Assembly: GCA_963820825.1 (NCBI GenBank)
Contig: CAWGBN010000008.1
Span: forward strand, 480,001-544,000
Source of the DNA: Vulcanimicrobiota bacterium
GTDB taxonomy: Bacteria > Vulcanimicrobiota > Vulcanimicrobiia > Vulcanimicrobiales > Vulcanimicrobiaceae
DNA length: 64,000 nucleotides
Direction: 5' to 3'
Below the pieces are notes generated by a model, which was not told the DNA's origin, searched no databases, and was given only the letters and a program-made list of their open reading frames with translations. Shown in pieces: positions 1 to 64,000 of the stretch (position 1 is its first letter; every line of letters starts with the position of its first letter). Both the position numbers and the translations under genes were made by a program.

Positions 1-2
1 GG

Positions 3-1595
3 CCGCTCTTCTCGCCGGATACGCGTTTCTGGCCCGCGGCGCATTTCGATCTCGCGGCCTCGGCCGCAGCACGGCCGAAACCGCGCGCCGATATCTACGG
101 ACTTGCCAGCATCGGCGAGGACCGAATGCTCGTGCAACAAGCCAACGGCACGTTCTTGCCGATGAACACGCGCTGGTACGGCGGCGACGTGAGCTACCCG
201 CTGACCCCGACGATTCGCTTCGTCGGCACGCTGAACCCCGATTTCTCGAACGTCGAGATCGACCAGCAGACGATCGCGCCGCAAGAGTTCCAACGCCAGC
301 TCGTCGAGTACCGCCCGTTCTTCGCCCAAGGCGCGGCCTACATCAATGCCGATTCGAGCGTCCGCGCGCCGGCCGGAACGAACGTGCAGGCGCCCTATCT
401 CGTCTTTTACTCGCCCTCAGTCGGGCCGTTCGACAGCGGCGGCAAGGTCGAGGGTACCTTCGACGAGAGCGCCTTCGGTGCGCTCACCTTTCACGGCTAC
501 GACGCGACGACGAACAACACGTTCAGCGATTCGGCCTACGGTTATCAGCACGCACTTCCCGGCGGCGCCTTTACCTATTGGAGCGACGGCGTCTTTGCCA
601 ACCATAGTATCGCGGGATGGGACAACACCGTCGAGAACGGCTTCGAAGTACGCAACCTTCAGAACGGCATGATCTACTTCGGCGACTATTCGTTCGAAAA
701 GGGCTCCTGGGTCCCGCAAGGGCACGCCGATCTCGCCCAGTTCTTCGTCGACCGCCACAAGGGAAACTTCGAACTCAACGGCGGCTACCTCGACATCTCG
801 CCGAACTACAATCCGATCGACGGCTACACCGCCAACTCCGACATCCGCGGCCCGCAGTTCTTCACCGACTACGCCGGATCGACGCCGGCGATCAAAAACT
901 ACTCGTTCTTCTTCACCGCAGACCGCTTCGTCGACGATTCCGGCGCGGTGCACCAAGCCGACGTCCAATATTTCATCAGTGCGGTCTTTAAGAATCAGTT
1001 CTCGCTCAACGGCGCGGGCGAGGCGGTCGGCCAACTACGTTCGTACGCGATTCCCGAAGGCCCGGGCTGCACCGGCCCGATTCTCTATCAGTCGAGCTTT
1101 ACCGGATATCCGTGCTACCTCGACGGCGTGACGCAGCCGTTCAATCTCTATCAGATTCCGGTCGGCTATCGCGACGGGACGCCCACGCCGATCGACGTCA
1201 ACTATTCGTGGGGCCCGTTCGGCGACGACTACGTGCACCTCTTTACCATCGTCACGAGCCGTCCGCTCCTGCGTGGTTTGACGCTCGGCTTGGAGTACGA
1301 CGGCACGTATCAGCGCGCATTCTCTAACGGCGCGCTCGACTCGCAATGGCTGCGCCGCATCTCGCTCGGGTACGACATCACCAGCGAGAGCACGGCCAGC
1401 CTCGAGCTGCGCGACATCAACGGCTACGGCGGCTTCGCAACGCAGATCGGCAACAACTTAGCCGTTGCATACCATCAGCGATTCGCGGCCGGCAATGAGC
1501 TCTACGTCAACTTCGGAAGCCCCGCGGCCGGCGCCACGCTAAATCGCCTCATCGTAAAGTTCGTCTTCCACGCCGGAGCCGACGCCGGAACGTAG
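3..1595 (+). CDS. DUF5916-like outer-membrane/carbohydrate-binding family protein, 5' part outside window
   Basis: Frame open from base 3 through the 126..1595 ORF; motif TLNPDFSNVEIDQQ...EYRPFFAQG resembles DUF5916; beta-strand-rich C-terminus. Confidence 0.6.
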   Translation, partial: PLFSPDTRFWPAAHFDLAASAAARPKPRADIYGLASIGEDRMLVQQANGTFLPMNTRWYGGDVSYPLTPTIRFVGTLNPDFSNVEIDQQTIAPQEFQRQLVEYRPFFAQGAAYINADSSVRAPAGTNVQAPYLVFYSPSVGPFDSGGKVEGTFDESAFGALTFHGYDATTNNTFSDSAYGYQHALPGGAFTYWSDGVFANHSIAGWDNTVENGFEVRNLQNGMIYFGDYSFEKGSWVPQGHADLAQFFVDRHKGNFELNGGYLDISPNYNPIDGYTANSDIRGPQFFTDYAGSTPAIKNYSFFFTADRFVDDSGAVHQADVQYFISAVFKNQFSLNGAGEAVGQLRSYAIPEGPGCTGPILYQSSFTGYPCYLDGVTQPFNLYQIPVGYRDGTPTPIDVNYSWGPFGDDYVHLFTIVTSRPLLRGLTLGLEYDGTYQRAFSNGALDSQWLRRISLGYDITSESTASLELRDINGYGGFATQIGNNLAVAYHQRFAAGNELYVNFGSPAAGATLNRLIVKFVFHAGADAGT

Positions 1596-1605
1596 GCCGG
1601 AATCG

Positions 1606-2316
1606 CTACTCGAGCAGTTTGACTTCGCCGGTTCCGAGCAAATAGACGCCGCCGGCGATCAGCACGTGACCCGACTGCACGCCTTGCGCGAGGGTCGGCG
1701 ATTCCGTCTTGAGCGCCTCGACGGCGGCAAGCGTGTTTGCGTCGATGGCATCCATCATGCTGCCGCGCTTCTTGACGACGCCTTCGATGCCCGGAGCGAT
1801 GAGCTGCTCGATCGTCGAAAGATGGGGCGGAAGCGATTTACCGGTCTCAACCGCCGAATAGACGGCTTTGACCGCGCCGCAGTTCTGATGGCCGAGCACG
1901 ATCACGAGCCTGGTTCCAAGGTGTTCGATGGCATACTCGAGCGACGCGATGACGAGGTCGTCCGGGTAGTTTCCAGCGACGCGGGCCACGAAGAGATCGC
2001 CGATCCCCGAAACGAAGATCAGATTCGGAATTACGCGAGAGTCCGAACAACCGAGAACCGCCGCATAGGGCGCTTGGGTATCCGAGAGCAGCTCGCGTTT
2101 CTCGGCGGCGCGGCTCTGCGTGGGAAAGTCGTTGTTTACGAAGCGCTTGTTGCCGGCCATCAACTGCCCGAGGAGGCGCTGCGCCGAAGCCGGAGAGCCC
2201 GTCGCACTTGCGGCCGGCGCCGCCGCGACGGCACGTTCGGTGAGCCCGGCGCCCAGCGCCGCGGCGGAGCCCGCCAAAAAAGCGGCGCGGTTGAGATCGA
2301 AACGTTCGTTGCTCAT
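1606..2316 (-). CDS. Beta-class carbonic anhydrase with N-terminal export signal
   Basis: GCSDSRV, RVAGN and GHQNCGAV zinc motifs; Tat-like NRAAFL followed by an Ala-rich hydrophobic stretch. Confidence 0.92.
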   Translation of the reverse strand: MSNERFDLNRAAFLAGSAAALGAGLTERAVAAAPAASATGSPASAQRLLGQLMAGNKRFVNNDFPTQSRAAEKRELLSDTQAPYAAVLGCSDSRVIPNLIFVSGIGDLFVARVAGNYPDDLVIASLEYAIEHLGTRLVIVLGHQNCGAVKAVYSAVETGKSLPPHLSTIEQLIAPGIEGVVKKRGSMMDAIDANTLAAVEALKTESPTLAQGVQSGHVLIAGGVYLLGTGEVKLLE

Positions 2317-2317
2317 G

Positions 2318-3832
2318 TCAGTTCTTGTTCGGCGTCAGGAACATGCGGCCATGCGGATAGTCGAAGACGAAATCGAATCGCTTCAAGAAATCGAAGCCGA
2401 GCAGCATATAGTTCGATCCAAAATCGGCGCCGCAGACCTCTTGATCGGAGTAGGTAATCGGCCCGATCGCAAGACTTTCGAGCGCGGAACATCCCTCGGA
2501 ATATTCCATCAAATGGTGCTTCTTTGCCAGATCGACGCTCATGAAGACGACCCCGGGATTACCGGTGTCGAGCATCGCGTTGACCGGAATCGATTTGTTG
2601 AGCGTCATCGGAATTGCCGGGGCACCCTCGGAGAGATCCACGATCAACTGCAACCCGGGCTGCGCCGAGAGGTCGGTGGACGGGTCGAGGACCGTCATCT
2701 TCGAACCGTAGACGTCGAGCTTAACGATCGTGCCTGCGAAGAGATCGTAACCGATCAGACCGTCCAAACCCTCGGCATCGAGACCGCGATACGTACCGAG
2801 TACGCTCGTGTGGAAATCCTGCGAGTAGACGATCGGCGTGTGGAGAGTTGCGCCGCCAAAAGCGATCGTGTCGACGCGCCGGACGCGGGTCGGCACCGTT
2901 CCGTACATCGTGTCGAAGTCGGTGCTCGCCTTGAGCTCGGTCGCCTTCGCGCGATCGGCGAAACGGTCGTCGAGGATGATTGCGTCGGCGCCGGTGTCGA
3001 GGATGAACCGGCCTTTGACGCCGTTGACCGTCGCGTCTACCAGCATTCGCTCGTGCGTCATGGTGATTGGAAACGGATCGGTCGACGCGAACGTCCACGA
3101 TGCGGTAGGCACCGGCGGATGGAGATCTTGAGCCGAAACGGCGACGTTCGGCTCGATGGCATCGTACGAGGTGACCGCCTTGCCGTCGTCGATCGTGTAC
3201 GAGCCGATCATCTTCCTACCGGGACGGATATCGTTGTAGGATCGGATGTGGTACGTCGTCTCGTACGAGCCGCCCGGGTCGATCGTGGCTTGAACGTAGG
3301 CTCCGGTATCGGGATCGATGACGCAATCGATCGGATCCGCGTTCTCCAGCGTCACGCGCACGACTTTGAGCGCCTTTCCGTTGACGGTCTTATCGCTCTG
3401 CATCGTTGCAGGCAGCTCCGTCGTACCTTCGGAGCGGAGAATCGATAGCGAGGCCAAGTATTTGGCGTAGTCACCGTAGACCGGCGTCGGGAAGCCGTTG
3501 ACGTCGGCGCGCCAGAAGATGTTGCCGGTATATCCGGTGTGGACGGTAGCGTTCGCGTGGTCGACCAGCGTGTACGAGGTATGATACGCAACGCCTTGCG
3601 AGACCGTTACGAAGGTCTCGGTTTGCTTGCCCTTCTGATCGACGACGTGACCGGTGATGCGCATGCTGGTGAACGTTCCGTCACCGAACTGCCAGCCCAC
3701 GTACGCGCGATGTTTGGCCAGTAGCGCCGTCGCAGCGGCGTCCGGACTCGGCGCTTGCGCGCGCAGCGGCGTCGCGACGGCACCCGCCAGCGCGAGCGTT
3801 ACAAGGAGGACCGCTACCTTGCGCGTCTCCAC
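2318..3832 (-). CDS. Secreted aspartyl protease (two retropepsin-like domains)
   Basis: FILDTGA and AMLDTGN motifs, GLIGYDLF and LLGFDFL; GTG at 3832 gives a signal peptide (VAVLLVTLALAGAVA...AQA). Confidence 0.8.
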   Translation of the reverse strand: METRKVAVLLVTLALAGAVATPLRAQAPSPDAAATALLAKHRAYVGWQFGDGTFTSMRITGHVVDQKGKQTETFVTVSQGVAYHTSYTLVDHANATVHTGYTGNIFWRADVNGFPTPVYGDYAKYLASLSILRSEGTTELPATMQSDKTVNGKALKVVRVTLENADPIDCVIDPDTGAYVQATIDPGGSYETTYHIRSYNDIRPGRKMIGSYTIDDGKAVTSYDAIEPNVAVSAQDLHPPVPTASWTFASTDPFPITMTHERMLVDATVNGVKGRFILDTGADAIILDDRFADRAKATELKASTDFDTMYGTVPTRVRRVDTIAFGGATLHTPIVYSQDFHTSVLGTYRGLDAEGLDGLIGYDLFAGTIVKLDVYGSKMTVLDPSTDLSAQPGLQLIVDLSEGAPAIPMTLNKSIPVNAMLDTGNPGVVFMSVDLAKKHHLMEYSEGCSALESLAIGPITYSDQEVCGADFGSNYMLLGFDFLKRFDFVFDYPHGRMFLTPNKN

Positions 3833-3879
3833 GGCTGCATACGTTTCTACGGAAACACCAGGTTTCCGCTCGCCTGCTG

Positions 3880-4407
3880 CTAGACCGTCCGGTCGTACTG
3901 CAGCGTGCCGGTCGTAAGGATTCGCACGCCGGGCGTCGGGCGGTGCGGCTGCGGTGCGCCGGTATGCATGAGATGTACGACGTCGACCCCGTGCAGCAGA
4001 ACGAGGGCGTCGGCGATGAGCCGCCGGTGGCATCGCCACCAGAGCGTCTCCGAACACATAATCGCGGTTGCGCGATCGCCGGCCTGCGCGAGCACTCCGG
4101 CGAGCGCAGCGGCAAAGGCCGGCGTCTGCATGTAGTCGGCGTATCCGCGGAAGGCGGGATGACGCAGCGCGACGTTCGGGCTATCGGGACTCGGCTTACG
4201 GAAACCGCCGAGCTCGCGCCGCCATTCGTAGCTCGCCCCGGAGAGGTCGGGCACCCACTGCGCCATTACGTCGGCCCAGACGTGCGGATGGGCCCGGCTC
4301 TTCGGGACGCTGCGGACATCGATGACGGCCTGCACCCCGGCACCGCGAATCAGCGCCGCGAGCTCGACTTCGCCGGCGGTTCCATGGCCGAAGGTGTAAA
4401 TTCTCAC
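3880..4407 (-). CDS. DUF488 family protein
   Basis: IYTFGHG, DVRSVPKS, GYADYM, AIMCSETLWWRCHRRLIAD motifs. Confidence 0.9.
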   Translation of the reverse strand: MRIYTFGHGTAGEVELAALIRGAGVQAVIDVRSVPKSRAHPHVWADVMAQWVPDLSGASYEWRRELGGFRKPSPDSPNVALRHPAFRGYADYMQTPAFAAALAGVLAQAGDRATAIMCSETLWWRCHRRLIADALVLLHGVDVVHLMHTGAPQPHRPTPGVRILTTGTLQYDRTV

Positions 4408-4421
4408 GCGCGAATCCTACG

Positions 4422-4601
4422 TTAGATCGTTCGGCTATCGTATGCCCAATGGAACACGGCTTGACGCTGCCGCCGGCCGGGCATCGCTTTCGGCGTGAGC
4501 TGCGGAGCGAAGTCCGCAGCGGTGTTCCGGCCAACCGGCTGGGTTCGATAGTAGACGTAACCGCGTTGCATCTTGTCGTTGACGACGACGCGCGTCTTCA
4601 C
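4422..4601 (-). pseudogene. Internally deleted copy of a conserved hypothetical protein
   Basis: N-terminal VNDKMQRGYVY...PQLTPKAM joined directly to C-terminal RQRQAVFHWAYDSRTI; as I recall the family, it is ~170 aa with a central GVFGG...GWFQWYCRY core that is absent here. Confidence 0.55.
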
Positions 4602-4672
4602 GACAACCCGCTTCTCACCTCGCGCGCCGGCCCCTGGGAGTCGACGGGCGAAGGGCGAAGGCTCGTCGCATC

Positions 4673-5788
4673 GTGAAGCCTCGGCCCTTCGCACTCGAAC
4701 GATTCTTCGCGCGCTACGAGTTTCGCGCGCGATACCTGCTCTGCGCCAGCGATCCCGAGTCGATGCCGGTACGCGAGTTGCTCGCGCTCGAGCCGGAGGC
4801 GGAGAGGCGACTGTTGCAACTGCGCCTGAACTATACCGAAACGACGGGAAGCGAGGCGCTGCGGGGCGCAATCGCATCGCTCTACGCTCACGGCGACCCC
4901 GGCACGATTCTGGCAAACAGCGGCTCCGAAGAGGCGATCTTCGTCTTCTTCAACGCCGTGTTGGAGCCGGGCGACCACGCAATCGTGCAGTTTCCCGCGT
5001 ACCAATCGCACTACTCGCTCCCCGAAGCGCTCGGCGCCGAGGTGACGCGCTGGAACTGCGACCTCGACGGATCGGGTGCGCCCGACGTCGACGAGCTGCA
5101 AGCGATGCTCCGGCCGCAAACGCGCGCGATCGTCTTAACGACGCCGAATAATCCGACCGGCTATGCCTTCGATCGCGCGCAGCTCGAGGCGATCGTCGCG
5201 ATGGCACGGCGGCACGGCATCTGGCTCTTGGGCGATGAGGTCTACCGCGGAACCGAACGCGAGGGCGAGCGCGCTCCGTCGGTCTGCGACCTCTACGAAC
5301 GCGGCGTCTCGCTCGGCGGCCTCTCGAAGGCGTACGGACTCGCCGGCTTGCGCATCGGTTGGACCGCAACGCAGGACGCCGCGCTGCGCGAGCGCATGGC
5401 CGCGTTCAAGGATTATTTGAGCATCTGCAACTCGGCGCCGAGCGAGCTGCTCGCCGAGCTGGCCCTGCGTCACAGCGAGCGGCTCGTCGAACGCGTTCGG
5501 GCGATCGTCGCGCGGAACTTGGATCTCCTCGACGAATTCTTTGTACGGCGCGCGCGGTTCTTCGCCTGGCGGCGCCCCCGTGCCGGAACGACCGCCTTTC
5601 CGCGCTATCTGGGCGGCAGCAGCGAAGCGTTCTGCCGCGAGCTCGTCGAACGCGCGGGCGTTCTGCTGCTGCCGAGTGCGCTCTTCGATGCCGGCGACGC
5701 GCACGTGCGTTTCGGATACGGCCGAGCGAATCTCCCCGAAGCGCTCGGCGCGCTCGACACGTTCCTGACCGAAAAGGAGCCATCGTGA
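4673..5788 (+). CDS. PLP-dependent aminotransferase class I/II
   Basis: TPNNPTG, DEVY, SKAYGLAGLRIGW motifs. Confidence 0.92.
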   Translation: MKPRPFALERFFARYEFRARYLLCASDPESMPVRELLALEPEAERRLLQLRLNYTETTGSEALRGAIASLYAHGDPGTILANSGSEEAIFVFFNAVLEPGDHAIVQFPAYQSHYSLPEALGAEVTRWNCDLDGSGAPDVDELQAMLRPQTRAIVLTTPNNPTGYAFDRAQLEAIVAMARRHGIWLLGDEVYRGTEREGERAPSVCDLYERGVSLGGLSKAYGLAGLRIGWTATQDAALRERMAAFKDYLSICNSAPSELLAELALRHSERLVERVRAIVARNLDLLDEFFVRRARFFAWRRPRAGTTAFPRYLGGSSEAFCRELVERAGVLLLPSALFDAGDAHVRFGYGRANLPEALGALDTFLTEKEPS

Positions 5789-6381
5789 GAATACTTATCG
5801 TCGGTGCGAACGGCACCATCGGCAAGGCCGTCGCCTCGGAGCTCGCGCAACGCCACGAGATCGTCACCGCCGGACGTTCCAGCGGCGACCTGCGGGTGGA
5901 CATCGCCGATCCGCAGAGCATCGCCGCGATGTTCGCGCAAACGGGAAGACTCGGCGCGGTCGCCTGCGCCGCCGGCAACGTGCACTTCGGGCCGCTCGAC
6001 TCGATGACGCCCGAGCAATTCGACGTGGGCCTGCGCGACAAGTTGATGGGGCAGGTCAATCTCGTGCTCGGCGGACGCGCGTTCGTCGAAGCTGGCGGTT
6101 CGTTCACGCTGATCGCGGGGATCCTCTCGCGGGATCCGATACGATTCGGCGCCTCCGCATCGATGGTCAACGGCGCGATCGAGAGCTTCGTGCGCGCTGC
6201 GGCGATCGAGCTTACGCCGCATCGCGTCAACGCCGTCAGCCCGACGGTACTCGAAGAATCGATGGACGCGTACGGTTCGTACTTTCCCGGATTCGAAGCC
6301 GTGGCGGTGCATCGCGTCGCGCTCGCCTACTCCAAGAGCATCGAGGGCGCGCAGACCGGCCAAGTCTACCGCGTACCTTAG
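5785..6381 (+). CDS. Short-chain dehydrogenase/reductase
   Basis: GTG in GTGA overlap with upstream stop, AAGGAG SD; ILIVGANGTIG Rossmann motif, DKLMGQVNL, RVNAVSP. Confidence 0.88.
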   Translation: MRILIVGANGTIGKAVASELAQRHEIVTAGRSSGDLRVDIADPQSIAAMFAQTGRLGAVACAAGNVHFGPLDSMTPEQFDVGLRDKLMGQVNLVLGGRAFVEAGGSFTLIAGILSRDPIRFGASASMVNGAIESFVRAAAIELTPHRVNAVSPTVLEESMDAYGSYFPGFEAVAVHRVALAYSKSIEGAQTGQVYRVP

Positions 6382-6409
6382 ATGACACCGGCGGCGACGT
6401 GGCGTAAGC

Positions 6410-7414
6410 ATGCTTATGAACGGTAGAACGATCGGCAGCGGCGCGCTGACGTGCTGCATGTTACTCTTGGCCGGGTGTGGCGGATCGAACGCAACGGCGA
6501 GTACCGGCGCGCTCGTGCCCGCTTCCGCGAACGCCGGAGGCCACTTCCGGAGCTGGATTTCGCCCGAAGCGAAACGCGCGAAAGAGCTGCTCTACGTCGC
6601 CGATCCCACGGGAAGTCCGTCGTTCAGCGGACACATCGACATCTTCGAGATGCACGGCGTCACGTCGTCGTACGTCGGCTCGATCCTCGATACCGAGGAT
6701 CCCAACGGTATGACCACCGATGCCGCGGGCAATCTCTACGTAACCGACCTCGGGGTCGCGACCGAAGGCCCGGGCATCGGTGACATCAAGGTCTATCCGA
6801 AGGGTTCGACCAGCTACTCGCGCCTGATCGTACCGGCCGACTGGGTTCCCTTCGACATCGCCGTCGGCCGTGACGGAACCATGGACGTTGCGAATATCGC
6901 GCCGGTCGGCTACTTCAATCCCGGCTCCGTCTCGGTCTATCCGCCCGGCGCGAGCCAGCCGAAGCGCGTGCTGCAGCTCAATAACTTTCAGGTCGACGGC
7001 ATAACGCGTCACGCGCAGACATCGACGATCTACATCTCGTATCAGACGAATTCCGGTAACGGACGGATCGCCGAGTTCAAGCGCGCGCGCGGCGAAGCGG
7101 TCGATTTGGGCGTCTCGTTTCCCGAGCCGTGGGGGCTACTCGAAGACGGCAACGATAATCTGCTTGCCGCCGTCGGCAGCGGCACGATCGACGTCTACTC
7201 GGAGGCGACGAAGCAGCTCGTTTCGCAGATCGCCGTTCCCAACGGCGCGATGTGGGAAGCCTTCAACCGCAAACGAACCCATCTCTTCGTTTCGAACTTC
7301 GACCAAGTCGAGATTCTGAGCTATCCGGCCGGGAGAGTCATCGGAACGGTCAACCACGACTACAGCAAGTCGAACTATCCGACCGGAGTCGCCGTTTGGC
7401 CGCCGCCGCAGTAA
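6410..7414 (+). CDS. Secreted NHL-type beta-propeller lipoprotein
   Basis: Lipobox LLAGC; SWISPEAK...LLYVAD; repeated P.G...D..GNLYV blades. Confidence 0.72.
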   Translation: MLMNGRTIGSGALTCCMLLLAGCGGSNATASTGALVPASANAGGHFRSWISPEAKRAKELLYVADPTGSPSFSGHIDIFEMHGVTSSYVGSILDTEDPNGMTTDAAGNLYVTDLGVATEGPGIGDIKVYPKGSTSYSRLIVPADWVPFDIAVGRDGTMDVANIAPVGYFNPGSVSVYPPGASQPKRVLQLNNFQVDGITRHAQTSTIYISYQTNSGNGRIAEFKRARGEAVDLGVSFPEPWGLLEDGNDNLLAAVGSGTIDVYSEATKQLVSQIAVPNGAMWEAFNRKRTHLFVSNFDQVEILSYPAGRVIGTVNHDYSKSNYPTGVAVWPPPQ

Positions 7415-8970
7415 TGCCGCCGCGATCCGCAACGCCCGGTTTGAGCCGCGGCGCGCAGTGGGCGGCGTGGAGCGTCGCCGCCATCGTCGCGATCGTCCAT
7501 CTCGCGGTCGCGCCGCAGTACGGCATCTTTCGCAACGAACTCTACTTCATCGTCTGCGGACGCCATCCGGCCTTCGGCTACGTCGATCAGCCGCCGCTCG
7601 TGCCGTTGCTCGCGGCGCTCACGCAAGCTGCCGGCGTCAACGCGTGGCTGCTGCGGATTCCGGCGATCCTCGCCGCGGCATTCTTGGTGCCGGTCACCGT
7701 CGCGCTGGCACAGCTGCTCGGCGCGACCACGCGCGGCGCATGGCTCGCCGCCGTCGCCGCCGCGAGTGCAACGCTCGTCACCGCGATGACCGCGACGCTC
7801 TCCACCGCAACCTTCGAGCCGATTGCCTTCACCGCGATCGCTTATTTCGTCGCACGCGCGATGCTCTACGACGAACCGCGCTCGTTTTGGTGGGCGGGCG
7901 CGATCCTGGGCGTAGCCTTCGAAGCGAGGTACGGTGCGCTCTTTTGGTACGTGGGAATCGCCATCGGGCTCTCGCTCGCCGGTCCGCGCGCGCCGCTTCG
8001 CTCGCGCGACTTCTGGATCGGCGTTCTAATCGCGGCGGTCCTCGCGCTGCCGAACGTCGCGTGGCAACTCGCCCACGGTCTGCCGTTTCTCGAGCTGGTA
8101 CGTAACGATAATAGCGGTAACTTCACCGGATCGCCGATCGCATTTACGATCGGACAGATCTTCTCGGTAAACTTCTTGCTCGCGCCGCTCTGGATTGCCG
8201 GGATCGTCGCACCCTTCGTATCGGCCCGGCTCGCCGCGTTCCGATTTCTGGCTATCGCCTTCGTTTTCGAGGCGCTCGTCATTCTCACGACGCACGGCAA
8301 GAGCTACTACATGGCCGGCGCCTATCCGGCGATGTTCGCGCTCGGCGCGGCCGCGTGCACGCGCCTTCCATCGATCCTGATCGCACTCTGGGCGGTTCTC
8401 ACAGCCGCCAACGGCGCGCTCGCGCTTCCGCTGGTCTTGCCGGTTCTTCCGCCGGCTCGACTGCAGCACATGCTCGATACCATGTCGTTCCGGCCGCCTC
8501 CGGTCGAAGCGGCGGGGATTGGGGCGCCGCTCATGCAGATGCTCTCCGACGAGTTCGGATGGCCGGAGCTCGCGCGCGACGTCGAGGCCGCATACGCGGC
8601 GCTGCCCGCCGCCGATCGCGCGAAGGCGGCGATTCTCGCATCGAATTACGGCGAAGCCGCGGCGATCGACGTCTACGGCACGAACCTTCCGCCCGCGCTG
8701 AGCGGGAATAACCAATACTACCTCTGGGGACCGCGCGGCTACGACGGATCGGTCGTCCTCGCGGTCAACGGCGACCCGAAAGGGCTATCGGCAATCTGCA
8801 ACTCCGCAACGGTCGTCGCGCGCTTCGGAACGTCGCCGTATGCGATGCCCTACGAACGCGAGCGCCCGATCGTTCTCTGCCGCGGCATGCATCCGCCGCT
8901 GCCGCAACTCTGGCCGTCCTTCAAGGTCTACGGCATCGAACGGCTCGGACGAGCTACATTTCCACCTTAA
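7414..8970 (+). CDS. GT-C membrane glycosyltransferase (family 39 / ArnT-like)
   Basis: ATG in TAATG overlap; RNELYF...GYVDQPPL, many TM segments, SNYGEAAAI, GNNQYYLWG. Confidence 0.85.
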   Translation: MPPRSATPGLSRGAQWAAWSVAAIVAIVHLAVAPQYGIFRNELYFIVCGRHPAFGYVDQPPLVPLLAALTQAAGVNAWLLRIPAILAAAFLVPVTVALAQLLGATTRGAWLAAVAAASATLVTAMTATLSTATFEPIAFTAIAYFVARAMLYDEPRSFWWAGAILGVAFEARYGALFWYVGIAIGLSLAGPRAPLRSRDFWIGVLIAAVLALPNVAWQLAHGLPFLELVRNDNSGNFTGSPIAFTIGQIFSVNFLLAPLWIAGIVAPFVSARLAAFRFLAIAFVFEALVILTTHGKSYYMAGAYPAMFALGAAACTRLPSILIALWAVLTAANGALALPLVLPVLPPARLQHMLDTMSFRPPPVEAAGIGAPLMQMLSDEFGWPELARDVEAAYAALPAADRAKAAILASNYGEAAAIDVYGTNLPPALSGNNQYYLWGPRGYDGSVVLAVNGDPKGLSAICNSATVVARFGTSPYAMPYERERPIVLCRGMHPPLPQLWPSFKVYGIERLGRATFPP

Positions 8971-9340
8971 CCAAGCCGACGGTATGGCCTTGGGGATCGC
9001 GGAAGAGACCGATCACCGGACCGTCGGGCACTTGATCGGGGCCCATCATCCGCGCTCCGCCGAGCTTTTCGATTCTCTTGAGCGCAGCAGCAACGTCGTC
9101 GACCGCGATATAGAACGTCACGTGTCCGTCGTAGCCGGCCGGCGCGCCACCGAATCCGCCGTTGATGCCGGACTTCGGCGGCTGTTCGCCGTCGGGGCTT
9201 ACCAAGTAATAATCGGGAACCCGGGCGCCACCGCGGACCGGCTGCTCGGGAATTTGCCAACCGAAGGCCTCGCGGTAGAAGCCCGCGAGTCGCTTGGGGT
9301 CGCCGCCGAGAATCTCAAAGTGAACGACTGGATTTGGCAT
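8954..9340 (-). CDS. VOC/glyoxalase family protein
   Basis: PVVHFEI...FY...FGW, YIAVDDV, FRDPQGHTVGL. Confidence 0.9.
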   Translation of the reverse strand: MPNPVVHFEILGGDPKRLAGFYREAFGWQIPEQPVRGGARVPDYYLVSPDGEQPPKSGINGGFGGAPAGYDGHVTFYIAVDDVAAALKRIEKLGGARMMGPDQVPDGPVIGLFRDPQGHTVGLVKVEM

Positions 9341-9392
9341 GATGCGCAAGATTCGGATACTTTGGCGGCGCGTTCCTCGCTAGAATTGCCCC

Positions 9393-9863
9393 ATGAACGA
9401 TTTTCGCATCACCGGACTCTCACCGGAGCCGTTTTCGCACCTCTTTGGACTCCACGACGCGCAGCTCGCCGCGCTCGGCGTTGCGCGGTACGTCGTGGAT
9501 GCGACGCCCGGGTTTCCCGACCGAATCGAGATGCGCGATCTCGAGCCGGGCGAACGCGTGCTGCTCCTCAACTACGTCCACCAACCGGGCAACTCGCCCT
9601 ATCGCTCGAGTCACGCGATCTTCATCCGCGAAGGGGCGACGGAGCGTTACGATCGCGTCAACGAGATACCCGAGGTCATGCTGATACGCCCGTTGAGCTT
9701 ACGCGCGTTCGATCGCGACGACATGATGGTCGACGCCGATCTCGCCGAGGGAGCGCAGGCCGAATCGCTCGTTCGGCGATTCTTGAGCGACCCTGGCGTC
9801 GCATACATCCACGCGCACAACGCGAAGCGCGGGTGTTACGCGGGGCACATCGAACGCGCCTAG
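9393..9863 (+). CDS. DUF1203 family protein
   Basis: PGFPDR, LLLNYVHQP, YIHAHNAKRGCY motifs. Confidence 0.88.
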   Translation: MNDFRITGLSPEPFSHLFGLHDAQLAALGVARYVVDATPGFPDRIEMRDLEPGERVLLLNYVHQPGNSPYRSSHAIFIREGATERYDRVNEIPEVMLIRPLSLRAFDRDDMMVDADLAEGAQAESLVRRFLSDPGVAYIHAHNAKRGCYAGHIERA

Positions 9864-9864
9864 G

Positions 9865-10911
9865 ATGCGCATCAAACCGCTCCCGTCGATTCTCGGCGCC
9901 GTGCTGCTGCTCGGCACGGTGCCCGTTCCGGTGACGACGACGCCGCAGCCGGATAATGCTGGCCGGATCGCCGATCGTCAGCTTCTCGTGCAAACGCCGC
10001 TCGGCAGAGGCTACGCGCGGTACTTCGGGACGGCCTCGCTCGACGGCGATTCGACCGTAACGCGAGCGCTCATCATCGTGCACGGCGTCTTGCGCGACGC
10101 CGATTACTACTACGATACCGGCGTTATCGCTGCGAATGCCGCCCACGATCTCGCGCAGACGTTCGTCATCGCGCCGCAGTTCGTCGAGCAAAGCGAACTT
10201 GCCGGGCAGCACGTTTCGCCGAAGACGCTCTACTGGAGCGGCCGCTGGCCGGGCGGATCGGACGCGATCGCTCCCGCGCCGATCAGCACGTACGACGTCT
10301 TCGACGCGATGATCGCACGCCTCTCGGATGCCCGCCGCTTTCCGAAGCTGCGCGAGATCGTGATCGCCGGTCATTCGGCCGGCGGACAGATCGTGCAGCG
10401 TTACGCGGTGGCCGGCAAGGCGACGCAGCTCGATCCGGGAGCGCGGGTGCCGGTGCGTCTGATCGTATCGAATCCGTCGTCGTACTTCTACTTTACCGAC
10501 TGGCGCCCCAAGCCGCAGCCGAAGTGTTCGGACGTCGATCGCTGGCGGTACGGACTCGACGGCGCGCCGCGATACGTCACCGGCACCGCAGCCGAGCTCG
10601 AAGCGCGTTACGTTCGCCGTCGCGTCGTCTATCTTATGGGGACGGCCGACACGAATCCGCACGAAGACGATCTCGACCAGAGTTGCGGCGGCGAGGCACA
10701 GGGGCCCTACCGTTTCGCCCGCGCGAAATACTTCATCGCGTACGTCGCGCGCCGCCACCCGGATGGAACGAACCAAGAGTACGCCTTCGTGCGCGGCGTC
10801 CCGCACGACAACCGGCGAATGTTCACATCGGAGTGCGGGCTCGGCGCGATCTTCGGCGGCAGCCGGTCGAGTTGCGCCGCCGCCGGTCCCGTTCGCGCCG
10901 GAGCGCCGTAG
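9865..10911 (+). CDS. Secreted alpha/beta hydrolase
   Basis: Signal peptide; HG oxyanion motif and GHSAGG nucleophile elbow. Confidence 0.82.
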   Translation: MRIKPLPSILGAVLLLGTVPVPVTTTPQPDNAGRIADRQLLVQTPLGRGYARYFGTASLDGDSTVTRALIIVHGVLRDADYYYDTGVIAANAAHDLAQTFVIAPQFVEQSELAGQHVSPKTLYWSGRWPGGSDAIAPAPISTYDVFDAMIARLSDARRFPKLREIVIAGHSAGGQIVQRYAVAGKATQLDPGARVPVRLIVSNPSSYFYFTDWRPKPQPKCSDVDRWRYGLDGAPRYVTGTAAELEARYVRRRVVYLMGTADTNPHEDDLDQSCGGEAQGPYRFARAKYFIAYVARRHPDGTNQEYAFVRGVPHDNRRMFTSECGLGAIFGGSRSSCAAAGPVRAGAP

Positions 10912-10918
10912 CGAATCG

Positions 10919-11890
10919 CTACTGCTCGACGAGCTTCAACATTTCGGGCGCGTAGCGCTCGCCGGCGGTCAGCGAGGCGAGCCCTTCGAGCCGCGCGATT
11001 TGATCGGCAGTGAGGTTCACGTCGAGCGCGCGAACGTTCTCTTCGAGATAGCGCACGCGCTTGGTGCCGGGAATCGGCACGACGTCGTCTCCACGTGAGA
11101 GCACCCAGGCGAGCGCGACCTGCGCCGGGGTCGCGCCGCACTCGAGAGCGACGGTGCGAACCACTTCGACGATTCGTTCGTTCTTGGCGGCGTTCTCTGC
11201 CGAAAAGCGCGGATGGTTGCGGCGGGCGTCGTTCTCTTCGAGGGCGTGGACTTTGATCGCTCCGGTAAGGAAACCGCGCCCGAGCGGACTATAGGGCACC
11301 AACCCGATGCCGAGCTCGCGTGCCGCCGGCAGCACCTGTTTCTCGACGCGCCGCTCCCAGAGCGAGTACTCGCTCTGCAGCGCGCTGATCGGATGGACGT
11401 CATTCGCGCGCCGCAGCGTCTCCGCGTTCACCTCGGAGAGTCCGAGGTAGCGCACTTTCCCTTCGTCGACGAGCTCCTTCATTGCACCGACCGTCTCTTC
11501 GATCGGCACCGACGGATCGCGGCGGTGTAAGTAGTAAAGGTCGATTCGATCGATTCCCAGGCGCGCGAGCGACTCGTCGGCGACTCGTTTCGCGTTCTCG
11601 GGCCTTCCGTTCACGCCGCGCGCGTCTTCGCCGACTCGAAATCCGAATTTCGTCGCAACGACGACGCCGTCGCGACGGCCGCGCAAGGCTCGACCGACGA
11701 GACGCTCGTTCGTGTACGGTCCGTAGACCTCGGCCGTATCGAGAAAGTTGATGCCGAGTTCGAGCGCGCGATGGATCGTCGCGATCGCCTCCGATTCGTC
11801 GGCCTTGCCATAGGCAAACGACATGCCCATGCAGCCGAGGCCCATCGCCGAGACGGCTAGCCCTTGCGTTCCCAGTCTGCGCTCTTCCAT
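10919..11890 (-). CDS. Aldo/keto reductase
   Basis: [30 protein letters not shown] motifs. Confidence 0.95.
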
Positions 11891-11928
11891 AGGTGCTCTT
11901 CAACGCGCGCGCGCCCCGCGCGGTTGCG

Positions 11929-12837
11929 CTACCCGCTCGCGATCGACTCTTCGGCCGCCGAACGGCTTCCGATCAGAATGAAGACGACGGAGACGATCAC
12001 CGCGGCTCCGCCGGCGAGGATCCGCCAGGTTACCGGTTCGCCGAGCACGACCGCGCCGAGAATAACCGCGACGACCGGATTGACGTAGCCGTAGGTCGCG
12101 ACCGTCGTGGTCGGCAGCATGCGCACGGCATACGCGAAGGCGCTGTAGCCGGCCATCGCGCCCCCGCCGATAAGCCAGAGCATTCCCCAGAGCGATGCCG
12201 CCGTGATCGCCCCGAGGTGCAGGCGCGATCCTTCGCCGATCGCCAAACCGACGAGGATCGAGCAGGCGCCGCCGATCGTCATTTCGAGCGATGCGGTAAG
12301 CGGATGATGCGACGTCCCTCGCGCGTAGACCGATCCCGCCGCCCATGCAAACGACGAGAAGAGAATCAGCCCGGCCATCAGCACGTCGGCATGGAGCGAG
12401 CTCTTACCGACGAGAAAGACGATGCCGATGCTGCCGAGGACGATGCCGGCAAGAGCGAGCGCGCTCGGCATCGTACGCGCGCGAATCGCGTCGAGCACGA
12501 CCATGAAGATCGGCGAGCTCGCAATCAGCAAGGCCGCGGTTCCCGATTCGACGCGCGTCTCGGCCAAGCAGAGTAGCCCGTTGCCGACGACGAGCAAGAG
12601 CACGGCGATAATGCCGATGCGCATCAGTTGCGCGCGGTCGGGCCACGACGGCTTCTCTTTTGCAACGAGCCACTGCAGCGCCAGAAGCAATCCGCCGGCG
12701 ACGACGTAGCGGCAACCGGTCATAAGGTAGGGTGGAATCGTCGCAACCGCAACGCGAATGCCGAGATAGGTCGAGCCCCACAAAAAATAGACCGCGACGA
12801 GCGCGATCCACGGCAAAGCGTTCTCCCGGCGCGTCAC
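11929..12837 (-). CDS. EamA/DMT family transporter (YedA-like)
   Basis: WGSTYL, about 10 TM segments, YVNPVVAV motif. Confidence 0.9.
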   Translation of the reverse strand: MTRRENALPWIALVAVYFLWGSTYLGIRVAVATIPPYLMTGCRYVVAGGLLLALQWLVAKEKPSWPDRAQLMRIGIIAVLLLVVGNGLLCLAETRVESGTAALLIASSPIFMVVLDAIRARTMPSALALAGIVLGSIGIVFLVGKSSLHADVLMAGLILFSSFAWAAGSVYARGTSHHPLTASLEMTIGGACSILVGLAIGEGSRLHLGAITAASLWGMLWLIGGGAMAGYSAFAYAVRMLPTTTVATYGYVNPVVAVILGAVVLGEPVTWRILAGGAAVIVSVVFILIGSRSAAEESIASG

Positions 12838-13283
12838 CCGCGAGCGAAGTCGAGACTGAAACCGATGGTGCGCGCCGCGCCCAGATAGGCGTAGCCGAGG
12901 TAGAGGTTCGGCGCGATGCTGCGAATCTCGTCGCGGACGAACCGTGCGAGCGTCGACGTCTTCGAGTAATCGAGCACGATGCAGGGTTTGCCGTCGAGCA
13001 GGCTCGGCCCCGGGTAGACCTGCGCGACGATCGCGTCGATGTGAAACGGGGTAATGCGATTGACGAGACGGCCGCGCGCGGCGTCGAACGTCTTACCTTG
13101 CCAGCCGAGGAGATTCGTCCATTCCGCGAGCAGCTTGCTCACCGGACTCCCCGGTGCGATCAGTGCGAGACCGCGCGCTGGGCCGTCGGGAATCGGACCC
13201 GGTGGGCTTTCGGCATAGAGTGCGACGAGCTCGCGGCCGCTCATCGATAGCAGCCGCTCTTGATGAAGTGCGCTAGCGTTCAG
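12834..13283 (-). CDS. Conserved hypothetical protein (probable CTG start; alternative ATG 13244)
   Basis: PGPIPDG, WQGKTF, CIVLDYSKTS, VRDEIR, LYLG motifs; CTGA overlap with upstream stop and AAGGAGG 10 nt before the CTG. Confidence 0.7.
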   Translation of the reverse strand: MNASALHQERLLSMSGRELVALYAESPPGPIPDGPARGLALIAPGSPVSKLLAEWTNLLGWQGKTFDAARGRLVNRITPFHIDAIVAQVYPGPSLLDGKPCIVLDYSKTSTLARFVRDEIRSIAPNLYLGYAYLGAARTIGFSLDFARG

Positions 13284-13471
13284 GCGGGACTGCCCTCCTT
13301 CACCGCCGAGCGCAGCATCGTTCGCAACTCGGGTGAATCGGCGTGGCGGTGAACCGCGACGGCATGCTGTGCGGCAGCTTCGACGACTTCGTCTTCGTTG
13401 TCCGCGAAGATCGCGATCGTGCAGTTCATTTCGCTGGGATACTCGCGGCAATCGATAAATTTGCGCGCCAT
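13280..13471 (-). CDS. DUF1059 family small protein
   Basis: IDCRE.P...C, QHAVAVH; AAGGAGGA SD. Confidence 0.85.
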   Translation of the reverse strand: MARKFIDCREYPSEMNCTIAIFADNEDEVVEAAAQHAVAVHRHADSPELRTMLRSAVKEGSPA

Positions 13472-13522
13472 AACGTCCTCCTTACGGGCAGTCGTATCGT
13501 TCCGGCGCCTTCAGCCTCCGAA

Positions 13523-14083
13523 TCACCGCTTCCCCTCTGATTCGCGCAGCGCTCCGAGCGTATCCACGTCGAAGAACGCGCCCTCCTCGGCGGTCTCGAC
13601 CGCTCGGCAGCGAAGCTCCGGATCGGCTCGCAGCCGGCGCAGCGTATCGCCGGGCGGCAGTGCGCCGATGCGATCTCGGGCGCGCGGCGATAGCGCGACG
13701 GGATGGCCGGGTTCCCCGTTGCGAACCGGATAGACGACGTCGTCCCCATCCTCGGCCGCGCCGGCGATCGTTTCGACGAGCGCCGTGTCGGCGAGTGGTT
13801 TGTCGCCGAGCAACACGAGGATCGCGCCGTCGCGCGCGACGGCCCGATTCGCCAGCGCCAACGAATGCGTCATGCCCAGCTCGGGCTCGTCGTTCTGAAC
13901 GACCGTGAGATCGGCGCGACCACGCAGATACTCGGCGACCTCCGCTCCGGCGACGACGACGGGCTGCCATCGTGCCGCCGCCGCGATGGCGTGCTCGACG
14001 AGCGGCTTGCCGCGAAACGGCATCAGGAGCTTCTGCCGTCCGACTCGCGACGAGCTGCCCGCGGCGAGAATTACTGCACGCAC
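13523..14083 (-). CDS. mocA: Molybdenum cofactor cytidylyltransferase (MocA-like)
   Basis: LAAGSSSR.G.QKLL, LGDKP, GHPV, DVDT motifs; position at the end of the cox operon. Confidence 0.8.
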   Translation of the reverse strand: MRAVILAAGSSSRVGRQKLLMPFRGKPLVEHAIAAAARWQPVVVAGAEVAEYLRGRADLTVVQNDEPELGMTHSLALANRAVARDGAILVLLGDKPLADTALVETIAGAAEDGDDVVYPVRNGEPGHPVALSPRARDRIGALPPGDTLRRLRADPELRCRAVETAEEGAFFDVDTLGALRESEGKR

Positions 14084-15018
14084 TCGGCGCGATGGATCGC
14101 GCCGAGCCCGGCGCGAAGCGGAGCGCCCTCGCCGCCGCGGCGCACCGCGACGATCTCGGCGAGAATCGAGAGCGCGGTCTCGGCAACCGTTACGCCGCCG
14201 AGATCGAGCCCGACCGGACCGTGGATCCGCGCGAGCGCACGCTCGTCGAATCCTTCGTCGCGTAAGGTCGCGCGCCGCGCCGCCTGCGAGCGGCGGCTCC
14301 CCAGCAATCCGATGTAGGGTGCGCTGGAGTTGAGCGCGCAGCGCAGCGCCGGAAGATCGAACTTCGGATCGTGCGAGAGGACGACGATCGGCGTGCGCTC
14401 CGAGATCATCTTCGGAAGAACGTCCTCGGGCCACGCACGCACGATCTCGGAAGCGTCGGGAACCCGCTCGTCCGTCGCGTAGGACGGCCGCGGGTCGATC
14501 ACGGCGACGTCAAAGTCGAGACGCCGTCCCAGCATCGCCAGCTCGGCGGCGACCGCAGTTGCGCCGACGACCACGAGCTTCGTCTTCGGCTCGAAGACGT
14601 GCTCGAACGCGACGGCCGCGCCATCTTCTCGATCGTACTCGAGATATAGGCGCGCTTCGCGCGCTCCCGAGGCGATCGCGCGTGCTTCATCGGCAAACTC
14701 CGGCTGCGGCCGCCAAACGACGAGCTGCATCACCGCGCCGCATGCCGTGCCGTCCAGCACCTCGTCCTCGCTCGTAAGATTGATGCCGAGACGGCGCACT
14801 TGACCGTCGTGGGCGGTCTTTAGACACGCCTCAACGATCTCGCCTTCGTAGCACCCGGCGCCGATGTTTCCAAAAACGTGGGCATCTTCGTCGACGGCCA
14901 CCGTCGTCCCGATGGGAGCGGTGGCCGCTTCGCGCAGATCGACGAGCGTCGCGAGCGCGAAGCAACGGCCTTCGCCGAGCCATCGGGCCGCGACGCCGAA
15001 GACGTCACGCATCGGCAA
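14071..15018 (-). CDS. XdhC/CoxI family Moco chaperone
   Basis: FALATLV, GAGCYE, ACG, SHDPKFD, YIGLLGSR, GLDLG....ETALSILAEI. Confidence 0.9.
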   Translation of the reverse strand: MPMRDVFGVAARWLGEGRCFALATLVDLREAATAPIGTTVAVDEDAHVFGNIGAGCYEGEIVEACLKTAHDGQVRRLGINLTSEDEVLDGTACGAVMQLVVWRPQPEFADEARAIASGAREARLYLEYDREDGAAVAFEHVFEPKTKLVVVGATAVAAELAMLGRRLDFDVAVIDPRPSYATDERVPDASEIVRAWPEDVLPKMISERTPIVVLSHDPKFDLPALRCALNSSAPYIGLLGSRRSQAARRATLRDEGFDERALARIHGPVGLDLGGVTVAETALSILAEIVAVRRGGEGAPLRAGLGAIHRAECVQ

Positions 15019-16147
15019 CCGCCTTCGACCCGCGACCGAGACGCGTCAGCGCATCGATCCGTTCCAGTGAGCTCAGCTTGCGTACGAACGGCAAGGCCGC
15101 GCGCATGCCGCGCGCCGAGGGCCGGTAGCCGGGACGCGCCGCGTCGGGGTTTAGCCAAGCGATCGCTGCGGTGCGGCGAGCAATCTCGCCCATCGCCCGC
15201 TGCAGCCGCGAAATCTCGCCGACGTCGAGGCCGTCGCTGATGACGATCACGAAGGTCTGATCGCTCAAGCGCGCGCCGTACTTGCGGAGAAACTCGTTCA
15301 GACTCGCGCCGATGCGCGTCCCGCCGCCCCACGCTTCGCCGAGATCCTTTAAGCGAAAGGTGCGATCGCGACCCGCTTCGCGCAGCTTGTGCGTGACCTC
15401 TTGGAGCTGCGTGCTGAACAGAAAGGCACTCGCACGACGGGTGCGGGCGCAGAGCGCGTAGGCGAACTGCAGCATCCGCGGCGCGTGCTCGCTCATCGAG
15501 CGGCTCCCGTCGATCAGCACGACAAAGCGCGGGTTGCGTAGCGGATGGCCCAGCGTCCGCGGCTCGAGCAGGTCGCCGCCGGTGCGCAGGCTCGCGCGCA
15601 ACGTTCGCCGCAGATCGAAGCGCGGGCCGCGCGCTTGCGGCTTCCAGCGGCGCGATCGCCCCAACTGCAGACGCGCGATGAGACGCCCGGCCTCGCGCAA
15701 TGCCGCATCGAGTCCCTCGAGCGGAATCGCCGGCGCACTCGACGCCGCCGCGTTCGGACTATAGCGCGCGAGCAGCGCCCGCCACGCCTCGCCGAGGCTC
15801 TCCGATTCGGGCTCTCGTTTTATCTCGGCATTCTCCGGCGGCGCAAAGCTCTCGTCGCGCATCGGGCGGGTGCGCCGGCGCGCGCGGCTTCGATAGGCCG
15901 ATCCGGGCGCGGCGCTTGCGAAGAAGGCATCGAACGCGTGATTGAAGAGCTCGATCTCTTCGGGTTTGCCGCAGCAGATCGCCCGTAGCGCGGCCGCGAC
16001 GCGGCGGCGTTGCCGCAGGCCGACGATCTCGACCGCGCGCACCGCGTCGAACGCCTCGCGCGGACCGATGTTGAAGGCGTGAACGGAGCGAAGCCGCTCG
16101 CAGAACTCGACGACCTTCTCGGAGAGATTCGCCCGCGCTTCAGGCAT
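15005..16147 (-). CDS. coxE: CoxE-like vWA domain protein
   Basis: DGSRSM MIDAS, WGGGTRIG, ISDG, WLNP; follows coxD. Confidence 0.88.
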   Translation of the reverse strand: MPEARANLSEKVVEFCERLRSVHAFNIGPREAFDAVRAVEIVGLRQRRRVAAALRAICCGKPEEIELFNHAFDAFFASAAPGSAYRSRARRRTRPMRDESFAPPENAEIKREPESESLGEAWRALLARYSPNAAASSAPAIPLEGLDAALREAGRLIARLQLGRSRRWKPQARGPRFDLRRTLRASLRTGGDLLEPRTLGHPLRNPRFVVLIDGSRSMSEHAPRMLQFAYALCARTRRASAFLFSTQLQEVTHKLREAGRDRTFRLKDLGEAWGGGTRIGASLNEFLRKYGARLSDQTFVIVISDGLDVGEISRLQRAMGEIARRTAAIAWLNPDAARPGYRPSARGMRAALPFVRKLSSLERIDALTRLGRGSKAVADA

Positions 16148-17012
16148 GGGCGAGCAGTGGTTCGTACTGCGGACGCAGCGTGCGAAGCAGTTCCCAATCC
16201 TCTTGCACCTTCAAGATGCATCCGGTCGTCGCTTCGAGCGTGCGTTCGTCGAGCGCGTCGCGATGGAGCCGCACGAGCGCGAGTGCCCAGTCGAGGCTCT
16301 CCGCCGTGCCCGGCACCCGCTGGAACGGCTGCGCGCGCAGAAACTCCATGAAACGCGCGATCTGGCGCGCGAGACGTTCGTCGATACCCGGCAGCCGCGC
16401 GCGCAGGATCTCGAGCTCACGTTCGAAGCTTGGATAGCCGATCCAGAGATAGAGGCAGCGCCGGCGCAGTGCGTCGGAGAGATCGCGGGTACGGTTCGAG
16501 GTAACGACGACGATCGGCCGAGCTCTGGCGCGCAGCGTCCCGATCTCCGGAATCGTTACTTGAAATTCGCCGAGCAGCTCGAGCAGAAAGGCCTCGAAGG
16601 CTTCGTCGGCGCGATCGATCTCGTCGATGAGCAGCACCGGCGCGCACTCTTCGCCGATCGCGGCGAGAAGCGGACGCGCGAGCAAGAACTCGCGGCCGAA
16701 AATCTCCGCCTCGCGCGCTTCGACGCTCTCGCCTCGCTGCTCGGTGAGCCGAATGTGGAGAAGCTGTTTGGGATAGTTCCACTCGTAGAGCGCGCTCGCC
16801 GAATCGAGACCCTCGTAGCACTGCAGCCGGATCAGCTTGGTCTCGAGCACGTCGGCGAGCACCTTCGCGCTCTCGGTCTTTCCAACGCCGGCGGGACCCT
16901 CGATCAGCAACGGCTTTTCGAGCGCGAGCGCGAGTTCCAACGACGTCGCGACGTCCTCGTCGGCGATGTACCCTAGCTGCGCGAAGCGCTCGCGGATGCG
17001 TGCCGCGTTCAC
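16140..17012 (-). CDS. coxD: CoxD MoxR-type AAA+ ATPase
   Basis: EGPAGVGKT, RLQCYEGLD, YEWNY, LLIDEIDRAD, DALRRRC. Confidence 0.92.
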   Translation of the reverse strand: MNAARIRERFAQLGYIADEDVATSLELALALEKPLLIEGPAGVGKTESAKVLADVLETKLIRLQCYEGLDSASALYEWNYPKQLLHIRLTEQRGESVEAREAEIFGREFLLARPLLAAIGEECAPVLLIDEIDRADEAFEAFLLELLGEFQVTIPEIGTLRARARPIVVVTSNRTRDLSDALRRRCLYLWIGYPSFERELEILRARLPGIDERLARQIARFMEFLRAQPFQRVPGTAESLDWALALVRLHRDALDERTLEATTGCILKVQEDWELLRTLRPQYEPLLAHA

Positions 17013-17824
17013 TGCGGTTCCTTCGCGGCGATCGTGGAAACGATCTCCGCCAGAATCGAGACGGCGACGTCTGCGGGACGCCGCGCGCCGAGGTCGAGGC
17101 CGGCGGGATTGTGGACGTTCGCGAGACGCTCGCCCGCAACACCGCGGCGCTTCGTCTCGGCAAAGACGTCGGCGGCGCGCTTACGGCTGGCGAGCAGTCC
17201 GATGTACACCGGTTCACTTCCTTAAGTAACGCTTCGAGGGCGGTTTCGTCGTAGTGTCCTTGCGACGCGACGACGGCGACGAGGCGCGCGCGGTCGACCG
17301 GCTCGATTCCCGGCGAGAAAGTCGGGAACGCATCGAGTGCGACCGCGTGTTCCTCTTCGGATTCGGCGCGCTCGTGCAGGCTCCGGCGCGTCGACCACGC
17401 GGATGACGCGATAGCCGTCGAGGGCGGACGCCAGACGCGCGAGCCGTCGGCAACCGGCGTAGCGCCGGCGACGACGAGCAGATCGCGCCGGCAGATGCGG
17501 CTCGACGTAGACGTCGACCGCCCCTTCCGACTCGCAGCTCATCGGACGACGACCGTGCCGGCTCGGAGTCGTCGGCGCGACCGGCGCGCCGGGTCGGATC
17601 CGACTGCGCGGATCGCCGTGCGCATGGCAGCCTCGTCGCCGCACGATGTCGCGCGAACACGAGCCGCCGACGAAGCCGTGCATGCGTCCGTCGGCCAGAA
17701 CGATCGCGTGGTCGCCTATGTGCGAGCTGATCGGTCCATCGCGCTGACGACGGTTGCGAGTGCGAAGGGTGTGCGCGCCCGCTCGAGTTCGGCGACGCGC
17801 TCGAAGAACTCGCGCGCAGTTCAT
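17009..17824 (-). CDS. coxF: CoxF/XdhC family accessory protein (several indels in this sequence)
   Basis: Fragments GFVGGSCSRDIV, SCESEGAVDVYVEP and YIGLLASRKR...PAGLDLG...VSILAEI lie in different frames. Confidence 0.72.
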
Positions 17825-18287
17825 GGAGTTAGCACCGCGCCGCCCAACGTTTTCTTCACGTTCTCGAAGGTCGTCTCGATCACGCGCCGCGCTTGCGCGT
17901 CGACCACGCGTCCGCCGATCGTCGCGATCGGTCCGCGCAGCGATGCCGTGCCCTTCCAGTTCAAAATCGTCGTGGTATCGTTCTCGCGCGATAAGATCGG
18001 CGCCCGCGAGTAGATCGACGACGCTGCCCGAAGCCGCCGCCGTTGATCTTCATGTCCATGTGACTTGCCGCCGGCATTCGGCTCGAGCACGATCTTGAAC
18101 GTTGAACTTGCCGCGCACCGGGCCGACGGCGACGCCGACGACCGCGTCGAAGCGTGCGCGTCGACGATCGTCGTCTCGCGCACGTCGGGCAGGCACGTGG
18201 CGATCTTCGCCGGGTCGTTGATGAACGCCCAGACCGTCGTCCTTAGTCGGCCGCGATCGTCTCCTGCCCGTTCCACTTGAGGTTCAC
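17821..18287 (-). CDS. coxG: CoxG (SRPBCC/START fold) CO dehydrogenase subunit G (indels)
   Basis: GTG AAC CTC AAG TGG start; VWAFINDP...CLP; G.IATIGGRVVD...FE. Confidence 0.8.
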
Positions 18288-20680
18288 TCATGAAGCCTTC
18301 GCTTCGCGTCGCGGATCGCGCGCCAGACCTTGTCGCGCGTCAGCGGCATGTCGATGTGCGTGCACGCCCAGCGGCGACAGCGCATCGATGACGGCGTTGA
18401 CGAACGCGGCGGGACTGCCGACGTTCGGACTCTCGCCGACGCCCTTCGCGCCGATCGGATGGTGCGGGCTCGGCGTGACGGTATTCGCCGTCTCCCAGTG
18501 CGGCGTCTCGAGCGACGGTCGGCACGAGGTAGTCGGTGAAGTTGGTGTTGAGGTTGTTGCCGTCGGCGTCGTACTGGATCTCCTGCATGAAGGCCATCGC
18601 GAAGCCCTCGGTCAGGCCGCCGTGGATCTGCCCTTCGACGATCATCGGGTTGATGACGACGCCGCAGTCGTCGACGGCCACGAAGCGGCGCACCTTCACC
18701 TCGCCGGTCTCGCGATCGACGTCGACGACCGCGATGTACGCGCCGTTCGGGAACGTCATGTTCGGCGGATCGTAGTAGTAGGTCGCTTCGAGACCCGGCT
18801 CGTTCTGGCGCCATGTTGGTGTAGGCGGCAAACGCCACTTCCTTCATCGTGACGCTCTTGGCCGGCACGCCCTTGACCTGGAACTTGTAGTCCTTCCACT
18901 CGACGTCGTCCTCGCCGACCTCGAGCAGATGCGCGGCGATCTTGCGCGCCTTCTCGCGAATGCGGCGCGCCGCCATCACGATGCGCGCCGCCGGCGACCG
19001 GCGTGCTGCGGCTCGCGTAGGTGCCGAGGCCGTAGGGCGCGGTGTCGGTGTCGCCTTCTTCGACCATGATGCTCTGCGGGTCGAGCCCGAGCTCTTCGGC
19101 GACGATCTGCGCCCAGGTCGTTTCGTGGCCCTGGCCCTGCGACTTGCGCGTCCCGGTGCGCACGATGCCCGCGCCGGTCGGGATGGATGCGGATCTCGGC
19201 GCTGTCGAACATCTTGATGCCGAGGATGTCGAAGTGCTTCGACGGGCCGGCGCCGACGACCTCGGTGAAGGTCGAGAAGCCGATGCCCATCAGCTCGCCG
19301 CGGGCGCGCTTCTCGGCCTGCTCCTTGCAGCAGCGTCGTCGTAGCCGATCTTCTCGAGCGCGACGTCGCAGCGTCTCGTGGTAGTCGCCGCTGTCGTAGG
19401 TGAAGCCGAGCGCCGACGGATACGGGAACTGCTCCTTCTTGATGAAGTTCTTCCGGCGCAGCTCCACCGGCATCCATGCCGAGCTCGTCGGCCAGGATGT
19501 CCATGCCGCGCTCGATCGCGAAACTCGCTTCGGTGACGCGGAACGAGCAGCGATAGGCGATGCCGCCCGGCGCCTTGTTCGTGAAGTACGCGTCGACTTC
19601 GGCGTGGGCCGTCGGGAAAGTCGTAGCTGCCGGTGACGATGCCGAACATGCCGGCCGGGATACTTGCGCGGATCGGCGGCCGCGTCGAACGCGCCGTGGT
19701 CGGCGGTCGTCGCGACGTGCAGCGCGGTGACCTTGCCGTCGTGCGGTCGCGCCGATCTCGACGTCCATGTGGTAGTCGCGCGCGAAGCCGGTGCTCGTGA
19801 GGTTCTCGGTGCGCGTCTCGATCCACTTCACCGGCCGTCCGATCTTGAGCGCGCCGACGATGGCGCACGACGTAGCCGGGATAGACCGGCACCTTGTTGC
19901 CGAAGCCGCCGCCGAGGTCCGGCGAGATGACGTGGATCTTGTCCTCGGGAATGCCGGTGACCAGCGACAAGCGCCGTGCGGTAGCACGTGCGGCGCCTGC
20001 GACGTCACGTGGAACTGCAGCCGCCCCATGCGTGTCGAAGTAGGCGACGCAGCCGCACGGCTCGAGCGGCGCCGGGATGGCAGCGCTGGAACCAGATGCG
20101 CTGCTTGATGCGCTTCGGCTCGAGCCGCCAGCGCGCGCTCGGCCTTCGCCTTGTCGCCGACTTCCCAGTGGATAGATGTGGTTCGTCTTGCTCTCGCGAT
20201 CGTCGCGCAGCAGCACCTTGTCGGTCTTCGCGCGTGGAACGGATCGGCGACGACGGGTCGAGCGGCTCGTACTCGACCTGCGACCGCTTCGGCGCCGTCG
20301 GCGGCGCGATCTCGCGCGACGTCGGCGAACACGGCGGCGACTTCCTGATACTGGAAGAGCACCTTGCCGATCGCCAGCACCATCTGCTTGTCGAAGCCGT
20401 GGAAGGTCGGCAGCCATCCGAGCCCGGCGGCCTCGAGGTCCTTGCCGGTGATCACGGCCTTGACGCCGGGCACCTTCAGCGCCTCGCTCTTGTCGATGCT
20501 CTTGATCTCGCGCGTGCGGATAGGGACTGTGCACCAGCGCGAGGTAGAGCATGCCGGGAAGCGAGATGTCGTCGACGTAGTGTCCCTTGCCCTGGATGAA
20601 GCGCGGATCTTCCTTGCGCTTCATCGACACGCCGATCGAGTGCCGCGGCTTGGCCGGATGCTCAGTCGTCGTTCGCTCAT
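18288..20680 (-). CDS. coxL: Aerobic CO dehydrogenase large subunit, form I (many indels)
   Basis: [40 protein letters not shown] (AYRCSFR at 19538-19558), [25 protein letters not shown] overlap with coxS. Confidence 0.92.
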
Positions 20681-21182
20681 GACGTCAGCTCCCTGGCGGC
20701 GGCGGCCGGCTCGGCCGCGAGCGTCGCTGGCCGCCTGCTGCACGGCTTTGACGATGTTCTGATAGCCGGTGCAGCGGCACAGGTTGCCGGCGAGTCCTTC
20801 GCGGATCTCGGCTTCGCTCGGATTGCGGCTGGTGCTTGAGCAGCGCGTACGCCGTCATCAGCATGCCCGGGCGTGCAGTAGCCGCACTGCAGGCCGTGCT
20901 GATCCCAGAAGGCCTGCTGCAGCGGGTGCAGCTTGCCGCCCTGCTGCGAGCCCCTCGACGGTCGGATCTCGTGGCCGTCGGCCTGCACCGCGAACATCGT
21001 GCACGACTTCACCGCCCGGTCGCCGTCCATGCACGACGACGCAGCAGCCGCAGCTCGACGTGTCGCAGCCGACGTGCGTGCCGGTCAGCCCGCAGTCTTC
21101 GCGCAGGAAGTACGCCAGCAGCGTGCGCGGCTCGACGTCGCGTTCGTACGGCGACGCCGTTGACCGTGACGTTGACCTTCAT
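20677..21182 (-). CDS. coxS: CO dehydrogenase small 2Fe-2S subunit (indels)
   Basis: [41 protein letters not shown] across frames. Confidence 0.9.
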
Positions 21183-22077
21183 TAGCCTCGCACCCCCAGA
21201 CGCGTCGAGCGCCTGACGCAGACCGCGCGACCGACGAGCACGCCGGCCAGATGCTTCTTGTACTCGACGCTGCCGCGCAGGTCGGCCTGCGGATCGGCGA
21301 TGCTTACGCGGCGTCGCGCATCGCCGCCCGAATCAGCTCCTCGTCGGCTTCTGCGCCCGCGAGCAGCTGCTCGGCCGCGTCGACGCGCAGCGCCGTCGGA
21401 CCGAGCGCGCCGACAGCGCGATGCCGGCCGCCGGCGATCGTGCCGTCGGCGTTCAGCGACATCTGCACGGCCGCCGCGGCGGTGGCGAAGTCGCCGACCT
21501 TGCGTTCGATCTTCTGATACGAACCCGGCGGTGCGATCGTCGGGCATCGGGAAATCGGACGCTCGAGCGCCATCTCGCCGGTCGCCGACCGCGGTCGTGA
21601 AGCTGTCGACGAGGAAGTCGTCGATGGCGACCGTGCGCGTTCCGGCCTTCGCCGCGCACGACGACGGTGGCGCGCGACGGCGAGCGCGATCGACCGGCCA
21701 GTCGCCGGCCGGGATCGTTGTGGCACAGGCTGCCGACGACGGTGCCCATCTGCCGCACGACCGGATCGGCGACCACGCGCGACGTGTCGGCGATCAGCTC
21801 GGTAGCGCTCGCCGATCCACGGCGCGCGTCTCGAGGGCGCTGTCGCGCGTCGTCGCGCCGACCGCGAGCGCACCGCCCGACTCGCGCAGGTACGTCCAGG
21901 TCGTCGATCGGATTGATGTCGACCAGGACGGACGGGACGCGCGAGCCGAAATCGCATCGCCGGAATGAGGCTCTGCCCGCCGGCGAGCACGCGCGCGTCG
22001 TCGCCGTAGCTTGCCAGCGCCGCGATCGCTTCGTCGACGGAGCGGGCCGGCCGGTAGTCAAACTGGGCTGGAAACAT
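21182..22077 (-). CDS. coxM: CO dehydrogenase medium FAD subunit (indels)
   Basis: MFPAQFDY, LAGGQSLIP, QMGTVVGSLCHNDP, KIERKVGDFA, DLRGSVEYKKH; GGAGGAG SD. Confidence 0.9.
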
Positions 22078-22125
22078 TCGCTCCTCCAAACCGTGCGGAA
22101 GAACGTTTACGTCGGTGCGTTTGGG

Positions 22126-22175
22126 GTTCGACGGCGCCTAGTAGGAAGACTCCTAAGCCCGGCTGACCGTCGAAC
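22126..22175. promoter_or_regulatory. Nested inverted repeats upstream of coxM (candidate operator or leader structure)
   Basis: GTTCGACGG (22126-34) / CCGTCGAAC (22167-75) enclose TAGGA-N4-TCCTA (22142-55). Confidence 0.4.
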
Positions 22176-22226
22176 GTCGTACGATTTATGAAGGAAGTGT
22201 GAATCGCCCGCCTCGTACCTAGGCGT

Positions 22227-22578
22227 ATGGTCGACGCACAGCTTATCGCTCACCATGCTCGGCTCGAGCGATCTCGACCGCGCCGTCGCGTTTTACACCG
22301 AGGTTCTCGGATTTCGGGTCGCCGGTCGCTTCGGCGAATTCGTCTTCTTCGACACCGGAGCGACGACGCTGGCGATTACCAGCGAGCTTGCGCCCGCGCA
22401 GGCGCTAGCCGCGACGCACGAATGCGTCTTTGGCGTCGCGAGTGTGACCCAAGCGTACGCCGCGTTGAAAGATCGCATCGACTTTCTTAACGAGCCCCGT
22501 CCGATTAACGCCGATCGCTGGGCGGTGAACTTCCGCGATCCCGACGGACATCAATGCTCGCTCTACGGACCGGAGTAA
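22227..22578 (+). CDS. VOC/glyoxalase family protein (probable +1 indel near 22242)
   Basis: DLDRAVAFYTEVLG, FRDPDGH; removing one base joins ATG 22227 to the 22255 ORF. Confidence 0.8.
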
Positions 22579-22580
22579 CG

Positions 22581-24765
22581 ATGAGGCATGCAATGCTCGC
22601 TGCGCTAATTCTTCGGCTGCGCCGGCGCAGTTGCCGCCAGCGCGGCGATCCGCGTCCTGCCCAACGGGTGGATCTTGCGCGGCACGAATGGCTCTTTCGT
22701 ACGGACCGGCACGATGCCGCAGGGCGCGGCCCTATCGCCCGACGGGTCGACGCTCGCCGTCGTCGAGTCGGGCTTCAATCCGCCGGCGCTCGTGTTCTAT
22801 GCAACGGCAAACCTGCGCGCGACCCGCCGCGTTGCGCTTGCGGGCGCGTTCGGACGTCCGGTCTGGTTTGGCCGTTCGATACTCGTCGCGGGTGCGAATG
22901 CCGATGCCGTATTTGCAATCGATTCGGCGAGCGGCGGCGTACGAAAGTTCGCGTTGCCGCACAACAGCTATCCGATCTCGGTCGCGGCCGATCGCGGGCT
23001 CGTCGCCGTCGTGACCAACGGCGACGAGAGCCTCCGCATCGGCAAGCTCGATGCGCTGAGCGGCGCTCGCGCGATCCGTGTCGGACGCCAACCCGGGAGT
23101 GCCGCGTTCTCGCAAGACGGAAAGCGAGTCTTCGTCGCGGTGCGTTCGGCAAGCTACGTCGCGAGCGTCGACGTGCGCACCGGCACGGTGCGGCGCATCG
23201 TCACCGATTTGCATCCGAGCGACGTGCTCGTCGCCGGGCCGGCGCTCTACGTCGCGCAGACCGACGCCGATACGGTCGGTATCTACGACGCCGCGACGGG
23301 AGAGCGCCGCCAAGACGTTTACGTCGGCACCGTTCGCGGCCACATCGGCTCGTCTCCCAACGCGCTCTCGACCGCCGGCGGCGCGATCTACGTCACCTTG
23401 GGCGCGGCAAATGAAGTCGTCGTGCTGCACGGCGCCCAAATTGCAGCGCGGTACCCGACGGGATGGTATCCGACCGCCGCGATTGCGCTGCGCAACCGGC
23501 TCTTCGTCATCGACGGCAAGGGCGAGGGTACGAAGCCGAATCCGCATTTCAACGTGATGAGCCGCAGTAACGTCGATTACATCGCCGCCGTTCAGTTCGG
23601 CTCGATTCGCGCGCTCTCGCTCGACGGCGCGCCGCCGCCGTTAAATCCGCAAGGCGCACAGGGCGCACCATCACCGCCCGCTCAGACGGTCCTACGCGCC
23701 GGCGGTCCGATCGAACACGTCTTCTTCATCCTCAAAGAGAACCGGACGTACGATCAAATTCTCGGCGATCTGCCGCAAGGCAACGGCGATCCGAAGCTCG
23801 TCTACTTCGGCGAGCAGGTAACGCCGAACCAGCACGCGATCGCGCAACGTTTCGGACTCTTCGATAATTTCTACGCGAGCGGCGAAGTGAGCGATTCCGG
23901 CCATAACTGGGCCGACGGCGCCTTCGCCAACGACTACGTCGAGCGCACGTGGCCGTCAGTCTACGGCGGGCGCAACGACGACGACGAGGTCCTCGCCGGA
24001 AGCGGCGCGGCCGTTGCCTCGGGCGGTTACATGTGGGACGCCGCGCGGCGCGCCAACGTCAGCTTTCGTGACTACGGCGAGATGGCGCTCATGCCCGCGA
24101 TCGAAGGGCACGTCGCCTCGACGGCACCGAGCATAGGCGACCGCTTCGATCCGAACTACGTCGGATGGGATCTCGATTACAGCGACCTCAACCGCTATAA
24201 AGAATGGAAACGCGAGTTTGACGGCTTCGTCGCAGCCGGCACGACGCCGCAGCTCGAGTGGATGTGGCTGCCAGGCGATCACACCGCCGGGATCAGAGCC
24301 GGAACGCTCACGCCGGCGGCATACATAGCGACGAACGACTACGCCGTCGGGCTCATCGTCGATGCGATCTCGCATTCGAAGATCTGGCCGTCGTCGGCGA
24401 TCTTCATCACCGAGGACGACGCACAGGACGGCGCCGATCACGTCAGCGATCAGCGGACCACGCTCTACGTCGCTTCGCCGTATGCAAAGGGCGGAACGAT
24501 CCACCAGCACTTCTCGACGGTGAGCGTCTTGCGTACGATCGAGCTAATGCTCGGTATGGAACCGCTCTCGGCCTACGACGCGACGGCGGCGCCGCTCTAC
24601 GCCGCCTTCGGATCGACGCCCAATCTCGCGCCGGTCGACGTCATCGCGCCGAAGATCGATACTACGACGCGCAACTCGAAGGTCGCCGCCGCCGCAAGCG
24701 TCGGCGTGCTCTACGATTTGAGCCGCCCCGATACGTTGCTGCCCGAAGCGACTGCTCACCGCTGA
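22581..24765 (+). CDS. Secreted YVTN beta-propeller + phosphoesterase/alkaline-phosphatase-superfamily protein (indel near 22614)
   Basis: Signal peptide, LPNGW, TGWYP, IL.ENRTYDQ, FDNFY...VS.SGH.W, EDDAQDG.DHV. Confidence 0.85.
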
Positions 24766-24766
24766 C

Positions 24767-25108
24767 GTGGCAACCAAAGCACAAGTTGAAAAGGCTATCT
24801 TCGAGCGCGAGGGCTTTCGCGTCGAGCTCGAACCCTTTGAAGGCAAACGTCCCGCGTTGCCGCCCTACGAGTTCTCGGTGATGGCGCCGCAGCGCTGGAA
24901 GGTCTCGGATTGGAAGAACGAGCGGCTCGCGGCGTACCGGTTACTCGTAAAAGGCGCGACGGTATACCGCGGCGATGGGACGCCCATTCCGCGAGACGTG
25001 CAACTCGGGAATCTACGCGATACCTACTACGAGGCTGCGTATGGAGCGTCGCCTCCACCCGCAGATGCCGGCGACGAGAAGGTGATCAAACTTACTCGTC
25101 GACGTTGA
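24767..25108 (+). CDS. Hypothetical protein
   Basis: Compact ORF directly after the phosphoesterase; VE..I...EGF and GDG....QLGNLRDTY motifs. Confidence 0.6.
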   Translation: MATKAQVEKAIFEREGFRVELEPFEGKRPALPPYEFSVMAPQRWKVSDWKNERLAAYRLLVKGATVYRGDGTPIPRDVQLGNLRDTYYEAAYGASPPPADAGDEKVIKLTRRR

Positions 25109-25556
25109 TCGGCACGCCCTCGAACGAGGTGGAGAGCACGACGAGCGTGACGATGTGCACCGCCGCCGGCTCGAGGTGGTTGAGCAGTTCCTCGAGATGC
25201 GTTACGTCGCGCACGACTGCCTGTGCGATGAACGAGAACTCGCCGGTGACGCGATGGCAGGCGAGTATCTCGGGCCGCTCTTTCGCGACTTTGACGAAAC
25301 GCGCATCGGGACCGTTCGGTCGCGCGAGAATGAACGCGGTAACGGGATAACCGAGCTTCGCGCTCGAGAGCCGAACGCCGTATCCTTCGATCACGCCCGC
25401 CTCTTCGAGACGGCGGATGCGCTCCGCGACGCTCGTCGCAGAGAGACCGATCGCCTTACCGATCTCGGCGAACGAGTCGCGGCCGTTGCTCTGGAGCGAA
25501 CGCACGATCGAACAGTCGATCCGATCGAGAGCGTGAAAACGCGGGCTCTTTGCCAA
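25092..25556 (-). CDS. Lrp/AsnC family transcriptional regulator
   Basis: LDRID..I...LQ.NGR.S, RIRRLEEAGVI.GY, CHRVTGE; TTG start with AAGGAGG SD. Confidence 0.92.
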   Translation of the reverse strand: MAKSPRFHALDRIDCSIVRSLQSNGRDSFAEIGKAIGLSATSVAERIRRLEEAGVIEGYGVRLSSAKLGYPVTAFILARPNGPDARFVKVAKERPEILACHRVTGEFSFIAQAVVRDVTHLEELLNHLEPAAVHIVTLVVLSTSFEGVPINVDE

Positions 25557-25641
25557 CGAAACCTCCTCCTTCGAGGCAGCGGCCAGGTTTTTCGTTGGAA
25601 ACTTGCTGTCCTCCGCCGGCGCGGCGCGATACGATACCGCC

Positions 25642-26542
25642 ATGCCGGTCGATTGCATCGTCGCAACGTGCGAATTCGTCTCGGAGCTCGATCCCGACGA
25701 CCAGATGCTGGTGGAGGAGCTCCGCCGGCGCGGCCTTACGGTCTCGGTCGCGGTCTGGAACGACCCGCGCGTCGCTTGGGGCTCGGCTCGCCTCTGCCTG
25801 GTGCGCTCGACCTGGGATTATCACCGTCGCTACGACGAGTTCCTTGCGTGGATCGAGCGGATCTCATCGCTCACCGTGGTGAAGAACGATCCGCATCTGC
25901 TGCGCTGGAACGCCCAGTAAATCGTACCTGCTCGATCTGGAGCGGATCGGCGTGCCGATCGTTCCGACGCTCTGGATCCGCCGGGGCGAGCGGCGAGCGC
26001 TTCGCGAGATTGCACGAGCCCGCGGCTGGCGCAGCGTCGTCCTAAAGCCGGCGCGCGGCGCCGCCGCGCACGGCGTGACGCTCGTTCGCGAAGACGAGGC
26101 TTCGCTCACCGCCGGGCAGGCGCGGTTCGCCGAGCTGCTCGCAGACGAAGACGTGCTCGTTCAGCCCTATCTCGACGGCGTCGTGAGCTATGGCGAACGC
26201 GCGCTGATCGTGATCTGCAGCCGCTACTCGCACGCGGCGGTGAAGAAACCCTTCGACCGGATCCTCGCCGTCAGCAGCGAGCCGTCGTCCTACGTCGAGG
26301 CGACGCGCGAAGAGATCGCGGTCGCCATCGAAGCCGTTGAAGCGGTCCCGGGCGAGCCGCTCTACGCGCGCGTCGATCTGCTCAAAGACGACGACGGACG
26401 CGTACGCGTCAGCGAAGTCGAACTGATCGAGCCAACGCTCTACTTCGCGCTGCACGAGCCGGCACGGCGCGAGCTCGCCGACGCGATCGAGCGCGAGCTC
26501 GAGCTCGTCGCAAGGTCCGGGGCGCTAACGATTAGACCGTAA
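25642..26542 (+). CDS. ATP-grasp (RimK/glutathione-synthetase-like) ligase, split by a +1 indel at ~25913
   Basis: RSTWDY; deleting one C of GCCC restores WNASKSYLLDL; KPARGA, VQPYL, YARVD, EVELIEP. Confidence 0.8.
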
Positions 26543-27173
26543 ACGAAGCGATCTCGTTCGCGTCGCGCAGGGACGTCCACCAGCGCGTTCCGTCGTACGC
26601 GAGCGAGCGCGCTTCCTCAGGCAACGGCCGGATGCTCTCGAACTGCGGCTCGCGGCTGCCGATGTCGAACCTGCCGAAGACTAGATTTTCGAACTCTTCG
26701 TCGGCCGAGGTCATGTAGAAGCCGTCCGGACCGAAACCGAATCCGGCACAGCGCGTGGGTAATGCGATCTCGCGCTCGATCGTTCCCTCGGCGTTGAGCT
26801 CGAGAATTCGGCGGAAGCCCATCTGACCGAGATAGATCGTCGTGCCTTTCGCCGCAATATAGGATCCGGTGAGGTCGGGACACGGCGTTTTGCTCGATAG
26901 ATCGAATCCGCGATCGGGCAACAGGCGGTAGAGATAGCGATCCTCTTCTTCGCCGTGCGCGATGACCGCGCGCAGCTCGTCACCGTAAACGGTAGTTCCA
27001 TACGGTCTTCCGGGCGCTTCGATCTCGTTGCGCACGCTCTGCGTCTGCGGATCGATCGTATAGATGCGGTCGGTATCCCACGAGCCCATCCAGAGCAGCC
27101 CGTCGCGATACGCGAGCGGATGGGGGCGCGTCGCCGGCGATGGGAATCGATTGAGTTCTTGCGTTGTCTGCAT
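26532..27173 (-). CDS. Hypothetical beta-propeller protein (glutaminyl-cyclase-like repeats)
   Basis: Repeated L..DG.LW type blades (LAYRDGLLW, LAYDGTRWW). Confidence 0.55.
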   Translation of the reverse strand: MQTTQELNRFPSPATRPHPLAYRDGLLWMGSWDTDRIYTIDPQTQSVRNEIEAPGRPYGTTVYGDELRAVIAHGEEEDRYLYRLLPDRGFDLSSKTPCPDLTGSYIAAKGTTIYLGQMGFRRILELNAEGTIEREIALPTRCAGFGFGPDGFYMTSADEEFENLVFGRFDIGSREPQFESIRPLPEEARSLAYDGTRWWTSLRDANEIASFTV

Positions 27174-27259
27174 GCCCGCAGAAAGGCGCCCGCACCAGCG
27201 AAGGTTGCAGCGCCGGCGCAAGCCGGGAATCCAAGGAAGCGGCCAGAAGAAAACCGCTC

Positions 27260-27919
27260 ATGAACGTTTCGGCAAACCGCCCCGCAGTCGCCGTTTGGAT
27301 CGCCGGAGCCGCGATCGTCCTGAGCGCGCTCGGCGCCTCGCCGGCGCCGTCGCAGATCGCCTCCCTTTCGCTGCTCGCGCGCGCGACGAATCCGAATCCG
27401 ACGCTGAACTCCTACACCGCGACCGCACAGCTCTCGGCGTTGCTCCACGCCGTCATTCCGATTCACAAAACCTTAAATGGTACCGTCTACTATCTGCGGC
27501 CAACGCGCAAGATCGAGTTCCAAAACGTTCCGGGTGAGCTGAGCCGGTTCAAAGACCTCGCTTCGTCGACGCCAACCTACGAACAGGCGATGCAGCAGTA
27601 CAACATCACGCCGCTGACCGACAACGGCACGGTATCGACCTACACGCTGGTTCCGAAGAATACCGGCAGCCGCGTGAAAAGCATCACCGTCACGATCGAC
27701 GACCGATCCACGCTGCTGAGCAAGGCCCAGTGGAACTATACCAACGGCGGCACGCTGAACTTCGGTCAAACGTACGCGAACGTCGGCACGTATCGTCTTC
27801 CCTCGAAGGCCACGATCGCGGCGCGATTCCCCGGCTATAGCGTCGACGGCACGCTCACGTTTTCGAACTATCAGCCCAACGCAACCGTTTCGCCGTCGGT
27901 CTTCGCCTCGCCGCATTAG
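27260..27919 (+). CDS. Secreted LolA-like/lipoprotein-sorting fold protein
   Basis: Signal peptide; YTLVPK, beta-rich, terminal FSNYQPN..V...VF motif. Confidence 0.55.
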   Translation: MNVSANRPAVAVWIAGAAIVLSALGASPAPSQIASLSLLARATNPNPTLNSYTATAQLSALLHAVIPIHKTLNGTVYYLRPTRKIEFQNVPGELSRFKDLASSTPTYEQAMQQYNITPLTDNGTVSTYTLVPKNTGSRVKSITVTIDDRSTLLSKAQWNYTNGGTLNFGQTYANVGTYRLPSKATIAARFPGYSVDGTLTFSNYQPNATVSPSVFASPH

Positions 27920-27928
27920 CGCGGCGTC

Positions 27929-30196
27929 TTACCGGGCGGGTCGAAGCGTCAACACGGCGGCCGCATTTGCGTCGACGGCCGCGCGGCTGAACGGCAGCGG
28001 CTGCAGCGTGCCGGCGACCCACGCGCCGGTTAAATCGGTGTAGTGTCCCGAGCCCGGCTCGCCCGACTCGCCGCTGGGAATCGCAATTCCGCCACGGTCC
28101 CAAGCGCCCGCGTCCCAGACGGCCCGGAAGCCCTGCGCGACGCCCGGCTCCTGCAGATGGATCGTATACTCATCGCCCGCACCGGGTAACCACGCACCGT
28201 CGAGAAACCCGAAATGCATCGGCGCGAGCAGATGCTCGATGCGCGTCGCACCCGCCTCACGCCACGTGCCGCTCGCGTCGCCGGTCAGCGACGAGAGCGT
28301 CGCACCGATATCGTCGAGGAGTTCGTGCGGCGCACCGCGCTCGTCGCGCAGTTCGTTTAGGCGCTCCCCGAGCGGAGCGCCATCTTGGAAGAGGGCGAGT
28401 CGCAGTGAATGCTCGACGACGGCACCGCGCGAGGCCGGCCGGTAGCGGCCATCCCAGCGGCGCAACAGGTCGAGCGTGCTCGACCAGTCGCTCGGCGTCG
28501 CATCCATGCGCGCGAGTCGCGCGACGTCGCGCGCGATCTCCAAGTCGATCGGTGAGAGCGTATCGAGCTGCATCCGCGCAAAATAGGGCGCATCGTACTG
28601 CAGGCGCAGGCGAAGCAAGGCCGCGATTCGATAGGCGCGATAGGGCGGCTCGAACTGCGCCGAGAGCCGATAGGGATAGCCGGACCCGTACGTCTTGTTG
28701 TTCGCGGCAACGAGGATCGCATCGCGCGCGGGAGCCTGCCGCGGAAGCCGATCGAACGGAATCGGCGCATAGGCACGGCGCAGTTCGCGCGCCGGATGGA
28801 CGTAGCGCCCCCACGCGGGATCGTCGGGGACGAGTCCGGCGACGTGATACGCGACGCTGCCGCCGCGATCGGCGAGCATGAAGCTCTGCGGCGAGCCGCG
28901 GTATCGCGACAGAACGCGCAGCGCGCCGGCGACGTCAGGCGAACGATCGAGCGCCAGCGCCGTCGCGATCGTCGATTCTCGCTGCGCGTAGACGGGCCAG
29001 CGAACGAGCACGAGTCCCGGCGGGTCGTTCTCGTCGGGAATCGCATACTCGGACGGCGTGCGATAGTACGCCGCCGATACGTCGCGCGAAAAGCGCACGC
29101 CGAAGCGCTCGGTCACCCACCGCCCGCGGTCGAGCCGGCCTGCCTTGAAGAGGCTCGTCGTCGCCATCTGCGCGTTCGCCGACGCCCACGCAACGCGCTC
29201 GTTGTGGCCGAGCACGACACCGGGGATGCCGGGAATCGTCGCGCCGGCGGCGTGGAAGTGCGGCGACTCCATATCGATGAGATACCAAATGCCGGGAATC
29301 GTCAGATCGAGGTGCGGATCGTTGGCCAGCAGCGCGTCGCCGTTGACGCTGCGCCGCGCTCCCGCCGCCCACGCGTTGCTGCCGATCGCGGGGCGATGCG
29401 CGTGCAGCGCGAGCTCCGGCGCATCGCAGGCTTTCGTTCGCACGCGCGCGCGTCGCCCGTCGCGTGCTCCCTCGACGGTAACGTCGTAGCGCGGATCCGA
29501 TAGCGGAAAGAGCTCGTCGAAACAACGCGCTCCACGTTGGTGCCAGATCGCGTCGCGGATAAAGATCTCGTGCCACGAATCGGCGAGCTCGAGCGAGGCG
29601 ACGATCGCGACGGCGAGCGAATCTTTCGGCGTCCACGGCGCGGGCCGGTAGAGCAGCATGCGAAACTCGACCGGCAACGGCTGGGTTGCAGCGGCGGCGT
29701 TCACGCCGTCGCTAAAAGCAACGAGCGCCGCCCGGTCGCGCGGAGCGAGCGCGACGAGCTGCCGCCGGGCGATGCCGTCGATGTCGACGGCTCGCTGCAC
29801 GCGATCGTAGGGAAGGGCCTTGGCGCCGAGCACCTCGGCAAGCCGCCCGTACGCATAGCGCCGGCTCAAATCGAGTTGAAAGAGCCGGTCTGAGCCCTGC
29901 ACGTATCCTTGCGAGAAGAAGAGATCGTGCTCGTTGGCCGCGCGGATGTGCGGAATGTCGCGCCGATCGCGAACGATCGTGACCGGCGCGTACAATCCAG
30001 CCGCTACGACGCTGCCGCGCGCCGCCGCAGCGGCGTGCAGTCCGGCCGCCACGTTCGCAGTGTAGAGGGTTGCCACCGCAACTAGGCAGACGAGCAACCC
30101 GAACGCGTGGCGCTTCAGAGCGCCGGCAACTGCCGCGATCGGAGTCGGATCGGCGCTCTGGGCGAGCCGCGGATCGGGTCGCTCGAAAAAGCCCAC
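27929..30196 (-). CDS. Penicillin acylase family Ntn-hydrolase
   Basis: IPHIRA, DRLFQLD, GSNAW nucleophile, ANDPHL, GESG.PGS.HY.D. Confidence 0.92.
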   Translation of the reverse strand: MGFFERPDPRLAQSADPTPIAAVAGALKRHAFGLLVCLVAVATLYTANVAAGLHAAAAARGSVVAAGLYAPVTIVRDRRDIPHIRAANEHDLFFSQGYVQGSDRLFQLDLSRRYAYGRLAEVLGAKALPYDRVQRAVDIDGIARRQLVALAPRDRAALVAFSDGVNAAAATQPLPVEFRMLLYRPAPWTPKDSLAVAIVASLELADSWHEIFIRDAIWHQRGARCFDELFPLSDPRYDVTVEGARDGRRARVRTKACDAPELALHAHRPAIGSNAWAAGARRSVNGDALLANDPHLDLTIPGIWYLIDMESPHFHAAGATIPGIPGVVLGHNERVAWASANAQMATTSLFKAGRLDRGRWVTERFGVRFSRDVSAAYYRTPSEYAIPDENDPPGLVLVRWPVYAQRESTIATALALDRSPDVAGALRVLSRYRGSPQSFMLADRGGSVAYHVAGLVPDDPAWGRYVHPARELRRAYAPIPFDRLPRQAPARDAILVAANNKTYGSGYPYRLSAQFEPPYRAYRIAALLRLRLQYDAPYFARMQLDTLSPIDLEIARDVARLARMDATPSDWSSTLDLLRRWDGRYRPASRGAVVEHSLRLALFQDGAPLGERLNELRDERGAPHELLDDIGATLSSLTGDASGTWREAGATRIEHLLAPMHFGFLDGAWLPGAGDEYTIHLQEPGVAQGFRAVWDAGAWDRGGIAIPSGESGEPGSGHYTDLTGAWVAGTLQPLPFSRAAVDANAAAVLTLRPAR

Positions 30197-30243
30197 GTCG
30201 TTAGCGTTATTTCAGCGCACGACGCGGCCGATCCGTGACCTCG

Positions 30244-31248
30244 CTACCGCGTGGCGATACGCCCGATGCCCGAGGTCACCTCAGACGACGTGAACCACAT
30301 CGCGCGCCGCGGGCCGGAAGCGATCTGCAACCCGGCCGCCCCGCTCGGTACACGATAGAAATGGAGTCTGCCCGCGGTGGTGATGCGCCCGATCCCGAAG
30401 TCGCCCGTGAAATCGGTGAACCAGAGCGCGCCGTCAGGTCCCTTCGCGATCCCGGAAGGCTCGCCGTATTTCATCGTCGTCGGAAACTCCGTGTATTTAC
30501 CGGCGGTCGTAAGCCGCCCGATCGCGTTGGCATCCTCTTCGGTAAACCACAGCGCTTTATCCGGCCCCACGCAGATCCACGCCGGGCCCGAACCGACCGT
30601 AAACGTCTTTATCTTGCCTTTCGGAGTTAGACGGAACAACTTGTTGGCGAAATGGCTGCCGCCGGTGATGTTTTGCGTGACCCAGAGGTTTCCGTCGGAT
30701 CCGGTGACGATGCCGAAGAGTCCGGCATTCGCCGCCGCCACGGTAACGTGCGTGACCGTTCCGCTCGTGGTGATTCGGCCGACCGTGCCGTTCGATTCCG
30801 CGAACCATAGCGCGCCGTCGGGGCCGGTCGTGATTCCCTGCGGAAACGATCCGGACGGGTCGGTAAACAACGTCACCGTACCCGCGGTCGTGATGCGTCC
30901 GACGCCGTCGAAGGTCGTGAACCAGAGATTCTTGTCGGGCCCGACGGTAATTCCGGTGGAGACCTCGGTGCCGGCCGGCGCTTCGAGCGTATAGGTTCCC
31001 CCGGCGGTAATGCGGCCGATGACGTCCATGCCCGGGTCGGTAAACCAGAGCGCGCCGTCGGGCCCGGCGGTGATTCCGTCGGGGGTCGGATCGCCGTACG
31101 TGTCCGGAAAGAACTTAACGCTGCCGCGCTTGTCCGGAACGATCCGGCGCGCATCCGCGTACGAGAGGCCGCGCGGCACGGTGCCAACGCCCGGCGCCGC
31201 GCACGCCGCGACGATCAGAAGCAGTATTACGCTAAGGCTGGAGCGCAT
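30244..31248 (-). CDS. Vgb-like beta-propeller lipoprotein
   Basis: About seven GPDGALWFT/IGRIT repeats; lipobox VAAC; GAGGTG SD. Confidence 0.85.
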   Translation of the reverse strand: MRSSLSVILLLIVAACAAPGVGTVPRGLSYADARRIVPDKRGSVKFFPDTYGDPTPDGITAGPDGALWFTDPGMDVIGRITAGGTYTLEAPAGTEVSTGITVGPDKNLWFTTFDGVGRITTAGTVTLFTDPSGSFPQGITTGPDGALWFAESNGTVGRITTSGTVTHVTVAAANAGLFGIVTGSDGNLWVTQNITGGSHFANKLFRLTPKGKIKTFTVGSGPAWICVGPDKALWFTEEDANAIGRLTTAGKYTEFPTTMKYGEPSGIAKGPDGALWFTDFTGDFGIGRITTAGRLHFYRVPSGAAGLQIASGPRRAMWFTSSEVTSGIGRIATR

Positions 31249-32494
31249 GCCGAACACCTCGTTTCGTAGAATCGCCGTTCCTCGGAGTTACGCGCCGTGG
31301 CGACCGCGGCCGCAAAGTGTTCGCGCGCGGCCGCGCCGTTCCCGCGGCGCAGTTCGAGCTCGCCGCGCGCCGCGTGGTAGAACGGATACCGTCGAGCCGT
31401 TCGCGATCGCCGATTGCCTCGATCGCCTCGCAGGCCGCGCTGCGGGCCGTCGCAGTTGCGCGACCGCGATCGCGCGATTGAGCGCGACGATCGGCGAGGG
31501 CGCGATCGTGCATCAGCGTGTCGTAGAGCGAGACGATCTGCCGCCCAGTCGGTGGCCTCGAACGAAGGCGCGCGCGCGTGCACCGACGCGATCGCGGCTT
31601 CGACGTGATACCGGCTCACTGCCGTACCGGTTGCCGAACGTTCGAGCCATTCGACGGCCGCGCGATCATCGCGCGGTTCCAGCGCGAGCGATCTTGATCG
31701 AACAGCGAGCTGAGGTTCCCGGACGCGTCGAGGCGCGCCGGCAGGCGCGCCGCGTTGAGATACATCAGCGCGCACAGCGCGAGCGTCGACGGCGTGTCGC
31801 CGAGCGGATGCTCCGCGAGCAAGCGCGTGAGCCGAATCGCTTCGCGACAGAGGTCGCTGCGCACGACGGACTGCGCCGACGCACCGTGATAGCCTTCGCT
31901 GAAGATCAGATAGAGCGCGCGCTGCACGGCGGGCAAGCCGCTGCGCGAAATCGGCGGCGTCGGCAATATCGAAGAGCGCGCCCGATTCCGGCGAGCGTCT
32001 TCTTCGCGCGCGTCAGGCGCTTTTCGACGGCGGCGTGCGTGCTGACGAAGGCCGCGGCGATCTCGCGCACGCCGAAGCCGCCGACGAACTGCAGCACGAG
32101 CATCGATCTGCGCCGTTTCCGGCAAGCTGCGGATGGCAGCACGAGAACATCATCCGCAGCTGATCGTCGGGAATGCCGGTTGGATCGAAGATTTCTTCGA
32201 CGGCGTTGGCGATCGTCCACTCGGTTTGCAGCAGACGGCCGAGATCGGGCGCGAAGCGTGCGCGCGGTTCGCTCGCGGCGCAAGCACGTCGAGCGCGCGA
32301 TTCTTGGCCGTTTTCATCAGCCATGCCGACGGATTGTCGGGAACGCCGCGCAGCTTCCAGACCTCCAAAGCGCGGCAGAAGGCGTCTTGCACGACGTCTT
32401 CTGCCAGCGCGAGGTTGTGCAATCCGAACACGCGCGTAAGCGCGGCGACCATGCGCCCCGCCTCGTGGCGGAAGAGATGGTCGCTCGGCTCCAC
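31227..32494 (-). CDS. ECF sigma factor with C-terminal TPR extension (ECF42-like; several indels)
   Basis: AEDVVQDAF, PDNPSAWL, DDQLRMMFSCCHP, LYLIFSEGY, QDRSRW, EAAIASVH in different frames. Confidence 0.85.
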
Positions 32495-32495
32495 G

Positions 32496-32838
32496 TTACA
32501 TGTCCATCTTCATGATCGGCCGGACCTCGACGATCCCGCCCACGTTCGAGAATCGGACAGCCGCTGCGCGAGTTCCGCGGCGCGCGCTAGATTCTCGGCT
32601 TCGACGAGCGTGAAACCGCCGACGAGATCCTTCGCTTCGGCGAACGGGCCGTCGGTCACGGTGCCGCCTTGTCCCGTGACCACCTTGCCCTCGTCTTCGA
32701 GCGGCTGGCCGGGATCTTTCAGGTTGCCGCTGGCCGTGAGGTCCTTCATCCAGTTCAGCCACTTTTGCATGATCTGCTGGGACTCTTCGGCGTCGCGCCG
32801 CGCTGGCCGCCGCGGTAGAGATAGAGAAATTCCGCCAT
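32496..32838 (-). CDS. YciI/DGPF family protein (indels)
   Basis: MAEFLYLYRGG start with AAGGAGG SD; TDGPFAEAKDLVGGF; EVRPI. Confidence 0.88.
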
Positions 32839-32873
32839 GTCATTGCCTCCTTCAGGGTGTTTGATGCACCCTA

Positions 32874-32900
32874 GACGTTTGAGCGGGGCGCTTGCGGACA
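32874..32900 (-). promoter_or_regulatory. ECF42-type promoter TGTCCG-N17-CGTC
   Basis: Resembles the described ECF42 consensus (TGTCGA ... CG(A/T)C); same spacing as the site before the second YciI gene. Confidence 0.6.
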
Positions 32901-32958
32901 TTTTCGCGGCTGGATTTTGCGCGGAGGCGCCGGCCGAGCGCCGTCGCGATCGAACGGA

Positions 32959-33252
32959 CTACGTGCCCGAGCGGTGACGGTAGACGATACGACCCTTGGT
33001 TAGGTCGTAGGGCGACATCTCGAGATCGACGCGGTCGCCGGGAAGAATCCGAATGCGGTGGCGCCGCAGCCGACCCGCGACGTGTGCGAGCACGACGTGT
33101 CCGTTGTCGAGCTCGACCGAGAACGTGGCGCTCGGGAAGACTTGCTTGACGTTTCCCGCGACCTCGAGTGCGGGCTCCTTGAGGTCCTGGGTGGCGGCTC
33201 CGGCCTTGGGCGGGCGCGGGCCGGTTTTGAAGCGTCTATTGCGGCCTGGTAT
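32959..33252 (-). CDS. infA: Translation initiation factor IF-1 with N-terminal extension, non-canonical ATA start
   Basis: Translation ...[70 protein letters not shown] 9 nt upstream of ATA; absent from ORF track. Confidence 0.9.
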
Positions 33253-33420
33253 CGGAAGATACTCCTATCGGAAGCGCGGGATGAGACGTATCATACATCT
33301 CACAAAAGCGCGGACCGCGCAACCAACCGTGCTTAACAATTGGCACGCTGCGAGGAAAGTCTCAGGCGATCTCTCGCCTGCCTGCAACGCTCTCGCGCCT
33401 TTTTGCGTTATTACCTTCGT

Positions 33421-33762
33421 ATGGATTGTACGTTTTCGCCGGTTGCGGCGCTCGCTATCACGCAGTCAAACGGACGGGTCGCCTCTGAGACGTCAGAGCC
33501 GGTCTACGGCGGATACGCCAACCCGCGCGGCGAGATCTTTCTCTTTGCTAAGGACCTGGTCTACCGCGTCAACTTCAAGACGCACGTTCTCCAGCGCCGT
33601 CCGCCGCTCAACCCGGGCGCCCAAGCGCGTTACGACGCAACCGCGGCCGGCGAGCAGTTTGAGTACGGCAATCGAACCTTCCGCCGCCTGAGCCACGAAC
33701 AGATCGCCGAGATCTGCGAAGCGAATCGCTTCAAAGTGAGCGCCGGCTCACATTACTCCTAG
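33421..33762 (+). CDS. Hypothetical protein
   Basis: Fills the gap between infA and NiCoT with coding-like codon usage; no motif recognised. Confidence 0.45.
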   Translation: MDCTFSPVAALAITQSNGRVASETSEPVYGGYANPRGEIFLFAKDLVYRVNFKTHVLQRRPPLNPGAQARYDATAAGEQFEYGNRTFRRLSHEQIAEICEANRFKVSAGSHYS

Positions 33763-34755
33763 CTCATCGTAGCGAAGCAGTTTGTAGACCCCGACCGAGA
33801 CGAGCCAGCTCGCTAGGAAGAGTCCAACGATGACGAAGCCGAGCGCGCCGAAGTTTTCGTTCACCGCTCGGATCGCGTCCCACACGCCGCCGTTGAGCTG
33901 AAGCCGATCGGCAATTACGCTGGTCGCCTCGAGCATTCCGACGATCGCCGCAACGAGCACCGAGACCAGCGTAATCACCAGATTGTAGTAGAGCTTACGC
34001 ATCGGCTTGATGAAAGCCCAGCCGTAGGCGCCGACCATCACGATTCCGTCGGCGGTATCGATCAGCGACATTCCCGCGGTGAAGAGCAGCGGAAAGAGTA
34101 GGATCGCAAAGACCGGCAACCCTTTACCGGCTTCGACCGCAGCAATTCCGATCAACGCGACCTCGGTTGCGGTATCGAATCCCAGCCCGAAGAGCAGCCC
34201 CACCGGGTACATCTTCCAACTGCGGTCGACGAGTTTGAGCAACGGTCGAAAGCACCGGCCGAGCAGCCCGCGCCGATCGAGCATCGCGCCGAGGCTCGCC
34301 TCTTCGACCGATTCGCCTCGCCGCGCGCGAGCAAAGGCGGTGAAGATCTCGAGGAGCACGATGAGATTGATCGCGGCGACGATCAGCAAAAACGTCGCCG
34401 AGACCGACGTTCCAACCAGCGCTCCCGCGTGCGCGAGCGCGGGGAGCCGGCCTTTGACCAGCGCGGCGGCAACGGCGATTGCGAGCGAGAGCGCGACGAC
34501 CACCGTCGAGTGACCGAGCGAGAAGAAAAAGCCGACCCCGACGGGGCGGCGTCCCTCCTGCATGAGTTTGCGCGTGACGTTGTCGATCGCGCAGATATGG
34601 TCGGCGTCCACGGCGTGGCGCAATCCAAAGGTAAAGGCGAGCAGCGCCGTGCCCAGCAGGACCGGATGCGACCAAAAGGCGGCGAAGGCCAGCGCCCATG
34701 CGCCGATGTTGAGCGCAACCAGAACCGAGACGAGACTATAGATACGCGCGCGCAT
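33748..34755 (-). CDS. NiCoT (HoxN/NixA) nickel/cobalt permease, copy 1
   Basis: GLRHAVDADHI, FFSLGHSTVV, GLGFDTATE signature motifs. Confidence 0.95.
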   Translation of the reverse strand: MRARIYSLVSVLVALNIGAWALAFAAFWSHPVLLGTALLAFTFGLRHAVDADHICAIDNVTRKLMQEGRRPVGVGFFFSLGHSTVVVALSLAIAVAAALVKGRLPALAHAGALVGTSVSATFLLIVAAINLIVLLEIFTAFARARRGESVEEASLGAMLDRRGLLGRCFRPLLKLVDRSWKMYPVGLLFGLGFDTATEVALIGIAAVEAGKGLPVFAILLFPLLFTAGMSLIDTADGIVMVGAYGWAFIKPMRKLYYNLVITLVSVLVAAIVGMLEATSVIADRLQLNGGVWDAIRAVNENFGALGFVIVGLFLASWLVSVGVYKLLRYDELGVM

Positions 34756-36034
34756 CGTCGGCATAGAACGGATGGAATTGCGGGTCGGCGGCGAGTGCCG
34801 CACTTAGCCGTCGCCGAGCCTCGTCGCGCCGCCCGGCATGCCAGGCGACGATCCCGGCGTGATACTGAAGCTCGGGATCCTGCGTGCCGTAGCGGGTCGC
34901 GCGCTGCGAGTACCGGCGCGCCTCGCGCCAACGCCCCATCGCGGCGAGCACCCAGGCCATCGTATCGTCGGCATAGATTTCGTCGCCGCGCTTGGCGAGA
35001 TCGGAGCGTGCCGCGGCCAGCGCGGCGCTCAAGTGCTCCCGATGTTCGGCATAGTACATCGCGAGCAAACGATCGTTGACGCCTTGCGCGTTGAAGAGCC
35101 GCTGCTCGGCCGATATCAGCGCGTCGGTTCGCCGCGCGCCCGCTTCGTCGCCGAGCGCGCGCTGCGCGTCGGCTTCATATCCGAGCGCTTGCGGTAACGG
35201 GTAGAGCTCGGCGCTGCGCTTCGCCGCGGCCAGCGCCCGGGGCCAATCGCCATGCGCGCGGTAGAGTTTCGCTTCGAAGAGCAAGGCCTGTGCGTTGTCG
35301 GGAAAGAGCCGTAACGCTTCGCCGAACTCGCGCTCGGCCGCAGAAGCGTCGCCGGCTTCGAAGGCGAGCTGCGCCGCGCGGGTGTGATACCACGAACGCG
35401 TGTAGGCCGAGACCGCGATCAGGCGATCGATCAGCAGGGTAGCCTGCGCCATCGCGACGCGCGCGCCGGTTTGATTGCCGGTGAGCTCGTCGTAACGCGC
35501 CCGGATCGAGAGCCAAGTCGGATTGATCTCTTGCTGCACTGGGCGATCGAGAATTTGCCGCGCCTGCGAATAGTGGCCCAGCTCCATTAGGATCGAAGCC
35601 ATCTGCGCCCGGGAGCCGTCGTCGAAGGGTATCGCCGCGACGGCCTCGCGTTGCGCTTGCAACGCCTCGCCGAACCGGTGAAGGGCGAGGTCGGACGAAG
35701 CGACGACGCTAAGCGCCGCGGCGTTGCCCTGCGGCTGCAGGCGCAGCGACGCCGTCGCAACGGCGAGCGCGCGGTTGACGTCGTTGAAATCGCCCGTTTC
35801 ACGGAATCGCTGCAAGTACTCGGCGCCCAGCGTGCGCCGCGTGATCTGATCGTCGGCGTCGCGCCGCGCGAGCGCTTCGTAGAACGTGATGGTCGCGTTG
35901 CGCTGCCGATAATCCGTCGGAACCGGAGCAGTCGCCGGCGCACCGGCTTGCGCGCGATCGGCGCCGAGCCACGGCCACGCCGCCCCGACCGCGATTGCCG
36001 CCGCGATGGCGGCAATCGCACCAGACCGTCGCAT
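34736..36034 (-). CDS. Secreted/membrane-anchored TPR protein
   Basis: N-terminal hydrophobic segment, RETGD motif, repeated Ala-rich helical TPRs. Confidence 0.8.
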   Translation of the reverse strand: MRRSGAIAAIAAAIAVGAAWPWLGADRAQAGAPATAPVPTDYRQRNATITFYEALARRDADDQITRRTLGAEYLQRFRETGDFNDVNRALAVATASLRLQPQGNAAALSVVASSDLALHRFGEALQAQREAVAAIPFDDGSRAQMASILMELGHYSQARQILDRPVQQEINPTWLSIRARYDELTGNQTGARVAMAQATLLIDRLIAVSAYTRSWYHTRAAQLAFEAGDASAAEREFGEALRLFPDNAQALLFEAKLYRAHGDWPRALAAAKRSAELYPLPQALGYEADAQRALGDEAGARRTDALISAEQRLFNAQGVNDRLLAMYYAEHREHLSAALAAARSDLAKRGDEIYADDTMAWVLAAMGRWREARRYSQRATRYGTQDPELQYHAGIVAWHAGRRDEARRRLSAALAADPQFHPFYADDARAYL

Positions 36035-36037
36035 CGT

Positions 36038-36634
36038 TTAGAGCGGAGTCTGGATGTACGGGAACGTCTTCGTATTCGACTTATCGTACGCGACGTTATC
36101 CGTGGTGAGGCAAGGGGCTTCTTTGTGATCGTCGGGGATGAGACCGAGCGCCGAGAGCGTGTTACCGAAGATGGCGCCGAGCGAGATGTCGATGATATCG
36201 TCGTCGAGCGCACGTCCGCCGAACTTGCTGCCGGTTGCGCCGCCGGTTTCGTATCCGAGGTAGGCCGCCTTCGCCGTGTCCTGCGAGAGATCGGCCTTCA
36301 TCACGTTTGGATAGAGCACCGCTTGCAGCGTCTCCGCAGTCTGTTTGCTGCGGAACATCATCGCAAACGATTTGATCTGCCCTTGGAGCGCCGGATCCTG
36401 GTAGGGCTCGGAGCGGTTGGTCTTGTTGTGGTCTTCGAAGAGCTCGAAGGCCTCTTTGACCGCCGGTCGCGACAAGAGTTCGATCTGCTTGTACGCTACC
36501 GGCTTTCCGGTCGTCTCACCGGCCGGCGCTTGCAGACCCGCTGGAACCAGCGGCGCCGACCTCGAGCTGCAGCCTCCGGCAACCGCGCCGGCCAACGCGA
36601 GCGCGACGAGCCCGATGATATATCGTAGTTTCAT
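36038..36634 (-). CDS. DUF4331-like lipoprotein
   Basis: Lipobox AGGC; Y.QIE.L.RPA, GGRAL.DDIIDISL, DNV, FPY motifs. Confidence 0.75.
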   Translation of the reverse strand: MKLRYIIGLVALALAGAVAGGCSSRSAPLVPAGLQAPAGETTGKPVAYKQIELLSRPAVKEAFELFEDHNKTNRSEPYQDPALQGQIKSFAMMFRSKQTAETLQAVLYPNVMKADLSQDTAKAAYLGYETGGATGSKFGGRALDDDIIDISLGAIFGNTLSALGLIPDDHKEAPCLTTDNVAYDKSNTKTFPYIQTPL

Positions 36635-36646
36635 TGTTCGAATCTC

Positions 36647-37465
36647 CTATTCCGGACCGCCGTCGGGCGTGCCGGTGGTCGCCCACAGGGCGATTACTCC
36701 GGGCGTTCCGCTAGCCGGTGCGAGCAGTTTCTTCGGCATCTCGATGACGATCGAGATAACGTCGAAGGGTTCGAGATAGTCGTGCGGCTTCTTGATCGCG
36801 CAGCCGTTCGAGCCGGCGGTTCCGTAGTCGACGCCGTTGAGGATGAGCTTCTGTTTCGCCGAGGCGAAGCGGAACGAAGTCGCGGTCGCGGGCGGCGTAT
36901 GCGGATGGTTCATGTAGTTGCGATCGGGAACGATCTTGAAGAACTGCGCGAGATCGAAGTAGAACGGGTCGCGCCGCGGTCCGACGAAGACCTTGATGCC
37001 GTTCTTGAGCTTGGCGACCGAGCCGAAATCGAACGTTCCGGTCTTGGAAACGATCGTGTTCGTCGTTCCGACCTCGTTCGGCGCGGCCGGGCCGTAGAGC
37101 GTGACGTGCTGAGACGTTCCCGCCGAATCGGCGGCGAACTGAAAGACGGTATCCTCTTTGATCGAGTTCGAAGCGACGCCGCTCGTTGCGATCTTGAGTT
37201 GATAGAGCACGTTTGGATCGAGTGCGATCCCTCCGGTCATCCCTTGCGGAATGAGCGGACGTACGTCCATCGCCAGCGCGACACGCGACGCGTCGTGCGG
37301 ATCGGGAAAGGCATAGACGTCGGTGATGTCGGCGAGTGGGTTTTTGACGACCGTCGGCGAGTCTTGGTGGTCGGATCCTCGCGCCGCCTTAAACGAGTAG
37401 AGCGAGATCGAGAACGCGAGCAGAAAGACCGCCGCCATCGTCCCGATGGAACGAAGCAGTTTCAT
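36647..37465 (-). CDS. DUF4331 domain secreted protein
   Basis: Signal peptide then SDHQDSP, DITDVYAF, FVGPRRDPFYFD, WATT; ATGA overlap with upstream gene. Confidence 0.82.
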   Translation of the reverse strand: MKLLRSIGTMAAVFLLAFSISLYSFKAARGSDHQDSPTVVKNPLADITDVYAFPDPHDASRVALAMDVRPLIPQGMTGGIALDPNVLYQLKIATSGVASNSIKEDTVFQFAADSAGTSQHVTLYGPAAPNEVGTTNTIVSKTGTFDFGSVAKLKNGIKVFVGPRRDPFYFDLAQFFKIVPDRNYMNHPHTPPATATSFRFASAKQKLILNGVDYGTAGSNGCAIKKPHDYLEPFDVISIVIEMPKKLLAPASGTPGVIALWATTGTPDGGPE

Positions 37466-38946
37466 GTGGTCTCCTTGATGATCAGCGTGCGGTGCGCGGA
37501 CCGCGTGGTGAGGAAAACCGGGAAGACGGCTGCCGCCGCAACGGCGAACAGCACCGATACGACCGCAGCGAGCGGCGCGATCGACAGACCCTCGGCGCGC
37601 ACGCCTTGGGCGAGCATCACCGCGCCGACGATCGCGATGACGCCGCCGGTGAGAAAGGGCGCGACGCGCGCAACCCGCGCAAAGAGCGTCTGCCGACCGA
37701 GCCACGCCGCGCCGTGCACGACCGCGAGGCCGATCGCGCCGAGCACCGTCGCCAAGCCGAGACTGAAGACGACAATCAGCGCGAGTCCGTAGCCGACGCG
37801 ATGCAGGTGCAGCGCGGTGAGCAAGACGACGATCGCGGCCGGACAGGGGGCGATGCCGCCGCTCATCGCCGCGACGACCGCGCTGCGAAAGTGTAGCGGC
37901 TGCGAGCCCGGCAGTGCATGCGAGTGCGGGCGAGCGTGATGGTGACGGTGTTGATGGCGATGCGCGACGAGATGCCCCAACGCGCTCGAGAGCGCGCGCG
38001 CCGCGATGAAGGCAATGGCGGCGCCCGAGATCAGCGTGATCCACGTGAAGAGCCGCTCGGTCGCGAAACCGGCAGCGACGCAGAGCAGCAGGCCGATCAG
38101 AACGACCGCCGCCGTGTGCGCGACGGTAAGCGCGGCGGCGAGAATCAGCGCTTGCCTAAACGTCGCACGCGCACCGACGAGGGTGAAGGCCAAGAGCGCC
38201 TTACCATGTCCGGGCTCGAGTCCGTGCAGTGCTCCCAGCCCGAAGGCTGCAAGGATCGTGAAGACGATCCACCACGGCGTCTGCCCGTCGCGTGCGAGGA
38301 GATCGGAGAGCGCCGACGCTCGCACGATCGAGCTGGGGCCCCATCCGGAGTCGTCGCCCCCGCCGATGCGAGCGTGCGCGATTTTGCCATTGACGACGTT
38401 GAACGTCGCCGTATCGTTTTGGCGCGGCGAACCGACGAGCGCGTTTGGATAGGAGCGCAGCGCGTCGGTTGGATCGGTCGTGCCGGGCAGAACGACATCT
38501 TTCCAACCGATTCGCCGGTCGGCATAGACGGCGTCGCGAACGGCAACGGCTGCCGTCGGAGGCAACGGTGCGGTGTAATCGCCGGTCCAATAGAGAATCG
38601 GCAAGCCTCCCGCGCCCGGTCGCGTCTGCGCTGCCGTGCGCTCGAGATGAAGCGGCAGCGCAACGCCGTTTGCTTCAATCTCGAGTCCGCCGGCGACGAG
38701 TGCGCTCTCGCCGTTCGCCCAATCGCGCATTCGCGCCGGCGACCAGGTTCCGGCCGCATGCATGATTTGAAAGGTCGGAATCTCGGCGATATCGAGCACG
38801 TAGTGAATGCGGAGCTCCGTCGTCTTCGCATCGATGCGCGCGAGGTGATTGATCGTAAAGTTACCCAGAGGGTGGGCGGCGGCACTGCCGGCTCCCAGTA
38901 GCGACAAGCACACCGCCCACGAGATACACGCCGCAGCGCGCGTCAC
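37462..38946 (-). CDS. RcnA-like nickel/cobalt transporter with periplasmic N-terminal domain
   Basis: AHPLGNFTINH after signal peptide; HGLEPGHGK, TVAHT, His-rich loop, GIAPCPAA. Confidence 0.85.
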   Translation of the reverse strand: MTRAAACISWAVCLSLLGAGSAAAHPLGNFTINHLARIDAKTTELRIHYVLDIAEIPTFQIMHAAGTWSPARMRDWANGESALVAGGLEIEANGVALPLHLERTAAQTRPGAGGLPILYWTGDYTAPLPPTAAVAVRDAVYADRRIGWKDVVLPGTTDPTDALRSYPNALVGSPRQNDTATFNVVNGKIAHARIGGGDDSGWGPSSIVRASALSDLLARDGQTPWWIVFTILAAFGLGALHGLEPGHGKALLAFTLVGARATFRQALILAAALTVAHTAAVVLIGLLLCVAAGFATERLFTWITLISGAAIAFIAARALSSALGHLVAHRHQHRHHHARPHSHALPGSQPLHFRSAVVAAMSGGIAPCPAAIVVLLTALHLHRVGYGLALIVVFSLGLATVLGAIGLAVVHGAAWLGRQTLFARVARVAPFLTGGVIAIVGAVMLAQGVRAEGLSIAPLAAVVSVLFAVAAAAVFPVFLTTRSAHRTLIIKETT

Positions 38947-38983
38947 GTTTCGAAGCTCCTTTCTCCATTTTCGTCTTCGCTCT

Positions 38984-39009
38984 AACGGCGGAGAGAGGCG
39001 CTTGGATTG
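38984..39009 (-). promoter_or_regulatory. Possible ECF (SigK-like) promoter CAATCC-N16-CGTT for the RcnA/DUF4331 operon
   Basis: Resembles CCATCC...CGAA-type ECF promoters; lies about 40 nt upstream of the GTG start. Confidence 0.3.
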
Positions 39010-39036
39010 GGGTCGGCGAGATTTTTTTTTGGGCGG

Positions 39037-39780
39037 CTACGGTTTTGCGGCGAGCGAGTCGCTCTGCAGTTGAAGCGTCGTCTGCGATTTCACGGTCTGG
39101 TATTGATTCGCGCGTTCGCTGCGTTCGGTCGAATCTTCGGCGATCGAGAGCGGCAGCGTCTTGCTCACGTCGTAACCGATCGTTGCCGATACCTCGCGCG
39201 TGTACGCTCGCGCGCCCGTTCCGTTCACCGTACGCGTTTCGACGATCTTGAGGATGCCGCCGGCATTCTGGACGATCGAAAAGTCCGAGGCCGTGGTAAA
39301 ATCGGGCGCACTCTCGGCAACGTGCCAGTGCTGCTTGGGGTCGATCTGCGTTGGATCGACGAAGGTGGGCCCGAGCAGTCGCACCAGCGCGAGCTCCTCG
39401 GCGGTCACCTTGGCATTCGGATCGCAGATCACGTTCGTATTGCCGAAGACGACGCAGGTCGCGGGCGGGGCAGAGCGCGAGCCTTGAGCCTGCTCGCTGA
39501 CGCTCACTACCAATCCGCGATCGGGCTGCTCGTGGATCACGTCGACCGCAATCGTTCCTTTATCTTGCGTACCGCCGCCAAAGTCGCTCATTCCTGAGCC
39601 CGAGGTGCCGCCGCTCTCGGTCATTCCGGAGTTCTGCATCTGCAGATCGGTCGTCGTTCCCCACGTAAACGCGTAGACGAGATGGCGCTGCGGCTTCGCC
39701 GCCTGAGCGAACGTCTCGAGCGGGACGAAGAGTGCAAGAATGAACGCAGCCAAACACGAGCTCACTCGCACGCCGGTCAT
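39037..39780 (-). CDS. Hypothetical secreted protein
   Basis: Signal peptide ending FAQA; C-x8-C motif; start uncertain. Confidence 0.6.
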   Translation of the reverse strand: MTGVRVSSCLAAFILALFVPLETFAQAAKPQRHLVYAFTWGTTTDLQMQNSGMTESGGTSGSGMSDFGGGTQDKGTIAVDVIHEQPDRGLVVSVSEQAQGSRSAPPATCVVFGNTNVICDPNAKVTAEELALVRLLGPTFVDPTQIDPKQHWHVAESAPDFTTASDFSIVQNAGGILKIVETRTVNGTGARAYTREVSATIGYDVSKTLPLSIAEDSTERSERANQYQTVKSQTTLQLQSDSLAAKP

Positions 39781-39886
39781 TTTAGTTGCGCGCGCCATGA
39801 TATCCTCGACCGCAGTGAAGCGCCGCATTACGTCGAAAGCCGCACGCCATGATGCGACCGCTTTGTAGCCTGCGCTAGCTCCGCCC

Positions 39887-40321
39887 ATGGAACCACTCGA
39901 TCTTCGAACGAAGCCGCCGCGGAGTTGCCACGCCGAGCTCGACGGGCTGATGCTCATGCCGCGGACGATCGACAAGCTGCGCGCGCAGCTTCCCGGCGGA
40001 GATCCGGGAGTCTACTTCATCAACGGCCCCATCAAGGGCATCTCGGGATATCTGCTCGACCGTTTGGGCGTTGGCGAAGCCGAACTCCGCGAAGCGGTCG
40101 CCGCGGCCGCGAGCGAAGACGACGTCGCGGCGTGGCTGCGCCGGCACACCGATGCTGCGCAGTATCCGGCGATCAATGCGACCTTACGGCGCATCAAACC
40201 CAAGCACGCCGAAGACGAGACCTACTTTCGCAGCGAGTACGCCGCTACGATGGCGGCGCGTCCGGATCTGGAGTTCATCATCGACATCGTCGACGCCGAC
40301 GACGAGCGGATCTTCGGCTAG
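39887..40321 (+). CDS. DUF5069 family protein
   Basis: DLRTKPPRS, LMPRTIDKLRA, D.DD near the C-terminus. Confidence 0.75.
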   Translation: MEPLDLRTKPPRSCHAELDGLMLMPRTIDKLRAQLPGGDPGVYFINGPIKGISGYLLDRLGVGEAELREAVAAAASEDDVAAWLRRHTDAAQYPAINATLRRIKPKHAEDETYFRSEYAATMAARPDLEFIIDIVDADDERIFG

Positions 40322-40899
40322 GCGTTGGGACAGGCGTGGACCCGGTGCGGCCGCACGTCGGAGTCCCACAAGCGTTTCGTCCAGCAGTCGCCCAGCAGCG
40401 AACAGTAGCACAGGCTGAGATCGATCCGGCGGATGTCGGCGATCACCCGGCGCGCGATGAACTTTCCACGAACGCTCAGGAGCATCAGTTTGGTGCCGGA
40501 TGGGATGACGTCGCCGGGGACGATGGTGCTCACGCTCATCGACAATGCGCCGTGGGTATGTGACCTCGCCGCATCGGTCCGCGCCTCACGCATGTCGGGA
40601 TCGATTGCGACCTGCAGCGCCGGCTGAGTCGTCGGGGTGGCGGGCAGCGCGAGCGGTTTGCCGTCGCGAGTCACCAGCGAAGTGTAGACGAGCGCGGGCC
40701 CGATTCCCGGGTTGCTGACGTCGAGTTCGAAGCTCTCGGGCGAACTCGTCGTGATGTAGGTCAGGTAGGGCCAGACGGTCGCGCTGAATTGGCTGCGGAT
40801 CACGTAGGTTTGATATGCCGACGAAGCTGCGGCGACGCCGCTGATGAGCAGCGCCAGAAGGGCGATCATCAAGTCGAACCGGAAGCGCTTCTCCTCCAC
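40318..40899 (-). CDS. Hypothetical membrane-anchored protein
   Basis: N-terminal TM segment, SATVWPYL, N.GIGPA, CYCSLLGDCW. Confidence 0.7.
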   Translation of the reverse strand: MEEKRFRFDLMIALLALLISGVAAASSAYQTYVIRSQFSATVWPYLTYITTSSPESFELDVSNPGIGPALVYTSLVTRDGKPLALPATPTTQPALQVAIDPDMREARTDAARSHTHGALSMSVSTIVPGDVIPSGTKLMLLSVRGKFIARRVIADIRRIDLSLCYCSLLGDCWTKRLWDSDVRPHRVHACPNA

Positions 40900-40927
40900 G
40901 CCGCAAGTCTTCTCGCTCCGCGCCCTC

Positions 40928-40991
40928 TGTCATCCTGAGCGAAGGTGCGAAGCAGCGGAAGCTGAAGAGGCCGCAGTTAGCGGCCTCTTCA
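40928..40991 (+). repeat. TGTC-type REP-like element (left) with adjoining 12-bp hairpin
   Basis: TGTCATCCTGAGCGAAGGTGCGAAGCAGCGGA followed by TGAAGAGGCCGC-N5-GCGGCCTCTTCA (40963-40991). Confidence 0.7.
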
Positions 40992-41011
40992 CGATGCTGC
41001 GAGATTCTTAC

Positions 41012-41449
41012 TTACGGCCCGTAAACGATCTCGAGCATCTTGTCGTAGGGCTTGTACTGGTCGGTGATTACCTGGGGGCAGCGTTTGCAAATCGCTGCAC
41101 CTTCCTGCCTGAACCAACGACAGTCGCGTCTGATTGGGCAAGGGGGCAGATCCTCAGTCACCGGATCGAGCAGTTTTGTACCACGCGCGGCCAGTTGGCA
41201 AGCGCCGCTTTCAAAGTGTACGCAGGCTTCGGCACGACAAGGCGAAGCGAAGCGAAACACCTCCGACGGGCGAACGGGATCCGCCATTGCGAGTAGATCT
41301 ACAGTGACGGGAAGCACCGCTTCGGTCGGTACCACTCTGGGCGCTTCGGGGCTGCCCGTTACTACCCCGATCAACACAGCCTCACCGATAGTCGGGGGCG
41401 CACTCGGGCAGAGGATCGGATTGGAACTTCGTTCGTTACACTTAGCCAT
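41012..41449 (-). CDS. Cys-rich conserved hypothetical protein (9 Cys)
   Basis: LCPSA, FRFASPC...C.HF...C, LPPC.IR..CRWF.QEG..IC.RCP.VIT. Confidence 0.8.
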   Translation of the reverse strand: MAKCNERSSNPILCPSAPPTIGEAVLIGVVTGSPEAPRVVPTEAVLPVTVDLLAMADPVRPSEVFRFASPCRAEACVHFESGACQLAARGTKLLDPVTEDLPPCPIRRDCRWFRQEGAAICKRCPQVITDQYKPYDKMLEIVYGP

Positions 41450-41454
41450 GGCCT

Positions 41455-41676
41455 TTAGCCTTGTGCGTGCTCTTCCATAGCGCCGGCCCGCATGGCTCCG
41501 CTTTCGTCCGCCTCCAGCGTAACGCGGAATAGCGTACCAAACTCCCCGTTTACCGGTATCCCGCAGATGATGTGAATCGGCCCCCGGTAGAGTGGGTCGC
41601 GTGCCCGCAATGCGATGGCCACGCCTTCGGCCGCAGCCCTTGCGACTTCATCGGCCTTCAATGGTTTCGTCGACAT
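41455..41676 (-). CDS. Small hypothetical protein (73 aa)
   Basis: AAGGAG SD before ATG 41676; helical N-terminus then IHIICGIP; 5 nt upstream of the Cys-rich gene. Confidence 0.65.
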   Translation of the reverse strand: MSTKPLKADEVARAAAEGVAIALRARDPLYRGPIHIICGIPVNGEFGTLFRVTLEADESGAMRAGAMEEHAQG

Positions 41677-41755
41677 GAGACTCTCCTTACTAGCCACCTG
41701 GCTAGTACATGAACGATAGCCCCGGCCGAGGAGTTTGGCAAGAGCCGCCCCGAGT

Positions 41756-41841
41756 TGTCATGCACCAGCAAACGAGCGGTTGCTCGTCCTTAGTCCTTCG
41801 TCCTTCGACTCCGGTGCTTCGCACCCGCGCTCAGTATGACA
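41756..41841 (-). repeat. TGTC-type REP-like element (right), inverted relative to the left copy
   Basis: Reverse complement of 41810-41841 = TGTCATACTGAGCGCGGGTGCGAAGCACCGGA, 28/32 identical to 40928-40959; an extra TGTCAT at 41756 closes a degenerate dimer. Confidence 0.7.
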
Positions 41842-41876
41842 CTGCTGCGATTGCCCAAACGTAGCGAATCATCGTG

Positions 41877-42356
41877 CTAGAAATCTCCTTTGACTGATTG
41901 GGCGCTCCAGTTTGCTGCGAACGTTCCGTTCTTTACGGATGTGGCAAAGGCGTCAAAGGTCGCGATCGGTTTAGCGCCGCGTACGTTCCAAATTGCCGCC
42001 CAAGCGTTCGAGCGGCGCGCGAGCGCGAGGATTTCGTAGAAGTGCGCGATCCCGCCGCGTTCGTAGTGGATGATGCAGAGGTCGGCGCTGCACGCTGCAA
42101 AGATCAGACGGCGCCCGGGCGCGCCGGGCACGGGAACGTCGGTCGCGCTGAACGCACCGCCCGGCTCGGCCATCGTCCATCCGTTCGCCGAGACACCGTC
42201 GACCGTAAAGTCGCCCGCGGCAATGCGTGGCGGCAGCGCGGAAAAACGCGCGATCGGCTTGAGATTCGCGAGTTGCTGCGTGACCGTCGCGGGCGGCGCG
42301 GCGACGGCAAGCAGCGCGAGGACGAGCAACAGCGGAATCGTTCTCAGTAAAGCCAT
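41877..42356 (-). CDS. Hypothetical secreted protein
   Basis: Signal peptide; MAEPG..F.ATDV, RRLIFA, HYERGG. Confidence 0.65.
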   Translation of the reverse strand: MALLRTIPLLLVLALLAVAAPPATVTQQLANLKPIARFSALPPRIAAGDFTVDGVSANGWTMAEPGGAFSATDVPVPGAPGRRLIFAACSADLCIIHYERGGIAHFYEILALARRSNAWAAIWNVRGAKPIATFDAFATSVKNGTFAANWSAQSVKGDF

Positions 42357-42405
42357 CGCTCGCCGATTCGACGGAGAACCGGCCCCTCCGCCGAACGCTT
42401 CGATC

Positions 42406-42951
42406 ATGATGGAACCCAGTATCGTAAATCGTCTGATACGCTGCGCCGGCACGGCGATCGCAACGGTTGCGGCGGCACTCGCTCCGCTTTGGGCGCAGGC
42501 CGCGCCGATCGACGAGCTCAACCGCTTCGCCGGCTCCTGGCAGAGTCAGGGGACGTTCGTCGACAGTCCCTATCAAAAGGCGGGTGCAGCAACGGCAACG
42601 ACGACCTGCGCGTGGTCGATCGATCGCAACTTCATGATCTGCCAGCAGAGCGTGACGATGGCCGGCTCGCCCGACAGCGATCTCGGCATCTATAGCTACG
42701 ATCCGGTCGGCAACGTCTACCACTTCTACAACGTCCACGCCAGCCGGACGACCTCATCGACGATTCTCATCGACGGCAATACGATCACCTATCCGTTCTC
42801 GTTTACCGACAAGGACGGCAAGAGCGTCACCATCCGGACGCTCAACGTCTGGCAGAGTGCCGATGCATACACCTGGCGTACGGAGTATTCGACCGACGGC
42901 GGCACGACCTGGACGCTCATGGCGTCGGGGAAGTCCCAACGATCGCCGTAA
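42406..42951 (+). CDS. Secreted lipocalin-like (DUF1579-like) protein
   Basis: L.RFAGSW, C.W....FM.C, YSTDGGTTW. Confidence 0.6.
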   Translation: MMEPSIVNRLIRCAGTAIATVAAALAPLWAQAAPIDELNRFAGSWQSQGTFVDSPYQKAGAATATTTCAWSIDRNFMICQQSVTMAGSPDSDLGIYSYDPVGNVYHFYNVHASRTTSSTILIDGNTITYPFSFTDKDGKSVTIRTLNVWQSADAYTWRTEYSTDGGTTWTLMASGKSQRSP

Positions 42952-43027
42952 CCGCGCAGCGCCCGGCGAGCAATTTGTCTACACAAAATCGGCAGTGAGC
43001 GGCTCCGCGGCGTAGAACGCCGCCCGC

Positions 43028-44023
43028 GTGGGCCGCTCCACGCGCGCAAAGATCCTCGCGATGTACGCGCTGCTGCTCGGCGCCAACGCCGCCGGCTGGG
43101 CCTTAGCGTTTTGCGTCTTCGCGCCGCCGCACGCGCTGCTCTTGGGCACGGCGCTGCTCGCCTATACCTTCGGCCTGCGGCACGCGGTCGATGCCGATCA
43201 TATCTCGGCCATCGACAACGCCACGCGCAAGCTGATGCGAGACGGCAAAAAACCGGTCGGCGCCGGCTTTTTCTTCTCGCTCGGTCACTCGACGGTCGTC
43301 GTCGCGCTCACGCTCGCGATCGTCTTAGGCGCGGCCGCCGTTCGCGTGCGTTTGCCGAGCTTAGAAGGGCTCGGGAGCATCGTCGGAACGGGGATCTCGG
43401 CGGCCTTTCTCTTCATCATTGCCGCGATCAACGCGTTCGTGCTGGTCGATATCGTGCGCGCGCTTCGCCAAGTGCGCGCCGGCGGAGCGTACGCCGAACA
43501 GAGCCTCAACGACTCGCTCGACCAGCGCGGACTCCTCGGCCGTCTCTTCAAACCGGTATTGCGTCTGGTTTCGCGCAGCAGCGACATGTATTTCGTCGGG
43601 CTGCTCTTCGGTCTGGGATTCGACACCGCAACCGAGGTCGGATTGCTGGGAATCGCCGCGATCGAGGCGGGCAAAGGTCTGCCGGTCTTTGCGATTCTGC
43701 TCTTTCCGCTGCTCTTCACCGTGGCGATGTCGCTGGTCGATACGACCGACGGCGTCCTGATGCTCGGCGCCTACGGCTGGGCCTTTCTCAAGCCCGCGCG
43801 CAAGCTTTATTACAATCTGACGATCACTGCGGCATCGGTTGTGACCGCCGTGCTCGTCGGCGGGATCGAGCTCGCCGGCATTACCGGCGGCGGACCGCAG
43901 GTCGGCTGGCTCGGATTCGCGATCGTTGCCCTGTTTACGTTGGGCTGGCTTCTATCGATGTCGTTTCATGCCGTTCGAACGGCGGGAATCCGTCGGCGAG
44001 CAGCCAGGCTTCCAGATGCTTGA
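43028..44023 (+). CDS. NiCoT nickel/cobalt permease, copy 2
   Basis: GLRHAVDADHI, FFSLGHSTVV, GLGFDTATE; close paralog of 33748..34755. Confidence 0.93.
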   Translation: MGRSTRAKILAMYALLLGANAAGWALAFCVFAPPHALLLGTALLAYTFGLRHAVDADHISAIDNATRKLMRDGKKPVGAGFFFSLGHSTVVVALTLAIVLGAAAVRVRLPSLEGLGSIVGTGISAAFLFIIAAINAFVLVDIVRALRQVRAGGAYAEQSLNDSLDQRGLLGRLFKPVLRLVSRSSDMYFVGLLFGLGFDTATEVGLLGIAAIEAGKGLPVFAILLFPLLFTVAMSLVDTTDGVLMLGAYGWAFLKPARKLYYNLTITAASVVTAVLVGGIELAGITGGGPQVGWLGFAIVALFTLGWLLSMSFHAVRTAGIRRRAARLPDA

Positions 44024-44297
44024 CGTACGCGCTGCCGAACGAATCGGCGAGCGCGCGAAGGTACGACTCGTAACGCGCGCGATCGTTGGCGAGGACGAGC
44101 GCGCCAAGCGCGCGATGCTGTCGGCTCATGTAACCGGCCTGCAGGCGCAAGCCGCCGTGGACCGCTTCTAGCAGAATATCGCTCGCCGAACGCGTCACGT
44201 CGTCGTGCAGCCGCTGCTCGAACCACTCGTCGAGCTCGAGCGGCAGCCGAAGCGAGCGTACCGGCCCGAACCGGCCGGAACCCTTAGGACGCGCCAT
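43935..44297 (-). CDS. Small protein with probable ribbon-helix-helix N-terminus
   Basis: MARPK...VRSLRLPLELDEWF...SASDILLEAV; overlaps the His-rich ORF by 14 nt. Confidence 0.6.
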   Translation of the reverse strand: MARPKGSGRFGPVRSLRLPLELDEWFEQRLHDDVTRSASDILLEAVHGGLRLQAGYMSRQHRALGALVLANDRARYESYLRALADSFGSAYVKHLEAWLLADGFPPFERHETTSIEASPT

Positions 44298-44481
44298 CGC
44301 GTTTGTCGCCCGCGTGCTCGTGCACGTGGTCGTGATCGGAACCGTCGTGGGTGTGCACGTGCTCGTGCACCGTGCCGTCGTAGTGGGCGTGGGCGTGGGA
44401 ATGGTCGTGCGTGTGGCCGGGGAAGGCGTCGTCGTGCACGTGGACCGTGCCGTTCTGATGCCGGTGCGGTAAGCGTTCCAT
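44284..44481 (-). CDS. Histidine-rich peptide (65 aa, 18 His), putative Ni/metal-binding
   Basis: HxH repeats; AAGGAGGT SD (44489-96) and TATAAT (44509-14) upstream on the minus strand. Confidence 0.8.
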   Translation of the reverse strand: MERLPHRHQNGTVHVHDDAFPGHTHDHSHAHAHYDGTVHEHVHTHDGSDHDHVHEHAGDKRDGAS

Positions 44482-44543
44482 CGTCCCTACCTCCTTGGAT
44501 GAGGCTCTATTATACTCACTCGCCGCCTTTTTTTCGCGGGAGG

Positions 44544-44570
44544 TGTCGAAATCGGCATCGCTCGTTCGAC
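44544..44570 (+). promoter_or_regulatory. ECF42-type promoter TGTCGA-N17-CGAC
   Basis: Matches the described ECF42 consensus; 40 nt upstream of YciI. Confidence 0.7.
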
Positions 44571-44609
44571 GCACCGGTAGAACGCCACAAAACCAAAAGG
44601 AGATGTTCC

Positions 44610-45026
44610 ATGCGATTCGCAGTCTTAGTTAAAGCAAGCGATGAGAGCGAGGCAGGGGTCCTTCCGTCGAGCGAGATCCTCGCCGAAATGGGCAAGTTCA
44701 ACGAACAGCTGGCAAAAGACGGCGTCTTGCTCGCCGGCGACGGCCTGCAGCCCTCGTCGAAGGGGGCGCGGCTTCGCTTCGATGGCGGCCGCACCACGGT
44801 CATCGACGGTCCCTTCACCGAGACAAAGGAGCTCGTTGCCGGCTTCTGGATCGTTCAGGGGAAATCGAAGGAAGAGGTCGTCGAGCGCTTCATGCACGCG
44901 CCCTTCGACGGCGGCCAAGTGATCGAGATTCGGCAGATCTTCGAGACCGAGGACTTCGGCAAGAACCTCACGCCGGAGATCCGCGAGCGGGCCGAACGCA
45001 CCTGGAAGAAGGTGGCGGGCTCGTAG
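44610..45026 (+). CDS. YciI/DGPF family protein
   Basis: GDGLQPSSKG, IDGPFTETKELVAGFW; AAGGAG SD. Confidence 0.92.
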   Translation: MRFAVLVKASDESEAGVLPSSEILAEMGKFNEQLAKDGVLLAGDGLQPSSKGARLRFDGGRTTVIDGPFTETKELVAGFWIVQGKSKEEVVERFMHAPFDGGQVIEIRQIFETEDFGKNLTPEIRERAERTWKKVAGS

Positions 45027-46280
45027 TTGAACGGTCACGACCTCGACGCAACGATCGCCGCGATCTGGCGGATCGAGTCGCCGAAGCTCATCGCGAGGCT
45101 CGCGCGACTGCTGCGCGACGTCGGCCGCGCTGAAGATCTCGCGCAGGATGCCTTCGTCGCGGCCCTCGCGCAATGGCCGGGCGAGGGCATCCCGCGCAAT
45201 CCGGGCGCTTGGCTCATGACCGCGTCAAAGCGGCGAGCGGTCGATGAGATCCGCCGCTCGCAAACGCTGGCGCGCAAGACCGAGCAGTACGCGCGCGACG
45301 TCGACGCGGCGGAAGCGGACGGCGACCTCGCCTCTGCCTACGAGGAGATCGACGATGACATGCTCCGGCTGATCTTCGTTGCCTGTCACCCCGCCGTCTC
45401 GAAGGAGGCGCACGTCGCGCTTACCCTCAAGCTTTTCGGCGGTCTCACGACTGCCGAAATTGCGCGAGCCTTTCTCGTTCCCGAAGCGACGATCGCACAA
45501 CGCATCGTCCGCGCGAAGCGTACGCTCGCGCAGGCGCGGGCACCCTTCGAGGTGCCGGCCGGGAGCGAGCGGCGCGCGCGTCTCGGATCGATTCTGGAGA
45601 CGATCTATCTCATCTTCAACGAAGGCTACGCGGCAACGGCGGGCGAGGACGTCTTGCGGCCGGAGCTCGTCGAGGATGCCTTGCGACTGGGGCGCATGCT
45701 CGCCGCGCTTATGCCGCACGAGAGCGAAGTGCACGGTCTCGTCGCGCTGATGGAGCTTCAAGCCTCGCGCATGCGGGCACGCGTTGCGCCAGAGGGCGAG
45801 CCGATTCTCTTGCTCGACCAGGACCGAAGCCGTTGGAATCGGCTGCTCATCGAGCGTGGATTGCGGGCATTGCGAGAGGCCGAACGGCTCGGCGACGGGC
45901 TCGGGCCGTACGCGCTTCAAGCGGCCATTGCCGCCTGCCATGCGCGCGCTTCGACCGCCGATGCGACCGATTGGCCGCGCATCGCCGCGCTCTACGGCGC
46001 GCTCTCACAGCTCTCCCCGACGCCCGTCGTCGAACTCAATCGCGCGGTCGCAGTCGCGATGGCCGATGGGCCGCAAGCCGGGCTCGAGATTGCCGATAGG
46101 CTGCTCGAAGAACCCGCGCTGCGCAGCTATCACCTGCTGCCGAGCGTGCGCGGCGATCTGCTGTACAAACTCGGACGCCTGAGCGAAGCGCGAGAAGCGT
46201 TCGAGCGTGCTGCCTCGTTGGCGCAGAACGCCCGCGATAAACGCCTCTTGCTTTCGCGCGCCGCGGCGTGCGAGGATTGA
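45027..46280 (+). CDS. ECF sigma factor with TPR extension (ECF42-like, DUF6596)
   Basis: AEDLAQDAF, DDMLRLIF.ACHP, AQRIVRAK, YLIFNEGY, QDRSRW, ELNRAVA. Confidence 0.93.
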   Translation: MNGHDLDATIAAIWRIESPKLIARLARLLRDVGRAEDLAQDAFVAALAQWPGEGIPRNPGAWLMTASKRRAVDEIRRSQTLARKTEQYARDVDAAEADGDLASAYEEIDDDMLRLIFVACHPAVSKEAHVALTLKLFGGLTTAEIARAFLVPEATIAQRIVRAKRTLAQARAPFEVPAGSERRARLGSILETIYLIFNEGYAATAGEDVLRPELVEDALRLGRMLAALMPHESEVHGLVALMELQASRMRARVAPEGEPILLLDQDRSRWNRLLIERGLRALREAERLGDGLGPYALQAAIAACHARASTADATDWPRIAALYGALSQLSPTPVVELNRAVAVAMADGPQAGLEIADRLLEEPALRSYHLLPSVRGDLLYKLGRLSEAREAFERAASLAQNARDKRLLLSRAAACED

Positions 46281-46283
46281 GCG

Positions 46284-46943
46284 ATGGCCGATCGCGCCGA
46301 TGAGGTATCGCCGCAGGTCTGGGCGCGCACCGGCGGCTGGCTCTACCTGCTCGTTTTTGTGATGGCCGCGCTCTCGATGGTACTGCAATCGAAATTTACC
46401 CCCGGCGCGCCGCTCTGGCGCGTCTCGGTGGGCGCGGAGCTGCTCATGTTTACCTCCGACATCCCGCTTGCGGTAATCTTCTACGTGCTGCTCCGCCCGG
46501 TCGACGCGAACCTCGCGCTGCTCTCGGCTCTCTTTCGATTCGCCGAAGCGATGATCGGCAGCATCAACGCGATCTGGCACGTGGCGCCGATCCTCGCGCC
46601 GCCGTCGCTGCACGACCTCGCCCACCTCTCGCTGCGGCTCTACGAATACGGCTTCGCTATCGCGCTGATCCCCTTCGGCTTGCACTGCATCGTTCTCGGA
46701 TATCTCATCTACCGGTCGACGTATCTACCGAAAACGCTGGGCGTTCTGATGACGCTGGCGGGCTTCGCCTACGTCGCGAATAGCTTTGCACTGGTCGCGG
46801 CACCCGCGGTTGCCGATGCGACCTTCATCGCGATGCTGGTCACCGGTTTCCCGGCGGAGATCGGTCTCTGCCTCTGGCTGATCGTGATGGGCGTGAATCA
46901 GCCGCGCTGGAACGCCGTCATGGCGGCGCGGTCGTTCGCTTAA
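46284..46943 (+). CDS. DUF4386 family membrane protein
   Basis: ARTGGWLYL, FGLHCIVLGYLIYRSTYLPK, E..LCLWL..GV. Confidence 0.82.
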   Translation: MADRADEVSPQVWARTGGWLYLLVFVMAALSMVLQSKFTPGAPLWRVSVGAELLMFTSDIPLAVIFYVLLRPVDANLALLSALFRFAEAMIGSINAIWHVAPILAPPSLHDLAHLSLRLYEYGFAIALIPFGLHCIVLGYLIYRSTYLPKTLGVLMTLAGFAYVANSFALVAAPAVADATFIAMLVTGFPAEIGLCLWLIVMGVNQPRWNAVMAARSFA

Positions 46944-46949
46944 GTTCAT

Positions 46950-47402
46950 ATGAACGTACAAGAACAAATCAAAGAGTATATTATCAGCCAACCTGAACCA
47001 AAGCGTAGTGATATGCAAGAGTTGCACCACCTCACACTTCAAATTTTACCGGGTTGTAAATTATGGTTCGACGATGGTAAAAACAGCGAAAATAAAACTG
47101 TTAGTAACCCTACTATAGGCTATGGATTTCACACCATAAAATACGCTGATGGAAAGACCAGGGATTTTTTTCAAATTGGTGTGAGTGCAAACAAAACCGG
47201 AATCTCTGTCTATATCCTCGGTGTCAAAGATAAGACATACTTAGCCCAAACGTATGGAAAAAAATTAGGCAAGGCGAGCGTGACCGGGTATTGCATTAGG
47301 TTCAAAACGCTAAAAGACATAAACATTGATGTACTTGAAGCGGCAATACGATATGGGGTAGAGGTGGCGCCGGGCGCCGAGTGCGGCCGCAACTCGTTGT
47401 AG
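46950..47402 (+). CDS. DUF1801 family protein, AT-rich (foreign-looking)
   Basis: NPTIGYG...KYADG, ANKTGISVY, LGKA..TGYCIRFK; A/T-ending codons unlike the neighbours. Confidence 0.85.
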   Translation: MNVQEQIKEYIISQPEPKRSDMQELHHLTLQILPGCKLWFDDGKNSENKTVSNPTIGYGFHTIKYADGKTRDFFQIGVSANKTGISVYILGVKDKTYLAQTYGKKLGKASVTGYCIRFKTLKDINIDVLEAAIRYGVEVAPGAECGRNSL

Positions 47403-47512
47403 AAACGGAGGTACTGCCGAGGTTAATTACGATTGGCAGCGGCGATTCGCCGCAACCCGCGAGCAATGCTGGCTAAGATGTCTTTTCGCCAAAATCATCT
47501 GGTGAATCCGGG

Positions 47513-48259
47513 TTACGAAGCGCTCGCGCGGAAATCGGCAAAACCGTAGGCGGCGTTCAAACCCGTCGCGCCTTCGAGAAAGAATCCGATCCCGGGACTC
47601 CCCGAGGTGAACGCACCGCTATAATCCGTTACCGAGAAGATTTGCGTGCCGTTCTTAAAGACCGCGATCGTCGCGCTGCCCTCGCCGGTAACGGTCGCTT
47701 TCAGAACGTCGCCGTTCTTGCATCCGACGGCGCGGCCGTCGAGCTCGGTAAAATCGGCGAGCGGACCGTTCCAGCGCACCACCTGCATGTACGGGTCGCT
47801 CCGGTTGACGCTGCAGTTGATCTCGTAACCCGTGATGCTGTTCGGTGCGATCGTCGTGCGGACGCGCAACTCGACCTCTTCGTAGACGCCGGACGCTTTG
47901 GACGGATGGTGCACGCTCAATCTCGCGCGCACCGTTTGATCGGGTCCCCATCTTCCGCGCAGAACCGCGGTCGAATCGGCGTACTCTTGCGGGTAATACG
48001 CATCGCCGGGCATGGTTCCGAAGGCCAGACCCGGCGTGGTCTGCACGTTAGTCCAATCGATTCCGGTGACTCCTCCGTTGATCCAACGGCCGCCCTCGGA
48101 GATCGGATTCTCGGTCAGCGTAAAATGGGTGCGGTAGCTGCGCATCTTCGTTTCGCGAATCTGCGGCAACGACAGCGGAGCGCCGCTAGACGACGCTCCG
48201 TAGCCGTTGCATCCGGTGAGCAGACAGAACGCCGCAAGAGCGATGGACGTTCTACTCAA
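47513..48259 (-). CDS. Hypothetical lipoprotein (beta-sandwich-like)
   Basis: Lipobox LTGC; ENPISEGG.W, EEVELR, GSPGIGF. Confidence 0.6.
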   Translation of the reverse strand: MSRTSIALAAFCLLTGCNGYGASSSGAPLSLPQIRETKMRSYRTHFTLTENPISEGGRWINGGVTGIDWTNVQTTPGLAFGTMPGDAYYPQEYADSTAVLRGRWGPDQTVRARLSVHHPSKASGVYEEVELRVRTTIAPNSITGYEINCSVNRSDPYMQVVRWNGPLADFTELDGRAVGCKNGDVLKATVTGEGSATIAVFKNGTQIFSVTDYSGAFTSGSPGIGFFLEGATGLNAAYGFADFRASAS

Positions 48260-48265
48260 TTTATC

Positions 48266-49117
48266 TCAGTTGAGCGAGGGTTCCGGTTGCGCGACGGGCG
48301 CGCCGAAGAAGGCGAGGAGATCGGCGTTGACGCGATCCTTCAGCGTCGAGGGAAGGCCGTGCGGCGCCCCCTTGTAGATTTCTAAACGCCCGTTCGGTAC
48401 GAGTTTTACCGCGAGCATCGAAGCGTCGGCGATTGGAACGATTTGATCGTCGTCGCCGTGGATGAAGAGCGTCGGCACGTTCATCTTCTTGAGGTCTTCG
48501 GTGAAGTCGGTCTCCGAGAAGGCCTTCACGCAGTCGTAACATGCTTTGATTCCGGCAAGCATTCCCTGCAGCCAGAACGAGTCACGCAGACCTTGCGAGA
48601 CCTTCGCCCCATCGCGGTTCGCGCCAAAGAACGGCGCGCTCAGGTCTTTCCAGAATTGCGACCGGTCGGCTTGGATCGCCGCGCGGATTTGATCGAACGC
48701 CTCCATCGGCATGCCCCCGGGGTTCGCCGGCGATTTGAGCATGATCGGCGGGACCGAGCTGATCAGCACGGCTTTCGCGACGCGATCGGTTCCGTGGCGT
48801 CCGATGTAGCGCGCGACCTCGCCGCCGCCGGTCGAGTGGCCGACGTGAATCGCGTTATGCAGGTCGAGGCTCTTCACGAGCTCGGCGAGATCGTCGGCGT
48901 AGGTGTCCATGTCGTTGCCGTCCCACGGCTGGCTCGAACGGCCGTGGCCGCGCCGGTCGTGCGCGACGCAACGGTAACCGTTCGCCGCCAGAAAGAGCAT
49001 CTGGTCTTCCCACGCGTCCGCGCAGAGCGGCCATCCGTGACTGAAGACGACCGGTTGCCCGGTTCCCCAGTCCTTGTAGTAGAGTTGCGTGCCGTCACGC
49101 AGCGTCAAATATGCCAT
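48266..49117 (-). CDS. cpo: Non-heme haloperoxidase/perhydrolase (alpha/beta hydrolase)
   Basis: [50 protein letters not shown]. Confidence 0.9.
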
Positions 49118-49202
49118 CGTCTTCTCTCCTTGTCGTTCGAGGATACGACGCCTAAGGCGCTTTGCGCTAGTAGGCCAGGGCACACAAACCTTAAGGTCCG
49201 GC

Positions 49203-51359
49203 TTAAGAGTGATTCTGGCTTCTTAGCCAGGCGAGGATTGCGGCGCTGAGATCGGTATCGTACTGCTCGACGACGCCGCGATCGTCGTCGCTCTGCGCCG
49301 CCTTCGGCGAAGCCGCACGCCCCAATCCGTGGCTCATCGCCGGAATTACGACCAGCGTCGCGGAGCGTGGGTGCACCGCGTTGACCACATCGATGATCCG
49401 CTGATGGTCGGCGAGCTCCGTCTCGAAGTCGGACGTCCCGTAGACGGCGAGCACCGGTACGTTCAGCTGGGTCCAGGGCTCGATCAGGTTGAGCTGCGCG
49501 ACCTGCTGCACGTACGATGCCGAAACCGGGTAGATCGCGTTGTGTACGGCGCACGGCGGCATACCGCGCTCGATTGCCGTCTCTGCTTCACTCTCGTAGA
49601 GCATCCGCTGCATGCATTGCGACTTCTCGATGAGCGCTCGATCGACGGCCTCGGGGGGTTCGTCGCTGAGTTCGAGTTGCCGCCGGAGATTGCGGATTTC
49701 GTATTCCGGCCAATCGCGCCCGACCGCTTCGAGCACGACGACGCCGGCGATACGGTTCTGCAGGGCCAATCGCGGCGCGATGATCGTACCGATGCTGTGC
49801 CCGAGCAGATAGATCCGCGCGGGATCGACGCGCGGATTGCGTTGCAGTGCGGCGAGTGCCGAGCTGTAGCCGCGCAATTCGGCCTCGAAGTCGACGCTGC
49901 GGCAGGGCGCTCCCCGACTATCGCCGACTCCGCTCTTCTCCACCCGCATCGTCACGAAACCGGCGCGTGCGAGATCGTGGGTAAGCCGCAGGTAGGCATC
50001 TTGAGCGCTCGTTGCAACGTCGACGGAGTAGCAGCCGATTCCACCGATCAACAGCACCGCCGGAGCCGGCGATCTAAGCGGTTGCGGCATCGTCAGCAGC
50101 GTGCGCCGCAGCGAGCCGTCGACGGCGATCGCACCATACTGTGTAACGAGCCCGGAATCGCTTTCGTCGGGCGCTGCGCCGAGCACCGCCGAAAGCTCCA
50201 ACGGCGTGCTGTCGCGTACGATCGCAACGTCGACGCGCTGACCTGCGTGCAGATCGTGCAGCGCCACGAGAAACTCGGCGACGCTCGAGACCGGCGTGCC
50301 GCCGATCGCGCGAATCGTGTCGCCGGCGTGCACTCCGGCTTGCGACGCGGCGCCGCCCGGCACGACCGAGGTAACGCGGACGCCAATAGTGCCTTGAGCG
50401 ACACCGGCCCCGAAGAGCGCGTGGCGCGGGAGCGGCGGTAACGCGGCGTCGCCGTAGGCGAGCGGCTTCATTCGATCGGTTGCGTCGTAGAGACGGCTGG
50501 GCCACGCGTAGATGCGCGCGTCGGGATAATCGTAGACGACATTGAAGCGCTTGAGCAATCCCATACCGATGCTGCCGGCCTCGCGCCCCACCGCGAACGC
50601 GCCGCCCTTATCGCGCGAGGCGCGCGTGAGCACGTTGGGAATCGTCGATTCGAAGAGCGCGACGGTCGTTCGCAGCAGATCGCTGTAGATCGGGCCACCG
50701 ATCCCGTACCCGGTCACGACGTCGCGAACCGGCGCGTCGCGGTAAAAGTTGTTCGCTTCGGCAAATCGGCGAAAGAGCGTCAACGAAGAACGGTCTCCGG
50801 TGTCGACGACGAAGGTGCCGTGCACGCCGTCGACGGCGGCCTGCAGGTGAATCAGACCGTATTCGTCGACGGTGAACGGAACTGCCGGTGCGCTTTTTGG
50901 AACCGCGAGCGGCGTTGCGGAGAGCGTCAGGCGTTGGTTGTCGACGTCGACGCCCATGCGATAGCGGCGCAGCGTATCGTACCCGACGACGCCATCGAGA
51001 TGCGGAAAGCCGAACGCCCGCGCAATCGGCGCGAGGTCGAGCACGGCGGCCGCGACGTGACGAAATCGCAACGTGCCGACCTCCAGGCTTGGCACGACCG
51101 CCCGTGAGAGCCTTGCCTTGCCGCTGCCGGCACCCGACGCGTATCCCGCCGATCGCGAAGCAAGTCCGAGCCGCTGCGCGACGCCCGGCGTCACCACAAG
51201 CGAACTCGAACCCGTGTCGACGATCATCGAGAAGGGGCCCTGCCCGTCGAGCCTGACCGACACCACCATCCGGTTGTCGAAGAGCGTAAACGGCACGGTC
51301 GTCGAGGAAGCACCGTTGGCCGGCGCCGTCATTGCGGCGAGCAGGATCGTCGCGAGCAT
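49203..51359 (-). CDS. Secreted fusion: 2x retropepsin + PDZ + alpha/beta serine hydrolase
   Basis: IVDTGS, VVDTGD, V..V.PGGAA..AG...GD.I, KSGVGDS.G, GHSIG, MSHG. Confidence 0.8.
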
Positions 51360-51452
51360 CGCATTTGAGCGTATCACGCCGTAAGCGCAGCGCGCTCGCT
51401 TTGATGGTTTTTTCAGAACCATGCCTCGCCCCATCGCTTATAATGAGCGTCG

Positions 51453-52202
51453 ATGCGAGCCCGCGTTACGATCGTTGCCCTCGCGCTGCTCTGCGCGTGC
51501 GCGGGCCGTCAGCCCTCGCTGCCCAGCGTCGACGACGTGCAGGCGCGGTTCGTCAACGCCCTCGGCGGACGGGCGGCGATCATGCGGCCCCACTCGATGA
51601 CGATGCGCGGCACCTACGAGGTCTACGGGCCGCACGGTAAGCGCATCCACGTTGCGACGCTGCTCTATCTGGCCGATTTCAAACGCCTCGACGTACAGAC
51701 CGTGCCCGGCAGAGGCCGGTTTCTCTCCGGCTACGACGGGAAGACCGCGTGGGCGCTCGCGCCCGGCGGAAAGCCGACGGTGCTCTCGGGCCAAAACGCC
51801 GTCTCGATCCGGCGCGACGCCGATCTCTATTATTGGGCCCACATTCCGCAGTATTTTCGCACGATGAGCGTCGTCGGAATCGAGTCGTTTGCCGGACGTC
51901 GCTGCTATCATCTGCGCGGCACGACGCTCTGGGGCAACGAGAACAACCAGTACTACGACGTCGCGAGCGGATTGCTCGACGGATACCGCTTTCACCAGTG
52001 GGTCTCCGACGCGCCGGAGAAACCGGAGACGCGCCAGGTCTTCGAGCGCTATCGCAGCTTCGGCGGGCTCGCCTTTCCGACGCGCGAGACCGATTTCACC
52101 GACAATCGGCTCGTCGGCGTCGCTCGTCTGGAGTCGGTAACGTACGACGACGTCGACCCGGGCATATTCGTTCCGCCGGCAGCGGTGCAGAAACGGAGTT
52201 GA
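51453..52202 (+). CDS. Lipoprotein, LolA-like/sorting-protein fold
   Basis: Lipobox LCAC; ALGG, GYDGKTAW, YYD..SGL, YRSFGGL.FP. Confidence 0.6.
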   Translation: MRARVTIVALALLCACAGRQPSLPSVDDVQARFVNALGGRAAIMRPHSMTMRGTYEVYGPHGKRIHVATLLYLADFKRLDVQTVPGRGRFLSGYDGKTAWALAPGGKPTVLSGQNAVSIRRDADLYYWAHIPQYFRTMSVVGIESFAGRRCYHLRGTTLWGNENNQYYDVASGLLDGYRFHQWVSDAPEKPETRQVFERYRSFGGLAFPTRETDFTDNRLVGVARLESVTYDDVDPGIFVPPAAVQKRS

Positions 52203-52230
52203 CGGCGAGCGCGCGTCGAACGCCCCGCGC

Positions 52231-53646
52231 ATGAGCAATCTCCGGCGCCTCCTCGTCTTTTTGAGTCTCTCCTGTTCGATCGCACCCGGCCTGGCCGTCG
52301 CGCAGACACCGCAAACCGACACCGCGGCGATCGCGCGCGCCGGTACGAGCGTCGCCACGATCGTGACCGCCGCAAAAATTCCCGGAATGAGCGTCGCCGT
52401 CGCGCGCGACGGCGCGACCATCTACACCCACGCATACGGCTACGCGAACCTTGCCTCAAAAACGCCGGCGACGGTCGAGACGCACTACGAGATCGGCTCG
52501 ATCACCAAGCAGTTTACCGCAACCGCAATTCTGCAGCTCAAAGAGGCCGGAAGACTCTCGCTTAACGATACGCTCGCGCGCTGGATCCCCGAATATACGC
52601 GTGCCGCGAAGGTGACCGTTCGCGAGCTGCTCCAGCAGACGACCGGAATTCCCAACTACACCGAAGTCAATCACTTCGAAAAGATCGCGGGCACGCTGAA
52701 GCCTTCGTTCGCGGCGATCCTCGCGTTGATCCGCAACAAACCGCTCGAGTTCGCGCCGGGAAGCCGCTTCAGTTACAGCAACACCAACTACGTTCTGCTC
52801 GGCGAGATCGTCGAACGCGCCTCGGGAACTACCTGGGAGGCGTACGTGCGCAAGAACATCTTTGCACCGGCGAAGATGACGCAGAGCGGCTTCATCGACG
52901 ACGAGGCGACGCTGCAGCCGATGGCAACCGGATACGTCGTCAGCAAACACGGCGTGAAGATCGCGCCGCCGCTGCGCTCCGGCTGGGCCTGGTCGGCGGG
53001 GGCGATCGTCTCGACCGTCGACGATATGCTGGCGTGGGATGCCGCGCTCTTCGGCGGGCGGCTCATCAACCAGACCGACCTCGCGGCGATGTTCGCCGGC
53101 GGCAGAGAAGCCTTCGACAAGAACTCAAGCTACGGTTTCGGCTGGGTCGTCGACTCCGCCGACGGCCGCAAGCGCTACTGGCATAACGGCGGCACCTTCG
53201 GATTCTTAGCGGCGAACCTCGTCTTTCCAAAAGATCGAATGGCGGTCGTCGTGCTTCAGAACGCCGACACGATCGCCACGCCCGAATCGACGGCGCAGCG
53301 AGTCTTCGAGGCCTTCCAGCCCGCCGCGCTCGCTTCGGCGGCCGGCGAGGATCCGGTGGTAACGGCGCGCGTTCGCGATTGGCTCAACCGCTTCGAGACC
53401 GGCAACATCGACCGCTCCCAACTCGACGCGGCGATGAACAAGCTGCTAACCCCACAGTTCGTCACCGAGGTACGGCAGCAGCTTAGCATCCTCGGCGCAC
53501 CGCAGCGCCTCGTCTTCCTCGGCAAGACCGATTCCGGCGCATCGACGATCTACAACTACCGCGCGGTCTTTTCAGCCGTCTCCTTCACCATTCACATGGC
53601 GGTCGACGGGTCGGGAAGGATCTCCGGCTTCCGGCTGGCACCCTAG
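52231..53646 (+). CDS. Serine hydrolase, beta-lactamase/AmpC-like family
   Basis: SITK, YSN, HNG motifs; signal peptide. Confidence 0.9.
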   Translation: MSNLRRLLVFLSLSCSIAPGLAVAQTPQTDTAAIARAGTSVATIVTAAKIPGMSVAVARDGATIYTHAYGYANLASKTPATVETHYEIGSITKQFTATAILQLKEAGRLSLNDTLARWIPEYTRAAKVTVRELLQQTTGIPNYTEVNHFEKIAGTLKPSFAAILALIRNKPLEFAPGSRFSYSNTNYVLLGEIVERASGTTWEAYVRKNIFAPAKMTQSGFIDDEATLQPMATGYVVSKHGVKIAPPLRSGWAWSAGAIVSTVDDMLAWDAALFGGRLINQTDLAAMFAGGREAFDKNSSYGFGWVVDSADGRKRYWHNGGTFGFLAANLVFPKDRMAVVVLQNADTIATPESTAQRVFEAFQPAALASAAGEDPVVTARVRDWLNRFETGNIDRSQLDAAMNKLLTPQFVTEVRQQLSILGAPQRLVFLGKTDSGASTIYNYRAVFSAVSFTIHMAVDGSGRISGFRLAP

Positions 53647-53686
53647 CCGGCGAAACACTGAGGCCTGCTCGGCCGTAGAGGGGACC

Positions 53687-55552
53687 ATGAAGCTCACAGC
53701 CGTTGCCGCGGGCGTATTTGCCGCCGCGGTCCTCTTTACGACAACCCCTTTGCGCGCCGCCGAACCCGATGCTGCGGTCGCACAGCTCATCAGCGCATCC
53801 GGAGATGCCCTCGGGGTCGCCTCTCTCGCCTCGGTGGAGACGATGCGCGTCGACGCCACCGTTACCGCCGTCGGCCTCAAAGGAACCGCGACGCAGTGGG
53901 CCAATCTGCGCGACGGGCGCTTCGCCGAAACGGCGAACCTTCCGCCGATCGTTCAGGCCGACGGTTACGACGGGCACGTCGAATGGAACGCCGACGGAAC
54001 CGGCCTCGTCTGGAACGGCGGCGGCGACAGCGAGCGCGCCTCGGAGATCAATCAGGCCTACATTGCCAGCTACGCGCTCTGGAAGCCGAATGCCGGCGGC
54101 GCGGCGGTGACCTCGCTCGGCACGAAAACGGCGGGCGGCAAAACCTACGATGCGTTGAGCATCACGCCGGCCGGATCCCAGGTGCCGTTCGAACTCTGGT
54201 TCGACCAAACGACGCACTTGCCGGCGTCGGCGCACTTCGTCAACGGCTTCATCACGTCGTCGGTCACCTTCGCCGATTATCAGCGCGTCAACGGGCTCAA
54301 CTATCCGTACGCCGGTCACTCCGAGTCGAGCGACGGCAACAACGCCGATTCAAAGGTGACGCGCGTTGCCTTCGATCCGCCGGGCGCGGCCGCCGCGCTC
54401 GATCGCCCGCAGACGAAACCGGACGATTTTTCGATTCAAAACGGTCAAACCTCGACGACCGTTCCGATCACGCTCGGCGAGAACCACGTCTATCTCGACG
54501 TGATGCTCAACGGTAAGGGTCCCTATCACTTCATCTTCGATACCGGCGGATCGAACGTCGTCGACCCCGTCGTGGCCAAGGAGATCGGCGCGTTCGGTGC
54601 CGGCTCGGCGCAGGGCAGCGGCGTCGGATCGACGACCGAGTCGCTCAGCTTCGCGAAAATTTCGTCGCTGCAAGTCGGCGACGCCGTGCTCAAGGATCAG
54701 CTCTTCGGCGTCGCGCCGACGCGAATGGGCTTCGGCGTCTCGGCGGGACGCCCGGTCGATGGTTTGATCGGCTGGGAAGTCCTCGCGCGGTACGTCACGA
54801 CCTTCGACTACGCAAGCCGGCAAGTCGTCTTGAGCCTGCCCGGCAGCGCGCAGCCGCCCGCGAACGGGCACATCGTGCCCTTCGTGCTCTACGGCACGCA
54901 GCCGCAGATCGCGTGCACGATCGATAACATCCCCGCCGAGTGCACGATCGATACCGGGGCGCGCGATACGATCACCTTCATGTCGCCGTTCATGGCCGCA
55001 CATCCGCAGATCGTTCCGGCGAAGCTCACCGCCGTCGGCGTGAACGGCTTCGGCTTCGGCGGTCCGGCGATGGGACGTTTGGGACGCGTGCAAACGATCG
55101 GCATCGACGATCTGCAGCTCACCAATCTCATCGGCGACTACACGACGCAGACGGCAGGGGCGCTCGCGGCGCCGTTCGTCGGCGCGAATATCGGCGGCAA
55201 CTTGCTGCGCCGCTTCAACGTCACCTTCGACTACTACAACGGCACGATGACGCTGGTTCCGAACGGCGACTTCACCATGGCCGACGCCTACGAGCGCTCC
55301 GGACTCTTCCTGATCCGCCGCGCGGGCAGCACGGTCGTCGTCGACTCGCGCGCGGGAACGCCGGCCGGAAAGGCCGGCATCGTTCGCGGCGACCAGATCG
55401 TCTCGATCGACGGCACGCCGACGAGCGGCATGCTGCTCTCCGACGTTCGCGGTCTGCTGGCGGGGCCTGCGGGGACGGTCGTAACGCTGCAGATCGCCGC
55501 CAAAGACGGAACGCAGCGCACGGTCAAGATCACGCTCGCAGATTACGTGTAA
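53687..55552 (+). CDS. Secreted aspartyl protease (N-terminal LolA-like domain, 2x retropepsin, C-terminal PDZ)
   Basis: IFDTGG, TIDTGA, GLIG, NIGG, PA.KAGI..GD.I..IDG. Confidence 0.85.
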   Translation: MKLTAVAAGVFAAAVLFTTTPLRAAEPDAAVAQLISASGDALGVASLASVETMRVDATVTAVGLKGTATQWANLRDGRFAETANLPPIVQADGYDGHVEWNADGTGLVWNGGGDSERASEINQAYIASYALWKPNAGGAAVTSLGTKTAGGKTYDALSITPAGSQVPFELWFDQTTHLPASAHFVNGFITSSVTFADYQRVNGLNYPYAGHSESSDGNNADSKVTRVAFDPPGAAAALDRPQTKPDDFSIQNGQTSTTVPITLGENHVYLDVMLNGKGPYHFIFDTGGSNVVDPVVAKEIGAFGAGSAQGSGVGSTTESLSFAKISSLQVGDAVLKDQLFGVAPTRMGFGVSAGRPVDGLIGWEVLARYVTTFDYASRQVVLSLPGSAQPPANGHIVPFVLYGTQPQIACTIDNIPAECTIDTGARDTITFMSPFMAAHPQIVPAKLTAVGVNGFGFGGPAMGRLGRVQTIGIDDLQLTNLIGDYTTQTAGALAAPFVGANIGGNLLRRFNVTFDYYNGTMTLVPNGDFTMADAYERSGLFLIRRAGSTVVVDSRAGTPAGKAGIVRGDQIVSIDGTPTSGMLLSDVRGLLAGPAGTVVTLQIAAKDGTQRTVKITLADYV

Positions 55553-55619
55553 CGCGGTATACGTTCCGAAACCGCATCTCGAGTAGGCTGGCGCTTGCCG
55601 GAAGCGAAGCCAAGGGGCC

Positions 55620-56822
55620 ATGAAGCGATTCTTGGCCCCGTTCCTTTTTCTTAGCCTCGTCTTTGCGCCGGTCGCGGCGGCGCCGGCGATTCAATCCGAC
55701 GCCGCGCTGCGAACCTCGCTGCAGCAAGATCTCGATCGATACCTAGCGGCGCGCGCGAAGATCGAGCACATCTCAGCGCTCTCGCTGAGCGTGAGCCTCC
55801 ACCGTGCCACGCAGAGTCTCAACCTTAGCGCGGGGCGCATGGCGTACGGCGGCGGCACGCCGGTCACGACCGCGAGTCTCTGGCAGATCGGCAGCAACAC
55901 CAAGGCCTTTACCGCCGCAACGATCCTGCAACTCGAGGCCGAAGGAAGACTCACGATCGATCAGACCGTCGGCCGCTGGCTGCCGCAGTACCCGGCGTGG
56001 AAGAATGTGACGATCCGGCGGTTGCTGAGCATGACCAGCGGCATTCCGACCTACGACGATACGCCGCAGATGCTCGGCGATTATGCCCGGAATCCAAAGC
56101 ACGACTTCACCATCCCGGAACTGATTGCGTACGTCTACCCGACCAATCCGAAGGCCCCGCGACCGACGACCGGCTACTCCTATTCGAATACTAACTATCT
56201 CCTGAGCGAACTGATTATCGAGCGCGTCACGCACGATCGGTACAAGAGCCAACTCGAGCGGCGCTTTCTTCGTTCGGACCTCGGCTTGAACGATACCTAC
56301 TACGAGTCGTTCCGTTACCCGCAAGATATCGTCGCGCGCATGCCGGCCGGGTACTTCTTCAATCACGATGCGGACGACGCGGCGCTCGCGCCGTTGCTCG
56401 GAGAGAACATCAGCGACGACAGCGTCTCGTGGATGCAGGGCGCGGGCGGCATCGTTTCAACGCCCGAGGACCTCACGCGCTGGGCTCGCGCGCTCTATAC
56501 CGGACCGATGCTCGCGCGCAAGCAGCGAGCCGAGCTTTTCAGCCTCGTCTCGATCAAAACCGGCAAGCCGATTGCGCAAACCAGCCTGCAAGATCCGCGC
56601 GGATTCGGTCTGGGCGTCGCCCAGATGACCGCTCCGGGACTCGGCACATTCTGGTTCTACGAAGGCGAGAGTCTCGGCTTCCGGATGGTCCACCTCTATC
56701 TGCCGCAGCAGGACGCGGTGATCGCCATCGGATTCAACAGTCAGCCCGACGGCGCGCAAGATCACAGCAAGGATCTCGCACAGTCCGTCTACGCTACGCT
56801 GCACGCGGCCGGGCGCTTGTAG
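55620..56822 (+). CDS. Serine hydrolase / D-Ala-D-Ala peptidase-like
   Basis: SNTK, YSYSNTNY, GAGGIVS; signal peptide. Confidence 0.88.
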   Translation: MKRFLAPFLFLSLVFAPVAAAPAIQSDAALRTSLQQDLDRYLAARAKIEHISALSLSVSLHRATQSLNLSAGRMAYGGGTPVTTASLWQIGSNTKAFTAATILQLEAEGRLTIDQTVGRWLPQYPAWKNVTIRRLLSMTSGIPTYDDTPQMLGDYARNPKHDFTIPELIAYVYPTNPKAPRPTTGYSYSNTNYLLSELIIERVTHDRYKSQLERRFLRSDLGLNDTYYESFRYPQDIVARMPAGYFFNHDADDAALAPLLGENISDDSVSWMQGAGGIVSTPEDLTRWARALYTGPMLARKQRAELFSLVSIKTGKPIAQTSLQDPRGFGLGVAQMTAPGLGTFWFYEGESLGFRMVHLYLPQQDAVIAIGFNSQPDGAQDHSKDLAQSVYATLHAAGRL

Positions 56823-56898
56823 AGACGACAGGTTCCCTCTAGCCGGTTCCGTAAAAGAGGGCCTCCCAAAACACTCTCGCCGCTTAGGGAGATCAACC

Positions 56899-57915
56899 AT
56901 GTTGCAAGCCGTCCCGCGCCGCACGTTGCTCGTAGCGGTAGCGCTCTCGTTCTTGGCCGGTTGCTCCGGTAGCTCGTCTACGACCGGTCTGTCTTCCCTC
57001 ACGCCAACCACGCCGCAAACTCGTTCGGGCATGCGCGTTCTGCCGGGTCCGCAAGTCTCCGGCCCGCGCGTTCTCCCGGCCATCGCCCAGAAGCCCAACG
57101 CTCCGGCGGGCTGGCCCAACATGCACCACAAGAAGAAGAAAATGTTTCTCTTCGTCGCAGATGGTTCTAGCGGCGTACTGATTTACAATCCGAAGACCGC
57201 AAACGGATCGCCCACCGGATCGATCACCACCGGCGTCGACGCGCCGGCCGGCGTAGCGGTCGATTCGGCCGGTTCCCTCTATGTGACCAACGAAGGGAAC
57301 CAAACCGTCACGGTTTATCCGAAGGGACAAAGCTCACCGAGCTTGACGATCGGCACCGGGATCAGTTCGCCCTATGGAATCGCCGTGGACTCCAAGGGCA
57401 ACGTCTTCGTCAGCAACCTGGGCACCAACAACGTAACCGCCTACGCTGCCGGCTCGACGTCGCCTTATGAAACGATTAACTTCAACTCCTACGGTCAGGC
57501 GGTCGGCGTCGGCGTCGATGCCGGGGACAACATCTGGGTTGCCTGCGATTCCTCCAACGCGGTCTTCGAAATAGCGAAGGGGACGACCAGCGTGCAGAAC
57601 GCTCATCTTATCGGCCTCAACGGACCGATTAGCGTGGCATTCGGGCAGCAGGACGTGACGTACGTCTCCAGCTTCTCCGGAGGAAACGTGAACGTATATG
57701 CCTACGGCACGACGACGCCGTCGGCAACGATCACCACCGGCATCGAGAAGTCCGGACCGACGCTCGGCGGCTTCGCGAAGAACAACTCGTACTTCCAATC
57801 GAACCAGGCCTTTAACGTCGTGGGATACCTCAGCGGCCAGACTACGCCGTTCTCGACCCTCAGCGGGGCGACGAGTCCGCTGGGCATCGCCGGACGTCCG
57901 TTGGTCAGCAAGTAG
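56899..57915 (+). CDS. NHL-repeat beta-propeller lipoprotein
   Basis: Lipobox LAGC; repeated P.G.AVD..G.LYV.N blades. Confidence 0.8.
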   Translation: MLQAVPRRTLLVAVALSFLAGCSGSSSTTGLSSLTPTTPQTRSGMRVLPGPQVSGPRVLPAIAQKPNAPAGWPNMHHKKKKMFLFVADGSSGVLIYNPKTANGSPTGSITTGVDAPAGVAVDSAGSLYVTNEGNQTVTVYPKGQSSPSLTIGTGISSPYGIAVDSKGNVFVSNLGTNNVTAYAAGSTSPYETINFNSYGQAVGVGVDAGDNIWVACDSSNAVFEIAKGTTSVQNAHLIGLNGPISVAFGQQDVTYVSSFSGGNVNVYAYGTTTPSATITTGIEKSGPTLGGFAKNNSYFQSNQAFNVVGYLSGQTTPFSTLSGATSPLGIAGRPLVSK

Positions 57916-57934
57916 AACGCACTGGAAAACGCGC

Positions 57935-57965
57935 AAGGGCGCGCGGCACCGCCGCGCGCCTTTCT
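57935..57965 (+). terminator. Intrinsic terminator
   Basis: GGCGCGCGGC-ACC-GCCGCGCGCC hairpin followed by TTTCT, 20 nt after a stop codon. Confidence 0.7.
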
Positions 57966-57982
57966 GTGTTCTGAACCTCACT

Positions 57983-59008
57983 ATGAGCAACACGACGATG
58001 CGAGCCGCGGTCGTCCCCTCCGCCGATGCCGCTCGCTTAGAACTTCGGAACGTTCCCCTTCCCGAGCCGGGCCCAGGTGAAGTTCGCATCAAGGTGGAGG
58101 CGTGCGGCGTCTGTCACAGCGATGTGCTGACCGTCGCAAACGCCTGGCCCGGGATATCGTATCCGCGTATTCCCGGCCACGAGATCGCGGGAAGAATCGA
58201 CGCGCTCGGCCCCCGGACCGATGCATGGAAAGCTGGAGAGCGAGTTGGGCTGGGCTGGCACGGCGGTCACGACGCCACCTGCGATCGCTGCCGGCGCGGC
58301 GACTTCATCACCTGTCGTAACTTGAAGGTTCCCGGCATCGCGTACGACGGCGGTTACGCCCAGTACGCGATCGCACCGGTCGTCGCGTTGGCGCGCATTC
58401 CCGGCGAACTCACCGCGGTCGAGGCGGCGCCGCTGATGTGCGCCGGAATTACGACGTTTAATTCGCTGCGCCACAGCGGCGCCCGCGCCGGGGATCTCGT
58501 CGCGATTTTAGGAATCGGCGGCTTAGGACATTTGGCGGTGCAGTATTCCTCGAAAATGGGATTCCGGACCGTCGCAATCGCACGCGGACGCGACAAGGAA
58601 GCGTTGGCGCGATCGCTCGGAGCCGTCGAGTATATCGATAGCCGCGCAACCGATCCCGGAGCCGCACTGCAAGCGTTGGGCGGCGCGCGCGTCGTACTTT
58701 CGACGATCACCGCTGCGGCGGCGATGGAGCCGGTGCTCAACGGCCTCGGCGTCGACGGCCAGTTGCTCATCGTCGGTGCGGCGCCCGAGCCGTTGCCCGT
58801 CAATACCGCTCCGATGATCGGCAAGCGCAGCTCACTTCGCGCGTGGGCCTCGGGAACGTGCGCCGATTCGGAGGACGCGATGCGTTTCAGCGTGCTCAGC
58901 GGCGTGCGCGCAATGGTCGAGGTGATGCCGCTCGAACGCGCCGGGGAGGCTTACGAACGCATGATGAGCGGCGCGGCTCGCTTTCGGGTGGTTCTCACCC
59001 CGGAGTAA
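57983..59008 (+). CDS. Zinc-dependent alcohol dehydrogenase
   Basis: CGVCHSD, PGHE, C..C..G....C, GIGGLGH. Confidence 0.93.
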   Translation: MSNTTMRAAVVPSADAARLELRNVPLPEPGPGEVRIKVEACGVCHSDVLTVANAWPGISYPRIPGHEIAGRIDALGPRTDAWKAGERVGLGWHGGHDATCDRCRRGDFITCRNLKVPGIAYDGGYAQYAIAPVVALARIPGELTAVEAAPLMCAGITTFNSLRHSGARAGDLVAILGIGGLGHLAVQYSSKMGFRTVAIARGRDKEALARSLGAVEYIDSRATDPGAALQALGGARVVLSTITAAAAMEPVLNGLGVDGQLLIVGAAPEPLPVNTAPMIGKRSSLRAWASGTCADSEDAMRFSVLSGVRAMVEVMPLERAGEAYERMMSGAARFRVVLTPE

Positions 59009-59017
59009 TCGCGGCGC

Positions 59018-59788
59018 TCACCGCTTTCGTTCCACCGCGATCCGCGAGAACGGTACGAGGATGCGCCGCGGAACGAGGCGGGCCGAGAGATCGACGAGCC
59101 AGTTCGACGGCGGCCAGGGAACGTTGAGCGCTTTACCCCGCAGCAGCCCGCGATACGCGGCCCTTGCCATCGTCGCCGGATTTGCGCGCGGAAGCGAAAA
59201 GAGCGGCGTCGTGCCGGAATTCGCGCGCGCAGCGAAGCCGGTATCCATCGTACCCGGAGCAAAGCAGCTCACGGTCACACCGCTGCCGCGCAACTCTTCG
59301 GCGATCGCCAGCGAGAACGAGATCACGTAGGCTTTGCATGCGTAGTAGACGGCCATGAAGGGACCCGGCAGAAGGCCCGCGGTCGAAGCGACGTTGAGAA
59401 TCTTCCCGTCGCGCCGCTCGATCATCCCGGGAAGATACTCTCGCGTCAGCATGGTGAGCGTCAGAACGTCGAGCACGATCTCTTGCGTAATTCGTTCTTC
59501 TCCGATTCGGTCGAAGCGCTCGTTGGTCGCAAAGCCCGCGTTGTTGATCAGAACGTCGCAGCGCGGTACCTCGGCGAAGAGTCTCTCGGCTGCATCGGAG
59601 ACGGCGAGATCTGCGACGACCGGCCGTGCGTCGACCCCGTGACGAGCCTGTAATTCCTCGGCGATCGCTCGGAGCTTCGCTTCGGAGCGCGCGACCAGGA
59701 CCAGGTCGTATCCCTCGGCCGCGAGCACTTTGGCCAGCTCGAGACCAAAACCACCCGATGCGCCGGTAACGACCGCCAACTTCGGCAT
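59018..59788 (-). CDS. Short-chain dehydrogenase/reductase
   Basis: TGASGGFG, NNAG, NVAS, YYACK. Confidence 0.92.
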   Translation of the reverse strand: MPKLAVVTGASGGFGLELAKVLAAEGYDLVLVARSEAKLRAIAEELQARHGVDARPVVADLAVSDAAERLFAEVPRCDVLINNAGFATNERFDRIGEERITQEIVLDVLTLTMLTREYLPGMIERRDGKILNVASTAGLLPGPFMAVYYACKAYVISFSLAIAEELRGSGVTVSCFAPGTMDTGFAARANSGTTPLFSLPRANPATMARAAYRGLLRGKALNVPWPPSNWLVDLSARLVPRRILVPFSRIAVERKR

Positions 59789-59871
59789 CAATCCCTAATT
59801 CGCACCATCCTACTTCTGTCATTCCGAGCGCAGGATGCCACGGATCGGTGCGCGCTGCGGTTGTAGCTTGA

Positions 59872-60357
59872 ATGAACGTTCGTAGACTCAACCACGCGGT
59901 GCTGCGCGTCCGCGACCTCGAGCGCAGCCTCGCCTTCTACCACGACGTGCTCGGCCTCGAGCCGATCGCGCGGATGGGCAAGGTGATGGCATTCATGCGA
60001 GCGCCCGGTTCGGAGAACCACCACGACCTCGGGCTCGCCGCGGTCGGTCCGCAGGCGCCGCCGCCGAACGAACGCGGGGTCGGGCTCTATCATCTCGCGT
60101 GGGAAGTCGACGAGATCGAGTCGCTGCGTGAGGCGCGCGAGGCGCTGCAGGGCTACGGGACGCTCAGCGGCGCGAGCGATCACGGCGCGACGAAGTCGAT
60201 CTACGGTTACGATCCCGACGGCAACGAGTTCGAAGTGATGTGGATGGTGCCGCGCGAGCACTGGGACGAATTCGAGAACGCCGCAGCGACGCGCCCGCTC
60301 GATCTCGATGCGGAGATCGCGCGCTGGGGCGGCCTCTCAGCTACGACGGCGGGCTAA
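59872..60357 (+). CDS. VOC family protein (glyoxalase/dioxygenase-like)
   Basis: LNHAVL, HHDL, LYHLAW, DPDGNEFE. Confidence 0.9.
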   Translation: MNVRRLNHAVLRVRDLERSLAFYHDVLGLEPIARMGKVMAFMRAPGSENHHDLGLAAVGPQAPPPNERGVGLYHLAWEVDEIESLREAREALQGYGTLSGASDHGATKSIYGYDPDGNEFEVMWMVPREHWDEFENAAATRPLDLDAEIARWGGLSATTAG

Positions 60358-61911
60358 GAGCAGCGCTCCCGGGGTGATCAGCAGTGCAAGCACGCCGGTA
60401 ACGAAGAAGGCATCGGCGTAGGCAAGGGCCGACGCCTGTTCGGTAACGGATGCCGCGAGTTGCGCGGGCGTTCCGTGCTGCAAAAACTGCACCACCGGCA
60501 GCCGCGAGAGCGTCACTTCCGCCGCGAGCACCGTCTGATGAAACTGCTCGCGCCGGTCGAGAAACGCAACGATCGCCGCCGACGATATCGAGCCGCCGAG
60601 CTGGAAGAAGAGCACGATGAACGAGCTTGCTTTCGCCGCCGCGTCAGGCGCGACCGCGCGCATCGTCGCCACGAGGAGCGGCGAGTAGACGAACGCGGCG
60701 CCGGTACCGATGACGAGCAGCGGAATCACGAACGCCATCAAGTCGCTGCCGGTGGTGACGCCGCGCGCGAGCATCAGCGAACCGAATCCGGCGACCGCCA
60801 AACCGCCGCCGATCAGCCAGCGCAGATCGAGCCCCGGAAGATTCGTGATGCGGCCGACGGGGATCGTCAGCAGCAATACCGGCAGCGCGCGCGCGCCGAT
60901 CAAGAACCCGGCAAGCGTGCTGGTAAAGCCGAGATTATCGACGGTGAACTGCGGCAGCAAGAGCAGGCTCGGAAAGATGACCGCCGCATACGCGCCGGCG
61001 ATCGCGAGCGCCGCGGCAACGGCCGGCGAGCCTAAGATCCGCAGATCGACGATCGGTTGCGGTACGCGCAGCTCCCACCAAACGAAGACCGCGGTGGCCG
61101 CAATCGTCAAGAACGTACAGATGACGATCGTTTGATTCGAGAACCAATCGTCGTGCTGCCCCTGATCGAGCACGTATTGCAGGCAGCTCACCGCAACGAT
61201 CAACAACGCGATTCCGGCGAGATCGATCGATGCGCGTTCGGCGCGCCCGGGATCGCGCATGTACCGCCACAGGATTACGAACGCGAGAATTCCGGGAACG
61301 AGATTGACGTCGAAGACCCACGGCCACGAGAGGTTGTCGACGAGAACCCCTCCGAGCGTCGGACCGATCGACGGTCCGAGAATCGTACCGAGTGCGAAGA
61401 TCGACTGGCTCAGACCGATCTGCTTCAACGGAAAGGTGTCGCGCAGCACCACTTGCGCCGTCGCGAGCAATCCGCCGCCGAAGGCGCCTTGCACGATGCG
61501 AAAGAGAATCAGCTCGTTGAGCGAGCCCGCGATGCCGCAGAGCATCGAAGCGACGGTGAATCCCGCGATCGAGGCGAGAAGATAATTTTTTCGCCCGAAG
61601 CGTAGCTGCAGCCACGGCGTCAGCGGAATTACGACGACGTTCGCGACCACGTAACCGGTGAGCACCCAGGTCGCCTCGTCGACCGTCGCGCCGAGATTTC
61701 CCTGAATCGTCGGCAACGCGACGTTGACGATGGTGAGATCGACCGTCTGCAAAAGCGCGGCGAGCATGACACCGGCAACCACGAGCATGCGACGCGTGCC
61801 GTACTCGACCAGCGACGACCCGGTGTAGGGCGACGGCGCAACCGGGGCGCGGAGATTGGGGCGGGCGGGAACAACGCCGATAGTGCGGGCGGGCCGCTCG
61901 GCAACCGACAC
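60337..61911 (-). CDS. DHA2 (EmrB/QacA) MFS transporter
   Basis: D.TIVNVALP, WVLTGY, RIVQG.FGG, GP.LGG, W.WVF.VN.VPG. Confidence 0.92.
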   Translation of the reverse strand: MSVAERPARTIGVVPARPNLRAPVAPSPYTGSSLVEYGTRRMLVVAGVMLAALLQTVDLTIVNVALPTIQGNLGATVDEATWVLTGYVVANVVVIPLTPWLQLRFGRKNYLLASIAGFTVASMLCGIAGSLNELILFRIVQGAFGGGLLATAQVVLRDTFPLKQIGLSQSIFALGTILGPSIGPTLGGVLVDNLSWPWVFDVNLVPGILAFVILWRYMRDPGRAERASIDLAGIALLIVAVSCLQYVLDQGQHDDWFSNQTIVICTFLTIAATAVFVWWELRVPQPIVDLRILGSPAVAAALAIAGAYAAVIFPSLLLLPQFTVDNLGFTSTLAGFLIGARALPVLLLTIPVGRITNLPGLDLRWLIGGGLAVAGFGSLMLARGVTTGSDLMAFVIPLLVIGTGAAFVYSPLLVATMRAVAPDAAAKASSFIVLFFQLGGSISSAAIVAFLDRREQFHQTVLAAEVTLSRLPVVQFLQHGTPAQLAASVTEQASALAYADAFFVTGVLALLITPGALLLARRRS

Positions 61912-62029
61912 GTTCGACTCCGTGGTTCTGGGGGTTTAGTAGGTTGAACCAAGGATAACGAATGTGTAATACTATTACCAGCCCATGGTTTATCCTATCA
62001 TTGACTCTTGCACCATCGATGGAGCACCT

Positions 62030-62878
62030 GTGGCCAACGCTACCGACGAACGACGCCTCGAGCTGAGCGATTTCCTTAGAACCCGGCGCGCCAAGATTGC
62101 GCCGTCAGACGTCGGTCTGCCCGACGGGCCCCGCCGGCGCACGCCAGGATTGCGGCGCGAAGAGGTCGCGCTGCTGGCCAATATCGGCGCGACCTGGTAC
62201 ACGCGGCTCGAACAGGGCCTGCCGATCAACGTCTCGGCCGACGTGGTCGCCGCGATTTCGCGCGCGCTGCGCTTAACCTCCGACGAGCGGCGCCATCTCT
62301 ATCTTCTCGCCGGACTTCCGCTGACGGTCGCTCCGCAAGAGGAAGAGCGCGTGAGCGAACTCGTGCTGCGCATCCTGGCCGCGCTCGATCCCTCACCGGC
62401 CTACATTCGCGGACGCCGCTGGGACGTGCTGGCGTGGAACAAAGCCGCGGACGCGCTCAACGATTTCTCGCTTGCGACCGGACCCGCACGTAATCTCGTC
62501 TGGCGCCTCTTCCGCGATACCACGCTGCAGTGCCGATTGGGCGATCCGGGGTGTACCCGACGCCGCTGCGTCGCGCAGTTTCGCGCGGTCGCCGCAAAGT
62601 ATCCGAACGACCCGGGTTTTCTCGAGCTGATCGACGATCTCAAAACGAACTCGCAGGAGTTCAGACAGCTCTGGGCCGAGCACGACGTCTTAGGCTCGAC
62701 CGAGGGTCTCAAGCAGTTCATTCATCCCGACGCCGGCGAGCTGATTTTAGATCACACCACCTTCGAGCTTCCCGGCGACGGCGATATCCGCATGGTCGTG
62801 CTGACCGCCGCGCCGGGTTCGGAGAGCGAGCGCAAGCTGCGCATGCTCGTGCCCTCGGCGGTCGCCGTCTCGCCCTGA
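62030..62878 (+). CDS. XRE/MmyB family transcriptional regulator
   Basis: FLRTRRA, RRRTPGLRREEVA, WYTRLEQG, MmyB ligand domain; GGAG SD before GTG; divergent from the MFS gene. Confidence 0.92.
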   Translation: MANATDERRLELSDFLRTRRAKIAPSDVGLPDGPRRRTPGLRREEVALLANIGATWYTRLEQGLPINVSADVVAAISRALRLTSDERRHLYLLAGLPLTVAPQEEERVSELVLRILAALDPSPAYIRGRRWDVLAWNKAADALNDFSLATGPARNLVWRLFRDTTLQCRLGDPGCTRRRCVAQFRAVAAKYPNDPGFLELIDDLKTNSQEFRQLWAEHDVLGSTEGLKQFIHPDAGELILDHTTFELPGDGDIRMVVLTAAPGSESERKLRMLVPSAVAVSP

Positions 62879-64000
62879 ACGCGCCGGAGACGCCGCGGTC
62901 GCAGCGATACGCGAGCGGCCGTGGTCTGCGATCGAATGCTCCGCGTTCGGACCACGGGCGCTGGGAAGGCGAACGCGCGATCGACGCGCTGACGCTCATC
63001 GAGGAATCGAACGCCGGACGCATTCCCGGCCTAGTGCCGTTGAAGAACGCGCGCATGGCCGAATCGCCCTTTTCGTTCTTTCGCGGCTGCGCGATCGTGC
63101 AAGCGCGCGATCTCGAAACGACGCCGGCGAGCGGCACGCTCGTGCAGCTCTGCGGCGACTGCCACATTGTGAACTTCGGCGGCTTCGCGACGCCGGAGCG
63201 CAATCTCATCTTCGACATCAACGATTTCGACGAGACCTTCCCCGGCCCGTGGGAGTGGGACGTGAAGCGTCTTGCGGTGAGCGCCGTGCTTGCGGCGCGC
63301 GACCGCGCCTTCTCCAAGAGCGTCGCAAGCGATGCGGCTCGCGCGGCGGTCGCGTCGTACCGCGAACACATGGCGGAGTACGCGCGCGAGTCGCTGCTCG
63401 ACGTCTGGTACGCGCGGATCGAGTTTTCGGATCTGCGCGATTTCTTTCGGCGCAATGCCTCGGTCGTAGGCGACTTGTCCGACGCGGAGGCCTACGCCCG
63501 CCGCCGAACCTCCGAGAGCGTCCTTCCGAAGTTTGCGACGATTCAAGACGGACGCGTGAGCATCGTCGACGACCCGCCGCTGATCTACCATTTCCACGAG
63601 CACGAGCAAGAATCGAATGCGCTGATGCGCGAGTTCTTCGAACGCTACCGGGGCACGCTCAGCGCCGACCGCCAGCATCTCTTCGACCGCTATCGCCTCG
63701 CCGATATCGCGATCAAAGTCGTCGGCGTCGGCAGCGTCGGCACGCGCTGCGCGATCGGCCTCTTCCTGGCCAACTCCGCCGACGCGCTATTTCTTCAAGT
63801 CAAAGAGGCGCGCCGGTCGGTGCTGGAATCGCCGCAGGGCGCGAGCCGCTTCGCGCATCAGGGAGAGCGCGTCGTTACCGGTCAGCGGTTGATGCAGGCT
63901 GCGAGCGACATCTTTCTCGGTTGGGCCGAGCTTCCGCCGTCGTCGGAGTATTACGTGCGGCAGATGCGCGACATGAAAGTATCGGTCGACCTCAAGACCT
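62875..64000 (+). CDS. DUF2252 family protein, 3' end outside window (probable CTG start)
   Basis: Frame 1: RM.ESPFSFFRG, CGDCH..NFG, FDINDFDE, PWEWDVKRL, KVVGVGSVGTRC, FLQVKEA; not in ORF track because there is no stop in the window. Confidence 0.9.
   Translation, partial: MNAPETPRSQRYASGRGLRSNAPRSDHGRWEGERAIDALTLIEESNAGRIPGLVPLKNARMAESPFSFFRGCAIVQARDLETTPASGTLVQLCGDCHIVNFGGFATPERNLIFDINDFDETFPGPWEWDVKRLAVSAVLAARDRAFSKSVASDAARAAVASYREHMAEYARESLLDVWYARIEFSDLRDFFRRNASVVGDLSDAEAYARRRTSESVLPKFATIQDGRVSIVDDPPLIYHFHEHEQESNALMREFFERYRGTLSADRQHLFDRYRLADIAIKVVGVGSVGTRCAIGLFLANSADALFLQVKEARRSVLESPQGASRFAHQGERVVTGQRLMQAASDIFLGWAELPPSSEYYVRQMRDMKVSVDLKT

Follow-up and report, generated by a model that had tools for sequence, protein, structure and literature searches.

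A stand-alone infA clade with apparent AUA, AUC or AUU start codons in one family of Candidatus Eremiobacterota, and its possible control by start-codon proofreading

The window, i.e., the 64,000-nucleotide stretch of DNA analysed here, derives from a soil bacterium (genome G000) and carries on its reverse strand a short gene for translation initiation factor IF1, infA (Table 1). The open frame (33264-32959) is bounded upstream by TAG and its first ATG, GTG or TTG is a GTG at residue 54, within the fold, in agreement with the initial annotation, which had proposed an ATA start without a canonical alternative. The AGGAG that it placed 9 nt before the ATA is present at 33266-33262 and pairs with the 3' end of the genome's own 16S rRNA. 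The product scores 104.5 bits against TIGR00008 (cut-off 61.15; model positions 1-69/69), and PF01176 also matches the core, which aligns without gaps to IF-1 chains of the PDB, with the basic loop and the PYDL..GRI motif lining up. AlphaFold2, run with 59 sequences, predicts five strands and one helix for this core, mostly at pLDDT >80 (71-87 by block, residues 31-90), while the N-terminal 28-residue head lacks secondary structure and has low confidence (pLDDT 51-62); a single-sequence fold was uninformative (pLDDT 49). The claim of a complete IF-1 OB fold is thus borne out by both profile and predicted structure. Comparison with the two nearest orthologs, in G295 and G005, gives a pN of 0.000-0.019 at a pS of about 0.5. 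Judged from its sequence, the window gene is a bona fide, intact bacterial IF-1, and an exact look-up in a protein collection found no identical protein.

Table 1. Features in and around the window infA gene
Feature	Position	Strand	Evidence or remark
YciI-family gene and ECF sigma factor, frameshifted in assembly	about 31230-32843	-	whole in G005
infA (IF-1), stand-alone clade, 97 codons + stop	32959..33252	-	TIGR00008 above cut-off, pN/pS, OB-fold model
infA stop codon TAG	32959..32961	-	sequence
IF-1 OB-fold core	32962..33180	-	phmmer matches among IF-1 chains of the PDB (E 1.7e-24 to 1.8e-15)
Arg/Lys/Pro-rich N-terminal extension, 24 codons, probably disordered, class-wide	33181..33252	-	substitution pattern, predicted fold
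Inferred ATA start codon	33250..33252	-	conservation begins here; ATA/ATC/ATT in 108/123 clade copies
Shine-Dalgarno AGGAG, ATA 9 nt downstream	33262..33266	-	-6.8 kcal/mol for pairing to the 3' end of 16S rRNA from the same genome
In-frame TAG, five codons 5' of ATA, shuts frame to upstream starts	33265..33267	-	sequence
Possible -10 hexamer TATGAT, about 40 nt 5' of start (weak inference)	33290..33295	-	by eye; absent from consensus promoter scan
Divergent 113-aa protein	33421..33762	+	frequent neighbour of stand-alone infA in genus
Upstream cluster: HoxN/NixA nickel transporter, TPR protein, DUF4331 proteins, RcnA-like nickel/cobalt exporter	33748-38946	-	

Three infA genes are present in G000: a copy between map and rpmJ with an ATG start, the window copy with ATA, and a third copy (C8:14981) with ATA behind a Shine-Dalgarno (SD) sequence. 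A second paralog had been suggested by the initial annotation; the search that it advised near secY-adk-map leads to the map-rpmJ copy, and both stand-alone copies start with ATA. A FastTree tree of 76 core residues separates operon copies (clade A, support 0.87) from stand-alone copies (clade B, support 0.87, including the divergent genus g34), on a short alignment in which deeper nodes are unreliable. The two clades also differ in their surroundings, since rpmJ lies within 700 nt of 27/30 clade A copies and of 0/123 clade B copies. The three best named relatives fall in Ca. Eremiobacterota, and the NCBI names of close proteins suggest Vulcanimicrobiaceae/Baltobacteraceae and probably Ca. Cybelea. 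Clade B is known from one family of Ca. Eremiobacterota, and searches of the two remaining families in the class gave no copy (tallies with or without the unpublished genomes G036 and G303). The nearest branch to clade B is an Acidobacteria-type IF1 (local support 0.85, 76 residues), which has an ATG start and lacks the N-terminal tail; an Acidobacteria-type donor was considered, and the support in the tree is too weak to name one. In genus g34 (L188, L267-L271), a far more divergent IF1 on a long branch is the only IF1 match, and it has ATT in 6/6 cases. In other families of the phylum (L274, L275, L307-L311), an additional IF1-like gene occurs that has diverged strongly and does not belong with clade B, and such second copies from five genomes of other families showed no combination of tail and ATA, ATC or ATT start (together ATH).

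The window infA is flanked by a nickel transporter, a divergent ORF, YciI and an ECF sigma factor, i.e., by no ribosomal genes, and so lies outside any ribosomal operon, as had been stated from the first. The divergent ORF encodes a 113-aa protein without Pfam or NCBIfam match, for which ESM Atlas clusters at 0.92, with low recognition, offer a weak lead towards a hemopexin-like protein. It has 260 database matches and a homolog at 36 distinct infA loci; many copies lie at most 1.5 kb from a clade B infA and others do not. The protein is present in 22/24 same-genus genomes and 0/16 other-family genomes, and among the 41 searched it occurs only in the window's genus. Downstream of the second ATA copy (L002), a double treble-clef zinc-finger gene is followed by a fatty-acid desaturase gene (G000 C8:15234-16487), and the zinc-finger gene is found near 41/123 clade B copies.

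Clade B appears to have displaced the operon gene in many members of the family. Among 59 family genomes that are at least 90% complete, 28 contain only clade B, 24 both clades and 6 only clade A, with 1 ambiguous, counted among the matches listed and classed from match counts and E-values, with 22 weaker matches beyond those listed. The operon infA is absent from 10/10 chosen B-only genomes, five of them single-contig, where only 3-213 nt separate map from the rpmJ downstream of it; 7/10 have an ATH start on their one IF1. In G006 (L255), a 142-nt decayed remnant of the operon infA is left between map and rpmJ, and the ATA copy is the only intact IF1 found. The one-contig genomes G293 (97% complete) and G083 each possess a single infA, starting with ATT and ATA, respectively, and lacking any in-frame canonical codon upstream. 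IF1 is essential in E. coli. Because of this essentiality and the empty operon slot, an ATH infA that is the sole copy must be translated, and gene content thus indicates for the clade that it can serve as the cell's only IF1. An ATH start is found in 21/25 sole-copy genomes versus 25/27 clade B copies from 21 two-clade genomes. It is retained with and without an operon copy and is therefore not merely a damper on a spare copy.

Start codons were compared in 123 clade B copies (112 genomes, 58 genera) and 30 clade A copies (14 genera); the sample consists of the best matches and mainly one listed match per further genus, and leans to one genus (43 copies). Duplicate loci (L033, L038, L217-L220, L251), loci from unpublished genomes (L028, L043, L048) and truncated or frameshifted loci (L189-L191) were left out, and the named records L063-L065, starting with ATC, ATC and ATA, stand outside the counts. 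Start calls are computational: an automatic best-SD rule gives ATH in 106/123 copies, and manual assignment of 16 clade B and 3 clade A starts on the basis of the alignment brings this to 108/123. Clade B comprises 49 ATA, 40 ATC, 19 ATT, 5 ATG, 4 TTG, 1 GTG and 1 GTA starts with 4 ambiguous, while clade A has 25 ATG, 3 GTG and 2 TTG and no ATH (0/30). At least one ATH copy occurs in 48/58 clade B genera. Independent of any start call, an in-frame upstream stop combined with the absence of a canonical codon before the core is seen in 63/123 clade B copies (37 genera) versus 0/30 clade A copies. In other lineages, a canonical start no more than nine codons away from the core is seen in 77/77 infA genes.

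The signals around the start point to the same codon. The median SD energy is -7.65 kcal/mol at clade B starts versus -1.1 at neighbouring codons, and 67/108 ATH copies, including the window copy, are SD-led by motif. Across 42 copies from the window's genus, the information profile is flat 5' of the SD, shows a purine peak there (-14 to -9) and is high from the ATH onward; conservation of start and SD in relatives was a check that the initial annotation had called for. ATA makes up 49/108 ATH starts (45%) versus 24/728 isoleucine codons in the same cores and 1310/27769 in G000 (3-5%). Parsimony on the short-gene tree, whose errors inflate both values, gives about 24 changes among ATA, ATC and ATT and about 6 away from them. 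The start site drifts freely among the three codons and mostly avoids ATG, though this is only one transition from ATA. The clade B core is under purifying selection (pN 0.07 vs pS 0.64, 861 pairs). A canonical start is used by ten clade B copies, which come from 7 genera and include four sole copies, and hence the ATH device is dispensable.

Further searches at the window copy returned no Rfam match (E <= 1, 32700-33800), no site in a sigma-70 scan of the upstream DNA, no special structure in a fold of the leader (z -0.73) and, in the 42 genus copies, no conservation upstream of the SD that would mark a conserved RNA leader. Two upstream ATGs, one at -46 and an in-frame one at -42 whose frame closes with the TAG, were considered as uORF starts and rejected for this copy, as the two nearest orthologs do not both share their positions and frames. 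The comparative evidence provides good support for the view that the window infA makes a working IF1, translated from AUA by the normal initiator tRNA with help from the SD.

The basic N-terminal extension of about 24 residues, to which the initial annotation had drawn attention, is real (24 codons) but not special to the gene, since ATG-start operon copies carry a median of 26 residues. The median tail has 23 residues with 6.3 K+R in clade B, and 8.5 K+R in clade A. All three families read within the class possess it, and the further families of the phylum that were seen lack it. The tail evolves as protein: over 49 close pairs, the three codon positions show 149/141/297 changes, at a pN/pS of 0.13/0.33. 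It is a lineage trait, unconnected to the start codon, and probably serves RNA binding.

A second gene of these cells shares the unusual start: infC, encoding IF3, begins with ATA, ATC or ATT in 25/25 genomes with a match. In several genomes of another family of the class (L295, L298, L299, L301), infC has ATT and no obvious SD. In contrast to these initiation-factor genes, 21/21 S10-spc operon genes of G000 recognised by their N-termini, secY not among them, start with ATG or GTG. Across 2049 coding-like ORFs of G000, the SD excess amounts to 132 for ATG, 47 for GTG and 27 for TTG (p < 1e-5) but to only about 4 each before ATA, ATC and ATT (p 0.14-0.34), a result that is compatible with ATH use of a few per cent. 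Start use relaxed throughout the lineage is not supported, given the lack of a genome-wide SD excess at ATH and the canonical starts of 21/21 operon genes. A first genome-wide ATH filter on G000 missed infC and the second ATA copy of infA and hence was not sensitive. Two further loci of G000 may deserve mention, a candidate ATT start with a strong SD just 3' of a stop (C6:425615, reverse strand) and a candidate ATC or CTG start (C6:372433, reverse strand) before a frame that we take to be TatC-like. The CAT initiator tRNA and the GAT isoleucine tRNA are ordinary in G000 (genome 85% complete), and a special initiator tRNA was discarded because the initiator has the usual features. A-to-I editing could turn ATA into an ATG-like codon; it was rejected as it cannot account for ATC and ATT starts. 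As far as tested, these controls confine the ATH habit to IF3 and clade B IF1.

In part of clade B, the AUA appears to be reached by another route. In 24/119 resolved copies, an ATG, GTG or TTG at -26, -23 or -29 opens a frame of 8-10 codons whose TAG overlaps the start. The position is exactly -26 in 20/27 SD-less ATA or GTA copies versus 1/23 SD-led copies, and a -10-like hexamer lies 4-9 nt before the uORF start in 19/24. The evidence lies in the fixed position and the promoter and not in the stop, because the TAG overlap follows automatically from ATA-G. In one of the 24 copies, L020, the uORF is apparently fortuitous, so that 23 genera remain. The uORF peptide is not conserved, and most SD-less ATA copies use a uORF. 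The leaderless uORF reads as translational coupling to the AUA, and such re-initiation may escape normal proofreading. An apparent GTA start overlapped by a 9-codon uORF is seen in L201 (G057), which G107 (L160) may resemble, although the latter is frameshifted.

To our knowledge, feedback through a factor's own start-codon proofreading is textbook knowledge for IF3 only, and a literature search that covered few subscription papers retrieved none describing a non-canonical start on a natural infA. According to two publications, IF3 represses its own infC mRNA, which starts with AUU or AUC (PMC5499595, PMC4705826). IF1 is described as raising the affinity of IF3 for the 30S subunit, and non-canonical initiation as sped up without IF1 (PMC5187519, for the latter citing its ref. 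28); a preprint portrays IF1 and IF3 as checkpoints (bioRxiv 10.64898/2026.06.26.734871). With moderate confidence, and by analogy, we propose that clade B infA is subject to infC-like feedback via IF1/IF3 proofreading. The gene stands outside map-infA-rpmJ-rpsM and its clade has replaced the operon copy in about half of the family genomes; free of operon control, it would carry a brake in its start codon. IF3, aided by IF1, would reject initiation complexes on AUA, AUC or AUU, so that little clade B IF1 would be made when the factors are plentiful relative to ribosomes, and more when proofreading is slack. Because infC in the same cells also starts with AUA, one signal could set both IF1 and IF3 and keep them in proportion. 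In genomes that retain the operon copy with its ATG, the supply from the latter would be fixed and the AUA copy would top it up. The loop may sense IF3 or overall proofreading and not IF1 alone; indeed, one review heads IF3 as a 'stand-alone' fidelity factor (PMC4705826), so it may be IF3 control of IF1 and not self-control. Moreover, an engineered AUA-infA mRNA is reported to compete as well as its AUG counterpart in extracts of E. coli from rich medium (PMC5499595), and AUA is therefore not always penalised. More tentatively, and with somewhat less assurance than for the feedback itself, IF1 and IF3 may share one start-codon circuit via AUH, in which clade B infA displaces the operon copy family-wide and AUA is wired in two ways, either through an SD or through re-initiation once a leaderless uORF of 9 codons with an overlapping stop has been read.

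A real ATH start could instead set a constant low yield of IF1, as in pcnB and ebpA, with no useful feedback. This is rather unlikely, although rare starts are reported to lower expression to 5-15% in several genes (PMC5499595, PMC4447247) and initiation factors to lie about 7-fold below ribosomal proteins (PMC6511841). For such a purpose a weaker SD or a TTG would do, whereas most copies combine a good SD with ATH; furthermore, ATH marks the genes of both proofreading factors but is no general habit of the genome, and it is about as frequent when the clade B copy is the only IF1.

IF1 is also an RNA chaperone, and the start codon could make the clade B copy cold-inducible or ppGpp-sensitive, supplying extra IF1 under stress. 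Genes within about 1.5 kb of the 123 copies are suggestive of this, namely those for zinc treble-clef proteins (41 loci, 21 genera), DEAD-box helicases (20 loci, 15 genera), fatty-acid desaturases (20 loci, 9 genera) and MsrA (9 loci, 9 genera), but the neighbourhood differs between copies, related genomes do not count as independent cases, and the window copy is flanked by none of the four. In E. coli in the cold, IF1 and IF3 are described as rising at least 3-fold with loss of IF3 auto-repression (PMC6511841), and the engineered AUA-infA mRNA is reported as strongly ppGpp-sensitive, AUA and AUU mRNAs being the most ppGpp-sensitive (PMC5499595). A sole IF1, however, must serve all growth, and a stress switch is judged improbable, slightly more so than a constant low yield; it overlaps with the feedback proposal, because both act through the same checkpoint.

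The proposed feedback resembles E. coli infC (PMC5499595, PMC4705826, PMC4447247) in that clade B infA encodes an initiation factor and has an AUH start behind an SD, the codon toggling between AUA, AUC and AUU. It differs from infC in that its product, IF1, is a helper in discrimination (a cooperative role in PMC5187519; IF3 alone in one review, PMC4705826), in that it is a second copy that coexists with or replaces a canonical operon copy, and in that one subclade has the overlapping leaderless uORF; autoregulation is known for infC and proposed for clade B infA. With canonical IF-1 (TIGR00008, PF01176; PDB 1AH9, 3I4O, 1HR0), clade B shares a full OB-fold core above cut-off, but it has a non-canonical start, a basic tail of 17-27 residues, a short C-terminal tail and clade-specific core changes, e.g., FPS and AGRLRRH. 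Unlike operon-type infA (map-infA-rpmJ-rpsM), none of its 123 copies has rpmJ within 700 nt. Start-context autoregulation of eukaryotic eIF1 and eIF5, as reviewed in PMC4705826, likewise involves a fidelity factor with a poor start signal of its own and a level responsive to stringency, although eIF1 is the functional counterpart of IF3 and the IF1 ortholog is eIF1A. The AUU starts of pcnB (E. coli) and ebpA (E. faecalis) are, by the account in PMC4447247, conserved rare starts that lower yield; their products take no part in proofreading, and a loop therefore cannot be closed there. How bacteria hold IF1, IF2 and IF3 near equimolar is called 'not obvious' (PMC6511841), and the share of IF1 in start-codon proofreading is presented as still debated (bioRxiv 10.64898/2026.06.26.734871). 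AUG and AUH infA side by side, sole-copy genomes, ATG reversions and the cultured member Vulcanimicrobium alpinum (PMC9758169) offer ready contrasts for both questions.

It is very improbable that the ATH is an internal isoleucine or unused codon and that the true start is a canonical codon elsewhere. In 60/123 copies a canonical codon is available in frame or the frame shows no upstream stop, 17 of the remaining 63 have a canonical codon within the first seven core residues, and public gene calls mostly use other starts. Yet the alternative starts lie at scattered positions, the earliest option in the window would fall inside the fold, the extension shows the substitution pattern of coding DNA, and upstream of the SD conservation ends. 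The starts of clade B infA are mostly misplaced in public annotation, most of 120 listed calls beginning at scattered wrong codons, although NCBI places the start at ATH in some single records such as P0008 and P0031.

The initial annotation had also warned of sequence errors just downstream, which was fair, because YciI and the ECF sigma factor are in pieces here through frameshifts and whole in G005. Public contigs match 33062-33210 and 33264-33414 without differences, and the ATA codon lies between these segments. Despite the adjoining frameshifts and the lack of the ATA codon itself from the matching contigs, an assembly error or a dead copy with a miscalled or mutated ATG is extremely improbable for the window copy, and refuted for the clade, given the purifying selection on the gene, the ATA, ATC and ATT at this site in independent genomes and the presence of clade B as the sole IF1 in the single-contig genomes G293, G083 and G064. 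An ATG at this position in close homologs had been named as the observation that would speak against the ATA; both nearest orthologs have ATA, and comparison across genomes confirms that the codon is not a sequencing error.
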